DNA of 64,000 nucleotides from Candidatus Parvarchaeota archaeon (GCA_017608505.1 JAFCFT010000002.1:15299-79298), one strand, 5' to 3'; shown: positions 1 through 64,000, numbered from the stretch's first letter. Numbers and translations: made by a program. Notes: generated by a model from the letters alone, not told the origin.

Positions 1-1
1 T

Positions 2-202
2 GCTTTAGGGATGCAAAAAGGGTTAAAAATTATAGAAAGCCTTTTAAAGGCAGAAACAGTCGATGATGAAATATTAAAATATGCTGTAAAGCATAAATGC
101 CTTGTATTGACCCTTGACAAAGAGCTTAAGAAAAAGCTTTTAAATGCCTCGTTGCGTGTTATTATCATGAGACAAAAACGGTACTTAAGGGTGATTGGTT
201 AA
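2..202 (+). CDS. C-terminal fragment of a PIN-domain protein (Fcf1/NOB1-like); the ORF is open to the window start
   Basis: Frame is open from position 2. The C-terminal 'LVLTLDKELKKKLLNASLRVIIMRQKRYL' resembles the Fcf1/Utp24-type PIN C-terminus. It lies upstream of rpoE'. Confidence 0.35.
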   Translation, partial: ALGMQKGLKIIESLLKAETVDDEILKYAVKHKCLVLTLDKELKKKLLNASLRVIIMRQKRYLRVIG

Positions 203-768
203 TGTATAAAATCCTGACAATGACAAGCAAAATCAGGGTGCCTCCAAAGTATTTTGGACTAGATGTTAAAGAAAGCATTGTTAAGGCCATAATGGAGGAC
301 TACGAGGGCTATTTGACGCCAAACCAAGAATTGCTTTTGTGTTTAATTGACATTAAAAGCATTGGAGACGGCATTATAATTCCTGGAGACGGCGCAATTT
401 ATTACAATTGCGAATTTGATATGCTTTCATACAAGCCAGTGCTTCATGAAGTTGTCGAAGGCACTATAACAGAGATAGCAGAATTCGGCGCTTTTGCAAA
501 AATAGGTCCCATAGAGGGCTTAATTCACCAAAGCCAAGTTATGGACGATTATGTCACTTATTCAAAATCAAAAACCCTTCAGGGCAAAAATACAAAAAGG
601 GTTTTAAAAGTCGGCGATAAAATCAGGGCAAGAGTTATTGCAGCAACTTTTAAAACACTTCAAACTGCAAAAATAGGTCTTACTATGAGGCAGCCTGGTC
701 TTGGCACTTTAAAATGGCTTGAAGAAGAAAGGCTTAAAGCGCAAAAGGTGGTGAAAAAAAGTGATTGA
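202..768 (+). CDS. rpoE1: DNA-directed RNA polymerase subunit E' (Rpo7), S1 domain
   Basis: 188 aa with an N-terminal Rpo7-like fold and a C-terminal S1/OB domain (GDKIRARVI). It is followed by spt4-S24e-S27ae, the conserved archaeal order. Confidence 0.8.
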   Translation: MYKILTMTSKIRVPPKYFGLDVKESIVKAIMEDYEGYLTPNQELLLCLIDIKSIGDGIIIPGDGAIYYNCEFDMLSYKPVLHEVVEGTITEIAEFGAFAKIGPIEGLIHQSQVMDDYVTYSKSKTLQGKNTKRVLKVGDKIRARVIAATFKTLQTAKIGLTMRQPGLGTLKWLEEERLKAQKVVKKSD

Positions 769-943
769 AAAGGCATGCTTAAAATGCAAGCGGATTGTCA
801 CTGGCAAGCAATGCCCAATTTGCAAGACAAGCAAGCTTAGCACAAAATGGAAAGGCTTGCTTATAATTCTTGATGCAAAAGAATCTAAAATTGCTGAAAA
901 AATGAATTTAACTGAGGGAAAATACGCATTAAAGGTGAAGTAA
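761..943 (+). CDS. spt4: Transcription elongation factor Spt4 / RNAP subunit E''
   Basis: 60 aa with a zinc ribbon CLKCK...CPICK. Its position after rpoE' is conserved in archaea. Confidence 0.7.
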   Translation: MIEKACLKCKRIVTGKQCPICKTSKLSTKWKGLLIILDAKESKIAEKMNLTEGKYALKVK

Positions 944-1324
944 ATGGAGCTTAAAATTTTGTCAGAAGAGGAAAACAAGTTGTTTAATAGGACTGAGATA
1001 AGATTTGAAGTAATACATGAAGGAGAGCCTACTCCAAGTCTTAATGACGTTAGGAGAAAGCTTGCTTTAACAACAGGAGGCATGTCAAGCCACATAGTTA
1101 TTGACAAATTTAAAACTCTTTTTGGCATTGGAAGAAGCATCGGCTTTGCGAGAATATATAAAAATAAAGATGATATGCTTGAATACGAGCCAGAATATTT
1201 ATTAAAGCGTAACGGCTTGCTCGAGGAAAAGAAAGAAGAAAAGGAGGGTGAAGTAAGTGGGGAAGAAAAGGAAGGAAGCAAAGAAGAAGGGGAAGAAGCA
1301 AAAAAAGAACAAGCTTCCGAGTAA
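944..1324 (+). CDS. rps24e: 30S ribosomal protein S24e
   Basis: S24e signature '[20 protein letters not shown]...[18 protein letters not shown]', plus a low-complexity E/K-rich tail. Confidence 0.85.
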
Positions 1325-1466
1325 AAAATGGGAAAAATATGAAGTCCAAGGGGACTCTTTAAAGAGAAAAAGGTACTGCCCTCGTTGCGGGCCAGGCGTA
1401 TTTTTGGCAGAGCACAAAGACCGCTACACTTGCGGCGCGTGCGGATACGTAGAAATAAAAGAATGA
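1257..1466 (+). CDS. rps27ae: 30S ribosomal protein S27ae (S31e) zinc-ribbon protein
   Basis: '[29 protein letters not shown]' is the S27ae C4 ribbon. The ORF-track start is GTG at 1257, overlapping the S24e tail in another frame; the true start is uncertain. Confidence 0.75.
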
Positions 1467-2060
1467 CTATTCGCAAAATTCTTTAAGTATGCTTGCAAGG
1501 TCTAACAGCGTTTCTTTTTCAGGCAAGTTTAATTCATTTATTTTGTCTGTTTTAATTGTGCATACGTAATAATCTGTAAGCGGCATTGGTATTTTGAAGA
1601 TGTTGCCTAGTTCTTCATATCCAAGCGCTATGCCAAGAATTATTTTGTTTTTATTAAACAAGTATCCTGCTGTAGCGCTAAAATTTTTTTTGTTAGGTTG
1701 CTCCAAATTTAATTCCATGATTGGACGCCTTTTAAAAAGAGAATTAAAAAAATCATTGTAGTCTGCAAAAAAAGTATAATATCCTGTTGATACGTTTGCT
1801 GGTTTTGGATAGTTTATTTGATTAAACATTATCCCTAGGTACTCGTTCTTTCTCATGCTATAAAGAGAAATTTGATAAATTGTTCCAGGGCCTATCTTGA
1901 CTTCAATTGTTTTAGAAGTATGGATTTTGTCTGGAAGAGTGTTAAGTGCTCTTGCATAAATTTCTTTTATTTCTTTTTTAACTTTTGCCTTTTTAGGCTT
2001 GCCTATTCTTTCTAAAAAGTTGCGCATCTTTTCGTACTCTTCTTTCCACATGAACTTCAA
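1467..2060 (-). CDS. hypothetical protein
   Basis: 197 aa ORF with codon usage like its neighbours. No motif recognised. Confidence 0.4.
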   Translation of the reverse strand: MKFMWKEEYEKMRNFLERIGKPKKAKVKKEIKEIYARALNTLPDKIHTSKTIEVKIGPGTIYQISLYSMRKNEYLGIMFNQINYPKPANVSTGYYTFFADYNDFFNSLFKRRPIMELNLEQPNKKNFSATAGYLFNKNKIILGIALGYEELGNIFKIPMPLTDYYVCTIKTDKINELNLPEKETLLDLASILKEFCE

Positions 2061-2105
2061 AAATTTAACACATTATTTATAAATTTTACTAAAATCTTAG
2101 TATAT

Positions 2106-3077
2106 ATGATATGTCTTGGAATTGAAAGCACAGCCCACACTTTTGGAATAGGCATTGTTACGCATGACAAAATTCTTGCAAATGTAAGAGACTCTTACGC
2201 GCCAAAAGAAGGAGGGATTCATCCAAGAGAAGCTTCAGAACATCATGCAAGCGTTTGTGACAGCGTTCTTAAGCAGGCATTAAAAAAAGCAAAAATAAGT
2301 CTTGAGCAAGTAGACCTTGTGGCGTTTTCTAATGCTCCTGGCATTGCGCACATGCTTCGCGTTGGCGCAGTGTTTGCAAGAACTCTTTCAAAAGTTTTGA
2401 AAGTTCCTCTAGTGCCTGTTAACCACTGCATTGCGCATGTGGAGATTGGCAGGAGAACTGTAGGATGCAAAGACCCAGTGACTTTGTATGTTTCAGGTGC
2501 AAATACGCAAATAATTGCCTATCAAGGAGGTCTTTACAGGATATTTGCAGAAACTTTGGACATGGGTGTTGGAAATTTTATTGACACGTTTGCGCGTTAT
2601 GCAGGCATCCCATTTCCCGGAGGCCCGGTGATTGAAAAATTAGCTAAAAAGGGCAAGTATGTTGAGTTGCCTTATAGTGTCAAAGGCATGGACGTATCTT
2701 TTACAGGCATTTTAACTAATTTGCGCAACAAGCTTAAAACTCACAGATTAGAGGACCTTTGCTACTCAATGCAGGAGCATGTGTTTGCAATGCTTGTAGA
2801 AGTTTCTGAGCGGGCTCTCGCTCACATGCAAAAAAACGAGCTTTTGCTTACAGGTGGCGTTGCAAGCAACTCGCGCTTAAGAGAAATGTGCAAAGTCATG
2901 TGCAAAGATAGGGGCGCCAAATTTTATGTGCCAAAAAAAGAGTATTGCGTTGACAATGGTGCAATGATTGCAGTTCTTGGACTGCTTATGCATGATTCTG
3001 GCGCAAAATTCAAGAAAAAAGATTATTGCATTAATCAGAGGCAGAGAACTGACGAGGTGAAAGTGTTATGGCGCTAG
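2106..3077 (+). CDS. kae1: tRNA N6-adenosine threonylcarbamoyltransferase Kae1 (KEOPS)
   Basis: ASKHA fold motifs 'LGIESTAHTFGIGIV' and 'HCIAHVEIG' (metal-binding His), and 'VDNGAMIA'. It overlaps bud32 by 10 nt. Confidence 0.85.
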   Translation: MICLGIESTAHTFGIGIVTHDKILANVRDSYAPKEGGIHPREASEHHASVCDSVLKQALKKAKISLEQVDLVAFSNAPGIAHMLRVGAVFARTLSKVLKVPLVPVNHCIAHVEIGRRTVGCKDPVTLYVSGANTQIIAYQGGLYRIFAETLDMGVGNFIDTFARYAGIPFPGGPVIEKLAKKGKYVELPYSVKGMDVSFTGILTNLRNKLKTHRLEDLCYSMQEHVFAMLVEVSERALAHMQKNELLLTGGVASNSRLREMCKVMCKDRGAKFYVPKKEYCVDNGAMIAVLGLLMHDSGAKFKKKDYCINQRQRTDEVKVLWR

Positions 3078-3673
3078 TGCTAATAGCGCAAGGTGCTGAA
3101 AGCAAATTATACAGAGATGGGGACAAACTGATTAAGGAAAGGGTAAAAAAGGCCTATAGAATTTCTGCTTTAGACAAACGGCTCAGGAAACACAGGAACA
3201 GGCGAGAAGCTAAAGCAATGCGTGAAGCTTCAAAGCTAATAAAAGTGCCAAAAATTCTTGAAGTTTCTGAATACAAGATAGTGATGAATTACATTGACGG
3301 AGACATTTTAAGGGATGTTTTCTCTGATTTAAGCAAAAAAGACTTTAAGCATGTCTGCAGAACTATTGGCGAATACATAAGAAAATTGCATTCTCGCAAC
3401 ATCATACACGGCGACCTTACTACAAGCAACATGATACTTAAAGGCAAGGATTTATATTTCATAGACTTTGGATTAAGCGAGATTTCAGGCAAAGCAGAGG
3501 CAAAAGCAGTTGATTTGCATGTCTTAAAAGAGGCATTAAACAGCAGGCACCACGACATTGCAAAAAAAGCTTGGAAGCTTATCAGCAAGTCATACGGCGA
3601 TAAGGAAGTTCTAGACCGCCTAAAAATTGTTGAGTCAAGGGGAAGGAAGAAGATAAAAACATGTCTTGATTAG
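3068..3673 (+). CDS. bud32: KEOPS kinase Bud32 (atypical small protein kinase)
   Basis: 'IIHGDLTTSNMIL' catalytic loop and 'FIDFGLS' DFG-like motif, about 200 aa. It directly follows kae1. Confidence 0.75.
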   Translation: MALVLIAQGAESKLYRDGDKLIKERVKKAYRISALDKRLRKHRNRREAKAMREASKLIKVPKILEVSEYKIVMNYIDGDILRDVFSDLSKKDFKHVCRTIGEYIRKLHSRNIIHGDLTTSNMILKGKDLYFIDFGLSEISGKAEAKAVDLHVLKEALNSRHHDIAKKAWKLISKSYGDKEVLDRLKIVESRGRKKIKTCLD

Positions 3674-3682
3674 TATTTTACA

Positions 3683-4837
3683 ATGAAGAATAGTGTTTTA
3701 AAAAACAAAAAGCTTTTGACATTCTCTCTTGCTTCATTTTTAAATGACTTAGGAAGCGACATAGTCTCATCCCTTTGGCCCATGTTTGTTGTTTCTGTTT
3801 TAGGCGCAAACCTTGCTTTTCTTGGCTTTATTGACGGCCTAGGCAAGGCAGTTGTATCAATTTCCAAAGGTTTTTCAGGCTATTTATCTGATAAAATTAG
3901 AAACAGAAAAATATTTGTATGGACCGGCTATTTAATGAGCGGCGCGTCAAGAATCGGCTATGCATTGTCCGCTAATGCTTTGCTTTTAGTCCCTTTTAAA
4001 ATACTTGATCGCTCTGGCAAAGTAAGGGGCGCCCCGCGTGATGCCATGGTTGCTTCTTTAACAGAAAAAAAACACAGAGGCACTGCCTTTGGATTTCTAA
4101 GAGCCATGGACACTTTAGGGGCTGTAGCAGGCACTATAATCGCCTTTTCATTGCTTGGCTTTTTAGGATATAGAAATCTATTTCTGCTTGCAGCAATTCC
4201 ATCACTTATTGGCGGACTCCTCATATTCTTTTTCATTAAAGAAAAGCGCAAAGGCAAGCTGTTTAAAGGTTTCTCATTTAGAAACTTAAACAGAAATCTT
4301 AAAGTTTTCTTTGTCGCGCACGTGCTTTTTTCGTTTGCATTCATGAGCTACTCATTTATAATGGTTCTTGCAAGAGTCTATGGCGTAAGCGAGCCTTTGC
4401 TCCCTCTTTTTTATCTTTTATTTAATGTGGTGTATTTTTCGTTTGCGTATCCTCTAGGCAGATATTCTGATAAAATTGGCAGAAAAAAGGTATTGCTGCT
4501 CTCATACTCAATATTTGCGTTGCTTTGCGTCATTGCTTTTGCAACAAACGTTTATTCTGTGTTCTTGCTTTTCATACTTTTTGGTTTTGTTAAAGCAGGG
4601 GTTGACCCAGTTACTACAAGCTTTATATCAGACCTTTCACCAGCGCAAGGGCGTGCTAGCGTGCTTGGCGCATTTCAAATGGCAGCAGGACTTTCTGCCC
4701 TCCCAGCAGGCTTGATACTTGGAATGCTTTGGGATTTTTACGGATTGGCAGCGCCATTTACATATTCGCTTGCGCTTACACTGCTTGCAATAGCAACATT
4801 AACAAGAATTAAAGGAGGCAGTCCAAATGATTTTTGA
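3683..4837 (+). CDS. MFS-type transporter
   Basis: 384 aa with about 12 predicted TM helices. It has an MFS motif-A-like 'GYLSDKIRNRK' and a second-half 'GRYSDKIGRKK'. Confidence 0.65.
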   Translation: MKNSVLKNKKLLTFSLASFLNDLGSDIVSSLWPMFVVSVLGANLAFLGFIDGLGKAVVSISKGFSGYLSDKIRNRKIFVWTGYLMSGASRIGYALSANALLLVPFKILDRSGKVRGAPRDAMVASLTEKKHRGTAFGFLRAMDTLGAVAGTIIAFSLLGFLGYRNLFLLAAIPSLIGGLLIFFFIKEKRKGKLFKGFSFRNLNRNLKVFFVAHVLFSFAFMSYSFIMVLARVYGVSEPLLPLFYLLFNVVYFSFAYPLGRYSDKIGRKKVLLLSYSIFALLCVIAFATNVYSVFLLFILFGFVKAGVDPVTTSFISDLSPAQGRASVLGAFQMAAGLSALPAGLILGMLWDFYGLAAPFTYSLALTLLAIATLTRIKGGSPNDF

Positions 4838-5762
4838 ATTTTTTTCAATGTTATTAAGCGCTTTTTTGCTTGCTTACTTAAGTCCAAAAGTTGTTAATTA
4901 TGCGTCAGCCATTGCCAAAGCCTCAAAAATATCTCCCCTAATAATTGGAATGCTTGTTATAGGGATTGGAACTTCTATTCCAGAAATAAGCAATTCTTTA
5001 ATATCTTCTGTATTAGGGCACGGAGACATAAATGTTGGCGACACTATTGGGTCTTCAATTTCGCAGATAACTCTTGTTTTAGGCATATGCGTGCTAATAG
5101 ACGGCTTTACAAATATAAAAAGAGATGACATATTGGTTCTTGGTTTAAGCACTGTACTTGCTTCCGTATTGTGCGCTGTAGTTGTAGCTAAAAATGCAAT
5201 AACTCGTCTTGACGGTTTTTTGCTTGTAATTTCTTATTTTGCTATAATCACTGTTCTTAGAAATTACATTAAAAAAGGATATTTCCCGTTAGAAACTGAA
5301 GAAAGGGTTTTTGAGGCGAAAAAGAAGCTTTACGCATTTAAACTTATAATTACCACTTTAGGCGTTGTTTTTGGTTCTTATGTGCTTGTAAGTTCTGTTA
5401 TTTCGCTTTCTAGAACTCTTAATATTCCAGAGTTCATTATAAGCTTTGTTGCTGTTGGCATCAGCACGTCGCTTCCAGAAATAGTGATAGGCGTTTCAGC
5501 AGTAAGACAAAAAGAGTACGAGTTAGTCTTTGGGGATATATTTGGCAGCAACATTGTTGACACTACGCTTTCGCTTGGCTTTGGTCCCATAATAGCTCCT
5601 AATTATCTCTATGATAATGCGATTAGAGCAACAAGCTGCTACTTAATTCTTGTGACATTCATTGTCACACTAATTTTTGCTACAAGGCAAAGAGTTAGCA
5701 AGAAATGGGGTTTTCTACTTTTAGGTCTGTACTTAGCATCAATGCCCCTTCTTATTCAGTAA
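4827..5762 (+). CDS. Na+/Ca2+ exchanger family (CaCA/YrbG-like) membrane protein
   Basis: Two alpha-repeat motifs 'GTSIPEI' and 'GISTSLPEIV', and the internal duplicated membrane topology typical of CaCA. Confidence 0.7.
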   Translation: MIFEFFSMLLSAFLLAYLSPKVVNYASAIAKASKISPLIIGMLVIGIGTSIPEISNSLISSVLGHGDINVGDTIGSSISQITLVLGICVLIDGFTNIKRDDILVLGLSTVLASVLCAVVVAKNAITRLDGFLLVISYFAIITVLRNYIKKGYFPLETEERVFEAKKKLYAFKLIITTLGVVFGSYVLVSSVISLSRTLNIPEFIISFVAVGISTSLPEIVIGVSAVRQKEYELVFGDIFGSNIVDTTLSLGFGPIIAPNYLYDNAIRATSCYLILVTFIVTLIFATRQRVSKKWGFLLLGLYLASMPLLIQ

Positions 5763-5770
5763 TTTCCATC

Positions 5771-5800
5771 GAAGGGGTTTTAACCCCTTTCGAAACCCCC
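5771..5800. terminator. GC-rich palindromic hairpin between convergent genes (bidirectional terminator candidate)
   Basis: 'AAGGGGTTTTAACCCCTT' is self-complementary, followed by 'TCGAAACCCCCTTT'. It lies between the stop codons of the CaCA gene (+) and rps10 (-). Confidence 0.4.
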
Positions 5801-5814
5801 TTTAAAAATATGCT

Positions 5815-6123
5815 TTATTCAGTAATTTCCATTTCCATGTTTATACTTTTTGGGATTTGAATTCTCATAATAAGTCTTAATGCCCGCTCGTCCACACCCA
5901 AGTCTATTATTCTTTTGTGAATTCGCATTTCCCAAGTTTCGAACGTTTCGCGCCCCTGACCGCAAGGACTTCTTCTTGTAGGCACTCTTAGCTTTTTAGT
6001 TGGCAATGGAATAGGTCCTCTCATGTCCACTCCTGTCTTTTCAGCAATCTCTTTAATTTGATTGCAGATACTCAAGAGTGCTTCAGGTTCTGTGCTTGAT
6101 AGCTTTATCCTTGCTCTAGGCAT
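5815..6123 (-). CDS. rps10: 30S ribosomal protein S10 (uS10)
   Basis: '[13 protein letters not shown]...[41 protein letters not shown]' is a classical S10 sequence. Confidence 0.9.
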
Positions 6124-6221
6124 AAGTACACAGGAATAATATTTGCTTTTTAAAAGTTTCGAAAAACAGTATTCAGTAGTAAATATATCTTTAAATTATT
6201 GAATATATTCTTTTTAAAGCA

Positions 6222-6830
6222 ATGAGCAAGGAAGTTGAATTACTAAAACAATTAGTGGAGTATGTTAAAGAAGTATATAATATCTCAATAACTGCTAATT
6301 ATATGTCTGAACAGCGCATAGACTTAGTGCGCATGTTAGGTTTGCAGGAAAAATTAAGAGATTCTAATCTTTTTTTTATCTATAAGGATGGAAATTATGA
6401 AATTGAAGGCAGTAAAGAGGATCTATACAAGTGTTGCGAATTATTTGCTGACAAAATAATCAAAAATTTTTTTGATAGAGAGGGATATACGCATGACTAC
6501 AGCTTAAATGTAGCCAGAAATCTTTATTCTTTAATAGGAAACGATCCTAAGAAGGTGGATGAAAAATTAAAATACTTAATAGATAGGGACTCAATGGTTG
6601 TCAAGTTATTAGAACAAGGCAGATTAGAGGATGCAACAAACATATACTATCATGAACTGGGCAAAATAATAGGGTCCAAGCCAATGAGTCTGCTAGAAAA
6701 ATGCTTTAAAACTGCGTTAAAGAATGATGATTATGATGTTGCTAAAAGAATTGCTGAAATGCTTAGATACAGAAACAGCAAGTTAATGAAAAAACTTAAG
6801 AAGAAAAGAAAAAAGAAGTTTACTTCTTAG
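6222..6830 (+). CDS. hypothetical protein inserted between tuf and rps10
   Basis: 202 aa ORF with a basic C-terminal tail. It overlaps the tuf stop region by 11 nt on the opposite strand. No motif recognised. Confidence 0.4.
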
Positions 6831-8112
6831 CTTCTCCCTTTGGAGTCCCTTTTTCAGTTACTTCTATGCACATTCCTGCGCCAATTGTCTTGCCCATGTC
6901 TCTGATAGCGAAGTTAGCTAGTTGAGGGATTTTTGACTTTTCTTCAATTACTAACGGCTTTGTAGGCCTTATCAAGACAATTGCTGCATCTCCTTTTCTC
7001 AGAACTTCTGGGTTCTCTTCTTTAGTTGCTCCTGTCATTGGGTCAAGCTTTTTAAGTAGCTTTTCAAAAGTGCATGCTACTTGCGCTGTGTGCGCGTGGA
7101 ACACAGGTGTGTATCCTGCAGTAATTACTGTAGGATGGTCAAGCACGATTATTTGCGCTTTGAATTGCTTTGCAATTGTCGGCGGGTTGTCTGGGTGTCC
7201 GCACACGTCTCCTCTCTTAATGTCATTTTTTCCGACGCCTCTGACGTTGAATCCAATGTTGTCTCCTGGTTCTGCCATAGGCACTGCTTCATGGTGCATT
7301 TCAATGCTCTTTACTTCTCCGCTAGCTCCTGATGGGTAGAACACCACTTTGTCATTTACTTTTAATACGCCTGTTTGGACCTTTCCAACTGGAACTGCCC
7401 CTATGCCTGTTATTGAGTAGACATCTTGTATTGGGATTCTTAATGGAAGGTCTACTGGTTTTTCAGGCATTACAATGTTGTCAAGAGCATCTACAAGCGT
7501 TGGGCCTTTGTACCATGGCGTGTTTTCGCTTTTCTTTGCTACATTATCCCCTTTAATAGCGCTTACTGCTAAAAACACTGTTTTAGATACGTCAAAGCCT
7601 GCCATTTTTAGCCTTGATGCTACGTCTTCTTTTACTTCATTCCATCTCTTTTCGTCGTAATTCACTACATCCATTTTGTTTATTGCTACAATCATTTGTT
7701 TTACTCCAAGGGTTCTGCACAAGAAGATGTGTTCTTTTGTTTGGTCCATGACGCCGTCCCTAGCATCAACTACTAGAACTGCAGCGTCAGCTTGAGACGC
7801 TCCGGTAATCATGTTCTTAACGAAGTCCCTGTGCCCAGGAGCGTCAATAATCGTGAACGTGTATTTTTGAGTGTCGAATTTTTTATGCGACAACTCTATT
7901 GTCAATCCCCTTTTTCTTTCCTGCTCTGTTGAGTCTGTCAAATAAGCATACTCCCATGTAGTCTTTCCAAGCTCTTCTGCCTTTTTCTTAAATTTTTCCA
8001 ACTCCTGCTGCGTTAAGGCCCCCGTTTCAAAGAACAATCTACCGATGAGCGTACTCTTTCCGTGATCAACGTGTCCTACGAAGATCAAGTTCAAGTGTGG
8101 TTTTTTTGCCAT
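6820..8112 (-). CDS. tuf: Translation elongation factor 1-alpha (aEF-1A)
   Basis: '[10 protein letters not shown]', 'DAPGHRDF' and 'NKMD' GTPase motifs, 430 aa. Confidence 0.95.
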
Positions 8113-8152
8113 AATTAAAACCTCCTTTTTTGTTTAAGAAATTGAGAAAAAG

Positions 8153-9016
8153 TCATCTATTTTTAAGTATTTCGGTTTGCATATATGATGTTATATCATT
8201 TATTTCCTGTTCCTTCAAAAGTTGTGCGCATATTATGTCTATATCAAATTTGTGCGTCTTGATTGCTTTATTGTATATTTCTTTTAATATGTTATATTCT
8301 TTATATTCATTCATTAATTCTTTGTATAATTTTATTGCTTTTTCTTTGTCATTAAGTAGTTTGCCGTATATCCTCACATGTAGCAGTCTTATTGCAATAT
8401 CGCATCTATCACAAGCACGAGCGCTTGGGAGACTCCAGTTCATTACGCAGTCCTTACTGTATTTACAATGAGTTTGGTACCCAAATAAGTGGAATGCCTC
8501 ATGTACGCCTAATTTTTCAAGCAGTTTTAATGAAGACTGATTATGCGGATAAACCAATATGGCGCCTGTAGCATATAAAGATTCACCCCAGTCATCTTGA
8601 CGTTTATAAAATGGTTTGTCTACAAATATTATGTCTCCATGAGGATTGTACTTTCTATAATTTTCATAAGCTAAATTTGCCATTGTTGTATCCACGTCAA
8701 CTAATTTTCCTTTGTATTCCAGCCCAGGAAAAGATTCATATTCTCCGCAATCGATTATTTTAAAATCAAGAGAATAATTCTTTAAAAATTTTTTAACACC
8801 ATTTATAAATGTCTTTTTAACTTGTGTTTTAATGCCTTTTTTGGAGAAGACTCTAATTTCTTTACCTTTAAGCCAATTTTCAGTATTATAATTGTTATGC
8901 AACAAATCAGGTCTTATTTTTTTAGTATCTTTTCTGAAACTACTGATATTCATTTTAAGGATATCTGAGCCACCGCCATAATTCATAATCCATCTATCAA
9001 GAGAGGACGCATTCAT
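8153..9016 (-). CDS. Archaemetzincin-like zinc metallopeptidase
   Basis: 'HEAFHLFGYQTHCKYSKDCVMN...CDRC' matches the archaemetzincin HExxHxxG...C...CxM...CxxC architecture with slightly different spacings. Confidence 0.5.
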   Translation of the reverse strand: MNASSLDRWIMNYGGGSDILKMNISSFRKDTKKIRPDLLHNNYNTENWLKGKEIRVFSKKGIKTQVKKTFINGVKKFLKNYSLDFKIIDCGEYESFPGLEYKGKLVDVDTTMANLAYENYRKYNPHGDIIFVDKPFYKRQDDWGESLYATGAILVYPHNQSSLKLLEKLGVHEAFHLFGYQTHCKYSKDCVMNWSLPSARACDRCDIAIRLLHVRIYGKLLNDKEKAIKLYKELMNEYKEYNILKEIYNKAIKTHKFDIDIICAQLLKEQEINDITSYMQTEILKNR

Positions 9017-9029
9017 TAGAATTTCCTCC

Positions 9030-11201
9030 TTATTGATTAGGACCTAGGCCTTTGCGTTCCCTAATTTTTCTGACAACTTCATCCTGCAGTTCTCTTGGCA
9101 CAGGCTCAAATTTGCTGTCAACCAAGAACCATACGCCACGCCCTTCAGTGGCACTGCGCAAATCGCTTGTGAATCCAAATGCGTTTGCTACAGGAATTTT
9201 AGCAATTACTGTGACGCTTTCCATTTCTTGATTCATTTCTATTAGCTGGCCCCTTCTTGATTGTATTAGTTTGCTTATGGCGCCAGTATATTCTATTGGA
9301 GCGTCAATGCGCCTTATTTGCACTGGCTCAAGCAAAGACGCGTCTGCTGACTTAAAGCATTCTCTTATTCCTTGACGCACTGCAGGAAGCACTTGCGCAG
9401 GACCTCTATGAATTGCATCTTCGTGCAACTTCATGTCTATTATCCTGACTATTATGCCTTCGCAAGGCTCTCTTGCAAGCATTCCAGCATCCATTACCTG
9501 CTTGAATCCTTGGATTAGCATGCCTATGACTTCGTTGATTTGAACAATACCTGTTGACATGTCAAACAGCATATTGCGCTTGTAAATGCTTCTAAGTCTC
9601 TTTGCTTCATCCCTTGGTATGCCTAGCTCTATTATGCGTTCAATTAGTTCTTTGTCTTTTTTCCTGATTTCACCATCTTTTATTTCGCCTTTAACAAGCA
9701 AGTCATACCATTCTTTTGGCATTGGCTCAACTTCAAAATAAAATTTGTTGTGCTTGTTTGGACTTTTTCCTTCGCAACGCAGAGAATGCTTGTTTACAGT
9801 TTCCCTGTAAACTACTATTGGCGGGCTTGTGACTATTGGTATGCCTCTGTCGCGCTCTATTTTGTGTTCAATTATTTCTAAGTGAAGCTCTCCAAGCCCT
9901 GATATTAAGTGTTCGCCTGTTTCTTCATTAATTTCAGTCTTCATTGTTGGGTCCTCTTTTTCAATTTCTTTAAGCACTTGTATTAATTTAACGAGGTCTT
10001 TTGGGTCTTTAGCTTCAATAGATTTTGTCACTACCGGCTCAAATATGTGTTTAATGGACTCAAACGGCGTTATTTTTTCGAGGCTTACAGTTTCCCCAGA
10101 TGTTGCGCCTTTAAGACCTATTACGCCAGCAGTGTTTCCTGCAGGCACTTCTTCAATATTATGCCTTTTGTCAAGAATCATTACAAACACTTGCTGGTTT
10201 CTTGCGCTTGTCTTTGCATTATTAAGCCATACTTGTTCGCCATGCTTTAATTTTCCTGAGAAAACCCTGCCAAAACTAATTTCCCCAGCTTGAGGGTCTA
10301 CAAATATTTTAGTGACGCAAAAAACCAAAGGGCCGTTTGGGTCGCAATTCATAAGCGCTTTGCCTATTTCAGAATTAATGTCTCCAGGCCATATTATGGG
10401 AATTCTTAATTTCTGCGCTTCTAGTGGGTTTGGCAAGTGCTTTGCAACCATGTCAAGCACAACTTCATGCACTGGTGCTTTTTTGCTAAGCTCTTTTACA
10501 GCTTCAGGGTCATCTTTTGAGTACGCGTCAAGTATGTCTTTAAATGTAAGATTTTTTTCTTTCATGACAGGGAAGCTTAGCGCCCACTTGTCAACTGCTG
10601 TGCCAAAAGCAACTGTCCCGTTTTGCACAGAAACTGTCCAGTCATCTTTTAGGTCTTTTGGAGCATTTGCCCTTATGATTTTATTAACTTGATTAATTAT
10701 TTTGATAAATCTCTCCTGCATTGATTCAGGAGTTAATTTTAATTCTTTAATGAGTCTGTCTACTTTGTTGATAAAGAGTATTGGCTTTACACGCTCTTTT
10801 AGGGCCTGCTTTAACACTGTTTCAGTTTGCGGCATTGCGCCTTCAACAGCGCATACAACTACAAGCGCGCCGTCAACTGCTCTCAGTGCTCTTGTGACTT
10901 CGCCTCCAAAGTCTACGTGTCCTGGGGTGTCAATTAAGTTTATTAAATAATCATTATCGCCTACTTTATGGACCATTGAAACGCCAGTTGACTGTATTGT
11001 AATTCCTCTTTGCTGTTCTTCTTCTAATGTGTCTGTTTTTCTTACAGTGCCTGCTTTTTCCATTGAAAGCATTCCAGCGCCAGCAAGCAAGCTGTCAGAA
11101 AGAGTGCTTTTTCCGTGGTCAATATGCGCAATGATGCCGATGTTCCTAATGAACTCTGGCTTGTGATGCAATTCCTTTATTCTCTCTTCAACTTTAGCCA
11201 T
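9030..11201 (-). CDS. fusA: Translation elongation factor 2 (aEF-2)
   Basis: 'AHIDHGKSTL' and 'DTPGHVDF' motifs, 723 aa, and a C-terminal 'DAIHRGPAQVLPA' diphthamide-loop region. Confidence 0.95.
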   Translation of the reverse strand: MAKVEERIKELHHKPEFIRNIGIIAHIDHGKSTLSDSLLAGAGMLSMEKAGTVRKTDTLEEEQQRGITIQSTGVSMVHKVGDNDYLINLIDTPGHVDFGGEVTRALRAVDGALVVVCAVEGAMPQTETVLKQALKERVKPILFINKVDRLIKELKLTPESMQERFIKIINQVNKIIRANAPKDLKDDWTVSVQNGTVAFGTAVDKWALSFPVMKEKNLTFKDILDAYSKDDPEAVKELSKKAPVHEVVLDMVAKHLPNPLEAQKLRIPIIWPGDINSEIGKALMNCDPNGPLVFCVTKIFVDPQAGEISFGRVFSGKLKHGEQVWLNNAKTSARNQQVFVMILDKRHNIEEVPAGNTAGVIGLKGATSGETVSLEKITPFESIKHIFEPVVTKSIEAKDPKDLVKLIQVLKEIEKEDPTMKTEINEETGEHLISGLGELHLEIIEHKIERDRGIPIVTSPPIVVYRETVNKHSLRCEGKSPNKHNKFYFEVEPMPKEWYDLLVKGEIKDGEIRKKDKELIERIIELGIPRDEAKRLRSIYKRNMLFDMSTGIVQINEVIGMLIQGFKQVMDAGMLAREPCEGIIVRIIDMKLHEDAIHRGPAQVLPAVRQGIRECFKSADASLLEPVQIRRIDAPIEYTGAISKLIQSRRGQLIEMNQEMESVTVIAKIPVANAFGFTSDLRSATEGRGVWFLVDSKFEPVPRELQDEVVRKIRERKGLGPNQ

Positions 11202-11236
11202 AGAAAAAACGAACTAAAAAGGCTTTTTAAAGTTTT

Positions 11237-11923
11237 CTACCTGCTTGCAGCTGCCTGCCTTTCAGCTTCTATTCTTTTTGCAACTGAGAAGCTTCTTGGG
11301 TCTTCTTTAGATGCAGCAATTATTTCTTCTGCAAGCGCGTCCCATATGTGTTTTTTGGACTTCTTAGACTGGTTTTTTGCCCCTTGACAAATCCAGCGCA
11401 GCGCTAAGTCAATTCTTCTTTGAGGGCTTGTTTCAATTGCTTTTGGATGCCTGATTCCTCCGTATTGCACTGTTGTGACTTCTTCGCAAGGAGCTGCATT
11501 TTCAACTGCGCGCACAACAACTTGGATAGGGTTTTGTTTAGTTTTTTCTTCTATTAATTCTAAAGTTTTTCTAACAATTTTTAAAAGGGTTATTCCTTGC
11601 CCTAGTTGCTTTCCTGTGCACCAGGTCTGCTTTTTTCCTTTGTGGCCAGAAACAGGGACGTGATTCATTAAGCGTTCAATAATATGATATTTTGACTTGT
11701 GGAATTTTTGAGTTGCATGACGGCCAAAAGTTTTAGGAATGTAAACCGGCTTTAAATTAATATAATCTTTTAGTCCTGGGTCGCGAAGTTCTATGTTTTT
11801 GCTTGACCATTTTCCAAACAAAAGAATGTCAGGCAGTTCAACAATTTCAGGCGCTTTTTCTCCTTTTTTAACTATTCTTTTTTCAATTTCTTTTGCTTTT
11901 TCCAGCAATTCTTTTTTTACCAT
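11237..11923 (-). CDS. rps7: 30S ribosomal protein S7 (uS7)
   Basis: 'LLFGKW', 'NPIQVVVRAVENAAPCEEVT' and 'AKRIEAERQAAA' fit the S7 family. It sits in the str-operon position. Confidence 0.9.
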   Translation of the reverse strand: MVKKELLEKAKEIEKRIVKKGEKAPEIVELPDILLFGKWSSKNIELRDPGLKDYINLKPVYIPKTFGRHATQKFHKSKYHIIERLMNHVPVSGHKGKKQTWCTGKQLGQGITLLKIVRKTLELIEEKTKQNPIQVVVRAVENAAPCEEVTTVQYGGIRHPKAIETSPQRRIDLALRWICQGAKNQSKKSKKHIWDALAEEIIAASKEDPRSFSVAKRIEAERQAAASR

Positions 11924-11928
11924 GTTAT

Positions 11929-12363
11929 TTACCTCTCAGGCTTTTCTTTTCTTCCGCGCACAATTTCTTTTAATGAGACTCCATTTACTTTAACTACTTT
12001 AAATTTGACGCCAGGAATGTCCCCTTTACTGCCTCCTCTTGGGCCCCCAAGCCTTTCAATTTCCACTGTGTTGTGCTCATCAATGTATTTAATTGCGCCT
12101 TCTCCAGGCACAAACGCAGTAACGCTTTTGCCGTTTTTAATTAATTGGACGACGCAACATTTTCTTAAAGCTGAGTGAGGCTGCTTGCAAGGAACATTTC
12201 TTTTTGACAAAACAATTCCTTTTGCCCTTGGACTTCCTTCTAAAGGGTCGTACTTGTGCTGTATTCCTAATTTTTTTGCTTTTCCGCCTTTGTATCTGTA
12301 CTTAAAAGTCTTGCGCCTTAAAAGCAACTTTCTGCCTGCAAACAAACCAGTTGGTTTCTTCAT
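11929..12363 (-). CDS. rps12: 30S ribosomal protein S12 (uS12)
   Basis: '[69 protein letters not shown]'. Confidence 0.9.
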
Positions 12364-12397
12364 GGATTATTGTGTATGAGAAATCCATTTTTAAAGC

Positions 12398-12829
12398 TTA
12401 CGATAAAATTATATCATCAATATCAAAGTATTTTCTAATTAAGTGCTTTGCCTTTTTCAGCTTAACTTTAATTGGGACTCCATTATTTTTCACTCTTTCA
12501 AAACTTATTCTAATAATTTTCTTGGAATTGCTTTTTTCGCTTATGTACGCATTGCTTATTTTAAGAGGCCTGAATACATTGTTTAAGAATGCTAAAGGGT
12601 CGGGATTAAATTCTACAATTTCCACTTTTTTATTAAGAATGTTTTGCAAGTTCTTGATATTCACTCCATTTTTGCCAATCGCCATAGCTGCTTGGCCTTC
12701 TTTTACAACAAATATGATCTTGTTGTCATTAATTATGACATCTTTTACTACAACACCTACTAATGACTCAAATAATCCTATGTATCTTATGCTGTCTGTA
12801 TCTAATTTGATTGACTTTGTTACAGTCAT
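12398..12829 (-). CDS. nusA: Archaeal NusA homolog (two KH domains)
   Basis: About 143 aa with KH motifs 'IGKNGVNIKNL'. It is in the conserved L30e-nusA-S12 position. Confidence 0.8.
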   Translation of the reverse strand: MTVTKSIKLDTDSIRYIGLFESLVGVVVKDVIINDNKIIFVVKEGQAAMAIGKNGVNIKNLQNILNKKVEIVEFNPDPLAFLNNVFRPLKISNAYISEKSNSKKIIRISFERVKNNGVPIKVKLKKAKHLIRKYFDIDDIILS

Positions 12830-13104
12830 CTTTTCTTAACCCCACTTTCAGATTCCTTTTTAATTCCTATTACACTGATTGCATACGGTTTTTTGCACAA
12901 TATGCCTTGCTCTTTTGACGTAAGTTCGCTTAATTCAACTGGCGTTTTAATGCTTAACAGTTTTAATTCTTCAAATGCTTTTTGATTATTTTTGCTTACA
13001 ATCACTTTTGCTAGCTCTCCTTTTAGCAAAGCCTTCTTAACGCTTTCTACGCCTTTTATTAAAATGCCTTTTTTCAATGCCTTTTCAATTTCACTTTTTG
13101 TCAT
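12826..13104 (-). CDS. rpl30e: 50S ribosomal protein L30e
   Basis: 92 aa, 'ALKKGILIKGVESVKKALLKGELAKVIVSKN'. It overlaps nusA by 4 nt. Confidence 0.85.
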   Translation of the reverse strand: MTKSEIEKALKKGILIKGVESVKKALLKGELAKVIVSKNNQKAFEELKLLSIKTPVELSELTSKEQGILCKKPYAISVIGIKKESESGVKKR

Positions 13105-14170
13105 GTTTTACCACTAATTTTAGCATTCCTGTGCCAATTGGTGCTGGCTGATTTATCATTACATTTTCAACAACGCTTGTTAAGTCATCAATTTCTCTGT
13201 GGGCTGCAGCATTAAATAAATGCTTTAGTGCAGTTTCAAAAGAAGCTCTTGCTAAAACTGACTTTTTGCCTTTTGTTATGCCGTATCTAGTGACTCCTTT
13301 AAGCGTGCCGTCAGCAGTCATTGCGTCAGCAACAAGCATTAGATGCCTTATGTCAACTGACAAGCCTTGCTCTCTAAGCGTCATTGATGCTTCTCTAATT
13401 ATTGCATTGCGGGCAGCTTCTATTCCAAATGTTTTCTGAATTTCATACAAGTCATTTGTAATTGTTCTTGTGGGGTCAACTTCTGGTATTTTAAGAACGT
13501 CTTTTAAGTTTGATCCAGCTGTTTTTATAATCCATTCATTGCCTTTTTTAACTGGAAGAACTTGTTCTATCTTAGGAACTCCTTGAATATAAATGTCTTT
13601 TACTTTGACTCTAAGTTTGTATAATTTTTTTATGTCAGCTTCAGGAGATTTTACATTAATTACATTTCCTTCATAAGTTACTTTTTCTTTTTTAATTTTC
13701 TTTTTAATCATTTCAGAAACTTCTTTTGTAGTTATCATGTATTTTTCCAATAACTTTTTATCAAGATATATTTTAACAGTTTTGTTAAGCAAGTCAATAT
13801 TAGTTCTATCTATTACGTCTTCTACAGTTAATTCAAGAATTTTTGTTGCAATTTCTCTTACTTTCTTTTCGTCGCCTGCGAACTTTTCTTTTAAATATAT
13901 TGTCATGCTTGGAGTGGAAGGGATTTTTCTTGCATCAAATATCTCAATAAGTCTTGGAAGACCTCTTGCAACATTAATTTCAGCAACGCCTGCAAATTTG
14001 TGGGTCCTAAGTATCATCTGCGTTCCTGGCTCTCCAAGGCTTTGTCCTGCAACCACTCCTACAGCTTCTCCTGGTTCTGCAAGAGAGTTTGCATAGGACT
14101 CTAAAAGCTTTTGTTTGCCTTTTTCATCAAGAGTATCATACTTTTCCTGAAGTTTTTTTGGCAGATTCAC
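13091..14170 (-). CDS. rpoA2: DNA-directed RNA polymerase subunit A'' (Rpo1C)
   Basis: 'AEPGEAVGVVAGQSLGEPGTQM' is the conserved region of the largest-subunit C-terminal part. 359 aa. Confidence 0.9.
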   Translation of the reverse strand: MNLPKKLQEKYDTLDEKGKQKLLESYANSLAEPGEAVGVVAGQSLGEPGTQMILRTHKFAGVAEINVARGLPRLIEIFDARKIPSTPSMTIYLKEKFAGDEKKVREIATKILELTVEDVIDRTNIDLLNKTVKIYLDKKLLEKYMITTKEVSEMIKKKIKKEKVTYEGNVINVKSPEADIKKLYKLRVKVKDIYIQGVPKIEQVLPVKKGNEWIIKTAGSNLKDVLKIPEVDPTRTITNDLYEIQKTFGIEAARNAIIREASMTLREQGLSVDIRHLMLVADAMTADGTLKGVTRYGITKGKKSVLARASFETALKHLFNAAAHREIDDLTSVVENVMINQPAPIGTGMLKLVVKHDKK

Positions 14171-16761
14171 ATTACTTCACCACCGCGCGTTTTTGAAACG
14201 TCCACGCCATCTTCTCCGTACTTGAACTGAATTATTATGTTGTTGCTGTCTCTTACAGTCCCGTCATATTCTACTTTTATGTCTTGAAGCGCATTAATAA
14301 GTCTTCTTTGCAAGTAACCGCTTTTTGGGGTTCTCATTGACGTGTCCATAAGAGAGTCTCTTCCTGCTATGGCATGGAAAAAGAATTCATGAGGCGTAAG
14401 GCCTGCTTTGTAGCCGTGTCTTATGAAACCGTGAGGTCCAGCGCTTAAGTCGTCTTTGTTAAAGTGAGGAAGGGTCCTTCTATTATATCCTTTAACAATT
14501 CTTGAGCCTCTAAGAGATGTTTGGCCTACAAGGGCTGAAATCATTGTAAGATTAAGCAATTTTCCCCTTGCTCCGCTTTCTGCCATGATTGTTGTTCCAG
14601 AAGGTTTTGACATTTCTTCAACAATATGGCTTGACTTGTTGCGCGCCTTGTTTAATGTGGCAAGTATTTTAAATTCAAGGGTTTCTCTTAATGTTTTTCC
14701 AGGATATGCTTCCATTTTACCCATCATGTAATCTTTTATTAATTCTTCTACTTTATCTTCTGCTTTATTAAGAAGTCTTTTTATTTTCTTTACTGCTTCT
14801 TCAGGCAGGTCGCTGTCAGTCGGCGAGACTGTGATGCCTCTGTCCTGCAAGAAATTTATGAACAGCAATGTTGCTTTGTTTAAAAATTCTATTGCCTTGT
14901 GTTTTCCATATTGCTTAATTATTTTATGAAGCAAGAGCCCCACTCCTGAACCAACGCTGTTTTTGTCTATGATGCCTGCTTTTAACTCTCCATTTTTCAC
15001 GTAAACATAAGCATCATACTCGCAATTTGCTTTCTTGCACTCTTTGCATTTCTTGCATGCTCCGCTTTTGCATTCAAAATTAAAGTCTTTTGGCAAAAGC
15101 AGGCTGAATATTTCTTTTCCAGTAAATTCTTTTTTATCAGGAAGCTCTGCCACTATATTTGATCTTGCGAGCAAATCCATAGTTTCATTTCTTGACAATT
15201 TCGTGCTTTTTTGCGTCAGGATGTATGCTCCTGCAATGTGATCATTAATGCATCCTATTATTGGAAGCCCGTATCTTGGAGTTATTATGTTATTTGCAAC
15301 TTCAACAAGTATTTTTGCTTCTGCGCGCGCTTCCTCTGTTTGAGGTATGTGAAGATTCATTTCGTCGCCGTCAAAGTCTGCATTGTACGGCGGGCACACG
15401 CACAAATTAAGCCTAAATGTTTTTCCAGGAAGTATTTTTACTTTGTGAACCATCATGCTCATTCTGTGAAGGCTTGGCTGCCTGTTAAACAAGGCAGGGT
15501 CTCCATTTAGGAGATGACGTTCAACAATGTAACCCTCTTGAAGCTCTTCTAATATTGCATCTTTTGTTTCGTCAGATATCTTTTTCCTTTTGCCTTCAGG
15601 AGTTATAATATAGTTTGCTCCAGGATACTTTTTAGGGCCGTTTTTTATTAATTTTTTAAGCCATTTGATGTTCCACTCAGTCACGCGTTCTGGCATAGTT
15701 AAATCCATTGCCATTACAAGAGGGACGCCGACTTCATCAACAGCAATATTTGGATCAGGGCTTATCACTGTACGCGCGCTAAAGTCTACTCTTTTTCCTG
15801 CCAAGTGCTTTCTAAATCTTCCTTCTTTGCCTTTAATTCTTTCTGCAAGGGTTTTTAAAGGCCTTCCACTCCTGTGCCTTGCAGGAGGAAGCTGGGATAT
15901 GTTGTTTACAAAAAGTGTTGTAACATGATATTGGAGCAAGTCCCACAAGTCTTCTATTATTAATTCTGGCGCTCCTGCATTTAAGTTTTCATACAGCCTC
16001 TGATTAGCTCTAATTATGTCTCCTAACTTGTGCGTTAAGTCATCCTCGCTTCTTGTTCCTGACTCAAGCGTAATAGAAGGCCTGACTGTTATTGGAGGCA
16101 CTGGAAGCAATGTCAATACAAGCCATTCCGGTCTTCCTGCCAGAGGGTCGAATCCAAGAAGTATTAAGTCCTCATCAATTACTCTTTCAAGCCTCTCGCG
16201 CACGTCCACTGGCGTCAACTTGGTCTTTCCTTGATAGAAAAAGTAGGGTTTTTTGAGTATTATTTTTTCTTGTTCTGCACCGCAATGAGGGCATTTTTTA
16301 ATGTTTTTTATGTTTTTCTCTATATCTGCAGCAATTTTCCACGCTTCAAGCCCTCCTTTTTGAGCCTTAATTGTTTTTATTTTCTCTTCGTAAGCCTTTA
16401 ATTTTTCAGGCGTGGCAAGTATTCTCGAACATTTGTTGCATGTGCTTCTTAATATCATGTATATCCAGTGAACATACTTTATGTGTATGACTGGCCTTGC
16501 AAGTTCTATGTATCCAAAGTGTCCTGGGCACTCTTTTACTCGCTCTCCGCAAGTTCTGCATCTCATTCCAGGATCAATGACTCCCATTCTTAGATCCATA
16601 AGCCCGTTGTCAACAGGGAATCCATCAGCATCATATAAATCCGGGTTAGTTATTTTAACTACGCTCATTTTCTTTATCATTTTAGGGCTCAGTATCCTAA
16701 ATTCAATCTTGCCTATTTTTTCGCTTATTACGTCCATTTTGACATCAACTCTTTGGTTCAA
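14167..16761 (-). CDS. rpoA1: DNA-directed RNA polymerase subunit A' (Rpo1N)
   Basis: 864 aa with zinc-binding N-terminus 'CRTCGERVKECPGHFGYIELA' and the 'NADFDGDEMNLH' catalytic motif. Confidence 0.95.
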   Translation of the reverse strand: MNQRVDVKMDVISEKIGKIEFRILSPKMIKKMSVVKITNPDLYDADGFPVDNGLMDLRMGVIDPGMRCRTCGERVKECPGHFGYIELARPVIHIKYVHWIYMILRSTCNKCSRILATPEKLKAYEEKIKTIKAQKGGLEAWKIAADIEKNIKNIKKCPHCGAEQEKIILKKPYFFYQGKTKLTPVDVRERLERVIDEDLILLGFDPLAGRPEWLVLTLLPVPPITVRPSITLESGTRSEDDLTHKLGDIIRANQRLYENLNAGAPELIIEDLWDLLQYHVTTLFVNNISQLPPARHRSGRPLKTLAERIKGKEGRFRKHLAGKRVDFSARTVISPDPNIAVDEVGVPLVMAMDLTMPERVTEWNIKWLKKLIKNGPKKYPGANYIITPEGKRKKISDETKDAILEELQEGYIVERHLLNGDPALFNRQPSLHRMSMMVHKVKILPGKTFRLNLCVCPPYNADFDGDEMNLHIPQTEEARAEAKILVEVANNIITPRYGLPIIGCINDHIAGAYILTQKSTKLSRNETMDLLARSNIVAELPDKKEFTGKEIFSLLLPKDFNFECKSGACKKCKECKKANCEYDAYVYVKNGELKAGIIDKNSVGSGVGLLLHKIIKQYGKHKAIEFLNKATLLFINFLQDRGITVSPTDSDLPEEAVKKIKRLLNKAEDKVEELIKDYMMGKMEAYPGKTLRETLEFKILATLNKARNKSSHIVEEMSKPSGTTIMAESGARGKLLNLTMISALVGQTSLRGSRIVKGYNRRTLPHFNKDDLSAGPHGFIRHGYKAGLTPHEFFFHAIAGRDSLMDTSMRTPKSGYLQRRLINALQDIKVEYDGTVRDSNNIIIQFKYGEDGVDVSKTRGGEVM

Positions 16762-18547
16762 TATGCAGTTTTGGATATATGACGAGTGACTTTAACTCGT
16801 CCAACAGCAATTTGAAAGCATAACTCATTTCAATAAGAGTTATCTCGCTTCCTTCGCCGCATACAGGGCAAAGCCCTTTGTTTTTAAATTTGTTAAATAT
16901 TGCAATCATTCCGCACTTCTTGCATACAGGCATTACTGACTTGTCGCTGTCAAATCTTTCTTTTAAAAACAATGTAGCGCCGTGGCCTATAAGGCAGTCG
17001 CGCTCCATTTCTCCAAGTCTCAATCCTCCTTCTTTTGCCCTTCCTTCTGTAGGCTGTCTTGTAAGAAGTGCGAGAGGGCCTCTTGACCTTGACTGGATTT
17101 TTGAAGCAACCATGTACTTTAATTTCATGTAAAACATGTCTCCAATCATTATCCTGACTTTGTATTGCCTGCCTGTTCTTCCGTCATACATAGTTTCAGT
17201 CCCATTATCTTTAAAGCCTAATTTTAACAATTCTTTTCTTAAGTCCATTTCATTTTCATTGTCAAAAGTAGTGCCGTCTATGCATGTGCCTCTAAGCGCT
17301 GCCACTTTGCCTGCAAGACATTCTATTATCTGCGAGAACGTCATTCTTGGCGGCACGCTAAAAGGACTAAATATTATGTCAGGTATTATTCCTGAGGCAG
17401 TAAAGGGCATTGACTCTTGAGGCACTATCATGCCTATAACGCCTTTTTGCCCATACCTTGATGAGAATTTGTCTCCTATCTCAGGTATTCTTTGGTCTCT
17501 TATTTTGACTTTTACCATTTTGTTGCCTTCCTGAGATTCTGTTATCATGACAGTGTCAACAATTCCTTTTTCTTGCAATTTAATTGTTGTTGAAGTTTCG
17601 CGTCTTGCTTCAATTCCAACTTTAAATTCTTCAAGACCTGCAAGGAATCTTGGAGGGCTTGTTTTTCCGACTAAAACGTCTCCTGACTCAACTTCAGCTT
17701 CTGGATAAATTATGCCGTCATCTTCTAAATGAACATAAGCATCTTCAGTCCTATATCCTTTGACTTCTTTTTCAGGGATGCATATTAAATCTTTTATTCC
17801 TCCTGCATACTTTAGCTCCTCGCTTTTGTAAGGCCTAAAGTATGTGCTTCTAAACAAGCCTCTTTCAATGCTTGACTTGTTTATCACAATCGCGTCTTCA
17901 ATATTGTATCCGTCCCAAGTCATAATAGCAACAACTACGTTTGTGCCTATTGGATGAATATCATAATTCATTAAATCCCACATTATTGTGCCAACAAGCG
18001 GTTTTTGAACATAATGAAGTATATTGCTGTCAGTGTCATCTCTAATTAAATAATTGCTTGCGTAAATTCCAAGACCTTGCTTTAAAAGCTTGGCGCCATA
18101 AATTACCCTTGGCGCAGTATTGTGTTCTGCGTAAGGGACCATTGCTGCTTGGTTCCCAAAAATGCACAAAGGGCTTATTTCCAAGTGCGTGTGCGCTTCT
18201 GTAAGTTCGCTTTCATTCATTGCTATTTTTGCATCCTCTTCCTCGCTTGCATCCAAGTATTCTATGACTCCTTCTTTGACTAAGTCATTCCAAGATATCT
18301 CCCCATTTTTTAATTTCTTTATGTGCTCTTTTGTTAATTTTGGAATTCCTTTTTCAACAATTATTAACGGCCTTCTTGCCCTTCCTTTTTCAGTTGTAAT
18401 CTCAATGTTGTCAAGCTCTTCATCATACATTATATTCATTAAGTTTGTAATTTTTCCTTCCCTTCTTTCTTTTTTAATGTGTTTTATGAACCTTGCAGGA
18501 TTCTTAACAGTCCCTATGAATGTGCCATTAAAAAACACATCAGTCAT
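16745..18547 (-). CDS. rpoB1: DNA-directed RNA polymerase subunit B' (Rpo2C, C-terminal half of B)
   Basis: 600 aa with 'GQKGV', 'GEMERDCLIGHGA' and a C-terminal zinc ribbon 'CKKCG...CPVCG'. Confidence 0.9.
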   Translation of the reverse strand: MTDVFFNGTFIGTVKNPARFIKHIKKERREGKITNLMNIMYDEELDNIEITTEKGRARRPLIIVEKGIPKLTKEHIKKLKNGEISWNDLVKEGVIEYLDASEEEDAKIAMNESELTEAHTHLEISPLCIFGNQAAMVPYAEHNTAPRVIYGAKLLKQGLGIYASNYLIRDDTDSNILHYVQKPLVGTIMWDLMNYDIHPIGTNVVVAIMTWDGYNIEDAIVINKSSIERGLFRSTYFRPYKSEELKYAGGIKDLICIPEKEVKGYRTEDAYVHLEDDGIIYPEAEVESGDVLVGKTSPPRFLAGLEEFKVGIEARRETSTTIKLQEKGIVDTVMITESQEGNKMVKVKIRDQRIPEIGDKFSSRYGQKGVIGMIVPQESMPFTASGIIPDIIFSPFSVPPRMTFSQIIECLAGKVAALRGTCIDGTTFDNENEMDLRKELLKLGFKDNGTETMYDGRTGRQYKVRIMIGDMFYMKLKYMVASKIQSRSRGPLALLTRQPTEGRAKEGGLRLGEMERDCLIGHGATLFLKERFDSDKSVMPVCKKCGMIAIFNKFKNKGLCPVCGEGSEITLIEMSYAFKLLLDELKSLVIYPKLHIEPKS

Positions 18548-20058
18548 TTTTTATCAACCCCTATTTGTTCTAGTCCGCTATTTTTAAGCGCTTCTACAAT
18601 CTTTTCATTTTCTTCTTTAGGCACATTAGTGCTTATTTCGCAAGTTATCCCTAAATACTTTCTAAGACCTACTGGAGGTCCTTCTGGAGTTTCGTAAGCG
18701 CACAATTTTCCCCAATGCGTAGGATGTATGTCGCGCGCTTCAAAGTTTTCTCTTGATGATGTTAAACTTGAGACAACTCTTTTTAAGTGGCTTACAGTGT
18801 CAACAAAATTGCATCTTGATAAGTGCTGGCTTACTCCGTGCCTTCCGCCGACCCATTCTCCTGTAGCCAAATTGCTTTTAATTCTTGATGACAATAATTG
18901 GCTTCTTGTTATTGCCTGAAGACTTGGAAGCTTTCCTCTTTTTACAAGCCTTTCAAAATTATATTTCATGTCACCAACAAGTATTCTAAATGAAAATCTG
19001 AATAAGCTTTCCATTAAATCTCCGCACAGCCTCAGCCTTTTATTCATGTAATGGTCTTTGTCATCCTCTTTTATTATATTGTATGACAACTGAAGCAGTT
19101 TCCTAATGCATTTTGCCAGATAATAAGCTTTCAGCATTCTTGAAGACTCGTCGTGCCCTATGTGAGGGAACAAGAACTTGTCAATCATTGTCAATGCTTT
19201 GTTAATCATCTTCTCTTCTGTCTGCGTTGCGCCTAATTTCTTTCCAAGCGCTATCAATGCCTGCTTTTGGTTTTTTATTTCGGCAACTTTGTACAAATTA
19301 ATGTATATGTCGCTCATCATTCTTTCATTTGGCTGTATTGCAGAAACTATTTCTTTGTCATTGTCAAGACCTAGCGCCTTAAGCAAGAGCATTGCAGGCG
19401 CTTTATTGACTCTTGTGAACGTGACATTTATTAATCCTGCCCTGCTTTTTTGTATCAAGTGGGGAATCCTTAATTGATCATCTTCTGAAAATATTTTTAC
19501 AATATAAGGGTAAGGTCCTATTTTTTGCTCTTCTACAAAAATCCTGTTTGGCGCCAAGTCCTCTATTATTACAACAACCCTTTCTGTTCCATTTATTATG
19601 AAGTAGCCTCCTGGGTCCATAGGGTCTTCTCCATTATTAATTAGCTCTTCCCTGCTTAAGCCCTTTAAGTAGCACGGATCTGACTTTACCATTATCGGCA
19701 TATTTCCTATATGTATTACTTTTTTCTCGCCTTCTACGCCGTCTTTCTTGTAAAACATTTCAAGCATTATTGGGGCTTCATACGTTAAATCTCTAAGTCT
19801 TGCTTCTATTGGCAATATTGGCCTTTTTGTGCCGTCTGCTTCTCTTATAAGCGGCTTTTCAACCCACACCTTTCCAAATACTATCTCAAAATCTGAAACA
19901 TTTGGAGGAAGGATGTCTGGCGTTAACTTTCCAACTTCATCAACCACGACCTGCATTCTTTCATTTATAAATTTATTAAAAGACTCTATATTAAATTCTA
20001 CAATACTCTTCTCCCTAAAGTACGCTCTTAACAAATCTTTATGATTAATCAACCACAA
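18544..20058 (-). CDS. rpoB2: DNA-directed RNA polymerase subunit B'' (Rpo2N, N-terminal half of B)
   Basis: 504 aa, 'PIEARLRDLTYEAPI'. The ORF-track start is TTG at 20058; a start at the next TTG (20052) with the upstream 'GGAGGTG' Shine-Dalgarno-like run is equally possible. Confidence 0.9.
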   Translation of the reverse strand: MWLINHKDLLRAYFREKSIVEFNIESFNKFINERMQVVVDEVGKLTPDILPPNVSDFEIVFGKVWVEKPLIREADGTKRPILPIEARLRDLTYEAPIMLEMFYKKDGVEGEKKVIHIGNMPIMVKSDPCYLKGLSREELINNGEDPMDPGGYFIINGTERVVVIIEDLAPNRIFVEEQKIGPYPYIVKIFSEDDQLRIPHLIQKSRAGLINVTFTRVNKAPAMLLLKALGLDNDKEIVSAIQPNERMMSDIYINLYKVAEIKNQKQALIALGKKLGATQTEEKMINKALTMIDKFLFPHIGHDESSRMLKAYYLAKCIRKLLQLSYNIIKEDDKDHYMNKRLRLCGDLMESLFRFSFRILVGDMKYNFERLVKRGKLPSLQAITRSQLLSSRIKSNLATGEWVGGRHGVSQHLSRCNFVDTVSHLKRVVSSLTSSRENFEARDIHPTHWGKLCAYETPEGPPVGLRKYLGITCEISTNVPKEENEKIVEALKNSGLEQIGVDKK

Positions 20059-20160
20059 CCACCTCCAAGGAGGGGGACTTTCCCTCCCCCTCCTCTAGGC
20101 TACTTCTCCCCCTCCCTCGCATTACTATGTAGGTTTTATGATTAATCAACCACAACCACC
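20038..20160. repeat. 26-bp perfect direct repeat (20038-20063 and 20135-20160) flanking a 71-bp GC-rich hairpin-containing insert between rpoH and rpoB''
   Basis: 'TTTATGATTAATCAACCACAACCACC' occurs twice. One copy encodes the RpoH C-terminus and stop, the other the RpoB'' N-terminus. The insert contains 'GGAGGGGGACTTTCCCTCCCCCTCC'. Confidence 0.7.
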
Positions 20161-20432
20161 CTGTAATACTTTGCTTCGCCAGCAGTTGGGCTCTTTCTTG
20201 TGATTTCTATCACATCTCCGGGCTTTGCCTTAAGCAATTTGGCGCACGGGTCTTTTTTTGAAATTTTTGGCAACGATGCTTTTGTTATATTGTACTTTGA
20301 AAGCAAGTTTATTGTCTCCTCTTCATTAAGTATTCTATGATCAGGGACTATCTCATGGTCAAAAAGTATAAACTTCTTTTTTACTTCTTTAGCCCCTTCT
20401 TCCCCTTTTGATTGGTTTTTTTCCCCAGTCAT
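20142..20432 (-). CDS. rpoH: DNA-directed RNA polymerase subunit H (Rpo5)
   Basis: 96 aa, '[15 protein letters not shown]...[39 protein letters not shown]'. Confidence 0.8.
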
Positions 20433-20549
20433 GAATTAATTACCAACCGCGCGCGAATTATAATTAATTTCCTGATAATCTTAAATAAAACGCATTTTAT
20501 TTACTCAAGAAACTGTCTTCTCTTTTTAAATGTTTCGTTTTTTGCCCTT

Positions 20550-21020
20550 TTACCAAGGATTTTTCTGCAGTTTCAGCATAAATCCCAGCACATTAAACGC
20601 TTTGTAAATAAATGGTGCTGCCAGCATGATGCCTAAAACTTCAAAGGCATTGAATAAATCCCATGTTGCAATAATCACGCAAGCCACAAGAATTTCAGAA
20701 TCCCAAGGCTCAAATGATGCCCCTGGCTTTAAATTAATTTTTCTTTTAATAAAACTTGTCAGTAAGTCCCCTGCAACTACTCCAACTCCAGTTAAAAGCC
20801 CGTACTTAATGCTTCCAAGCACAAGATACCCTGATAGCAAACCAACACACATCATTGTTGCAACGCCTCTCCAAGTTTTATGAGAACCAAACACGCGTTT
20901 CCCTTTCCACTTTTTATTAAAATCCACAGGAGCATTCATTTTTGGAAAAAGCTTTGCACTAAGAACAGGGCTTAAGTTTGCAAGTATTAATGGAACTGCT
21001 TTTACAAACACGTCAATCAT
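20550..21020 (-). CDS. Small CTP-transferase-like membrane protein (CDP-archaeol synthase-like)
   Basis: 156 aa with 4-5 TM helices and 'HKTWRG', similar to the KTWEG motif of CdsA/CarS-type cytidylyltransferases. Confidence 0.4.
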   Translation of the reverse strand: MIDVFVKAVPLILANLSPVLSAKLFPKMNAPVDFNKKWKGKRVFGSHKTWRGVATMMCVGLLSGYLVLGSIKYGLLTGVGVVAGDLLTSFIKRKINLKPGASFEPWDSEILVACVIIATWDLFNAFEVLGIMLAAPFIYKAFNVLGFMLKLQKNPW

Positions 21021-21072
21021 ATAAATTCTTAATTCACTAAGCTTATATATTATTGCCTTATATCTTTAAGTA

Positions 21073-22071
21073 ATGTATGGTCCTTTTCCTGTCATTATAA
21101 TATTGTTTTCAGTTGGCTTTTTAATCATTCTTCATGCCTTAAAAACTAAAAAACATAAAAAGCATGCGAGAACTTTTGATGAATTGCTCCTTGGCGCGTT
21201 TCACATAATATTGTGTTTCATATACCCTTTGTATTATTTGCGTTTTCCTTCTCTTTCTAGCACTTTGTATCTTTTAACAAATATTTTAGCAGTGGCAACA
21301 ATATGTTTTTTACTTTTAATCCTTGCTTTTGAAAAATTCAATGTTTCAAAACATCCTTATCTTAAAAAGAAAAGATCCTACGCGTCTTTTAAAAAAAATT
21401 TCCTTTCAAATTACAATAAACAAAACAGATACAAAAGAAGGATAACACACATAATACCTGCGTTAGTGATACTTCCCATTTATTTAATTGGCAAGTCATT
21501 TGCTCCCTTGCTTCCAGATTGGGAAGCATGGTGCGTTGGATTAATAACAAGTGCTGGCGTATGTTTTGTTCTTGTTTTCTCAATTGCAGACCTCGTGCGG
21601 GTTTCTAAACCAGAATTGCTGCCTGAATGGGCAAGCAAACTTTTTTCAAAAGGATTAAACAAAGAAGAAGTCTTAGACAACACATTTACAACATCCTCTG
21701 CAATGATTCTTGGATTTGCTCCTTGGCTCCTTGCAGGCCTTCTTGTTTTTACAATTGTTTCTCTTGTTGCCTCTGTCTCTGACGCAATGGCGGCAATTAC
21801 GGGATTTAGATTTGGAAGGCACAGATTTCCAAAAAAAGGAAGAAAAACAGTGGAGGGCTACATAGCAGGCATACTTACCACATTTAGTTTAGTCATTGCC
21901 TCATTTTTCATACTTTCAACAATCAATCCTTTGTTAATAATCTTGTTTGGTCTGTTTCTTGCAGGAGCTTTCTTTTTAGTTGATGTTTTAAATCTTCCAA
22001 TAGATGACAATAAAATTAATCCTCAAGTAATAGGCTTTGTCCTACTAATCTTATTGGCAAGTTTTAGATAA
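21073..22071 (+). CDS. Polyprenol (dolichol) kinase / CdsA-family membrane protein
   Basis: A multi-TM protein with 'SDAMAAITGFRFGRHRFPKKGRKTVEGYIAG', matching the dolichol kinase/CdsA C-terminal motif. Confidence 0.5.
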   Translation: MYGPFPVIIILFSVGFLIILHALKTKKHKKHARTFDELLLGAFHIILCFIYPLYYLRFPSLSSTLYLLTNILAVATICFLLLILAFEKFNVSKHPYLKKKRSYASFKKNFLSNYNKQNRYKRRITHIIPALVILPIYLIGKSFAPLLPDWEAWCVGLITSAGVCFVLVFSIADLVRVSKPELLPEWASKLFSKGLNKEEVLDNTFTTSSAMILGFAPWLLAGLLVFTIVSLVASVSDAMAAITGFRFGRHRFPKKGRKTVEGYIAGILTTFSLVIASFFILSTINPLLIILFGLFLAGAFFLVDVLNLPIDDNKINPQVIGFVLLILLASFR

Positions 22072-22529
22072 CAGCAAACTTGCAAGCGTTGCCATTGATG
22101 CCAACAGCCCTATTGCTCCAGGCTCATAATTGTTGATTACGTATCCCCCTATTATAGGAGCAATTACATAGCTTGCACTTGTAAGGGAATTAATTGCCCC
22201 CATTGTTTTTCCAATCTCACCTTTTACCCTTTTGCTTATCTCGCTAATTATTATCGGCTTTGCAATAATAAGCATAAATACTATGTATAGCATGATCCAC
22301 GTATTTGTATAATAAATCCTGCAAAAGCAAACGTTTGTGATACTATTAATATGGTCCTTCTTCCATACTTGTCGCTTAGTTTTCCTGCAAAAGGCGCAGT
22401 TGCAAACTGGCTTGCGAAATACACAGTTATTATTTGTCCAACAAGAAAAGGCGTTGCGCCTAATGTAGCTCCTAATCCAAGAGACTCAGCAAATATTATG
22501 TATGCTGCTAGCGCATGCTTGTTATTCAT
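22051..22529 (-). pseudogene. Frameshifted, truncated remnant of an MFS transporter (two ORF fragments, 22281-22529 and 22051-22293)
   Basis: The upstream fragment carries the MFS motif 'GKLSDKYGRRT'. The downstream fragment continues the TM helices in a different frame. Combined length is only about 160 aa. Confidence 0.45.
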
Positions 22530-22987
22530 ACTGTTTCCTTTAATTTTTCTTTAATTCCTTCTTGTATTTTTTTCATTTGTTCTTCTTCTATTTTTTTCGT
22601 CCCCCATATGAATGCAAATCTTGTTTTATCTTCATGGAATCTTGGTATGACATGCATGTGAAAATGAGGTATTAACTGTCCTGCTTCTTTTCCATTGTTG
22701 CTTATTATATTAAATCCTAAAGGGTCTATTTCTTTTTTTATTGCAAGCACGATTTTCCACGCAACTTTCATCATGTGCTCTGCCATTTCTATTGGCATGT
22801 CATTAAGCTGTTCATAATGATTTTTAGGGACTATTAGCGTATGGCCTGGATTTACTGGATTAATATCTAAGAATGCTATTGCGTATTCATCTTCATAGAC
22901 TTTCATTGAAGGTATTTCTCCTTTAACAATTCTGCAGAACACGCAAGGCTCATCGCTTGGGTTGCTGATTTCTTGCCTATTAGTCAT
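22526..22987 (-). CDS. HIT-family (histidine triad) nucleotide hydrolase
   Basis: Zn-binding 'CVFCRI' and histidine triad 'HFHMHVIP'. Confidence 0.8.
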   Translation of the reverse strand: MTNRQEISNPSDEPCVFCRIVKGEIPSMKVYEDEYAIAFLDINPVNPGHTLIVPKNHYEQLNDMPIEMAEHMMKVAWKIVLAIKKEIDPLGFNIISNNGKEAGQLIPHFHMHVIPRFHEDKTRFAFIWGTKKIEEEQMKKIQEGIKEKLKETV

Positions 22988-23026
22988 AGAATTCTAGACT
23001 GCGCTATTACTTTTAAATTTTATTAG

Positions 23027-23231
23027 TGAGCCCGGAGGGATTTCCAATCCAAAAATTCTTCTCTGGCTTTTGAACCCCCGACACCCTGGTATCCTCCAGG
23101 GAGAGCCTGGTAAAAGCTTCACCTCCGTACCATCAAGCTGTTGCTTGATCCTGCAATCAAAAAGACTGCAGGCGCTTCGTAATCAAAGCGGGTTGGTGGT
23201 CAGGTGCTCTACCAAGCTGAGCTACGGGCCC
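23027..23231 (-). tRNA. Intron-containing tRNA gene (~205 nt primary transcript; putative introns near the anticodon loop and at T-loop 59/60); anticodon not resolved
   Basis: Minus-strand 5' part 'GGGCCCG TA GCTC AGCTTGGTA GAGC A CCTGA' is a perfect acceptor/D-arm/anticodon-stem start. The 3' end 'CGGGCTC A' pairs with it. 'A CCAGG GTGTC GGGGG TTCAAA' then about 28 nt then 'T CCCTC' completes the anticodon 3' stem, variable loop and T-arm. Confidence 0.6.
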
Positions 23232-23841
23232 ACTTATTGAAAATTAATTTTATTTCCTTTTTAAGGCTTTTCATTTCTTTGTCATTTATCAACAGCCCAT
23301 AAACAACGGCAGTGCGCCCTGGCGCTTTCCCATTTTTGTACCATAGCAGTTCTTTATTAAACATTTTTTTTGTCAAGTAATTGCAGTCAACTCCAGTTGC
23401 CTCAAGACTGTATCTTTTTAAATCAGGGTGTTTGCAAGGCAATCCCTTCGTAAGATTGCACGGCCTGCATTTTTTGCATGCTCCGCTTCCAAGCAAAATT
23501 CCCCCTGCTTTGTCTTTAAGCATTCTCATTACCTTTTCACAGCGCGATTTAAGACACGAATTAGCAAGCATGACTTTAAGATAATCTTTATATCCGTATC
23601 CTTCTAATTGGTCAAGGTTTGCATACATATGCACAACAAGCATTGCATCATAACCCTTCGCCAGCCTTTTAAATGACGGAGCTATTGGAGGACAACAATA
23701 TTTTTTGCCGTAATTCCTGCACCCTTCTTTGCACATTTTGTCAAACAAGACTTTATTCACTTTTACTTCACTGCATTTTATAAATCCGTATTCGCACTTT
23801 GCTTTTAATTCATGTTTTGGCGTCTTGATTATTAAAAACAT
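23209..23841 (-). CDS. Cysteine-rich predicted metal-binding protein (DUF2284-like)
   Basis: 210 aa with many Cys (CEYGFIKC, CKEGCRNYGKKYCCPP, CKKCRPC). The C-terminal 23 nt overlap the tRNA 5' end, so the stop may be misassigned. Confidence 0.4.
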   Translation of the reverse strand: MFLIIKTPKHELKAKCEYGFIKCSEVKVNKVLFDKMCKEGCRNYGKKYCCPPIAPSFKRLAKGYDAMLVVHMYANLDQLEGYGYKDYLKVMLANSCLKSRCEKVMRMLKDKAGGILLGSGACKKCRPCNLTKGLPCKHPDLKRYSLEATGVDCNYLTKKMFNKELLWYKNGKAPGRTAVVYGLLINDKEMKSLKKEIKLIFNKWARSSAW

Positions 23842-23875
23842 CTTTTTGTTTTAAGCAGTAAAACTTAAAAATCGT

Positions 23876-24625
23876 TTGCTAATATCAAACTTTATGAATG
23901 ACGAAGCACTTTTAAAAAAACTCGAAGACATAAAAATTCCTGCGCACGTTGGAATAATAATTGACGGAAACAGACGCTGGGCAAAAAAACACGGCTATTT
24001 AAAATACAGAGGTCACACTGCTGGCTTTAAACTCTTAAAAAAAATTATTAAATTCGCATTTAAGACAGGCATTAAGCACTTAAGCATTTATGCGCTTTCA
24101 ATTGAAAATCTAAAGCGCGAAGAGCGCGAATTAAAGCATTTATTTAGCCTTTTAAAAAAAGGGCTTGCAGAAATTAGGCAAGACAAAGATATAATGAAGG
24201 AAAGCGTAAAAATAAACATCCTGGGCAGGACATATCTTCTTCCAAAAGACCTTCAGGAAGAAATTAAAAAAACCCATGAATTTACAAGAAACAACAATAA
24301 ACTTACGCTTAATTTCTGCATTGCATACAATGGCCAAGATGAAATTGTTGATGCAGTTAAAGAAATAATCAACAAAAACATGCCTTCTGAAGAAATTGAC
24401 AGAAACATCATTAAGTCGCACTTATATACGCGCAATTCCCCTGAAGCTGACTTGATCATCAGGACAGGCATGGAAGACGGCAAGCGGATTTCAGGTTTTC
24501 TATTATGGGACGCAAGCTACGCAGAATTCATTTTTAGGGACGACTACTGGCCAGACTACACAAAAGATATGTTTGTAGAAGATTTAATTGAGTATTCAAG
24601 AAGAAACAGAAGGCGCGGCAAGTGA
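23876..24625 (+). CDS. uppS: cis-Prenyltransferase (undecaprenyl diphosphate synthase family, UppS)
   Basis: 'HVGIIIDGNRRWA', 'GHTAGF' and 'LSIYALSIEN' are UPP-synthase signatures. Confidence 0.85.
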   Translation: MLISNFMNDEALLKKLEDIKIPAHVGIIIDGNRRWAKKHGYLKYRGHTAGFKLLKKIIKFAFKTGIKHLSIYALSIENLKREERELKHLFSLLKKGLAEIRQDKDIMKESVKINILGRTYLLPKDLQEEIKKTHEFTRNNNKLTLNFCIAYNGQDEIVDAVKEIINKNMPSEEIDRNIIKSHLYTRNSPEADLIIRTGMEDGKRISGFLLWDASYAEFIFRDDYWPDYTKDMFVEDLIEYSRRNRRRGK

Positions 24626-24942
24626 ATCTTATATAAATATGTAATCTTCCTTTTAATGTGTTTACAATTGGAATTTTTTTAGCTTTGTAGGTTCTGCTTT
24701 GCTTATTGCAACTGGCATTTATCTTATTTTTAAAAAGGCGCTTGCTATATGCAATCTTTAAAAGCCTCTGGCTAATCTCTGATACAGTAATCATTTTTAT
24801 CTTAACCAGTATGAGAGACGAGTATAAAAAAGCACGTTTAAGACTTGTGTTGCTTGGTGCGTTTTAAATAGCAACTTTTTTCTGGGGCTTTATAAACACA
24901 GTGTTGATTGCTTAACCTCATATGAATGTTTTATTCGAAGGC

Positions 24943-26304
24943 TTAGTTTCTCCTATTCTTATGGGCCTTTTGCCTATCTAATGTTAAAAAAAGGAACTCT
25001 CTATAAGCAGGCGTGTATATTACAGGGCCTTGCTTTCCTTTGTTGCACTTATAAATTAACTCCAATTTAGTCCCTGCCTGCAATTCATCGCACCCAATTA
25101 CTTCTGCCGTGCATTCCTTATCTCCAATCCTTATTCTTGAGGTTTTGCCATTATATTCTATTAAATGCGCATGCGCATAATTTGTCTTGACAACTGATTT
25201 GCCTGCGCATTCCACGCCCTTTGAAATCGCATTTATCCTTTTATTCATGAATTTGTCATGCATATATTCATTTAACTCGAATCTCTTGTCATGCATTTTA
25301 ATTGCGTCTTCAAGTTTTGCGCCTTTTGCAAATTTTTTAATTCTTTTAGCAGGCCTTATGCTTATTGTGCTCGCGCTTGCGCCAGAACCATATACATATC
25401 CAAGCACTTTGTCGCCATGTTTTGCATTATCCAAATAATTGCACAATATTAATCCAAAGTTTGCTGCAAAAGCATTTCCTATGCGCCTGTTAATAAAATT
25501 GTATTTAAATACTTCTTTAACATCTCTTTTCAAATCTTTAAAAGGATTTAATTCATACAAATCTTCGTGTTTTCTTTTTTCTCTTTCAAAATTAGTCATC
25601 CAGTATGGCATGTTTGGAACCGGCGTGTGGCCTATTACGTATTCAAAATCATTAATGTCTTTTCCAGCATTTTCTAAAAATCTGTTTATGCTTTCATACA
25701 CTAATTTTTTATAATAATACATGCTCTGCCTTCCATTGCATATTGGGTTTGCTGGGTCGTCATGTCTTATAAAAAAGTCGTTTACATCTTCAAAAACAGT
25801 ATTAACCCCTCCTCTTTTAATTATTGCTATTGGGTTGTCGCCTACTATGAATGCTGCAGCGCCATGTCCAACTTTATCATAAAATATATTCTCCTTTTTT
25901 ATTGGCGCGCAGTCTGCGAACACCACCAACGCGTATTTTCCATTAAAATCCTTGCTTTCAGTTTCCCTTAAAGCTGTTATCAGTGCATTTAGTCCAGATG
26001 CGCACGCATTTTGCACATCTTTTGTTTCAAGCAACTTATTAAGGCCTAACATTTCTGCCACAATTATTGCTGATGATTTCACTTTATATGCAGGCGTTTC
26101 AGAACAAAAATACACTGAAGCAATGTCATTTTTGTCTATATCCGCCTTTTTAATTGCCTCTTTTGCTGCATACCATCCTGCGCTGACAGAGTCAATATAA
26201 GGATGCGCTATTCTTTGTTCTAACAACCCTATGTTGTTCTCCTCAAGTTTTCTATAATATCTTCCAACAAACCATCCGTAACTTACTATCCCACTTTTTT
26301 CCAT
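24943..26304 (-). CDS. Thiolase-fold condensing enzyme, HMG-CoA synthase/FabH-like, with an extra ~100 aa C-terminal extension
   Basis: Active-site Cys region 'DVQNACASGLNAL' and a Gly-rich 'GYVYGSGASAS'. Lipid/isoprenoid neighbours are UppS and polyprenol kinase. Confidence 0.5.
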   Translation of the reverse strand: MEKSGIVSYGWFVGRYYRKLEENNIGLLEQRIAHPYIDSVSAGWYAAKEAIKKADIDKNDIASVYFCSETPAYKVKSSAIIVAEMLGLNKLLETKDVQNACASGLNALITALRETESKDFNGKYALVVFADCAPIKKENIFYDKVGHGAAAFIVGDNPIAIIKRGGVNTVFEDVNDFFIRHDDPANPICNGRQSMYYYKKLVYESINRFLENAGKDINDFEYVIGHTPVPNMPYWMTNFEREKRKHEDLYELNPFKDLKRDVKEVFKYNFINRRIGNAFAANFGLILCNYLDNAKHGDKVLGYVYGSGASASTISIRPAKRIKKFAKGAKLEDAIKMHDKRFELNEYMHDKFMNKRINAISKGVECAGKSVVKTNYAHAHLIEYNGKTSRIRIGDKECTAEVIGCDELQAGTKLELIYKCNKGKQGPVIYTPAYREFLFLTLDRQKAHKNRRN

Positions 26305-26385
26305 TTTGAATTAGTATCATTTGCTTCCCTTATAAATTTTTTTAGTTTTTACTTGCTCTTGCTGGTATTATAACTGCATAAGTGG

Positions 26386-26397
26386 ACGCCCGGGCCG
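26386..26397. repeat. att-like core, distal copy (duplicate of the tRNA-Asp 3' end)
   Basis: A 12-nt GC-rich match to 51867-51878 in an AT-rich intergenic region. Confidence 0.5.
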
Positions 26398-26677
26398 CGC
26401 GTTAGTACAGTTGGTCATACCGCCCGGTCGTTACTTCAACTGGATAATGAATAATACGCAGTACTGATTTATAAATTCCTTTAAAACTTTTTTAGGGATA
26501 GACGCCCTAACTTTTCTCAAGCTCTTCAATGCACTTTTTCAAGTAATTAATTATTGCCTGTTTTTCTGGGCTGACTTTTTTAGGCTTTATGTTTTTGGTC
26601 AGTTCTCGGTACCAATCAGGCAGTTGTGATAAAGTTTCATTCATTAGAGTAATTATTTTGAGAAGTTGTATTTAAAG

Positions 26678-29536
26678 TTAGGATAGCTTTATACCCATAT
26701 TTCTTGCTGTTAAATCAACTGCCATTCTATTGATATCTTCATTCATCGCCATGAATTTGCTGATTAAATTTGGGTTTTTGTCTAATAAGAAATCCATAAA
26801 TTTTTCTGTTAATCTTTTTAGAAGCCCTTTTTTAAATACCATTCCTAAATCTTTATCTTTGTTACCTTTAATCATTGTTGTAACAAATTCATCATGGGTT
26901 ACATTTTCAATATATTCTTCTATTAATCCTTTTTCATCATCAGATAATGATGATTCAAATCTTAAGTTAATTGCTTCAACAACTTCTTTAACAGTTACAT
27001 ATTCTATTTCTCTTTTTTTACCCGCACTAATTATTTCTTTTTCTTTTGGTTTTTCCTTTTTAACTTCTTTTATTTTATATTTAGTTACATAAATTTTTTC
27101 TAGTTCTTTATCAAGCATTCTAAGTTTACCAAAAGGGCTTAAATAATTAGCCATATAATACGAAAACCTAGCAAAGTTTCTTAAGTCTTTATCTCTGATT
27201 ACGAATAAATTGTTTAAGAAGTTAAATGTATTATTATACTTCACTAATAAGCCTCTGAATTCTCTTCTTTTCTTAACTTCATATTTATGCAATCTCTTTT
27301 CTATATTTTGCGCAATTTTTTCAAAATAGAGATTAGTTTCATTATTAAGTATCCCTATATTAAAATCGTCTACGTCTTTTTTAGTAAAAACATTCCAATT
27401 AATTAAATCAATATATATTTTACTTAGTTCTTTAGTGTCTAATCCTGTTCTATCAATAACTGTTTTTTTGTATCTTCTGAATGCTTTTATAATTTCTTTG
27501 TACGAGTTCGTGAAATCAATTGTTAATGTGTCCCTTTTGTTTGGGAATACTCTGTTTAATCTGCTTATAGTTTGCACAGCATTAATTCCTGAAACACTTT
27601 TATCAAGAAACATTGTGTGTAATAATGGTTGATTAAATCCATATTGAAACTTGTTGGCCACTATTAAAAATCTGTAATTTTTTTTCTTAAATTCATCCTC
27701 AATTTTTCCTTTTATTTTATTTAAGTTTGCTTCAGTATATACTTTATCATCACCTTTTTTTAATTTAATACTACCTGTAAACGCCACTAAAGTTTTGTAC
27801 TCTAATCCTTGGTCTTGTAATTCTTTGTCTAATATTAGTTTATACTTAACTGCTGCTTTGCGACTGCTAGTTACTATCATTGCTTTGGCATAATTATCTT
27901 TTATTGCATTCTTAGTATGTTCTTCAAATATTTTGATTATGATTTTCACTTTAGCCTTTATTATATTTTCATCCTCGTAAGCTTTGGCTTTAATTTTTTT
28001 AATAACTGGCAATGGAGGGTATTCTTTACCTTCTCCTATTTTTTCTGATAACTTGTATAGTGTTTCGTAAGGAATAATATTATCAGATACATTGAGTATT
28101 TTACCCTCTTTTTCTGCTTGATCCATACTATAAACATCAAAGGGTTTACCAAACATTTGTATTGTTTTATCACTTGGGGTTGCAGTTAATGCAATAAAAA
28201 CCAAGTTTGGAAATTTTCTCTTAACTAATTCTGCACTTAACTCGTCTTGGAAGTTTTCTTCATAAGGTTCAAAATAACCTAACATGTTTTTGTGTAGTTT
28301 ACCTGTTTGTGATCTGTGCGCTTCATCAATTATTATACAAATCTTTTTACCTTTCTGTTCTGTTAGTAATTCTTTTAACTTTGTGACTGAGAATTTGTGT
28401 ATGGTGCTTACCACTACTTTTTTATTTTTGTTTAATGCTGTTGCTAATTCTTTCGTTGTTTCAACATAGGCTACTAAACCTTTTTGTGTTTCAACGTTTC
28501 TTATTTCATTTCCTAATTGTGTGTTAAGATTAATCCTATCTGTCAGTATTACTATTGAATCAAACAAAGGTTTATTATCGTAATGTATGTGTCTTAGGAA
28601 TCTTTGGAGTATTGCTATTGTGTAACTTTTACCGCTTCCTGCACTATGTTGTATTAAGTATCTTAAATCTAGTTTCTTAGTTTTCGAATAATTCTTTAAT
28701 ATATCTTCTCTAATTTTATTTACTGTTCTTCTCTGATGATATCGTGGGAAGAAAAAAGTAGTAACTTCTCTTCCATCTGGAAGTTTTACTTTTATGGTAT
28801 GCAAGTAATGTTCTATTATTTCTATTAATGATTCTGGTGTTAGTATTTCATTATACAAATATTCTATATTATACTCATTCTCTACTTGCGGGTTAATTAA
28901 GTCTTTGTTAAACCATACGAAGTCTTCAACACTATTACTAATGAATTCAGTGGCTATCTTAACATTTTTAGTGTCTGCTGCGATATGTAGTATTGGTTTC
29001 TTAAATATGTTCAAGCTTTTATCCCTGTCATCAATGTATTGTATTACTGCGTCATCAACTACTTGACCAGTTAATGGATTCTTTAATTCTATTGTGATTA
29101 AGGCAAAACCATTTAGGAATAAAACAATGTCTATTGATTCCATTGTTTTTCTGAAACAGAATTGTCTAACGTAACTGAAAATGTTTGATTCATAACGTTT
29201 TAATGTTTCAGGATTATAACTCGTCTCGGGTTTAAAATAAATTAACCTAATTTTAATATCATTGATTGTTATTCCATCTCTTAAGACCTCAAATAATTTC
29301 TTTTTATCTAATTCTTTACTAATCACTTTCTTAACTTCTTTAAGCCACTTATTGCCAAAAAATGATTTTAATTCTTTAACTTCTTCTGGTTGGGTTCTGG
29401 TTAAGAACTCCATTAATATATTATCGTCGATGTTAATACTTAAATCGATGTCATCAGTAACCCGCTTGCGATAACCATGGGCTTCTAATCTTTCACAAAA
29501 ATGAGTCTCAAACTTCTCTTCTTTCGGACCAGTCAC
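26678..29536 (-). CDS. hsdR: Type I restriction enzyme R subunit (HsdR)
   Basis: 952 aa with SF2 motifs 'HSAGSGKS' and 'IIDEAHRSQ', and an N-terminal nuclease region. It overlaps hsdS by 4 nt. Confidence 0.85.
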   Translation of the reverse strand: MTGPKEEKFETHFCERLEAHGYRKRVTDDIDLSINIDDNILMEFLTRTQPEEVKELKSFFGNKWLKEVKKVISKELDKKKLFEVLRDGITINDIKIRLIYFKPETSYNPETLKRYESNIFSYVRQFCFRKTMESIDIVLFLNGFALITIELKNPLTGQVVDDAVIQYIDDRDKSLNIFKKPILHIAADTKNVKIATEFISNSVEDFVWFNKDLINPQVENEYNIEYLYNEILTPESLIEIIEHYLHTIKVKLPDGREVTTFFFPRYHQRRTVNKIREDILKNYSKTKKLDLRYLIQHSAGSGKSYTIAILQRFLRHIHYDNKPLFDSIVILTDRINLNTQLGNEIRNVETQKGLVAYVETTKELATALNKNKKVVVSTIHKFSVTKLKELLTEQKGKKICIIIDEAHRSQTGKLHKNMLGYFEPYEENFQDELSAELVKRKFPNLVFIALTATPSDKTIQMFGKPFDVYSMDQAEKEGKILNVSDNIIPYETLYKLSEKIGEGKEYPPLPVIKKIKAKAYEDENIIKAKVKIIIKIFEEHTKNAIKDNYAKAMIVTSSRKAAVKYKLILDKELQDQGLEYKTLVAFTGSIKLKKGDDKVYTEANLNKIKGKIEDEFKKKNYRFLIVANKFQYGFNQPLLHTMFLDKSVSGINAVQTISRLNRVFPNKRDTLTIDFTNSYKEIIKAFRRYKKTVIDRTGLDTKELSKIYIDLINWNVFTKKDVDDFNIGILNNETNLYFEKIAQNIEKRLHKYEVKKRREFRGLLVKYNNTFNFLNNLFVIRDKDLRNFARFSYYMANYLSPFGKLRMLDKELEKIYVTKYKIKEVKKEKPKEKEIISAGKKREIEYVTVKEVVEAINLRFESSLSDDEKGLIEEYIENVTHDEFVTTMIKGNKDKDLGMVFKKGLLKRLTEKFMDFLLDKNPNLISKFMAMNEDINRMAVDLTARNMGIKLS

Positions 29537-30843
29537 GCTACCACCTTCATTTTACCAGTAACACAATCATTAATTAAAACCCTCTTATATTCTTCTAACC
29601 TTTTGATTTCATCCTCAATGATATCTATAGCACTCTTTATTTTCTCAGTAAAAGAATCCAAAAAAGCAACAATAGCTTCTTGTTCTTCTTTGTCCGGTAA
29701 TGGAAAATAAAAATTAACAAACGTTTTTTGGTACAAATGAGAAATTGTTGAACCTGTCTTAATATATTCAATAAAATTATTAAAAAGTTCTGAATTAAGA
29801 ACCCAGAACATAAACTTTGGCACGTAAATATTATTTTCAGGTCTTATAACAAAAACACCACTATTAAGAGTGGCTTTTCCGTAAAAACCTTCAATAAATG
29901 CTACTTTTCCAATACTACCATCTTTTGTAACTAAAACATCTTCATTTTGAATTTGTATATATGGATCCTGTAAATATCTTTCTTCATCAACGTGATGACA
30001 GGTTTCCCAATTTATTTTACCATTTTCAAAATTGGTTCCAGTTATTAAATAAGGCCCTTCATCTCTATATTCCTTAGATGTTAATCCTTGCCAACCTATT
30101 CTTGATTTAACATAAGATGTTGTTTTTATTCTTTTAATTTTAAACCTTTTAGCAATATGATTTAGCCATTTTATTCCACTGTCTTTCATTTCAACATTAG
30201 GGTTTAATCCTTTAGTGACTGCTTGATTAATAACTATTTTCTCATACTCTTTCAGTAATTCAACTTGTTTACGCTTATTATTAATCACTTTATCTAACTT
30301 ACTGGTCTTATCATCCAAAAAAGAAGCAATAGCCTCTTGCTCGTCTTTTGGTGGGAAAGGTATTTTAAAATTCTTAACAATATTTTCATTAATATGTCCC
30401 TGGGCCCCTCCAATTGTTTTTTTTAAAAAATAATCTTTTGAATTTAGCAATATGTAAAATAAGAATCTTGGAATAAAAGAATTATTAGGATAAAGTGCTG
30501 TAACTGATTGGTTAGCTGCAGAATCAAATTTTAAATAAGCAACATTGGCTCTAGTGGCGCCAGTTAGAGCAATTAATACAGAATTCCTTGGAAATAATTT
30601 AGCTGAACTTTCACTTAAACCTAACTCAGTAATAAAAATATCTGCTTCATATAAATCACAATTTTGAATTTTACCTGATGGTAACCAAGGAATGTTTCCA
30701 CCCCAATATTCTGATTTGGCTGTTGATGGAGTCCCCCCACTCGAAGTATTTGCAAAATTTTTAATTTTTCTTAATCTCCAATGTTTTGGTAAAGACTCGA
30801 CATATTCATAATCCACACATTTATACTCCTGATAAGTTCTCAT
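29533..30843 (-). CDS. hsdS: Type I RM specificity subunit (HsdS), two TRDs
   Basis: Duplicated conserved spacers 'PFPPKDEQEAIASFLD' and 'FPLPDKEEQEAIVAFLD'. Confidence 0.85.
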   Translation of the reverse strand: MRTYQEYKCVDYEYVESLPKHWRLRKIKNFANTSSGGTPSTAKSEYWGGNIPWLPSGKIQNCDLYEADIFITELGLSESSAKLFPRNSVLIALTGATRANVAYLKFDSAANQSVTALYPNNSFIPRFLFYILLNSKDYFLKKTIGGAQGHINENIVKNFKIPFPPKDEQEAIASFLDDKTSKLDKVINNKRKQVELLKEYEKIVINQAVTKGLNPNVEMKDSGIKWLNHIAKRFKIKRIKTTSYVKSRIGWQGLTSKEYRDEGPYLITGTNFENGKINWETCHHVDEERYLQDPYIQIQNEDVLVTKDGSIGKVAFIEGFYGKATLNSGVFVIRPENNIYVPKFMFWVLNSELFNNFIEYIKTGSTISHLYQKTFVNFYFPLPDKEEQEAIVAFLDSFTEKIKSAIDIIEDEIKRLEEYKRVLINDCVTGKMKVVA

Positions 30844-31805
30844 GTTTCTTCACTCCTTGTTAATTCGAAGTCAAATTCTTGTAATTTTAAAGCACATTCA
30901 ATAATATAATTGATACAAAAATCTAAATCTTCCTTATTAAAGGTTATTTCTGTTGATGGCATATGAAAAATTGGCTCAGGAGAACCAATAGCCCATACTG
31001 GTTTAGGGATAATTAATGAAAACTTAATGAATTTTCTATAATCTAAGCCAAAAGCAAGAATCTTAACGGCTTTTTGCATAGACTCAATAGATTCCTTTAC
31101 TTTATCAATAAACTCAGATAATCTATCAACATCAAATACTTGATTTTCATTGTTTAGATTAGGAATAAAATTATTTCTTATATTAAAACTATTCAACCAA
31201 GTCATATCTTTTCCAAAGAAAAAAGGTGACTCTCCAAACCTTGTTCTTTTTGATGACTCATAATCCTTTAATAAAAACTCAAAAGCCAAGGAAAGAGCTT
31301 TAATAGATTCATTCTTATTTGAAGAGAATTCACTTTTAGCTTTCTCTAAATAACTTCTAACTTTACTATTAAAAACCAAATTTATAAGAGAGATATCCTT
31401 AACATCAAGGTTATAAACATTTTTACATAATTCTTCAAAAATATTATTTGCAATAATTCTAGATTCTTGAACATCTGTTTTACTTGAAAATATTCCATGA
31501 TGCTTTAAATTAACTCTTTTTCTTTTTAATTTATCTAAACTTGGTCTTGAACTAATTTCAACTTTTGGAGGATTATCATTTATCCAATCATTTATTTTAT
31601 CAAAATATTGCATAAAACTAAGATTATTTGAGTTTATGTCCTTATCTTCTAAGACTAATAAAAATGCTAGTTCAAGAGCATCATGATAATGTAAAAGTGC
31701 CACTGAAGATAACGGTTCTGGTTTTTTGGATTCTTCATTTCCTTTTTCAATTAAGAATTTAGCAAAAGCCAATCTTTTAAGTATAATTTCTCGAGTTAAT
31801 GACAT
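30840..31805 (-). CDS. Unknown protein embedded in the Type I RM operon between hsdM and hsdS (possible HEPN-like toxin/abortive-infection component)
   Basis: 321 aa, all-alpha in appearance, translationally coupled (4-nt overlaps) with hsdS. It has an Rx4H-like 'RVNLKHH' segment. No ATPase motifs. Confidence 0.35.
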   Translation of the reverse strand: MSLTREIILKRLAFAKFLIEKGNEESKKPEPLSSVALLHYHDALELAFLLVLEDKDINSNNLSFMQYFDKINDWINDNPPKVEISSRPSLDKLKRKRVNLKHHGIFSSKTDVQESRIIANNIFEELCKNVYNLDVKDISLINLVFNSKVRSYLEKAKSEFSSNKNESIKALSLAFEFLLKDYESSKRTRFGESPFFFGKDMTWLNSFNIRNNFIPNLNNENQVFDVDRLSEFIDKVKESIESMQKAVKILAFGLDYRKFIKFSLIIPKPVWAIGSPEPIFHMPSTEITFNKEDLDFCINYIIECALKLQEFDFELTRSEET

Positions 31806-31821
31806 TTTTAATCCTCCATAA

Positions 31822-33582
31822 TCATTTTATTAGCCCTAATTCTTTTAGCAGTTTTTTATTTTCTTCTTCTAAGTCTCTAAATTCTTTGATTACTTCTTCT
31901 TGCGACCTTAAAGGTTTATACTTATAAAAGTATTGAGTGAAATTAATCTCGTAACCAACAACCTGTTTCTTAATCTTATATGGTTTTTCAACTTCACGCT
32001 TTAAATATTCGTTAATATCTTCTTTTAGTGGGACATACTCAGCGTCATTAATCTTAACAATTTGAGTGACCTCCTTTCGTTCACCATTAACTTTTTTCAC
32101 AACAGTTTCTTTCTTAGGATTGCCGTTTTCATCAACATCAGTAAGTTCAAGAAATACCTTAGTATAACCAAAATCCTCATTATCAAAAATCTTGGAATTA
32201 TCAGACTCCTTAAATTCCTTATAAATCTCAAAAATCTTAACAATTTGGTCATCAGAGATATACTTACGCTTATTACCAAGACTCTTCTTCATAGGCTCAT
32301 AAAAATTAACAGCATTAATGAGTTGTACCTTACCCCTCCTTCTAGGTTCTTTCCTATTACGGATTATCCATCTGTACGTGGCTATACCTGTGTTATAAAA
32401 TAAATCAGTAGGTAAAGCAATAATTGCATCAATCAGATCATTCTCCAATAAATACTTCCTAAAATTACTTTCACCACTACCAGCATCCCCAGTGAATAAA
32501 GGACTGCCATTAAAAACAATAGCAATACCACTGTCCCCATCACTAGGATTCTTAAGTTTAGATAACATGTGCATTAAGAACAAAGTAGCCCCATCAGACA
32601 CGCGAGGAAGCATGTCCTTAGGGAAACGACCACTAGCATCATCAAGAATAGCTTTTTTATCCTTCTTCCAAGTAACACCGAAAGGAGGATTAGACAACAT
32701 GAAATCAAACTTAGCATTAGGAAACTTATCATTAGTTAATGTATTGCCAAATTTAATATTATCAGACTCTTCACCCTTAATTAACATATCAGAAGCGCCT
32801 ATCGCCCAAGTCTCAGGTTGCTTTTCCTGACCATAAACAATCACTTTAGCCTTAGGATTAACTTCTTTAAGAATAAATTCTTTAGCAATCACTAGCATAC
32901 CCCCAGTACCACATGCAGGGTCATAAATCTCTTTAATCTCACCATCCTTAATCTTAGAATCATTAATCAAAAGTTTAACCATTAATTTAATAACTTCACG
33001 AGGAGTAAAATGTTGTCCTGCTTCCTCACCAGTCTGCTCTGAAAAACGCCTAATTAACTCCTCAAAGATGTAACCCATCTTCTCGTTACTAATAACTTGG
33101 GGAGACAAGTTTAACTCAGAATACTGCTTTAATAATGGATACAACAATTTATCCTTCTCTAACTTATTTAACTCTTTGAAAAGACCAAAGTATTCAATAA
33201 TCATTTTAATATTATCTGTAAAACCATTCAAGTAACTCTTAAAATTCTCTTTAATCTCACTAGTTTTTTCAGCGCAAAGTTTTTCGAAAGTAAACTTAGA
33301 TTTATTATCAAATCCGAGAGAGGTAATTAATTTGTTATGAATAAACTTCCTCTTTTCCGCGTCATCCATTTTAATATTTTTAAGTTTTTTTTCAATTTCT
33401 TTCCTTTTTTCTTCTAAAACACACTCAATCCTTCTAAGAACAACAAAAGGCAATATAATGTCTTGATACTGATGTTGCTTATAAGTATCTCTTAATATTT
33501 CAGCAGATTGCCAGATAAAATTTACTTCAGCACTTATATTAATATGGTCTGCTTTCATATTATAAAACATAACATACACCAT
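31822..33582 (-). CDS. hsdM: Type I RM N6-adenine DNA methyltransferase (HsdM)
   Basis: 'DPACGTGGML' (motif I) and 'LSNPPFG' (motif IV), 586 aa. Confidence 0.9.
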   Translation of the reverse strand: MVYVMFYNMKADHINISAEVNFIWQSAEILRDTYKQHQYQDIILPFVVLRRIECVLEEKRKEIEKKLKNIKMDDAEKRKFIHNKLITSLGFDNKSKFTFEKLCAEKTSEIKENFKSYLNGFTDNIKMIIEYFGLFKELNKLEKDKLLYPLLKQYSELNLSPQVISNEKMGYIFEELIRRFSEQTGEEAGQHFTPREVIKLMVKLLINDSKIKDGEIKEIYDPACGTGGMLVIAKEFILKEVNPKAKVIVYGQEKQPETWAIGASDMLIKGEESDNIKFGNTLTNDKFPNAKFDFMLSNPPFGVTWKKDKKAILDDASGRFPKDMLPRVSDGATLFLMHMLSKLKNPSDGDSGIAIVFNGSPLFTGDAGSGESNFRKYLLENDLIDAIIALPTDLFYNTGIATYRWIIRNRKEPRRRGKVQLINAVNFYEPMKKSLGNKRKYISDDQIVKIFEIYKEFKESDNSKIFDNEDFGYTKVFLELTDVDENGNPKKETVVKKVNGERKEVTQIVKINDAEYVPLKEDINEYLKREVEKPYKIKKQVVGYEINFTQYFYKYKPLRSQEEVIKEFRDLEEENKKLLKELGLIK

Positions 33583-33602
33583 TAATATTTATTTTTATAT
33601 AA

Positions 33603-33821
33603 TTAACCATAAATAGTCCATGCTTCCTTTTTGAAACTTTTTTCAAACTCTTTAGTTCGAATTTCTTCAAATAGCATGTAAGACTCTAAAAAGACTTTCA
33701 TACATTTCTCACAAACAGGTATTCTACCATTTTTATTTTTTTTGTTACCTAAGAACTTATCTGTTTTAGACTTACAAAAGTGGCAATTGTACTTCTTTAT
33801 TCTTAACAAGTTCTTAATCAT
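33603..33821 (-). CDS. Small zinc-finger protein
   Basis: 72 aa, 'CHFCKS...CEKC'. Confidence 0.35.
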   Translation of the reverse strand: MIKNLLRIKKYNCHFCKSKTDKFLGNKKNKNGRIPVCEKCMKVFLESYMLFEEIRTKEFEKSFKKEAWTIYG

Positions 33822-33894
33822 TATATCACCTCCATTTTTCCTAAATAATAATGGACAATTAAAGTATTAAAATATTATATTAGAAATTACAAAA

Positions 33895-34602
33895 TTATTC
33901 TGTAATATTGAGTGCTACAAGTAATTTACCTGCTGGTTTTAAGATTACCCTGGTGTTCCTTCCTTCTCTTTCCATTTCAATTAAACCACGCCGCTTTAAA
34001 GATTTAAGACTAGCATTAATTTTTTGTGGTTTATGAATAAAAGGCAACTCACCATATCTATCCTTAAAATTTTCACAATATACCCTTCTAAAATAAGTAC
34101 AATTTTCTACTTCACCATTAAATGAATTAAGAATCTTAAGAATATTCCATTGTACATTAGTTAAATCTGTTGCTTTAGGAATTTTAAACATTGGCAATTC
34201 ATTTACCAAATCCTTAGTTTTAGCATCCTTTAATATACGTTTATCAAGAACATAATAACCTGTTGCATTAATTAAAATTATAGCAATACTAGCTGCGGCA
34301 GCCATAATATTGGTGCCCATGGTTATATTAAAATAAAAATTAATATTGGAATTGTTTTTTAATTCAATATCTGCAGTTTTTTTTACTTTTATAATTAAAT
34401 CAGTTAATTCAAATGGATTAATAGTAATTGTAGAAACAGAATCACAAATAGCTAATTTAATAATCTTTTCTGCTTCTTTAGAAACATTCTTAGTGCCTTC
34501 AGAATCAATAAGGTAAACTTTATCTATATCCTCGTAGTGCTTTAAACCAGTAATAATTGGTTCAATTCCGCTTTTTCCAACATTAATAAAATGGATATTC
34601 AT
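33895..34602 (-). CDS. CARF-domain plus winged-helix transcriptional regulator (Csa3-like)
   Basis: The N-terminal Rossmann-like 'IHFINVG...VYLIDSEG...NITMGTN' parallels the Csa3 CARF 'DLTMGMR' ligand loop. The C-terminal wHTH is 'LKSLKRRGLIEMEREGRNTRVILKPAG'. Confidence 0.5.
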   Translation of the reverse strand: MNIHFINVGKSGIEPIITGLKHYEDIDKVYLIDSEGTKNVSKEAEKIIKLAICDSVSTITINPFELTDLIIKVKKTADIELKNNSNINFYFNITMGTNIMAAAASIAIILINATGYYVLDKRILKDAKTKDLVNELPMFKIPKATDLTNVQWNILKILNSFNGEVENCTYFRRVYCENFKDRYGELPFIHKPQKINASLKSLKRRGLIEMEREGRNTRVILKPAGKLLVALNITE

Positions 34603-34647
34603 AATGTTAAAATTAAAAGTTGTAATATCTTAAAAAATATTGCTATA

Positions 34648-35334
34648 CTATAAATATTTAATCATTAAATCCAATAATTCATCGAAAGCGTATAAAGATA
34701 ACAAAAAAATATTAAAGATTACTAAAAACCCTCCAGGACTTTTTTTATTAGTTATAAGATCAGTACTTGAATATCGTTTTTTTATTGGATCGTGATGTTT
34801 ATCTCTTTCATCAGATAAAAAATCAAAAATAAAAAAAAATCTTGGATTTACTGCATCGTATTTTTTTAAAGTAGAAAATAAATTCTTATCCAATTTTACC
34901 CCACTCATTATTATTCCAGGATTCTGTAATCGCCCAACAGTCTCCTTATACATATCTTTGTATTTACAAAAAATAGTAAAATTCTTCGCATAAATAGACA
35001 TTCTGTCACCCTTTTCTTTAGGATCTATATCTATATTTAACTTGTTCAATATTACTTTGAAAACTCTTTTAAAAACAGCATCATTCAATGCACTGACAAT
35101 ATCAACAAAATAAGCAGAATTATCACTACTAATAATCCTTTTTATATCATTCTTTTGATCAATTAAATATTCTATCGCTGCTTCTAATTCTTTTTTTTGA
35201 ATAGAAGTTAACCAAGAAATTTTTTCAAGTTTTTTAATAATGTCCTCTTTAACAAAGTCAATATTATCCAATACACCTTTTATTGATTTTTTTATTTCTT
35301 TAAGACTACAGTCACGACTACTCATTAAAATCAC
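34648..35334 (-). CDS. hypothetical protein with a C-terminal transmembrane helix
   Basis: 228 aa with a hydrophobic C-terminal 'GGFLVIFNIFLLSLYAF'. It overlaps the downstream Type IIG gene by 4 nt. Confidence 0.35.
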   Translation of the reverse strand: MILMSSRDCSLKEIKKSIKGVLDNIDFVKEDIIKKLEKISWLTSIQKKELEAAIEYLIDQKNDIKRIISSDNSAYFVDIVSALNDAVFKRVFKVILNKLNIDIDPKEKGDRMSIYAKNFTIFCKYKDMYKETVGRLQNPGIIMSGVKLDKNLFSTLKKYDAVNPRFFFIFDFLSDERDKHHDPIKKRYSSTDLITNKKSPGGFLVIFNIFLLSLYAFDELLDLMIKYL

Positions 35335-37397
35335 TTATATAAATTATCTAATTCTTTTTTTAGTAAAACTATTTGTGATTCTAACAAATCAATTTTATTT
35401 TGCAATTCTTTTGCCTTTAACATTTTTTCTTTTTGTTTATCAAAGCGTAGTAATGGAATCCTCAAATTTTTTAGTGTATCTATTGGTAAGTGCTTTATCA
35501 CTCCATAACTAAAATTCTCGATTTGTTTTTTAACATAATCGGTTTTTAATAATGAATGTAAATAATAAGGATTAATATCTTTTTTTGGTCTTAAAGCAAC
35601 AAGAGAACTCGAGTGAACTCCTCTATAATCTTCATTAAATATAGCGGTTTTACCTATAGTACCAGTAATTGAAAATAGTATGTCGCCTTTATTTAAATTA
35701 AATTTAAATTTTGAAGAATCGATATTGACTAAATCTTTATTAACAATCGTTCCTGCATATAAATTTAATATTCTAATATACTTTATTTTGCCCTTCCCAT
35801 AATCTTTTTTTGGAACGTGGATCCCAGGGTAGATTTCACATAATTCTTGCAATCTTACAATTTTAATATTATTCTTGCGATACGTTTCTTCAATTTTCTT
35901 TATATCATTCAAATAAGGACCAAATGACAATATATAATTATAACTTTTGATTTCGTTTATACATACTAATTTTCGTAACTTTCCTAAAATCAAAGGTTTA
36001 TCTTCTTCGAATTTTTTAATATACTCTACAATCCCTTCAAATTCCATTTTTAATTTTTCATTAGCAACATCTTTATTTGAGTAATCTTCTTTACAATCAA
36101 TCATCAAAATATCGTTTTTGGTCCTACAATTATCAATAATCATTATTGATGATTGAATATGCATTAATGGGGCCCAAATATTTATAGGCAAGTTTATAAT
36201 CGCTTTAATTGAGTATTCTTCTAATAAATATTTTCTGAAATGCTTATTTGTATTGTCAAATAAAAAACCATTGGGAACTATTACTATTAATCTACCTTTT
36301 GGATTTAATGATTTAAGTGCAACATAAATAAAAGCAGCTTCAACACTTTTAAATTTGGTTAAATCATTTAATTTATCCTTATTTGGCCTTAATCCAAATG
36401 GAGGATTCAAAAATATTACATCAAATTTTTCATGAATCTGGTCATTAAGAACATTTTTAATTTGTAACTCAACATCAATATTTAAGAGGTACTTTATTAA
36501 TTTTATAAAATAAATATTATTCGAATTTTTTTCAAAACCAGTTAATTTAAAATTGTTCAATAAAGCATTTTTTACTAAAACTTGACCTTTTTTGCAATTA
36601 AAATCTGCAAATGATCTAGAATCCTCTTTTATTAATCCCAAAATAAAGTCAACCAATATATTTGGAATATAAGATTCGTCAAATTTACTATTTATTAATT
36701 TGTAATCATATACTATATTTATTATTTTTTCCAATGTTTTTTTATCCAAACTAAGTATATTTAAACTTTTCATTAATAATTCCAAATCGTTTTCTTTGTT
36801 AGTAAAAAGTTTATTAATATTCAAATATTCGGGATCAATATTAAGTTCTCTTGATAACTTTTTTGATAACTCATTTATTTTATCTTTAAATTCATTTAAA
36901 TTTTTGTATTCAAATAAATTTTTAGACCTACCATATTTAATTAACGCCAATAATTTTATAATTATAACTGTACCATTTTCTCTATAATTCCTTAGGTAAT
37001 TAAATATTCTCCAAATTTTACTCGTAACATCAGTATCAAAAGACTCAAGTAATGGAATTTCAGGTACTTCACTAATTTTCTTATTTTTTTTCCTAAAATA
37101 GATAAAATTATCTCCGTTAGTTAATATTCCATAAGGAAAATTAGAATTTAACAACAATTCATTCAATTGAATTTTTGATAAACTACTATCAATCAACTTT
37201 TTAATTTCAATTAAAATATAAGGTTTTGAATCAACATAACAAACTAAATCAGCAATATATTTTACACCATTTTTAATAAAACAACAATTTTTCTCAAATA
37301 ACACATTAACGTCTTTATTAAATCCTGCTCTCAATTTTTCAATAACTTTATTAACAGTTTTTAATCTCCAATTTGGGCGATACTGATTTTCACTCAT
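35331..37397 (-). CDS. Single-chain Type IIG-like restriction-modification enzyme (PD-(D/E)xK nuclease + N6-adenine MTase + HsdS-like TRD)
   Basis: N-terminal 'DLVCYVDSKPYILIEIKK' (D...EIK), 'FLNPPFG' methyltransferase motif IV, and a C-terminal TRD with an HsdS-like conserved tail. 688 aa. Confidence 0.6.
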   Translation of the reverse strand: MSENQYRPNWRLKTVNKVIEKLRAGFNKDVNVLFEKNCCFIKNGVKYIADLVCYVDSKPYILIEIKKLIDSSLSKIQLNELLLNSNFPYGILTNGDNFIYFRKKNKKISEVPEIPLLESFDTDVTSKIWRIFNYLRNYRENGTVIIIKLLALIKYGRSKNLFEYKNLNEFKDKINELSKKLSRELNIDPEYLNINKLFTNKENDLELLMKSLNILSLDKKTLEKIINIVYDYKLINSKFDESYIPNILVDFILGLIKEDSRSFADFNCKKGQVLVKNALLNNFKLTGFEKNSNNIYFIKLIKYLLNIDVELQIKNVLNDQIHEKFDVIFLNPPFGLRPNKDKLNDLTKFKSVEAAFIYVALKSLNPKGRLIVIVPNGFLFDNTNKHFRKYLLEEYSIKAIINLPINIWAPLMHIQSSIMIIDNCRTKNDILMIDCKEDYSNKDVANEKLKMEFEGIVEYIKKFEEDKPLILGKLRKLVCINEIKSYNYILSFGPYLNDIKKIEETYRKNNIKIVRLQELCEIYPGIHVPKKDYGKGKIKYIRILNLYAGTIVNKDLVNIDSSKFKFNLNKGDILFSITGTIGKTAIFNEDYRGVHSSSLVALRPKKDINPYYLHSLLKTDYVKKQIENFSYGVIKHLPIDTLKNLRIPLLRFDKQKEKMLKAKELQNKIDLLESQIVLLKKELDNLYK

Positions 37398-37478
37398 AAT
37401 TAAACATTAGTTAGCAGTATTTATATAGTTTAATATTGAATTTACAATTTATTATTGTAATAAAAATATTTAAATAAT

Positions 37479-38051
37479 TTAAAATAATAGCTTACTCACT
37501 TTCCTCTTCACAGCAATCAACGAAGACTCGCATATCCCGAACTCCTTCGTCACTTTTGACATGCTTATTTTCTCTTTGTTCTTCTTGGCAGTGTCGTATA
37601 GGACCACTGCAGCTAAAACCATTGGGTCGTTGTTTAAGCCCATTTTTTCGATTAATTCGATTTTCCTAATTGCCTCGCTTATAGTTTTGCCACTCAAGCC
37701 CAGATTGTTGCTGTAGCGGGTTATCAAACCAGACATCTGCAGCGCCACAACACTAAGTCTTAAGCTCTTAGTGACTGTCTTGTAAGTCCTGAACAAAGAG
37801 TACTTGTCCGTGTCCAGGGCGCGCGCAATCTCCTTCATACTCACAGTATACCCGTCGCGCTTGCACACGTAATAAGTCAGTGCTCCTATTGCCCTGTCAG
37901 TGAATATTCCCTGGCTCTTGCCAAAATTAATTAGTTCCCAGTATAATCGCATAACTTCGCGCTTAACGCTCCTTGGCAGGCATAGTATGTTGTTCAGCAT
38001 GTCAAACTCCCTGCCAGCAGTAAGCACGCGGTTGATTTTTGGAGTGCCCAT
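37479..38051 (-). CDS. TFB-like protein, cyclin-fold core only (no N-terminal Zn-ribbon or B-reader)
   Basis: Two cyclin repeats align to the TFB core ('LCLPRSVKREVMRLYWE', 'RAIGALTYYVCKRDGYTVSMKEIA', 'ITRYSNNLGLSGKTISEAIRKIE'). The likely start is at Met15 (MGTPKINR) with 'CCTTTATATA' about 25 nt upstream. Confidence 0.65.
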   Translation of the reverse strand: MGTPKINRVLTAGREFDMLNNILCLPRSVKREVMRLYWELINFGKSQGIFTDRAIGALTYYVCKRDGYTVSMKEIARALDTDKYSLFRTYKTVTKSLRLSVVALQMSGLITRYSNNLGLSGKTISEAIRKIELIEKMGLNNDPMVLAAVVLYDTAKKNKEKISMSKVTKEFGICESSLIAVKRKVSKLLF

Positions 38052-38234
38052 CGTAGAATTATTGTGAATAAGTAGTATATAAAGGAAAAACAACCGAAGT
38101 AGTTAAAAATTAACAATACAATATATTTTATAAAGATAGTACTGAAATCTAGTCTTTCAAAAATCTATAAGCCAAAATTTAAGTCTAGGTACGCTAAGGA
38201 GAAGTCCTCCAAATAGGTCGCTCAAGTTTCTAAA

Positions 38235-38579
38235 TTACTTTTTATGAATACTCCAACTGAATTTTAATAGGCCTAAATTAACCTCAAAACCAAATGTATG
38301 TTTAAATTTTGGTTGATTTTCTACGATGTTAATACCTTTAGGTAAAATTCGTGTCACAAAAAATATTTGAGCTCCATTTATATTACCTATTGCTCCATAA
38401 CTCTTAAGAATGCCTAAATCATTAAGATAATTATATGCTAAATTAATTCTCTTTCCATTCCATTTTGTTTCATTAATCACATCTCGTGTTCCAACACTAC
38501 TTTTGCCTTTATTCACTAACTCGTTATAAAAGAAAAGTAACAATTCACCCGCATCTTTTTGAACTCCCATTTTCATCAC
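38235..38579 (-). CDS. hypothetical protein
   Basis: 114 aa ORF overlapping the next gene by 4 nt. Confidence 0.3.
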   Translation of the reverse strand: MMKMGVQKDAGELLLFFYNELVNKGKSSVGTRDVINETKWNGKRINLAYNYLNDLGILKSYGAIGNINGAQIFFVTRILPKGINIVENQPKFKHTFGFEVNLGLLKFSWSIHKK

Positions 38580-40051
38580 TTCAAATTTATATTATACACA
38601 AAGAGGTATGGATTAAAATATGCATCATAGCCTAATTCGAATACTAATTTTACAGACGTAACTGACATTGGAACATCTTTAAATAATACATAACCTTTCT
38701 TTGTAACACCAGGATAAATTTTAGAAAATATTGTATCTAATGTTCCACCGAAAGTACTTTCATACTGGTTTCTTTGGTTGTCTATAATTACCATGCCAGA
38801 TGGTGAAAAATAATCACTTTCACTCCCAATATTTTTAACTTCCATATCTACTCTAAAGTATTGTTTTTTATTACTCCATTTGTTATATAGATTAAAGAAA
38901 CCAGCTTTTGTTACAGTTACTTCAAAATTATCATTACTTATTTTTTTATTAACTATTATTGCATTTTTATTATATTCTTCCTCAGCCAATTGCTCATATG
39001 TGTATGTTTTTTTGTTTTTCAAATCGAAAATATAATCTCCAATAATTATTTTTGAGATATCTACATTTTTAGGAACGTTTTTAAAAGCCATATAACCAGT
39101 TTTTTTAGCTCCACTTTCAATCTCTCCTCCTTCAAACTTTGACCTATATGACCTTTCATATTGATTACTACTAGAATCAATCAATTTTGTATTATAAATA
39201 TAGAAAGAATTTGTTTGTTTTGCCTCAACTTCTAAATCGACTCTTAAAAGGTTTTCTGCAGATATAGAACTATAATCTGTAAAGAATCCATATTTAGTAA
39301 TTCTTATTTTAAAATTATCATCTTCTAATTCCAGTAATGTTTGTTTTGCATTTTTATTATATTCTTCCTCAGCCATTTGCGTAAGTTCTTCTTTTGTGTA
39401 AGTTGGTATCTGTACTACCGTATCTTCTATATGTAATTCTTTTCCATCTGAAGTTACAAAGGTAAGAACTGCCCTACCAAAAGAAGAAATGCCTTTTTGG
39501 ATCTCAGATATTGGTACCCTCCATTCATACGCTTTTCCAATATCTTGACCTGTAAACATAAATTGATAATCAACAAATTCCGATGCCTTTACATCAAATT
39601 CTTTATAATACAGGGAATTATTTAAATTATCAAATATTTCTACCTTCACATGTCCATCTCCAGGTGTGTTTTTCCCATATACATCTTCAAGTAAAAAATA
39701 AAATCTAATTATTTCTCCTTCTTTAACTGTTGCAAAGTAATTTATATTAACAGGCGAATATTTAGAAGCGGTTGTTTGGGATGTATGGGATATTTGTATG
39801 TTTTGTAGAATGTTGGTAGGCGAATATTTAGAAGCGGTTGTTTGGGATGTTTGTGTTTTTTCAGCTGGAATTCCAGTTTGACCTTGCTCTTGAACACAAC
39901 CACATATAAAAACAATTCCAACAATCAAAATTACAATTAATCTTGAATTCATGAATATTTGTTTTTCTATTTTGTTTACCATTTCATAAATTTTATAAAA
40001 TCTTTTTCTTTTAAAGCTTTTTATAATAACAACCCCAAAGGCGGATTGCAA
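38576..40051 (-). CDS. Secreted/surface protein with internal repeats (DUF4352-like Ig-fold repeats)
   Basis: N-terminal TM/signal 'LIVILIVGIVFICGC' with lipobox-like Cys. A duplicated 'SQTTASKYSP.NI' segment is encoded by a 34-bp DNA repeat at 39757/39820. A duplicated 'AEEEYNKNA...NDNF..T.TK.GFF' domain is also present. Confidence 0.45.
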   Translation of the reverse strand: MQSAFGVVIIKSFKRKRFYKIYEMVNKIEKQIFMNSRLIVILIVGIVFICGCVQEQGQTGIPAEKTQTSQTTASKYSPTNILQNIQISHTSQTTASKYSPVNINYFATVKEGEIIRFYFLLEDVYGKNTPGDGHVKVEIFDNLNNSLYYKEFDVKASEFVDYQFMFTGQDIGKAYEWRVPISEIQKGISSFGRAVLTFVTSDGKELHIEDTVVQIPTYTKEELTQMAEEEYNKNAKQTLLELEDDNFKIRITKYGFFTDYSSISAENLLRVDLEVEAKQTNSFYIYNTKLIDSSSNQYERSYRSKFEGGEIESGAKKTGYMAFKNVPKNVDISKIIIGDYIFDLKNKKTYTYEQLAEEEYNKNAIIVNKKISNDNFEVTVTKAGFFNLYNKWSNKKQYFRVDMEVKNIGSESDYFSPSGMVIIDNQRNQYESTFGGTLDTIFSKIYPGVTKKGYVLFKDVPMSVTSVKLVFELGYDAYFNPYLFVYNINLK

Positions 40052-40081
40052 CTAACAATTCAAGATATACGACATTGGTCA

Positions 40082-40552
40082 CTACGCCTTACCCGCTTTC
40101 CTGAAGGAAAACACTTCGCAGCAGCTCCTGAGAGTGCATAGTCTTTTCACTTCCTCATTGTCCTCGTTCAAGTGGTAGTACACTCTTCCCTTGTTCGACT
40201 TGCTCCTTGAGGTCTTCTTGAGAACCCCCTTGTGCTCCAAGAGCCACAGCCTGTGGTTGGCGTAGGCGTAGCCCACCCCCAAAGCCTGGCTTACTTCAAG
40301 CGTGCTTAACGGCCTGCCCTTGATCTTGAACAACTCAACGATCCGCATCTCAGCAGGGCTTAAAATCATGCCATTAGTATGCCTGCAAGTTATATTTAAA
40401 GATGAAGCTATAAGAAGAATAAGACGATTAATAATTGCTAATATATTAATTGTTAAAAAAGAATTGTAACATAAGACTCTTCTCTTCTCAAGACTAGACA
40501 AATCTAATACAAGTCGCTCATTTAGTGGACATAAGAAGTATTTAAGGCGCAA
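40082..40552 (-). CDS. Membrane-anchored winged-helix DNA-binding protein
   Basis: N-terminal hydrophobic segment, then wHTH 'LSTLEVSQALGVGYAYANHRLWLLEHKGVLKK'. Confidence 0.45.
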   Translation of the reverse strand: MRLKYFLCPLNERLVLDLSSLEKRRVLCYNSFLTINILAIINRLILLIASSLNITCRHTNGMILSPAEMRIVELFKIKGRPLSTLEVSQALGVGYAYANHRLWLLEHKGVLKKTSRSKSNKGRVYYHLNEDNEEVKRLCTLRSCCEVFSFRKAGKA

Positions 40553-40604
40553 GCAAAATCACAAAAAATTGATGCATTAAGAACAGTTAGAAGTTTTAAT
40601 CTTC

Positions 40605-41168
40605 TTATTCGTCTTGGCACTCTTTCACGCTCTTCCACACATGGCTTATGCTCATGCCAGAGACTCTTGCCAGGTCCCTAATGCTCACTCCTTGGTCACT
40701 ACACGCTAGATAAATGCACACGAGCGCCTTGGTCTTGTTCGTCTTGTTCACTAATTTTTTCTCAACTTCTTTTATCTTCTTTATTGCTTTTGACGCCTCG
40801 CTCTCCGCAAGCCCTAATTCGTAGCACAGCCTCGTGATGTAGAAGCTGGTGTCAACTTGTTTTCTGGGAAGGTCCACGTTCTGCTTGATAAAAGACTTGC
40901 ACCTAAGCAGGCGCTTCTTCTCAACGCCAGAAGCCTTAATGACTTCCTTTAATAGCAAAGGGTAGTTCAGGAGTTCGCTTACGACCAGCAGGCAGGCGTT
41001 CACAAGCTCTTTCCTGCTCCTGCCTTGTGTTAATTGTTTAAGCATCAACTGCTTGTACAACTTGATAGTGTTCTGGAATAGTCTTTCAGGCAGTCCTAAC
41101 TCATTGCACGTGCTGCGCAATTCCTCATAGGCAGGCATCAAGGACTTAATGAATTGCGAATACTCCAC
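40605..41168 (-). CDS. TFB-like protein, cyclin-fold core only (second paralog; GTG start)
   Basis: It aligns along the whole TFB core ('GRSRKELVNACLLVVSELLNYPLLLKEVIKASGVEKKRLLRCKSFI', 'RLCYELGLAESEASKAIKKIKE', 'GVSIRDLARVSGMSISHVWKSVKE'). 'CCTTTATATATTA' TATA-like box lies about 30 nt upstream. There is no room for a Zn-ribbon. Confidence 0.7.
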   Translation of the reverse strand: MEYSQFIKSLMPAYEELRSTCNELGLPERLFQNTIKLYKQLMLKQLTQGRSRKELVNACLLVVSELLNYPLLLKEVIKASGVEKKRLLRCKSFIKQNVDLPRKQVDTSFYITRLCYELGLAESEASKAIKKIKEVEKKLVNKTNKTKALVCIYLACSDQGVSIRDLARVSGMSISHVWKSVKECQDE

Positions 41169-41221
41169 AAATAATAACGAGAAATACTAATATATAAAGG
41201 TAACACAAATATTTAGTGTTT

Positions 41222-42361
41222 TCAATCCATCACAGCCTTTATCCTCTTCGCTATCTTTGGCGCTATAAATTTTAGTGCTTTCTTGCCGTACTTTAGTGCT
41301 TTTTGTGCTTTCACGTTTCCTGGCTTTATTGTTTCTGGTTCTGTCCTGCTCTCAATTAAATATTTATGACCTTCTATCTTAACTTTGCCATAAAGCGACA
41401 GTATCAATTTTGTAGGCTCTGCTGGTGACTTTAATTCAAGGTTTATGGTTGCCTTCTCGCCTGGCCACACTACATAATCTTTTAGTAATTCTTCTTCGTT
41501 ATTAATTGTGGCGTTAACATATTCAATTGTGCTTTTCAATTCTTTTATCTTGAACTCGTTATTAATTGCTTGTATTATTATCTCTGCATCGAATGTCTTG
41601 CCTTTATTAACTATGTAGGCGTCACCCTTCACAAGCCCCCTATTCAAGTACGACTCCAATAGCACTTCATCATTGTATGTCTTTAGTATTATTGCCTTTG
41701 TGGCGTCGTCTATCTTTTTTGTCCTCTTATCAATTTTCTTTAGCTTCTTCTCTAAGCTACTGACGCCATCTCCTACAGCCTCTTTTATAACTTCATTTAT
41801 GTTTGTAATGCTTATGCCTGTATCCGCTTTTGAAGCCTTAACACTTCTTAATTTCTCGTCCACTGGAAGTATGCTTTCCTCTGCCAAGCGCTTTATATCA
41901 TACATGGCGTGCTCCAAGTAAGGCTTTCCTATCTTGCTAGCTCCGTAAACGTTTAACAAATTAGGCTCAGCCACTGCTTTTAATGCAAACCTTTCTTCGT
42001 TACCGTTTTCATCCTGAATAATAGAGAAGTACCTACGCTCATTATTAGGGATAGAATCAACCTCTAAGTATATTAAGTCCAAACCATATTCAGCCTTAAT
42101 ACCAGAATGAAACAACTCCAACGCTTTTTCTGGAGCCAATTCGTAAAACACAACATCAAAAGACTTAACGCAATAATTAGCAAGCATAAACTCAAGAGAC
42201 TCATTAAGGACAAAATCAACAGCTTTATTAATATTTTTATATTCTTCATATTTTTTTCTTAATAGATCAGCATCTTCTTTTTTTAATAATCCTGAGGGTT
42301 TTTTATGTACAAATTTATATTTTGCTATTCCATCATCATAAATATTATGAATTTCAACCAT
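41222..42361 (-). CDS. hypothetical protein
   Basis: 379 aa. No motif recognised. Confidence 0.35.
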   Translation of the reverse strand: MVEIHNIYDDGIAKYKFVHKKPSGLLKKEDADLLRKKYEEYKNINKAVDFVLNESLEFMLANYCVKSFDVVFYELAPEKALELFHSGIKAEYGLDLIYLEVDSIPNNERRYFSIIQDENGNEERFALKAVAEPNLLNVYGASKIGKPYLEHAMYDIKRLAEESILPVDEKLRSVKASKADTGISITNINEVIKEAVGDGVSSLEKKLKKIDKRTKKIDDATKAIILKTYNDEVLLESYLNRGLVKGDAYIVNKGKTFDAEIIIQAINNEFKIKELKSTIEYVNATINNEEELLKDYVVWPGEKATINLELKSPAEPTKLILSLYGKVKIEGHKYLIESRTEPETIKPGNVKAQKALKYGKKALKFIAPKIAKRIKAVMD

Positions 42362-42417
42362 ATAACATCAACCTCAAAAATAAGTCAGTTTCTTAAATTT
42401 ATAAAAGTTACGATAAC

Positions 42418-42801
42418 TTATTTTTCATAATTTTTATCTGCAAACGTCAAAATGTCCTCTGTTTCACTTGTCTGAATCTTTTCTTTTTCTTTCTTTCCTT
42501 TTTTTAGCTTCTTTTTTAACCAGTCCTCAGGTGTTATTACTATTTTATTATCTTTTATTTCAAAATTTAGGCCGTGCAGTTCTATTATATCTTCATTATC
42601 GTTTAAAAACGTTTTAAAATCTTCGCCTCCCTATGCTCTAAAATCTAATTTAATTTCATTATTTGCTTCTAACCTTTTATACATCACTTGTATGAATGTA
42701 TATACACTTATTTCCTTATCATTCACTTTTAACTTCTTCTTTTGTTTGCCATTATAAGCTTCAACTAACACTTCTGCTGCCTGCTCAGCACTCATCGCCA
42801 T
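42418..42801 (-). pseudogene. Small ORF (~125 codons) interrupted by an in-frame TAG (nonsense-mutated gene or stop-codon readthrough candidate)
   Basis: Minus-strand frame 'MAMSAEQAAEVLVEAYNGKQ...KLDFRA' then TAG (at + 42631-42633) then 'GGEDFKTFLNDNEDIIELHGLNFEIKDNKIV...' continuing to the stop at 42418. About 700 bp here have no ORF over 60 aa. Confidence 0.35.
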
Positions 42802-43067
42802 TAGTATAAATAAAACATTTCTTAACTTAATAAATCCTTTGCCTGCACTTAAGAAGTGACTCAGGAATCGTCTTCCCCAAGTACTTGATTATCACCTGCC
42901 TCGGCTCGCCGTTAATCCTGACTGATTTGGCTAAGTAATAATACTTTTGGACTCTACCACACTTTAACTTTACCAGCTTGACTTTGATGAACACCACGCC
43001 TTATTGGTCACTACAAGAAGTATAAAAAGATAGAATTTATATCATAGTTCAAATTATTTTTCTATTA

Positions 43068-44288
43068 ATGGTTTTGTATTCGCATTCAAGGCTTAGCGCT
43101 TTCGAGAACTGCCCTTTAAAGTACAAGTTTCGGTACATTGACAAATTGAGGACTGATGTTTCCCAAAGTATAGAAGCGTTCATGGGCGACATGGTTCATC
43201 AAACGCTTGAGAAAGTGTACACTGACGCCAAGTTCCAAAAATTCATGACTGCAAAAGAGGCAAAAGAATATCTAAAGCAGTTATGGAAGAAAAACTGGAA
43301 TGACAGTATAGTCATTGTGCGCAAAGAGTACGGCCCAAGTAATTATTTGAAAATGGCTTTAAAATTTATTGAGGACTACTTCAAGAAGTACGACGTAGCA
43401 AACGACGGCATCACAATAGGATTAGAAGAAAGAGTTGTAATAAACCTTGACAAGCAGGGAAGATTCAAGCTCCAAGGATACATTGACCGCCTGGCCTGCC
43501 ACAACGACACAGAATACCACATTATTGACTACAAGACTAACAGTCACTTAAAAATCCAAGACCAATTAGACAACGATAGACAACTAGCTTTATATCAACT
43601 GGCAGTGCAACACAATTACAGAGATGCCAAGAAGATATTGCTGAAGTGGCGCTTTTTGGCATTCAACAAGGAGCTGACAAGCATAAGGACGCGCGAGGAA
43701 TTAAAAGCCTTAAAGAAAGACACAATACAGTTGATAAAACAGATAGAGAAAACAAAGGAGTTCAAGCCAAAGGTGAGCAGGCTATGCGACTGGTGTGAGT
43801 ACAGGCAAATCTGTCCTGAATGGGCGCACATGTATGAATTGGAAACTAAAAGCGCTAATGAGTACTTGAAAGATGACGGCGTGACGCTGGTAAACAAATA
43901 TATAGAATTAAGCGAGCAGAAAAGAAAGCTTGTAAGCGAGATAGATGAAAAGCTAGACAAGCTTAAAGAAGCGCTTGTTAAGTTTGCAAAGAAAAGGGGC
44001 GTGAACGTGGTGTTCGGTTCAAATAACAAGATAAGAGTAAGCATCACAGACCATTACAAGTTCCCAGGCAAAGGCACAAAAGAAAGAGAAAAACTAATAG
44101 AAGTGTTGAAGAAATTAAGAAAATGGGAAGAAATAGCAGATATAGACACTTACGGGCTTAACAGGATAATGAAAGAAAAACTGTGGAGCCCGCAGGAATT
44201 AAGGTTGATAAGGAGATTCGCGACAAAAGAGGAAACACACAGACTTTATCCAAGCAGGATAAATAAGGAAGAAGATACGCAGAAGTAG
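43068..44288 (+). CDS. Cas4-like / RecB-family PD-(D/E)xK nuclease with Fe-S cluster cysteines (solo, no cas1/cas2)
   Basis: N-terminal 'SHSRLSAFENCPLKYKFRY', motifs 'GYIDRL', 'IIDYKT' and 'QLALYQ', and C-terminal 'CDWCEYRQIC'. 406 aa with a long coiled C-terminal extension. Confidence 0.65.
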   Translation: MVLYSHSRLSAFENCPLKYKFRYIDKLRTDVSQSIEAFMGDMVHQTLEKVYTDAKFQKFMTAKEAKEYLKQLWKKNWNDSIVIVRKEYGPSNYLKMALKFIEDYFKKYDVANDGITIGLEERVVINLDKQGRFKLQGYIDRLACHNDTEYHIIDYKTNSHLKIQDQLDNDRQLALYQLAVQHNYRDAKKILLKWRFLAFNKELTSIRTREELKALKKDTIQLIKQIEKTKEFKPKVSRLCDWCEYRQICPEWAHMYELETKSANEYLKDDGVTLVNKYIELSEQKRKLVSEIDEKLDKLKEALVKFAKKRGVNVVFGSNNKIRVSITDHYKFPGKGTKEREKLIEVLKKLRKWEEIADIDTYGLNRIMKEKLWSPQELRLIRRFATKEETHRLYPSRINKEEDTQK

Positions 44289-44362
44289 CCTATAATCACT
44301 CTTTTATTAACTACAATATTTGTAGGCGCCCTAAAGCGTCAAGTAAGTCATGCCATCCTTTA

Positions 44363-45217
44363 CTAATCTTTATAGTGTTTTCTTATTTCTTCAAATTTAG
44401 CTAAAAGCGCATCCGCAAGCTCTTGTTTTTTAATTAAATATTTTGCCCATTTTCCTTTATAACTATCATTTATTCCGGATATAATTCTGTACATATTTCT
44501 ACTTTCATGCTTGACAATCGAGCCTTTTTTTGCAACTATCTTAGAAGGCACAAGAATGAGATAATCGTGAAGTTCTAATGTCTTAGGGTTAAAGAAAGCC
44601 CCGACAACATAATAATTATTGTGCGGGGTAAATGTTTTTTTATTAACCTGCATTATTAATAACTTTCCATGAAATAATTTAAAATTTCCTTTAACTTGCA
44701 AGAATATTGGATGAAACTCGCCGTTCTTAACGACAATTAAATCAATTCCTTCGATATCGCTAACAGGCTTGTACACATTCAGAAGCCCTTGCCCATGAAG
44801 CAGCAATAATTCCTTTATTCTATCTTCAACAATGTTCCCTTTAGCTAAAGAGCTTAATCCAGAAAGATCAAGCAGTTTTTCAGCAGCTTTTAATTCTTGT
44901 TCTTCAGTAATTATTTCTCTTTGCCTGAACTCGATTTTATACTTTCCATTGACTTTATAAAATATTATCTCATCTTTAGGTTTCATATTATGTTTCCTGT
45001 AAAATTTAGTAAGCCCATATATTCTGCGACGAACTGGATTATATAACAATTCTTCTTCTTTTCCATCGATAACAATCTTAATTCTTTGTTTCTCGCTAGG
45101 CATTAACTCTAAACCTCTGACAGGGATATTTAGAAAACCTAATCTTATCTCAACTTCTATAAGCTTCCTCACAAATTTATCCATAGAGTAAGATAATGTG
45201 TTATAGGCTATAAACAT
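44363..45217 (-). CDS. hypothetical protein (possible restriction-endonuclease-like fold)
   Basis: 284 aa. 'DIEGIDLIVVKNGEFHPIFLQVKG' resembles a D...(E/Q)xK core. Weak. Confidence 0.3.
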   Translation of the reverse strand: MFIAYNTLSYSMDKFVRKLIEVEIRLGFLNIPVRGLELMPSEKQRIKIVIDGKEEELLYNPVRRRIYGLTKFYRKHNMKPKDEIIFYKVNGKYKIEFRQREIITEEQELKAAEKLLDLSGLSSLAKGNIVEDRIKELLLLHGQGLLNVYKPVSDIEGIDLIVVKNGEFHPIFLQVKGNFKLFHGKLLIMQVNKKTFTPHNNYYVVGAFFNPKTLELHDYLILVPSKIVAKKGSIVKHESRNMYRIISGINDSYKGKWAKYLIKKQELADALLAKFEEIRKHYKD

Positions 45218-45425
45218 TGCTTTTTAGAAATTAATTGAATTCTGAAGGGTTTATAAAGACCTTCGCGCGAAAGGTGACGCTCAGGTCTCATTATAAACCC
45301 TTCCCCCTTACGGGGACGAATTGCTGTGTATACTTCGGCTCATCTGGCTGCGCCTTTTTGGGACTGCCCCATTAAAATATGGTCAAGGGCAGTCCCGCCC
45401 GAATAAAGTAAAAAATTTTTAGGAG

Positions 45426-45686
45426 GTGGTGTCAGACATGGCTGACAACCACTTATTAAGCATTTTATCTAAGAAAGTTGAACTATTTAAGGCTTTGCGA
45501 AGCCGAATCTGGAACGAAATGGAGGAGTACATCAAGAAAGTCCTGGAGAACGATGGAGAACTAGGCAACGACAATTACTATGAAAGCATAAGCAGTTTAT
45601 TAACACTGGAGTGGAAAGTGAACAAACAGATAGCGCAACTGAAGAGGATAGCAGAGAGGTACGCAGTGCAGGGGGCGAGGGCATGA
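45426..45686 (+). CDS. hypothetical small protein
   Basis: 86 aa ORF downstream of a palindrome-rich region. It overlaps the next ORF. Confidence 0.3.
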   Translation: MVSDMADNHLLSILSKKVELFKALRSRIWNEMEEYIKKVLENDGELGNDNYYESISSLLTLEWKVNKQIAQLKRIAERYAVQGARA

Positions 45687-45967
45687 AAGCCCTCATCAAA
45701 GACGGCAAAGTAAATGGTAAGAAGATAATACGCGCCTGGGAGTCATTCTCAGGTATCTACTGGCTGGCAGTAGAGGAAGCATACAAGCAGGACAGCGTCA
45801 TCGACGGCAGAGTATACAAAGACGACAGGATATACTTCGGCCTCGTGACAGGACCAATTCCTGAGTGGGGTTACTTTTCAGAAAAGGAATTAGAGCTGAA
45901 CAAACCGCTAGTGTGGGAGATTCCAAAAAGAGCAGTGCGGTGGCTGAGCAAGGAAGTTACAGCGTAG
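45611..45967 (+). CDS. hypothetical protein
   Basis: 118 aa ORF, GC-richer than its surroundings. Confidence 0.3.
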   Translation: MESEQTDSATEEDSREVRSAGGEGMKALIKDGKVNGKKIIRAWESFSGIYWLAVEEAYKQDSVIDGRVYKDDRIYFGLVTGPIPEWGYFSEKELELNKPLVWEIPKRAVRWLSKEVTA

Positions 45968-46007
45968 TGACCAAAAATCATTTTATTTTTTTGTCATACT
46001 AATTCTA

Positions 46008-46085
46008 AGGCTTTGGTATTGGTAAAGCACACCCCCGCTCGCTTCGCTCGCTGCCCCCTCAAGGGGGCTTTGTGCTCGCTAGCGC
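46008..46085. terminator. Complex GC-rich stem-loop between convergent genes
   Basis: 'AAAGCACACCCCCGCTCGC...GCCCCCTCAAGGGGGCTTTGTGCTCGC' has nested inverted repeats (GCCCCCT/AGGGGGC; AAAGCACA/TGTGCTTT). Confidence 0.35.
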
Positions 46086-46093
46086 TCGCCACT

Positions 46094-46330
46094 TTATGAA
46101 ATGTTTGAAATGACAAGTTCAATAATTCCTACTATAATGAGTAAAGGACCAACAAAGTCAAAAGAGTTTTTTATATTACTTAGTGGTTCTTTGCCTGACT
46201 CTGGAACTATTTTTTCTAATTGACTAAAGAATAAACCAGTGACCATATTGTCAACAGCATCTTGTATGAAAAGGGTTGTGATGCCTATGACTATAGTTAT
46301 TATGCCTGCTGTAGTTAAGACTAGTCGCAT
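46094..46330 (-). CDS. small membrane protein
   Basis: 78 aa with two hydrophobic helices. Confidence 0.3.
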   Translation of the reverse strand: MRLVLTTAGIITIVIGITTLFIQDAVDNMVTGLFFSQLEKIVPESGKEPLSNIKNSFDFVGPLLIIVGIIELVISNIS

Positions 46331-46353
46331 AATATTATCATAAAATTTATTGT

Positions 46354-47433
46354 TTATTTCTTTTTCCTTTTCCTCCTGAAGAGGAAAAACATCATGTATG
46401 CTACTGTACTTAGCAGATATCCTATGCTATACATTTTTTGCCCGTAGAAGACATACCTCAGCGTTATCAGCAAGTAGCCGAGGCTGACTAAGTCGTACGT
46501 GCTGACAAGATTTATTTTCTTTAACTGCCTGCTCTTCAGCTCACTCTTGTACTCAGCCTTGTCTTTTAAGTCTCCCATCTTATGCGCGATTAACAAGTCC
46601 TCGCATGCATTCTTCAACTCTTCAGGGTTGCCGATTTTAGCCAGCTCATTCTCGTATTCAACCAGTCCAGAATTCTTAATGAGCTTGTGTATTAACTCGC
46701 TGGCTTCCTCATTAGTGAATCCCCTAAGCCTTACTTCAGCAGAAAAATTAATGCCTTGACTGCTTGTCCCTGCGCCAAGAATTGTAAGCCCGCTACGTTG
46801 CAGCAACTTGATTATCTTCTTGGTCTGCTTGGTGGCTTCTTCAACTTCGTCAATAATGACTATCAAGTCCTCGCTGGCCTTCCTTACTATGTCGTCAAGC
46901 AGCTCGAACATCCGCTTCCTCCTGCCCCTTGTAGTGACCAATGGAATACTCAAGTGCTGCGCCAGCTTCTCAGTGATGTTGCTTGCAGGCCTGGCGTTAA
47001 CAAGCACGGAGTTTTTTAGGTAGTCTTGTTGCAAGTGCTTTAATAGTGTTGTCTTGCCCATGCCAGACTCGCCAAGTATGAGAGTGCTTCTCTTTCTCTC
47101 CAAGTTATAGAGTACTTCCTCCACTATGTCCTTGCGCTGGATGTAGACCTCATCTTTATCAAGTATGAACTCTGTCTTAATCTCAGGCTTCAAGTCATTA
47201 AACTTTCCTAATAAGAAGCAGGCAATTAGTCTGCCCTTGTTGCTTAACGAGTAATAATCCCTATTCTTGACGACCAATCCATGCCTTGTGAACTGCTTGA
47301 TTATCCTGGCAGTCGTTTTGTAATTAACGCTTTTAATCTTCTTCATCTTTGCAGGCCTGTCATAAAGAGCTTCAAGGACAAGCAAGTGATTCTTGCTGTT
47401 ACAAGCTTTAAGCATTAAACTCTTCCAATCCAA
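46354..47433 (-). CDS. wHTH plus P-loop (AAA+-like) ATPase with a C-terminal membrane anchor
   Basis: Walker A 'GESGMGKTTL', Walker B 'LIVIIDEVEE', an N-terminal wHTH-like region and a C-terminal TM segment plus 'RRKRKKK'. Confidence 0.5.
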   Translation of the reverse strand: MDWKSLMLKACNSKNHLLVLEALYDRPAKMKKIKSVNYKTTARIIKQFTRHGLVVKNRDYYSLSNKGRLIACFLLGKFNDLKPEIKTEFILDKDEVYIQRKDIVEEVLYNLERKRSTLILGESGMGKTTLLKHLQQDYLKNSVLVNARPASNITEKLAQHLSIPLVTTRGRRKRMFELLDDIVRKASEDLIVIIDEVEEATKQTKKIIKLLQRSGLTILGAGTSSQGINFSAEVRLRGFTNEEASELIHKLIKNSGLVEYENELAKIGNPEELKNACEDLLIAHKMGDLKDKAEYKSELKSRQLKKINLVSTYDLVSLGYLLITLRYVFYGQKMYSIGYLLSTVAYMMFFLFRRKRKKK

Positions 47434-47483
47434 TTGAAATCACTTCTTATTTTTTTATAAATTACATCTAAATCAGGTCAGTC

Positions 47484-47963
47484 TCACGGAATGAGACTGT
47501 AAAGCAGTCCTCTGAAGAACAGAAGCAGTATAAAACCTGCAATGAAAATTACTGCCAACAATTTCTCTTTCTTGCTGCCTGTCTCTACCCCGCCCTCAAA
47601 AATGGTAAATGCATAGCCTGCGGGCGGGGCTAATTGAACACCTGAAGGCGTACCCATGTCTAAAATCAAGTGGCTTATGTAGCCAAGTGTTAAGCCGAAC
47701 AACAAGGGATTGTCGCTGAATATGAATCCGCTAATCACAAGGGCTAGCGCGACATACACGCTGTGAGTTACTGACCTGTGGCCAACAGTATTGTATAACT
47801 GCCTGCTGATACGAGGGAACAACCTGCCAATGAAGCTGAACGGATAGTCAATGTCAGGCAGAACGGAACCCAAAATTACAAATAAAAGAGGCAAAAATTC
47901 GAAAGGCACGCCCAGCAATCCTGAGAAAAACAAGCCGAAAGCAATATGAGTGTAAAATCGCAT
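47484..47963 (-). CDS. Membrane-bound metal-dependent hydrolase (DUF457/YdjM-like)
   Basis: 159 aa, multi-TM, with conserved His/Asp positions ('LPDIDYP', 'GHRSVTHS', 'SHLILD'). Confidence 0.45.
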   Translation of the reverse strand: MRFYTHIAFGLFFSGLLGVPFEFLPLLFVILGSVLPDIDYPFSFIGRLFPRISRQLYNTVGHRSVTHSVYVALALVISGFIFSDNPLLFGLTLGYISHLILDMGTPSGVQLAPPAGYAFTIFEGGVETGSKKEKLLAVIFIAGFILLLFFRGLLYSLIP

Positions 47964-48030
47964 GCCTTACTATTGAATAGAAGAAGTATTTAAAGTTGGA
48001 GTTGGATATAAATATATAGGGGATGTATAA

Positions 48031-48219
48031 TTATCCCCTAACTAAAACGAATACAATTGAAGACAATGTTGTTCCTGCTATGCTTCCTAAAATCAATGAA
48101 GGCCATGAAGCAAAACCCACTTTTTTGAAGAATACTGCACTTCCTAATGTAAATAATCCAAACTTTATCCCTAAAGATCCTACTTGATTTATTAAACCAC
48201 TCAATAATTCCTGATACAT
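48031..48219 (-). CDS. small membrane protein
   Basis: 62 aa hydrophobic ORF. Confidence 0.25.
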   Translation of the reverse strand: MYQELLSGLINQVGSLGIKFGLFTLGSAVFFKKVGFASWPSLILGSIAGTTLSSIVFVLVRG

Positions 48220-48325
48220 TTTAAAATCACCTCCTTTATATTTTTAAATATCTAATTCTATTTCTACAAATTTATATTTTAGCAAAGAATCATTTTAAAA
48301 AAAGAACTGTATGTATATACATTAA

Positions 48326-49207
48326 ATGAAAAAATATGTACCTAAATGGGAACCCCTTACTAAAAATTCGATGGAATCATTAGTTTATTTAGTATTTTTT
48401 AAACCAAGAATGCAAATTGAAGGTGTTAGGTTGATTTATGGCAAACCAAAACCTAACATTCAACCAATAATTAGAGCAAGAAAATATTTATACAATGCAG
48501 GATACATCGAGATTAGTAATGATCCACAGGATTTAAGAAATATTGTACTGAAGTCTAAGCCAGAACCTTTTATTAATTATGTTATTGATAAACTTAAGAA
48601 AAGGAGTGTTAGTGCTAAGCGAAAATTAGAAAAATATTATTTAACTGAGGATGAAAAAAGAATTTTATTTTTAATACTCGATTCAAATTGGTTTAGAAAT
48701 ACATTTTTTTCTAAAAGTTATATATTATCACATTACAACCGAGAATTTAATAAAGATAAAAATGGAAAACTATTTGTAACCAGCGCGTTTGTATATTTGG
48801 CGTACACTATTGAAAGAATATGTGTTTTAAGTTATATATTCAAATCCTTTTTTAAAGACCTCGTCCCAAATAATGACGATATAATTTCTTTTAATTCGTT
48901 TGATACATTTATAAAATATTGGGCTAGATTAAAATTTAATAAAAAGCTTAGATCTTTTTTGGATAAAATATTGCCAGAAGCAGAATTAAGACTGGGTTAT
49001 TCAATAAATCCTTTTTCAAGAAAACTTCCTCCAAAAAAAATTCGTAAGGAATTACTATATGAAAAAGTACTCAGGCATGATAATGTTGCATTATGTTTTC
49101 CTTTTGAATTGTCTAAAAAACTAATGTCAATAGGCAGAGTTCCAATGACCGAACATATTGTTTTTTCACAAATATTAGAGGAATATAGTAAGAATTACAA
49201 CATATAA
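48326..49207 (+). CDS. hypothetical protein
   Basis: 293 aa. No motif recognised. Confidence 0.3.
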   Translation: MKKYVPKWEPLTKNSMESLVYLVFFKPRMQIEGVRLIYGKPKPNIQPIIRARKYLYNAGYIEISNDPQDLRNIVLKSKPEPFINYVIDKLKKRSVSAKRKLEKYYLTEDEKRILFLILDSNWFRNTFFSKSYILSHYNREFNKDKNGKLFVTSAFVYLAYTIERICVLSYIFKSFFKDLVPNNDDIISFNSFDTFIKYWARLKFNKKLRSFLDKILPEAELRLGYSINPFSRKLPPKKIRKELLYEKVLRHDNVALCFPFELSKKLMSIGRVPMTEHIVFSQILEEYSKNYNI

Positions 49208-49283
49208 AATCTTGATCATCTCGAAATAACTTATAATCTTTGTATTTCTTTTATATAATTCTTCTTCATATTATTAAGTTGAA

Positions 49284-49535
49284 ATGGTATTCTGCGAGTT
49301 CTGCAATATGAGGATGATAAGGTGCAGGCACGAGTACTATTGCCCCAAGTGCGGTTTGGTGAAGGAAGACTTCTTTGATACTAAAACAAGTTATGACGGC
49401 CGCACTTACCCGTACGGCGCTATGCCATTGTGGATGAGCAACTTGCCGCAAACAAAGCCGGCGCATGTCTGGCATAATGGCCGTCCAAGACCAATCTGGA
49501 AGATAAAGGAAATAGGGGTGGTGACATTTGAGTAA
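49284..49535 (+). CDS. small zinc-ribbon protein
   Basis: 'CEFCNMRMIRCRHEYYCPKCG' (CxxC...CxxC). Confidence 0.35.
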   Translation: MVFCEFCNMRMIRCRHEYYCPKCGLVKEDFFDTKTSYDGRTYPYGAMPLWMSNLPQTKPAHVWHNGRPRPIWKIKEIGVVTFE

Positions 49536-49674
49536 AATCAACTTAAAGGCATTCAACAATTGCAAGGACTGTTTTCCATGCCCTAAGTGCCAGGCGCTGG
49601 AGTTAGAATTTAAAAGTGGGAAAATTGTATGTAAAAACTGTGATTATGACGCGACTGAGGTTTTTATTTTTTAA
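49528..49674 (+). CDS. second small zinc-ribbon protein (48 aa, TTG start, overlapping the previous stop)
   Basis: 'NNCKDCFPCPKCQALELEFKSGKIVCKNCDY'. It is below the 60-aa ORF-track cutoff and was found by manual translation. Confidence 0.25.
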   Translation: MSKINLKAFNNCKDCFPCPKCQALELEFKSGKIVCKNCDYDATEVFIF

Positions 49675-50437
49675 AAATTTTAATTCTATCAATTTTTTGT
49701 TCTATAAATGTTTTTAAGTTAGGTTTTTTATCAATTAATTTTATAATTTTTATCTCTGAAGTAGGAATTACAATAACATCCTTTGTTTTCTTTTCTTGAA
49801 CTTTTAAAAAAGAACCTCTCTCTAAAAATTCTATGAATCTTACTTCTAGATTTTTTTTGCTGCTGGTTTTTATGTATCCAGTAGCTGTTTGATAGTGCAA
49901 CGTGCTTAAATGAGCCCATAAGCATACTATCAATAAATTAAATATCAATAAGAAAATGATATTAATTGGCTGATAATTAATAACCAAACCATAATTTGCT
50001 AATATGAATAAATACCTAAGATCTCCAAATCTTGTTATGATTAACGATTTGATTGAATGGGTGCTTTCAAAATTTGTTATTCTTTTAGACATGGCCCGAG
50101 ATTCCTTTTCAATTAAAAAAAAGTATACAAATAAACCTATTAGATAAACAAATGATGGAATTAATGATAAATAACTTTCAACGTTTATCCATATAGATAT
50201 TAAATTTAAAAATAACCATAATAAAAATGATGGGATAAAAATCAATTCAGATATAAACATAAATCCTAAAAATATTTTAGATTCTTTTGAAGAGTTTTTA
50301 TATTGCCAATTATTTGACCCAATTATTGATCCAATAAAATAAAAAACACCTATAAATAGACTAATTGTCACTGTTAAAATAGCTGGCTGACTAATCAAAT
50401 AAGAAACTAACCCACTAATTAATTCTTCCAAAAACAC
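49664..50437 (-). CDS. multi-pass membrane protein
   Basis: 257 aa with 6-7 hydrophobic helices. Confidence 0.35.
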   Translation of the reverse strand: MFLEELISGLVSYLISQPAILTVTISLFIGVFYFIGSIIGSNNWQYKNSSKESKIFLGFMFISELIFIPSFLLWLFLNLISIWINVESYLSLIPSFVYLIGLFVYFFLIEKESRAMSKRITNFESTHSIKSLIITRFGDLRYLFILANYGLVINYQPINIIFLLIFNLLIVCLWAHLSTLHYQTATGYIKTSSKKNLEVRFIEFLERGSFLKVQEKKTKDVIVIPTSEIKIIKLIDKKPNLKTFIEQKIDRIKIFKK

Positions 50438-50454
50438 ATTAAAATAAATTTATC

Positions 50455-50614
50455 ATTTAAATAATAACTTTTCTAAAACATCACACCAATATTGTATTAA
50501 TATCCCAAGCGCCTGAATGCCGAAGGCATCCATAGGATTCTGCGTCACTGAATAAGCCCACAATCCAAGAACAAAGAATACGTTGCCTACGAAGGCAACG
50601 AATACAGAACTCAT
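50455..50614 (-). CDS. small membrane protein (52 aa) immediately downstream of the integrase gene
   Basis: Its ATG directly abuts the integrase stop ('TAAATG'). 'MSSVFVAFVGNVFFVLGLWAYS...'. Confidence 0.3.
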
Positions 50615-51784
50615 TTAGCGCCTCCTGAGTATTGCCTGGGCTTTTTGTTGCAACAGCTTCTTGACTTCAGGGTCCTTGATCAACTCGTTCAATAAGTAGT
50701 CTTTGTTGCGCTCTTCCTCGTCAATCTGCATTAATGTCTTGCGGTCAAGTATTAACCCGCAGTTATCGCAGTACTTGCTGGTTGGTTCATTGCTGTTCTT
50801 GCAGCGGGGGCAGGTCATCACTTTTAATGATTCATTGTCATCCTCTTCTCCAATCTGCACGCCATTAACTTTCAACAAGGCTTTGTCAACATCCCTGCCT
50901 GACAAGTGGATGTAAACGCTTGCCATCTTCGAACCCTGCACCCAGCCGAAGTACTCCTTCATCTGCGCCTCAGTCAAGTGATTACACAAGTGAGTAGCCC
51001 TAGCATGCCTAAAAGAATGCGGATTCACTCGCTTACTAATATTAGCTCTCCTAGCAATCCTAATAAGTTTAACCCTAATCATGCTGTAACTTAATTGCTT
51101 AGGCTCGTAACAAAGATTAACCCATAAAGGAGCATCAGGGTCATTCTTCAGTGGATGCTCATTCAACCAACGAGCCAAATAAGAAACGCTGGCTATAATC
51201 CTAACCCTTCGCTGACCAGTCTTCCCGCTAACTAATAACTTGGCCCCGTACTTATCAAACGCTACATGCTTCAATTTTAAGTTGCCAATCTCTCCAATCC
51301 TGCAACCACTCTCATACAAACAACTAACTAGCGCCTTATCCCTACTATTCTTAGCAGCTTCAATCATTTGCTTGACCTCTTCTTGTGTTAGTATCTCCTC
51401 TGGCATTCGCTTAGCATTCTTATAATTAAACTTAATCCACTTAACACAATCAGGCACCTCCTCACTCTCATGTAACCAAGTCACGAACTTCCTCAAAATA
51501 CGCTTATAAGTAATCTTAGTCCAACCAGTATAATCACGAGACTCAATCTCACCAACCAACTTAATATAATCCTCTTTTACTAACTCCTTGAAGTCACGAT
51601 CAACCATCTCACCCCACAACTTCAAGACTTGCAAGTAACGATCAATACGCGCCTTGCTCAAGCCATTAGCCTTCAAGTAATCAACAAACTTAACAAAGTA
51701 ACCCTTGTTAACTTCCAGGATGTCCGCTGCCATCAAGCGATTAAAACTGCCTTCGACTCGTTTATCATAATCATGGATGCCCAC
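50615..51784 (-). CDS. int: Tyrosine recombinase/integrase with a C-terminal zinc ribbon
   Basis: 'NPHSFRHARATHL', downstream 'MASVYIHL' (catalytic Tyr), 'CPRCKN...CDNCG'. It is adjacent to tRNA-Asp. Confidence 0.85.
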   Translation of the reverse strand: MGIHDYDKRVEGSFNRLMAADILEVNKGYFVKFVDYLKANGLSKARIDRYLQVLKLWGEMVDRDFKELVKEDYIKLVGEIESRDYTGWTKITYKRILRKFVTWLHESEEVPDCVKWIKFNYKNAKRMPEEILTQEEVKQMIEAAKNSRDKALVSCLYESGCRIGEIGNLKLKHVAFDKYGAKLLVSGKTGQRRVRIIASVSYLARWLNEHPLKNDPDAPLWVNLCYEPKQLSYSMIRVKLIRIARRANISKRVNPHSFRHARATHLCNHLTEAQMKEYFGWVQGSKMASVYIHLSGRDVDKALLKVNGVQIGEEDDNESLKVMTCPRCKNSNEPTSKYCDNCGLILDRKTLMQIDEEERNKDYLLNELIKDPEVKKLLQQKAQAILRRR

Positions 51785-51866
51785 AACCTATCACCATTAC
51801 ACTTCATGTATTATCCTGAAGAAGTATTTAAGGTTGGGGTGGTGGGCGTTGCCACCAACCCTCCCT

Positions 51867-51878
51867 ACGCCCGGGCCG
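51867..51878. repeat. att-like core, proximal copy (3' end of tRNA-Asp)
   Basis: Identical to 26386-26397. Confidence 0.5.
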
Positions 51879-51942
51879 GGATTTGAACCCGGGTCCTCGG
51901 ATCGACAGTCCGAGATCCTAGGCCAGACTAGACTACCCGGGC
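51868..51942 (-). tRNA. tRNA-Asp (GUC), intron-less
   Basis: Minus strand 'GCCCGGG TA GTCT AGTCTGGCCTA GGAT C TCGGA CTGTCGA TCCGA GGAC CCGGG TTCAAAT CCCGG CCCGGGC G'. The 7-bp acceptor, anticodon loop CUGUCGA and T-loop TTCAAAT are all present. Confidence 0.85.
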
Positions 51943-52027
51943 ATTTTGGTTTCATTATATGCTTAGGATTTTTAAACTTTATCTTGCTGATGGAAAAACA
52001 AAAGTTTTTAAAACAAGTTTTTAAAAT

Positions 52028-52993
52028 ATGAAACTTATGAAATCAATGTACAATGTTTTAGGATCAAAAGAGCTTGGCGAATACACTAGTGAAAATTTAA
52101 TTCAGGATTTAAAAAGCACAGATTTATGGGGCGAGTACCAAACCAATCAAGCTGTGCCGACCCCTGCTAAAATAATGAGTTTTTCAAGAAGTAAATTATT
52201 TAAAGCATCGCCAATAATGAGCTTGTTTACTATAGCATTCTACGAAAGCAAGGGTGTGGCAATGAGTTATAAAAGCAACCTTGCTGTTAAATTAATACAT
52301 GGACGCTTAAGAAAATGCTACATTCCTTACGACACAATATTTATTCCAGGCAATAACTTTGCAGGCAAACACGTTTTAGAACACGAAAAAATACATCATA
52401 TACATAAGAATTTAATACAATCATTCTTGTCAAGTCAGGATGACGACTTAGTAAAGAATACTTTGGATTACTTATTAACACACAAAATTAAAGAGACTGA
52501 ATTAAAGAACTGTGTGAGCGCAACAAAACTTGCATTTCCAGAAATAGAATCATTGCTCGATGCAAAAGATAACATTGAAACTATCAGAGAGTATTCAAAT
52601 TATTTATCAGGACTTGTAATGAGCAAAACGCCATTTTGGGCAAAAGAGTGCTTTGCAGAACACTACGCGAGTTCTAAATTTATCAGCAACACAAACAAAA
52701 TATATATTGCTGCAATGTTATTATCTGAAGCTTGCATGCTAGTAAATGTATTAAATACTTTATTAAATGATGCCAACATGCATAGCATGTTAAACTTTTG
52801 CAAAATAATGTACATTACTGGATTAACATTGTACCTTGCCAAATCCTTTAGCCCTTATATGACTGGGAAGAGTCAATGGAGCAAATTTACTAAAGGGCTA
52901 AACAGCCATGAAAAATTTTTAATATCAGCATTCCCGCCTAAGAAAAAGAAAGATTTAGACCAACAGTTAAAAACTCTTAATGAATATTTCTAA
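52028..52993 (+). CDS. hypothetical protein
   Basis: 321 aa. No motif recognised. Confidence 0.35.
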   Translation: MKLMKSMYNVLGSKELGEYTSENLIQDLKSTDLWGEYQTNQAVPTPAKIMSFSRSKLFKASPIMSLFTIAFYESKGVAMSYKSNLAVKLIHGRLRKCYIPYDTIFIPGNNFAGKHVLEHEKIHHIHKNLIQSFLSSQDDDLVKNTLDYLLTHKIKETELKNCVSATKLAFPEIESLLDAKDNIETIREYSNYLSGLVMSKTPFWAKECFAEHYASSKFISNTNKIYIAAMLLSEACMLVNVLNTLLNDANMHSMLNFCKIMYITGLTLYLAKSFSPYMTGKSQWSKFTKGLNSHEKFLISAFPPKKKKDLDQQLKTLNEYF

Positions 52994-52995
52994 AA

Positions 52996-53220
52996 CTATT
53001 CACGAGCATTTCTTTTCCAAAAACACCACCTAATGTAATTAAAAATAAGCAGGAATACAAACAACAAAATCCATGTATGGGCGCTCTCCCACGGGACTAG
53101 CCCTAATATTTTAATTGTAAACACCGCAACCCAGTATAAAACAAACAAAACAATAGTCTCAATAAAGCTTACTACGAGTGGTCCTAAGTACTTTTTCCTT
53201 AAATTTCTGCGCGCTTTCAT
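52996..53220 (-). CDS. small membrane protein
   Basis: 74 aa with two TM helices. Confidence 0.3.
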   Translation of the reverse strand: MKARRNLRKKYLGPLVVSFIETIVLFVLYWVAVFTIKILGLVPWESAHTWILLFVFLLIFNYIRWCFWKRNARE

Positions 53221-53231
53221 ATTAAAATATC

Positions 53232-53453
53232 TCCCGCCGCCCGGATTTTCACCCTAAGACCTTACCTCCCTTAAGAGGGGGTGGGTAGGCCCTAGGGAGG
53301 GGGAAGCTTCCCCCTCTCTGGGGCTTGAACCGGGAACCTCACGGTTGCTGCTCAACTGCTGTTGGTCCAATACTAATTTGTATTGAACTACAGCCGTGCG
53401 TTGTAGGTAAATTATTCAAATAATTTACTCTCTACCAGTTGAGCTACGGCGGG
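53232..53453 (-). tRNA. tRNA-Tyr (GUA) gene with three putative introns (~24/25, 37/38 and 59/60), ~222 nt
   Basis: Proposed exons: 'CCCGCCG TA GCTC AACTGGTA GAG' | 'C G CACGG CTGTAG' | 'A CCGTG AGGTT CCCGG TTCAAG' | 'T CCGGG CGGCGGG A'. They assemble into a 73-nt cloverleaf with perfect D, anticodon, T and acceptor stems. Inserted segments have strong hairpins (GTAAATTATT/AATAATTTAC; GGGGGAAGCTTCCCCC). Confidence 0.6.
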
Positions 53454-53495
53454 ACGAAATTTAAAAAATTCTTTTAACATTTAAATGTTTTGGAG

Positions 53496-53978
53496 TCAAA
53501 GAAAATCTTTGATGCGTGAATAAAAACTCGAGCCCTTTTTTTCGATAGTTAATCTTTCTTCTTCAGTCATTGTGTATTCTCTAACTATTAAAAAACTTTC
53601 TTTGTATATTGTGTCTATCTCTATGCAAAGCAGGCCGTAATCATAGTTGTCGCACATTTCTTCTGCAAGAGCATATTTAACAGCATTATTTAGACTGTCT
53701 ATGTATTCATTTATTAGACAGTAATCTTCTTCGTCTGCTTTTCTTCTTGCTTCTGCAAAAGTCTGCATAACTGCATCGTATAGCTCTATGAATGCTCTTT
53801 TGTTGTCTATAGCATTTACTATGCCAACAGGATCCATATATTTCTCCAAATCAATTTCTTCGTAGTCAATGTTGTATTTTTCTGAAATCAACTTTTTTAG
53901 AATATTTTCATAATAATTCAAACTTTCTGGAAACCATATGTCTACTATTTCTGTAAATTCAGAATACATGTCATTCAA
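53496..53978 (-). CDS. hypothetical acidic protein
   Basis: 160 aa, D/E/Y-rich. Confidence 0.35.
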   Translation of the reverse strand: MNDMYSEFTEIVDIWFPESLNYYENILKKLISEKYNIDYEEIDLEKYMDPVGIVNAIDNKRAFIELYDAVMQTFAEARRKADEEDYCLINEYIDSLNNAVKYALAEEMCDNYDYGLLCIEIDTIYKESFLIVREYTMTEEERLTIEKKGSSFYSRIKDFL

Positions 53979-55408
53979 GGTTCGCCACCCTTTATTATCT
54001 CTATTATTGGTGTGTTGCTTTTAACTTCTTTAATTTTTCCTTTGTACTTGAATTTCACAAGCGCTGGAGGCAATGAGACCCTTCCGACTAACTCAACATC
54101 TGTTTTAAATTTGTATGATATAAGCACTTCTTCTCTTGGCCTTAATGTGCCGCAATTAAATTTAAGCCATCTTTTGACTTTATCAACTTCGCCTTTAATG
54201 CTTCCAAAGCCCCCTAGTTTTTTGACATATAGCGGGATGTCTTCAATAATTAACACTTCATTAACAGGCTTAAATCCTATGTTCTTGACTCTAATTGCAA
54301 TTTTTATTAAAAGTTCTTTGCCTTCTCTTTTTGAAAGAATTATTTCTTTTGCAACTTTAATTTTCCTGTTAAACACTACAATTGCAAAAATTGCAAGCAA
54401 GACAAAAAATGGCAAAAGCGTTAATGGCAAGTACGAAATGTTTATTGTTAAAAGCGCGCTTTGACCTCTTTTTAAAGTGACATTGCGCGCAAACATGTTA
54501 TTAACCATGTCGCTGGAAGAAAACTTGCGCTCTTCAATTAATTTGTTTCCTTCATAAATCTTGTATTCTATGCTTGTGATTAAAAAAGACTCAAGAGGAT
54601 TGGATGTGTGATTTATATTAACTACGATATCTTCATTTCCAGTGTTATTAATTGTTTTTAAAATGCGTTTGCCAAAAAGATCTTCTGTTGCGCTTACAGA
54701 AATTGAGGAGTTCTTGTAACTTGAGATTCTTAATGTTTTTGCAGACTGCGTAATAACTTTGCCGCCAACAATTGCTTCAACAAGCAAAGTGTACTCTCCA
54801 GGCTCTAATTTTGGGTCAAGAACAATTTCTTTTGTAAATTCATTAAGGCCTTTTGTAAATTTGACGATGCTTGAAGAATTATAGATTATTCTATTTTCAT
54901 TTGAAATCACTACATTGAATCTAGGATAGACTTCGTCTACGTTGCTTACTATTGTTCCTGTTATGTTAAAAGGATTTCTTGGGTCTGCTGTGTATGTTCC
55001 TACAAGCGTCAAATTTTGAAGTTTAACAGGTTCAACAGACTTGTACAATATTGTTGATAAAATATTGATTTTTTCAGTTGTGCTGTTGTAAGTGACTATT
55101 AGAGGGGTTATATATTCTCCAGGAATCATGTCTGCTCTTACTGTAATTGTTAAGTTTACAGCAATGCTCTCATTAGGGTCTAAGTACAGATTGACAGAAG
55201 GTTTGACGCTTACAGTTCCAAAATTAATGAAATTTATAGTGTTTATGTAAACATGAATATTTTCTGAAGCATCGTTTGTAAAATTTATTGTGTATTGCAA
55301 GCTCTCCTCAGGAAACACTCTTGTTTTTACGTTCTTAACTTCATATGTTAATGCAAATGCCTGCGAAATTACTAGCAAGGAAATAACAGTTAATAATATT
55401 TTTTTCAT
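53975..55408 (-). CDS. Secreted/membrane-anchored surface protein (signal peptide, beta-rich, internal TM near the C-terminal third)
   Basis: N-terminal 'MKKILLTVISLLVISQAFA' signal, T/N/V-rich beta-like body, hydrophobic 'LPLTLLPFFVLLAIFAIVVF'. Confidence 0.4.
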   Translation of the reverse strand: MKKILLTVISLLVISQAFALTYEVKNVKTRVFPEESLQYTINFTNDASENIHVYINTINFINFGTVSVKPSVNLYLDPNESIAVNLTITVRADMIPGEYITPLIVTYNSTTEKINILSTILYKSVEPVKLQNLTLVGTYTADPRNPFNITGTIVSNVDEVYPRFNVVISNENRIIYNSSSIVKFTKGLNEFTKEIVLDPKLEPGEYTLLVEAIVGGKVITQSAKTLRISSYKNSSISVSATEDLFGKRILKTINNTGNEDIVVNINHTSNPLESFLITSIEYKIYEGNKLIEERKFSSSDMVNNMFARNVTLKRGQSALLTINISYLPLTLLPFFVLLAIFAIVVFNRKIKVAKEIILSKREGKELLIKIAIRVKNIGFKPVNEVLIIEDIPLYVKKLGGFGSIKGEVDKVKRWLKFNCGTLRPREEVLISYKFKTDVELVGRVSLPPALVKFKYKGKIKEVKSNTPIIEIIKGGEP

Positions 55409-55477
55409 TATTTTTTGAAATTAATGCTTAAATAATAAAGTTTTCTATAAATAACGCAAAGTATTTTAGTTACTCTG

Positions 55478-56140
55478 TTGTCTAATAATATAATGAAACG
55501 CCCTAAAAGAGTTAGATTTTCATTCATTAAATTATTTTTCAAAAGAATCTTTAGAAGAAAAAAATCTTTTAAGCTTGGAATTTACGGTCCCCCAAATGTA
55601 GGCAAAACAAGCATTGCAAACAAAATCAGCGTGGATTGGATTGGCGAGGAAGTTGGGGTTGTAAGCAATGTGCCTCATGAAACCCGCGAAATACAAATTA
55701 AAGAGCATGTCATTATGGAAAAAGACGGCAAAAAACTAGAGATTAATTTAATAGACACGCCAGGAATCAGCACAAAAGTTGATTATGAAGAATTCTTAAA
55801 ATACAAAATCAAGGCAAAGGAAGCAAAGAAAAGGGCAATGGAAGCTACAAAAGGCATTATTGAAGCTATTAAATGGCTTGATGACATGGACGTTGTTTTA
55901 GCAGTTATGGATTCAACAAAAGACCCTTATACTCAAGTTAATATAACTATTTTAGGCAATCTTGAAGTAAGAAAAATACCTGTCATAATAGTTGCAAACA
56001 AAACAGACCTTAAAAGAAGCAAAGTCAAAAGAGTTGAGGCAGCATTTCCTCAATACAAAGTGGTGGGCGTTTCAGCCAAAAAAGGCAAAGGCTTTGATGA
56101 ATTATATGATGCAATATTTGAAATAAGCAAAAAGGTGTAA
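55478..56140 (+). CDS. Small P-loop GTPase
   Basis: G1 'GPPNVGKTS', G3 'DTPG', G4 'NKTD', G5 'SAKKG'. Confidence 0.7.
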   Translation: MSNNIMKRPKRVRFSFIKLFFKRIFRRKKSFKLGIYGPPNVGKTSIANKISVDWIGEEVGVVSNVPHETREIQIKEHVIMEKDGKKLEINLIDTPGISTKVDYEEFLKYKIKAKEAKKRAMEATKGIIEAIKWLDDMDVVLAVMDSTKDPYTQVNITILGNLEVRKIPVIIVANKTDLKRSKVKRVEAAFPQYKVVGVSAKKGKGFDELYDAIFEISKKV

Positions 56141-56142
56141 AA

Positions 56143-56514
56143 ATGAAGCTATCAATAGATTTCATGACTATAGAATCCTTAATGCAGGCATCCCAAGAGG
56201 AACGCATAAATTTAATTATAAAGAAAATGAAAGACAAAAAAATCATTGTATTTAACGGGCAATTTGACCCCAGAGATGAAGCTGCTTTAATTGAGGGCAC
56301 AATGAAACATGTAAACAAGCAGTTTCCAGGCATTGAAATCTGCTCTTTAAGTTATGAAGAACTTAATCCAAATATGAGCTGGCCTTTGAAATTAAAGCAC
56401 CGTCTTATTAAGCTTTTAACTGGCGGAAGAAGCGGCATAACAGTCATAGGCCCTGCAAAAATCATAAAAGAGATAAAACGCGAGCCAGACCGGATATCAT
56501 TGCTCACCAAATAA
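56143..56514 (+). CDS. hypothetical protein co-transcribed with the GTPase
   Basis: 123 aa, 3 nt after the GTPase stop. Confidence 0.3.
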   Translation: MKLSIDFMTIESLMQASQEERINLIIKKMKDKKIIVFNGQFDPRDEAALIEGTMKHVNKQFPGIEICSLSYEELNPNMSWPLKLKHRLIKLLTGGRSGITVIGPAKIIKEIKREPDRISLLTK

Positions 56515-56546
56515 ATTTATAAGTCACTAATTTCAAAAAATAATCA

Positions 56547-56957
56547 ATGCCTCATCAATGCGTTCGTTGCGGGAAACTAATACCTTCGGGCTCAAAAGAG
56601 TTGCTTGAAGGGTGCAACACTTGCGGAGGAAAATTCTTTTTCTTTATAAAAGAGGAAAAGCTACTAAAAGAGAGTGATTTTATAAGACGCAATTTAAGCA
56701 GAAATGAAATTAAAGATTTAGAATTTGAAGTTAGAAACATAATAGGGTCTGGCCATTCTGAAGAAGCAGTTATTCTTGACTTGGAGACTATTAAAGCATT
56801 GGGTCCTGGAAAATTTAGAATTGACGTTTCTGCCTTAATGAGGGGTGCGCCAATAGTTATTAACATAAGCCCTGGAAAATATTATATAGACCTGCCTTCT
56901 GCTTTTGGAGAAGCAAGCAAAGACAATCCAATTAAAAAAGCACTAAGAAAAAGGTAA
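56547..56957 (+). CDS. zinc-ribbon protein
   Basis: 'CVRCGK...CNTCGG' N-terminal C4 ribbon, 136 aa. Confidence 0.35.
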   Translation: MPHQCVRCGKLIPSGSKELLEGCNTCGGKFFFFIKEEKLLKESDFIRRNLSRNEIKDLEFEVRNIIGSGHSEEAVILDLETIKALGPGKFRIDVSALMRGAPIVINISPGKYYIDLPSAFGEASKDNPIKKALRKR

Positions 56958-57668
56958 TATCCAAGTTCCTTTAAGCCAATTGTCGAGTCCGCAGACGTGT
57001 GCCGGAATTTTATTTTCATAATGCACTTTTGCTGCACCTTTGCTTATAACTTTTTTAATTACGCCTTTAGTAACTTCATTGTACAAGTCCTTGCATGATA
57101 TGCATTCTAATAACCTGCCGTTCGCCTTGCCATTTATGCTCTTTGAGTAAATTCCGCCGCTATCTTTTAAATATATGTTTAGGGAATTGCAGATATTTTT
57201 TCCAAGAAGCGCTGCAACATCATCACTGCCATTTGAAACAAGACTTGGGTGCCCATTTTTTCCTAAAATGCCGTAACCTACAACTAAACAAGGGTTGTTG
57301 TTATTAAACATCCCATTTGGCGCAAATTCAACATTTTCATGGTTTTTAATGTCTCCTATGAGCGGATGCTCTTCATTTTCCATTAAATATGTGTTGCATT
57401 TTATTCCAATGTTTTTAAGTGCATGATCTAAATATCTTACAGCTATGCGTTCGCCTTCTATTAAGTCATATGGATCTTTTGAGAAAGTCTTTATCATTTG
57501 CGTTAAATTTTCCCATGCAGAGACTACTGCAATTACTTTTATTTTATTTTTGTATAAATTTTTAATTAATGCTGCATTTTTTGCGATATCTTTTTTTGTC
57601 TTTTGCTGACTGCCCCCTATTTTTAAAATATACACAGGTTTTGCAAAGGATTTTGGACTCATGCTCAA
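56943..57668 (-). CDS. Amino-acid-kinase-fold protein (isopentenyl phosphate kinase/FomA-like), divergent
   Basis: 'VYILKIGGS' N-terminal motif and 'SNGSDDVAALLG...IYLKDSGGIYS' nucleotide-binding region. The IPK-type 'HGGG' His motif was not seen. Confidence 0.4.
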   Translation of the reverse strand: MSMSPKSFAKPVYILKIGGSQQKTKKDIAKNAALIKNLYKNKIKVIAVVSAWENLTQMIKTFSKDPYDLIEGERIAVRYLDHALKNIGIKCNTYLMENEEHPLIGDIKNHENVEFAPNGMFNNNNPCLVVGYGILGKNGHPSLVSNGSDDVAALLGKNICNSLNIYLKDSGGIYSKSINGKANGRLLECISCKDLYNEVTKGVIKKVISKGAAKVHYENKIPAHVCGLDNWLKGTWILPFS

Positions 57669-57770
57669 ACACCAGAAGAATTATGAGCAAGGCTATTAAA
57701 ATTTATACATTGTGGTTGTGTAGCTGCCTTGCATTAATTTAAAAATAACTTCTTTTACTTAAAAAATTTT

Positions 57771-58325
57771 CTATATCCATCCAAAGTCTTCCAGCATTTC
57801 AATTACTTGGGTTTTTAAGTCTGATATCGAACCGTCATTATTTATCACTCTTGAAGCATAGCTCCAAACTTTATCCAAATTAAACTTTTCAATTTCTAAC
57901 TTCTCATGTTTTAAGAACTCTTCAAATGTTTTTGGGAAGCCTGGCCTGCCTCTTAATTTCATTCTTTCAAATCTTTTTTTAGGGTCTGTCTCTACTAACA
58001 CAAATATGATTTCTGGAAACGCTTTTTTAAGATGCTCCACATCAACTAAAAGTCTAATGCCGTCAATTACAACCTTGTCCCAACCTTTTTCTTTAATTCT
58101 TTCAATCACTTTTTTAATAAAATATGCAGGGTCTTTGCTGCGCAATTCTTCACTTATTTTAGTTGTGATTTCCCTTGTAGGCTTAAGCCCTCTTTTTGCA
58201 ACTTCTTCCCTTACCAAATCTCCTATTGTTATTGTATGAAATCCGTATTCTTTTTCAAGTATGTTTGCGACAGTTCCTTTGCCGCAGCCTATTGCTCCCA
58301 TTAATCCCAGCACTTTCAAAGCCAC
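57771..58325 (-). CDS. P-loop nucleoside/nucleotide kinase (archaeal adenylate/dephospho-CoA kinase-like small kinase)
   Basis: 'GLMGAIGCGKGTVA' Walker A, about 184 aa, lid-like 'RGRPG'. Confidence 0.5.
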   Translation of the reverse strand: MALKVLGLMGAIGCGKGTVANILEKEYGFHTITIGDLVREEVAKRGLKPTREITTKISEELRSKDPAYFIKKVIERIKEKGWDKVVIDGIRLLVDVEHLKKAFPEIIFVLVETDPKKRFERMKLRGRPGFPKTFEEFLKHEKLEIEKFNLDKVWSYASRVINNDGSISDLKTQVIEMLEDFGWI

Positions 58326-58597
58326 GCACCTCTTAAACTTTTATGCATTAGTGAGTACCCGCTAATTAATATTTCTGTTGCTAAAAATCCTAACAAGAAA
58401 TTAATATGTTGGGGTTGCGTCATGTTATACACTACTCCCGCGAGTATTAATCCGCACGAAATTAAAAGCACGCCAACCACTAGAAAAACCCCTCCTGCTT
58501 TGTCTTCGCTTGTAAGCATCTCAATTTTCTTTTCAATACGCTTAACTTCTTTTTTTACAGAATTTATAGCATGTTCTTCTTGAACGCTCAAAGCCAA
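58316..58597 (-). CDS. small membrane protein, paralog 1 of a tandem pair
   Basis: 93 aa with an N-terminal coiled region, two TM helices and the ending '...HKSLRGAWL'. Confidence 0.4.
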   Translation of the reverse strand: MALSVQEEHAINSVKKEVKRIEKKIEMLTSEDKAGGVFLVVGVLLISCGLILAGVVYNMTQPQHINFLLGFLATEILISGYSLMHKSLRGAWL

Positions 58598-58908
58598 TCC
58601 CCTGTAAGCCCTTTATGCGAAAGCATGAATCCTGCAATCATTATTATTATGAGGAGCGAAGATGCAAAAAAAAGCGCAAGGTATGTCATAGGATCATTGC
58701 TGCCTTTATACGCAATTGCCATTGTAAGCATGCCTCCTCCTCCCATTCCCATTAATAACCATCCAAGTACTGCAAAAACCTTGCTTCCTTTGTCAAGCTC
58801 CCTTAGCTCTTCAAGTTTGTCATTAATATCATTTAAAGTCTCTTCAATGCTCGCAAGCGCTTTATTTAATTGCGGGTTTTTAGTCTTTCTTAGAACTATG
58901 CGTTTCAT
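58588..58908 (-). CDS. small membrane protein, paralog 2 of a tandem pair
   Basis: 106 aa with the same architecture and an ending '...HKGLTGDWL' similar to its neighbour's. Confidence 0.4.
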   Translation of the reverse strand: MKRIVLRKTKNPQLNKALASIEETLNDINDKLEELRELDKGSKVFAVLGWLLMGMGGGGMLTMAIAYKGSNDPMTYLALFFASSLLIIIMIAGFMLSHKGLTGDWL

Positions 58909-58947
58909 AGAAAATAATTAAATGAGTCGCGCTTTAAAAATTTATCA

Positions 58948-59493
58948 ATGAGCCCTGTATTCAGAAACTGGCTAATTATAATGAACGTGATTGCCATATT
59001 CTACGGCTTTGCCATGTATGCGCCTCAATTAGCAAACACAAACCCTTTGTTTTGGATATTTGTCCCAGACTGTCCTCTTGCAACTGTCTTTTTTACAGCA
59101 TCACTCATGCTTTTAGCTCTTAACAAAAAAAGCAACATTCTTTTTTTGCTTTCAATGATTTCTGGCTTTAAATATGGCGTCTGGACTTGCTTTGCTATTG
59201 TTTCATACTGGAACTTTTATGTCGCTCCTAGCAATTTCATAGATTATGTAATTGACTTTTCTGCCCATGTCGGCTTATTCTTAGAACAATTTTTATTAAT
59301 AAAATACGCAACATTTAACGTTCGCAAATTAATAGCTCCTCTTGCTTTCCTCTTCTTTAATGATTTAAGCGACTATTTGCTTGCAACGCATCCGCTCCTC
59401 CCAGAATACTCTCTTTCTTTTATGTTCCCTTTTACAGTATCACTTACTGTCGCCTCAGCAGCGTTTACTTACGCAATCTTGACTCGAGCTTGA
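58948..59493 (+). CDS. multi-pass membrane protein
   Basis: 181 aa with about 5 TM helices. Confidence 0.35.
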   Translation: MSPVFRNWLIIMNVIAIFYGFAMYAPQLANTNPLFWIFVPDCPLATVFFTASLMLLALNKKSNILFLLSMISGFKYGVWTCFAIVSYWNFYVAPSNFIDYVIDFSAHVGLFLEQFLLIKYATFNVRKLIAPLAFLFFNDLSDYLLATHPLLPEYSLSFMFPFTVSLTVASAAFTYAILTRA

Positions 59494-60217
59494 CAACTGA
59501 CGCGCCTCTTTTTTCAAGCAAATAATTTTTTCTAATTAATAATCCTAATATTGCTTCTGGCGCATATTGCCACTGCGTTTTTGAAAAATTAGTTAACTTA
59601 TTAATAGCAGACTTGCATGCGCTCTTAATAAATGACTTATTTTTTTCTTTTTTCTTTGGGATTAAAATCAAATAATCATCTTTAATTTTCAAACCATACA
59701 TTTTCTTTTTTACAGGCTCAACAATATTTGAATATTCGCATGCCAGCATATTAAAGAATTCGTTATTCATCTTTCTTTTGCAAATCTTGTAAATGCCTCC
59801 TATTTCTTCATTAAATTTCACTTTAAGATAATAATACACAAGCAAAGCCTTTAAGTCAAGCATCACTTTCTTAGGATAGTACGCATTGCAGATGCGTCTG
59901 CATGTTTCATTCACAATGTCTTTTTTTATGAGCATTTCAAGATTTCTTAAAAGCTTCTCATTTTTCAATGGAATTATTTTTTCGCCAAAAAGCTTTCTTA
60001 ATTGAAGCTTGTCTGCATATTTCCCAAACACATTCAAGTCTATGTGGCTGTTGCCCATTGGGATTTTGTATTTAATCTGCGAGATATTTTTAGGAAAATA
60101 CATTCCAACATCTAAATCTGACTTTTTATTTGCATTTCCATTTGCATGAGAACCATATATAAACGCTGCAAGGCAGCCCTTTTTCTTTGCTATCTTGCTA
60201 ATAATGTTTGCATACAT
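59465..60217 (-). CDS. Nucleotidyltransferase-domain protein (Pol-beta superfamily)
   Basis: 'GSHANGNANKKSDLDVG' (GS...D.D motif). Confidence 0.5.
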   Translation of the reverse strand: MYANIISKIAKKKGCLAAFIYGSHANGNANKKSDLDVGMYFPKNISQIKYKIPMGNSHIDLNVFGKYADKLQLRKLFGEKIIPLKNEKLLRNLEMLIKKDIVNETCRRICNAYYPKKVMLDLKALLVYYYLKVKFNEEIGGIYKICKRKMNNEFFNMLACEYSNIVEPVKKKMYGLKIKDDYLILIPKKKEKNKSFIKSACKSAINKLTNFSKTQWQYAPEAILGLLIRKNYLLEKRGASVVKLESRLRK

Positions 60218-60304
60218 GTTGCTTAAACTTATAAAATGTCTTTAAAAACTTTTTGAAAGTCAACTTAAAAACATTTATAAATACTTTTTGAATAATTATT
60301 CAAA

Positions 60305-60673
60305 ATGAAAGTTGCTGTAAGTTCTAGTGGCAAAGACTTAGAAAGCCATGTAGACTTTAGGTTTGGCAGGTGCCCATATTTTATTATTGCAGATATTGAA
60401 GACAACAAAATTATAAGTTTCAAAGCAATTGAAAATATTGGGATGTCTGGAGGAGGCGCAGGAATCACTGCAGCCCAGCTTGTTGGCAATGAAGGCGTTA
60501 AAGCAGTAATTACGTTTCATATGGGTCCAAGGGCTTTTGACGTATTAAGCAGATTAGGCATTGAAGTCTACATAGGCAACGGCCTTGTTAAAGATGCTTT
60601 AAGCAAATTCATTAACAAAGAACTTGAAAAAATGACTGCGCCAATGCCTGGAAGGAGGCACGGATGGCAGTAA
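60305..60673 (+). CDS. NifX/NafY-like dinitrogenase FeMo-cofactor-binding domain protein (MTH1175-like)
   Basis: 'FGRCPYFIIAD' and 'GVKAVITFHMGPRAFDVL' are typical of this family. Confidence 0.55.
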   Translation: MKVAVSSSGKDLESHVDFRFGRCPYFIIADIEDNKIISFKAIENIGMSGGGAGITAAQLVGNEGVKAVITFHMGPRAFDVLSRLGIEVYIGNGLVKDALSKFINKELEKMTAPMPGRRHGWQ

Positions 60674-61905
60674 GCACTTTAAAAAAAGGCGAACTTGTAG
60701 TAAGGAATTCTGGAATTGTCTCTCTTTTTTTATTAGTTATCAAAATCGTTGCAGGTCTAATCACTGGAAGCATTGTGCTATTAAGCGACAGTTTGGATAG
60801 CGCTTCTGATCTTGTTGGCATGATTGCTGCATGGTTTGGCCTAAAAATTGCGCAGCGCAAGCCTACTAAGAAATTTCCATATGGTTATTATAAAGCAGAG
60901 TCCTTAGCTTCGCTTTTTGTGTCATTCTTAATATTGTACGCTTCAATCGAATTAATAATAAGCGGCGTTTCAAAAATATTTGTTAAGCCTGCGATTACTA
61001 TTCCTTTGTTTGCAATTCTTACTGCTTTTGCATCCTTAATTACTTCTTACGTCCTTTCAAGATATTTGAAGGCTAAGGGAACAGAAATTAATTCTTCGTT
61101 ATTAATCAACAGCTCAAAAGAGCGCTTAATTGATGCTGTTAAGTCAAGCATTGTGTTAGTTTCCATTATAGCAAGTTATTATGGAGTGTTTTATGTTGAA
61201 AGCATTGTCACCATCTTTATATCACTGCTAGTGCTTAGGGTTGGCCTCTTTTCAATTAAAGATTCTGTTGTCGCACTAATGGACGTAAGTCCAAGCAAAG
61301 AGGTTGAAAATAAAATCATCAATATAATTAAAGAAATAAAAGGCATTGAAGGGTACAGCGGCTTGAAATTAAGGACTTCTGGCCCATTTATTTTTGGACA
61401 TGTTAAAATCAAAGTTAAGAAGTACATCAATGTTAAAAAGGCACACGAAATTGCAGATGAACTTGAAGCCAAAGTTAAACATGCAGTCAAACAAATTGAC
61501 ACGTTTCTTGTGCATGTTGAGCCTTATAAAAGCACAAAGCAAAAAATTGTTATTCCAATAAAAGAGAACAAAGGCCTTGACTCAAAAGTAACAAGCCAAT
61601 TTGGAAGGGCTGACAACTTTATTTTCATTACATTAAAAAAAGGCAAAATAAAGTCCTTTTATGCAAAGAAAAATATCTTTAAAGGCAAAAAAATAAGGGC
61701 TGGCTTAAGCGCTGTCAAGTATGTTCTTAAAGAAAACATAGACGCTTTAGTGACTGCAAGCATTGGGGAGATTTCTTTTCATACATTAAGAGACAACTTA
61801 GTCGATGTTTACAAAACAAACGGCCTTTCTGTTAAAGACGTCGTTAGGAACTATCTAAACAACAAATTAACATTGCTAAAAAGTCCTACTAAGGGATTAA
61901 AATGA
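60664..61905 (+). CDS. Cation diffusion facilitator (CDF) transporter fused to a C-terminal NifX-like domain
   Basis: Six TM helices with 'LLSDSLDSASDL' and 'HVEP'. The C-terminal about 110 aa, 'FGRADNFIFITL...IDALVTASIGEISFHTL', is NifX-like. Confidence 0.6.
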   Translation: MAVSTLKKGELVVRNSGIVSLFLLVIKIVAGLITGSIVLLSDSLDSASDLVGMIAAWFGLKIAQRKPTKKFPYGYYKAESLASLFVSFLILYASIELIISGVSKIFVKPAITIPLFAILTAFASLITSYVLSRYLKAKGTEINSSLLINSSKERLIDAVKSSIVLVSIIASYYGVFYVESIVTIFISLLVLRVGLFSIKDSVVALMDVSPSKEVENKIINIIKEIKGIEGYSGLKLRTSGPFIFGHVKIKVKKYINVKKAHEIADELEAKVKHAVKQIDTFLVHVEPYKSTKQKIVIPIKENKGLDSKVTSQFGRADNFIFITLKKGKIKSFYAKKNIFKGKKIRAGLSAVKYVLKENIDALVTASIGEISFHTLRDNLVDVYKTNGLSVKDVVRNYLNNKLTLLKSPTKGLK

Positions 61906-62513
61906 AATTAGTAATCCTTTATGATAATGGAGGATTTTCATGCTTTGTTAAGACTGATGCAGAAACCTTGCTTTTTGACACAGGATGCGACGGCAAAAAA
62001 CTTCTAAGCAACATGGAGTTTTTGAATCTTATGCCAGAAGATGTGGATGCAATTTTTATTTCGCATGCTCACTTTGACCACACTGGTGGATTATTTGATT
62101 TCATAGAGCGCAATCCTAATGTGCGCGTTTATGTTCTAAAATCCTTTCCCAGCGCTTTTAAGACTAAAATCAAGGAATCTGGCGCCGACTTAATCGAAGT
62201 GGAAAAGCCCGTAAAATTAAATAAAAATCTTTATTCTACAGGCGAATTAGGCGCCCGCATTAAAGAGCAATCCTTAATAATAGACACGCCTAAAGGATTA
62301 GTCATCTTAACAGGATGCTCCCATCCAGGTGTTGTTACTATTGCAAAAAAAGCAATTGAACTGCACAACAAGCAAATTTATCTTCTAATTGGAGGCTTTC
62401 ATATATTTAATAATACTATCGCAAACGAACTTAAACTGCTTGGTGTCAAAAATATCATTCCATGCCATTGCTCTGGCATGGGCCACCATTTTGGAGAGAC
62501 TTTTGAAATATGA
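61902..62513 (+). CDS. Metallo-beta-lactamase-fold hydrolase
   Basis: 'ISHAHFDHTGG' and a later 'GCSHPG'. Confidence 0.7.
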   Translation: MKLVILYDNGGFSCFVKTDAETLLFDTGCDGKKLLSNMEFLNLMPEDVDAIFISHAHFDHTGGLFDFIERNPNVRVYVLKSFPSAFKTKIKESGADLIEVEKPVKLNKNLYSTGELGARIKEQSLIIDTPKGLVILTGCSHPGVVTIAKKAIELHNKQIYLLIGGFHIFNNTIANELKLLGVKNIIPCHCSGMGHHFGETFEI

Positions 62514-63328
62514 TTGTTGGCATTACTGGCGGGAAGGGAGGAACTGGCAAGTCAGTTATTGCAACCTCTCTTGCTTACGAGCTTTCAAAAAAATACAAAG
62601 TCATGCTAATAGATGCTGACGTTGACTGTCCAAACGACCATCTTATTCTTTCAATTAAAAGAATTAAAGAAAAAACTGTATTTCAAACAATTCCTAAATG
62701 GAATTATAAAAAATGCATCAAATGCGGCGCTTGCTCTAAAGCGTGCAAAGAGCATGCAATAGTTTTTGTCAAAAATAAGTTTCCAATATTTATTCCTGAA
62801 CAGTGCATTGGGTGCAAGGCTTGCATTGTTTCTTGCCCTGTCAATGCCATTGGCGAGCACAGAAAAAAAATTGGCACAATATATTCTGGCGCAAGAGAAA
62901 AGCTCAAATTTTTTTCAGGCGAATCTGTTGTAGGCTATAAAGAATCATCGCGTGTTGTCAGTTCTCTTTTAAACTTTGTTAACCCCTTAATAAAGGACTA
63001 TGACTATGTAATCATTGACACTGCTGCTGGCACGCACTGCAATGTAATAACTGCACTAATGAAATGCGATTTTGCTCTTGCTGTTACTGAACCAACTCCT
63101 TTTGGAATCCACGACCTTAGGCTAATTATCAAGTTGCTAAAAATCCTTGGCTTGCCTTACAAGACAGTTCTTAACAAGTCAACTATCAACAAAAAATTAA
63201 AACTTAAAGGTCTGATTGCAAAAATTCCATATAAAGAGTCAATACTTAAAGCGTATTGCAAAGGGATTCCAATTGAAGATGAGTCAATAAAAAATCTTGC
63301 CAAAGCATTTGAGGAGGTGCTGATTTGA
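62510..63328 (+). CDS. MinD/ParA-superfamily P-loop ATPase with an inserted 2x[4Fe-4S] ferredoxin domain
   Basis: 'GGKGGTGKS' deviant Walker A, 'CIKCGACSKAC' and 'CIGCKACIVSCP' clusters. Confidence 0.7.
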   Translation: MIVGITGGKGGTGKSVIATSLAYELSKKYKVMLIDADVDCPNDHLILSIKRIKEKTVFQTIPKWNYKKCIKCGACSKACKEHAIVFVKNKFPIFIPEQCIGCKACIVSCPVNAIGEHRKKIGTIYSGAREKLKFFSGESVVGYKESSRVVSSLLNFVNPLIKDYDYVIIDTAAGTHCNVITALMKCDFALAVTEPTPFGIHDLRLIIKLLKILGLPYKTVLNKSTINKKLKLKGLIAKIPYKESILKAYCKGIPIEDESIKNLAKAFEEVLI

Positions 63329-63714
63329 AAGGCTCTTATTGTCTTATTCTTAATATTAAAAAAGATTTTGTTGCTAAGATAGGCGCCTTAGGCAACATGT
63401 CATTTAAAAAAGGCAAGTATATCTATGTTGGTTCGGCATTAAACAATATTGACGCCCGCGTTAAGAGGCACTTAAGACGCGATAAAAAGCTCCACTGGCA
63501 CATTGACTATTTGACAATTAACCCTTTTGTTAGCATTGAAAAAGTCTTTTACAAACCTTCAGATAAAAAAGAGGAGTGCGAGATTGCACGCATTGTCAGC
63601 GCTTACGGCGCGCCAATTAAGAACTTTGGCTCAACTGACTGTTCTTGCAAAAGCCACTTATTTAAAATCAATGATTACTCGTTTCTCAACAATTTTATGA
63701 AGGTGTTAATTTGA
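63325..63714 (+). CDS. DUF123/GIY-YIG-superfamily-like small protein
   Basis: 'YIYVGSA...ARVKRHL...HWHIDYL'. Confidence 0.4.
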   Translation: MKGSYCLILNIKKDFVAKIGALGNMSFKKGKYIYVGSALNNIDARVKRHLRRDKKLHWHIDYLTINPFVSIEKVFYKPSDKKEECEIARIVSAYGAPIKNFGSTDCSCKSHLFKINDYSFLNNFMKVLI

Positions 63715-64000
63715 AAATCTTAACTATTGTGTCTGGCAAAGGAGGGACTGGCAAGACAAGCATAGCATCATCTCTTGCAATCCTCTTATCAAAGAAACAC
63801 AAAATAATGTGCGCTGACTGCGATGTTGACACGCCAAATCTGGGCTTGCTTTTAGGACTTAATGAAAAAAATTATTCTTGGAAGCGCCTTTACACTTCTG
63901 AAAAGCCTGCACTAATCAGCAACAAGTGCATTGGCTGCCGCGCGTGCCTTAACACTTGCGTCTTTAATGCAATTTCATGGAAAAATGAAAAGCCTGTCTT
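63711..64000 (+). CDS. Second MinD-like 4Fe-4S ATPase (N-terminal fragment, runs off the window)
   Basis: 'SGKGGTGKTS' and 'CIGCRACLNTC'. TTG start overlapping the previous stop. Confidence 0.6.
   Translation, partial: MKILTIVSGKGGTGKTSIASSLAILLSKKHKIMCADCDVDTPNLGLLLGLNEKNYSWKRLYTSEKPALISNKCIGCRACLNTCVFNAISWKNEKPV

Follow-up and report, generated by a model that had tools for sequence, protein, structure and literature searches.

A tRNA-Tyr(GUA) gene of a DPANN archaeon, very probably split by three bulge-helix-bulge introns, one of them at T-loop position 59/60

A tRNA-Tyr(GUA) gene in the 64-kb stretch of DNA analysed here (the window) can be read with high confidence as a functional gene of a DPANN archaeon that is split by three endonuclease-type introns lying in bulge-helix-bulge (BHB) motifs, one of which interrupts the T-loop between positions 59 and 60. 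Splicing itself is predicted from the sequence.

The tRNA-Tyr locus and its host

The gene comprises four exons and three introns within 222 nt of the minus strand (Table 1). Read on that strand, the pre-tRNA begins CCCGCCG-UA-GCUC-AACUGGUA-GAG and ends UCCGGG-CGGCGGG-A. Removal of three segments, which in pre-tRNA numbering are 25-53 (29 nt), 67-108 (42 nt) and 131-208 (78 nt), leaves a 73-nt product, CCCGCCGTAGCTCAACTGGTAGAGCGCACGGCTGTAGACCGTGAGGTTCCCGGTTCAAGTCCGGGCGGCGGGA, that ARAGORN calls as tRNA-Tyr(gta) with four of four stems perfect. The proposal made in an earlier note on this DNA, that a 73-nt tRNA-Tyr(GUA) with perfect stems is obtained by removing three segments, is thus borne out, and the coordinates, isotype, intron number and rough lengths given there are all correct (the third intron is 78 nt long, where about 77 had been given). 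The sites 37/38 and 59/60 stand as proposed, and the first site, placed by the note in the D-stem/position-26 region, is refined to 24/25. Both hairpins that the note had described in the inserted segments, one of 10 AT base pairs (GTAAATTATT/AATAATTTAC) and one formed by GGGGGAAGCTTCCCCC, were found. The spliced tRNA has a C1-G72 pair and the discriminator A73, and CCA is not encoded; C1-G72 together with A73 are marks of archaeal and eukaryal tRNA-Tyr. Its G+C content is 67%, against about 36% for the window average.

Table 1. Positions of the two three-intron tRNA genes and of their parts and flanking signals in the window
Feature	Coordinates	Strand	Basis
tRNA-Tyr(GUA) gene (5' end 53453, 3' end 53232)	53232..53453	-	ARAGORN call on spliced product
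Exon 1, positions 1-24: acceptor 5' strand, D-stem 5' strand, D-loop, G22-G24	53430..53453	-	
Intron 1, 29 nt, site 24/25 (3' strand of D-stem), relaxed HBh'	53401..53429	-	BHB scan, shuffles, orthologues
Exon 2, positions 25-37: C25, G26, anticodon stem 5' strand, C32-G37 including anticodon GUA	53388..53400	-	
Intron 2, 42 nt, canonical site 37/38, strict hBHBh'	53346..53387	-	BHB scan, shuffles, orthologues
Exon 3, positions 38-59: anticodon stem 3' strand, variable loop, T-stem 5' strand, T-loop 54-59	53324..53345	-	
Intron 3, 78 nt, T-loop site 59/60, strict hBHBh'	53246..53323	-	BHB scan, shuffles, orthologues
Exon 4, positions 60-73: U60, T-stem 3' strand, acceptor 3' strand, discriminator A73	53232..53245	-	
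TTTAAA box, -32..-27, likely archaeal TATA element (function inferred)	53480..53485	-	position conserved upstream of orthologues
T-run, 5-8 nt past discriminator, likely archaeal termination signal (inferred)	53224..53227	-	sequence only
tRNA-Lys(UUU) gene, 205 nt, three introns	23027..23231	-	anticodon-arm enumeration, junction check, ARAGORN
tRNA-Lys intron at 30/31, 83 nt, central helix CACC/GGUG	23200-23118	-	
tRNA-Lys intron at 37/38, 20 nt, central helix CUUU/GAGG, minimal 4-bp h'	23110-23091	-	
tRNA-Lys intron in T-loop, 59/60, 28 nt, central helix UUCA/UGGA; exact site ambiguous (A-run)	23068-23041	-	

A TTTAAA or TTTATA box is found at equal distance upstream of all tRNA-Tyr orthologues examined (9/9), as well as of the tRNA-Lys and tRNA-Asp genes of the window. 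No ORF of 80 aa or more covers the tRNA-Tyr locus. ARAGORN does not detect the unspliced locus, either by default or with the -i option; its intron search calls no rival, simpler exon structure and misses the gene altogether. Similarly, Rfam searches of the unspliced locus at the gathering threshold and at E<=10 return only chance microRNA-like matches to the GC hairpin.

The window derives from a metagenomic contig, and the three-intron structure could in principle be an artefact of assembly or a chimera. However, the identical tRNA-Tyr sequence is present on an independent, separately recorded 7-kb JGI metagenome contig (L001), so local assembly error is ruled out. In addition, a homologous three-intron gene occurs in an unrelated NCBI assembly and two-intron versions occur in two further assemblies. 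An assembly artefact is thereby effectively refuted and retains next to no probability.

The window encodes RNA polymerase subunits B'', B', A', A'' and H, EF-2 and aEF-1alpha, along with Kae1, CDP-archaeol synthase and the ribosomal proteins S7, S10 and S12. This gene set identifies the host as an archaeon. EF-2 and the GTPase have their best named matches in 'Candidatus Nanoarchaeia archaeon', 'Nanoarchaeota archaeon' and 'Woesearchaeota' (59-73% identity), and by best match only we would call the host a DPANN, Nanoarchaeota-like archaeon. The GC-rich tRNAs in an AT-rich genome suggest that it is thermophilic. Two genes that overlap at their ends (16745-20058) encode RNA polymerase subunit B in separate parts, B'' (504 aa) and B' (600 aa), an arrangement that fits a non-TACK archaeal host.

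Splice motifs at the three junctions and their conservation

BHB motifs were scanned for in a strict 3-4-3 form, with a central helix of 4 bp, a bulge of 3 nt on each strand and a cut after the second bulge nucleotide. Folding of the junctions gives a 3-4-3 BHB at all three. The bare motif is common, with 24 weak candidates within the 222 nt; long flanking helices and a product that folds as a tRNA are combined only in the three proposed introns, and the strict scan returns exactly these three as the candidates with the longest flanking helices. In intron 1, G19-U20-A21-G22 pairs with CUAC, the bulges are AG|A and AA|C, no outer helix is present (h = 0), and h' is the AT hairpin of 9-10 bp. 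The central helix of intron 2 involves C32-U35 (CUGU/GCAG) and is flanked by the bulges AG|U and CA|A, with the anticodon stem as h (5 bp) and an h' of 5 bp. In intron 3, U54-U55-C56-A57 pairs with UGAA between the bulges AG|C and AA|U; here, h is the T-stem (5 bp) and h' is CCC/GGG, which continues beyond one A-A mismatch.

To estimate how often such motifs arise by chance, each intron was shuffled 20,000 times with the exons kept, and a strict 3-4-3 BHB was sought at the exact splice sites. The motif appeared at the true sites in 71/20,000 shuffles of intron 1 (0.36%), 21/20,000 of intron 2 (0.11%) and 10/20,000 of intron 3 (0.05%). Chance is excluded because the motifs are rare in intron shuffles and the architecture is kept with compensatory changes in a second species, described below.

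Other kinds of interrupted gene were considered and rejected. Self-splicing group I or II introns have a ribozyme core of more than 200 nt, against the 29, 42 and 78 nt found here, and Rfam gave no group I or II match above noise. A split or permuted tRNA gene does not agree with four exons that are collinear within 222 nt behind one promoter box.

Intron 3 is strongly structured, with 60% G+C, and carries a GGGGGAAGCUUCCCCC hairpin and an extra domain of 41 nt that is missing from the related locus L003. The possibility of a nested intron in these 41 nt was dismissed, as the internal BHB candidates have no outer helix and weak central helices, and the difference was treated as an indel. The high G+C content in a genome of about 36% G+C, together with the strong structure, could indicate that the 78-nt intron is a functional small RNA, for instance a C/D-box guide like that in the euryarchaeal tRNA-Trp intron. 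However, C (RUGAUGA) and D (CUGA) boxes are absent from this intron, as they are from all six introns of tRNA-Tyr and tRNA-Lys, Rfam finds nothing in it beyond the chance microRNA-like hairpin matches, and 41 of the 78 nt are missing in L003, so that most of the intron is dispensable. We regard a small-RNA function as very unlikely. The 41-nt domain (53266-53306) is also similar to the spacer that separates rpoH from rpoB'' (20059-20141), which is GC-rich and hairpin-forming; 26/32 positions are identical, and the score is reached by 0/500 shuffles. The two are in opposite orientation and may be copies of a small repeat or may have converged as structured, C-rich sequence.

Loci of relatives were fetched through the synteny of an Era-like GTPase, OapB, OapC and a protein of about 470 aa beside tRNA-Tyr. 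Ten further orthologous tRNA-Tyr genes were recovered from syntenic loci, making 11 with the window. Once spliced, the orthologues are called tRNA-Tyr by ARAGORN in all nine cases run. Across the 11 spliced genes, 231/231 cloverleaf cells are paired and four pairs show double-sided changes; the covariation score is reached by 0/500 shuffles and by no slid register.

The most informative relative is L003 (NCBI GCA_030615175.1), whose EF-2 is 85% identical and whose five neighbouring proteins are about 70% identical to those of the window. Its 180-nt tRNA-Tyr gene has introns at the same three sites, of 27, 42 and 37 nt, and its acceptor pair 5:68 is U:A versus C:G in the window. The central helix of its intron 1 is GCAG/CUGC versus GUAG/CUAC, a paired change in which the D-loop base U20 and its intron partner have both been replaced (U20:A to C:G), and the intron-1 hairpin differs in sequence and retains pairing over 8 bp. 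The 37-nt intron 3 of L003 retains the first 24 and the last 13 nt and is without the 41-nt GC-rich domain; its h' is shifted by one nucleotide, which makes it a relaxed form. Support from covariation is thin for intron 3, as it comes from two sequences (the window and L003) and a single central-helix change, U:A to U:G. The site and motif of intron 1 are conserved in L003, L011 (central helix GTAG/CTAT) and L015. The four h' hairpins of intron 1 are fully different in sequence and all of them pair, and between clades the intron-1 sequences are unalignable save for the bulge nucleotides and the 3' strand of the central helix. Thus, the exons and BHB helices of tRNA-Tyr are kept, with compensatory changes, across related genomes.

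These data also bear on the alternative of a tRNA-Tyr pseudogene in decay, its three segments being acquired insertions, with a working tRNA-Tyr elsewhere in the genome. The unspliced locus is indeed invisible to ARAGORN and Rfam, and the search for tRNAs covered the 64-kb window only. Decay is nevertheless hard to reconcile with a perfect cloverleaf that fits every exon base, with three insertions that all lie in precise BHB motifs rare in shuffles, and with the same architecture, including compensatory changes, in a species in which the proteins encoded beside the gene share only about 70% identity with those of the window. Moreover, tRNA-Tyr lies at the syntenic locus in ten relatives, and the promoter box of the window's gene is kept. 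A pseudogene is therefore highly improbable, and the functional, three-intron gene is the reading retained here.

The number of introns varies among the orthologues. The canonical 37/38 intron is present in all 11 and is ancestral to the group; it is the only intron in L004, L006, L007/8, L009/10, L013, L033 and L034. Introns at 24/25 and 37/38 only are found in L011 and L015/L016. The 59/60 intron is confined to the clade of the window and L003, which are sisters in a rough neighbour-joining tree of five concatenated neighbouring proteins. The genomes that carry intron 1 do not form a single clade in this tree, and the patchy distribution of the 24/25 intron reflects either several losses or recurrent gain at a hot spot. 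A search for closer relatives with the fast-evolving 477-aa neighbour protein found only L003 above 46% identity, the extra loci L033 and L034 being of the one-intron type. When metagenome contigs were scanned with AACGCNCGGCTGTAGNNNAATAC, only the L011 and L015 contigs were recovered again, plus one chance match. The sole match in a scan of genome contigs with CCCGCCGTAGCTCANNNGGTAGAG, L002, was discarded as a chance match inside a GC-rich bacterial ORF.

Several further observations concern the surroundings of these genes. In L003 (8171-8438) and L009 (4268-4464), tRNA-Asp follows tRNA-Tyr after 4-10 nt, and the two probably form one transcript. In the window, tRNA-Tyr and tRNA-Asp are 1.3 kb apart (51867-53453), an unannotated ORF of 321 aa lies between them on the opposite strand (52028-52993), and tRNA-Asp has its own TTTAAA box. 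An ORF of 160 aa (53496-53978) is inserted between the tRNA-Tyr and the 477-aa gene of the window. The tRNA-Thr(GGU) gene contains a canonical intron in L011 (11473-11569), L015 (11604-11726) and L007 (13016-13129), and the intron is absent in L004, L006 and L009. ARAGORN -i mislabels several of the intron-bearing tRNA-Thr(GGU) genes (as Asn, His or Val) and also the tRNA-Tyr orthologues of the relatives.

A second three-intron gene and the origin of the introns

The second example of a three-intron gene in the window is tRNA-Lys(UUU), which was found through a scan for GC-rich intergenic islands followed by enumeration of the possible rebuilds of an anticodon arm. The stretch starts with GGGCCCG-UA-GCUC and ends with CGGGCUC-A, and each of the three junctions has a 4-bp central helix (Table 1). 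ARAGORN calls the spliced 74 nt as tRNA-Lys(ttt); the unspliced gene is missed by ARAGORN and Rfam. The spliced tRNA-Lys is near-identical to the intron-less tRNA-Lys of L009, and the gene of L007 has one intron; these orthologues, with zero and one intron, confirm the exon parse. Three-intron genes thus make up two of the three tRNA genes within the window, and the genome tolerates such genes, as tRNA-Lys also carries three introns. ARAGORN -i additionally proposed a tRNA-Leu with a 1120-nt intron at 40882-42094; since this candidate runs across annotated ORFs, it was dismissed as a false positive.

The remaining tRNA gene of the window, the intron-less tRNA-Asp, is the one that serves as the attachment site of what is probably an integrated genomic island, about 25.5 kb long (26386-51878). 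A single exact copy of the 12 nt that end tRNA-Asp (CGGCCCGGGCGT, 51878-51867) lies in the same orientation at 26397-26386, where 0.00 matches would be expected by chance, and a gene for a tyrosine-recombinase integrase (50615-51784) abuts tRNA-Asp. Besides a type I R-M system (hsdR, hsdS and hsdM, 26.7-33.6 kb), the island encodes a second methylase/specificity fusion and two TFIIB-like proteins, together with a PD-(D/E)XK nuclease and a STAND/AAA ATPase. Its G+C content falls to 28-34%. Inside it, between convergent genes, lies a strongly self-complementary intergenic patch (46004-46105) of 72% G+C, which has no Rfam match at E<=1 and could act as a terminator or encode a small RNA.

The T-loop introns of tRNA-Tyr and tRNA-Lys occupy the same site and both start with N-CCAGAGA (CCATAGA in L003). 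This common start hints at a shared origin, the heptamer being too short for proof. The non-canonical introns could have spread as copies between tRNA genes, or could have been retained for breaking the T-arm/3' end sequence that integrases use for attachment; both ideas are found in the literature (Fujishima 2010; Randau & Soll 2008; summarised in PMC4090602). The shared site and start of the two T-loop introns would fit such an account, as would the relatives' orthologues that do not have these introns. The same goes for the integrase beside the 3' end of the only intron-less tRNA gene in the window and for the single exact repeat of that gene's last 12 nt 25.5 kb away. Conversely, the heptamer in common is short, no other similarity was found among the introns or to viral contigs, the sample amounts to three tRNA genes, and the 24/25 introns cannot be aligned between clades. 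In scans of viral contigs, the intron-3 junction had 0 matches and the intron-3 hairpin had 12, which are confined to a palindrome of about 20 nt, occur in about the number expected by chance and give no evidence of viral origin. On balance, transposition or attachment-site disruption is an unlikely account; it concerns the origin and selective value of the introns and is compatible with the three-intron, functional tRNA-Tyr gene favoured above.

More broadly, it is a tentative possibility that the clade of the window and GCA_030615175.1 is an independent hot spot of tRNA-intron proliferation on a par with the Thermoproteales, with recent stepwise gain, copying of the T-loop intron and a non-crenarchaeal EndA variant. 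If true, the clade would be a second natural system for studying the gain of BHB introns. In any case, the lineage provides a series of tRNA-Tyr genes with 1, 2 and 3 introns (11 loci) and of tRNA-Lys genes with 0, 1 and 3 (three loci), which is material for testing models of gain, loss and transposition outside the Thermoproteales.

Predicted splicing and relation to known systems

By analogy with established archaeal tRNA biology, the TTTAAA box at about -30 would drive transcription of the tRNA-Tyr gene, which would end at the downstream T-run. EndA would then cut at six bulges to leave 2',3'-cyclic phosphate and 5'-OH ends, RtcB would join the four exons, with the introns probably being circularised, and RNase P, RNase Z and the CCA-adding enzyme would mature the ends of the tRNA. 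The central helices would borrow nucleotides of the mature tRNA, namely G19-G22 in intron 1, C32-U35 in intron 2 and U54-A57 in intron 3. As these nucleotides are sequestered, the D-stem, the anticodon loop and the T-loop/D-loop elbow (G19-C56) should be unable to form before splicing. The three motifs do not overlap, and thus no obligatory order of intron removal is predicted for tRNA-Tyr. In tRNA-Lys, removal may be ordered because a possible outer helix of the 30/31 intron uses C32-U35, which the canonical motif needs.

The motifs also predict the specificity of the splicing endonuclease. In PMC3239211 and PMC5829648, strict alpha4 and alpha'2 EndA are described as requiring hBHBh', and (alpha-beta)2, epsilon2 and possibly L3-bearing alpha4 enzymes as accepting HBh' or hBH. 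The earlier note held that multi-intron tRNAs of this kind need an endonuclease with relaxed BHB specificity. That view holds for intron 1, which has no outer helix, so that the host enzyme would have to accept relaxed HBh' motifs. It does not hold for introns 2 and 3, which according to this literature could be cleaved even by a strict enzyme because their motifs are strict hBHBh'. As modelled, then, the need for relaxed activity in the tRNA-Tyr of the window rests on intron 1, and a similar need would apply to intron 3 of L003 and to the non-canonical introns of tRNA-Lys. Pfam scans of the 67 ORFs of the window found neither EndA (tRNA_int_endo) nor RtcB. Judging from other DPANN lineages, an alpha4 EndA with an L3 insertion is a reasonable guess for the host, and a crenarchaeal (alpha-beta)2 enzyme with an L1/CSL loop is unlikely by lineage. 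The relaxed motif of intron 1 would thus predict an EndA of broad specificity in this clade, which bears on the co-evolution of EndA and tRNA disruption.

Archaeal tRNA genes carrying as many as three BHB introns are well known, above all from the Thermoproteales, where the occurrence of like introns at matching positions in different tRNAs has been read as evidence of intron transposition (PMC8450103; PMC4033280; PMC4090602). Position 59/60 is a documented major insertion site. The present genes agree with those of Pyrobaculum, Thermofilum and Caldivirga (Sugahara 2007/2008; Fujishima 2010; as cited in PMC4090602, PMC4033280 and PMC8450103) in having no more than three BHB introns per tRNA gene, in using non-canonical sites in the D-arm, anticodon stem and T-loop, in mixing strict hBHBh' with relaxed HBh'/hBH motifs, in varying in intron presence between related species, and in having similar introns at the same site of different tRNAs. 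However, the host here is DPANN/Nanoarchaeota-like, with about 36% G+C and a split rpoB, and is not a crenarchaeon. The earlier note saw multi-intron tRNAs as a hallmark of a few archaeal lineages; the lineage found here is not one of the classical Thermoproteales.

Within DPANN, the ARMAN-2 archaeon ('Ca. Micrarchaeum') also has tRNA introns at 59/60. Its tRNA-Cys has an intron at this site that is cut in vitro by an epsilon2 EndA, and its tRNA-Pro has two T-loop introns, at 53/54 and 59/60 (Fujishima 2011, PMC3239211). Unlike the present host, ARMAN-2 is acidophilic and belongs to a different DPANN phylum, and three-intron genes and the sites 24/25 and 30/31 are features of the present genes that the available part of PMC3239211 does not describe. 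In Nanoarchaeum equitans, which represents a related DPANN group, tRNA pieces are likewise joined through the splicing endonuclease at BHB-like motifs. There, the halves are separate genes joined in trans, whereas the present gene has four collinear exons in one transcription unit.

Kaneta 2018 (PMC5829648) associated the DPANN alpha4 EndA with an L3 loop with more disruption of tRNA genes, took incomplete DPANN tRNA sets to point to hidden disrupted genes and urged manual curation. The tRNA-Tyr and tRNA-Lys described here are such hidden disrupted genes: both are invisible to ARAGORN and to the tRNA model of Rfam, so the genome would be scored as missing two essential tRNAs, which is the same annotation gap as the problem of missing tRNAs in DPANN raised by Kaneta et al. 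2018 (PMC5829648). That survey covered Pacearchaeota, Woesearchaeota, Nanohaloarchaea and Mancarchaeum, and the present clade and its EndA lie outside it. Thus, the mechanism is not new, as multi-intron tRNAs and the 59/60 site are already described in Thermoproteales and in ARMAN-2. The present genes add three-intron tRNA genes from a different, apparently intron-rich DPANN clade, outside the analyses of PMC3239211 and PMC5829648.
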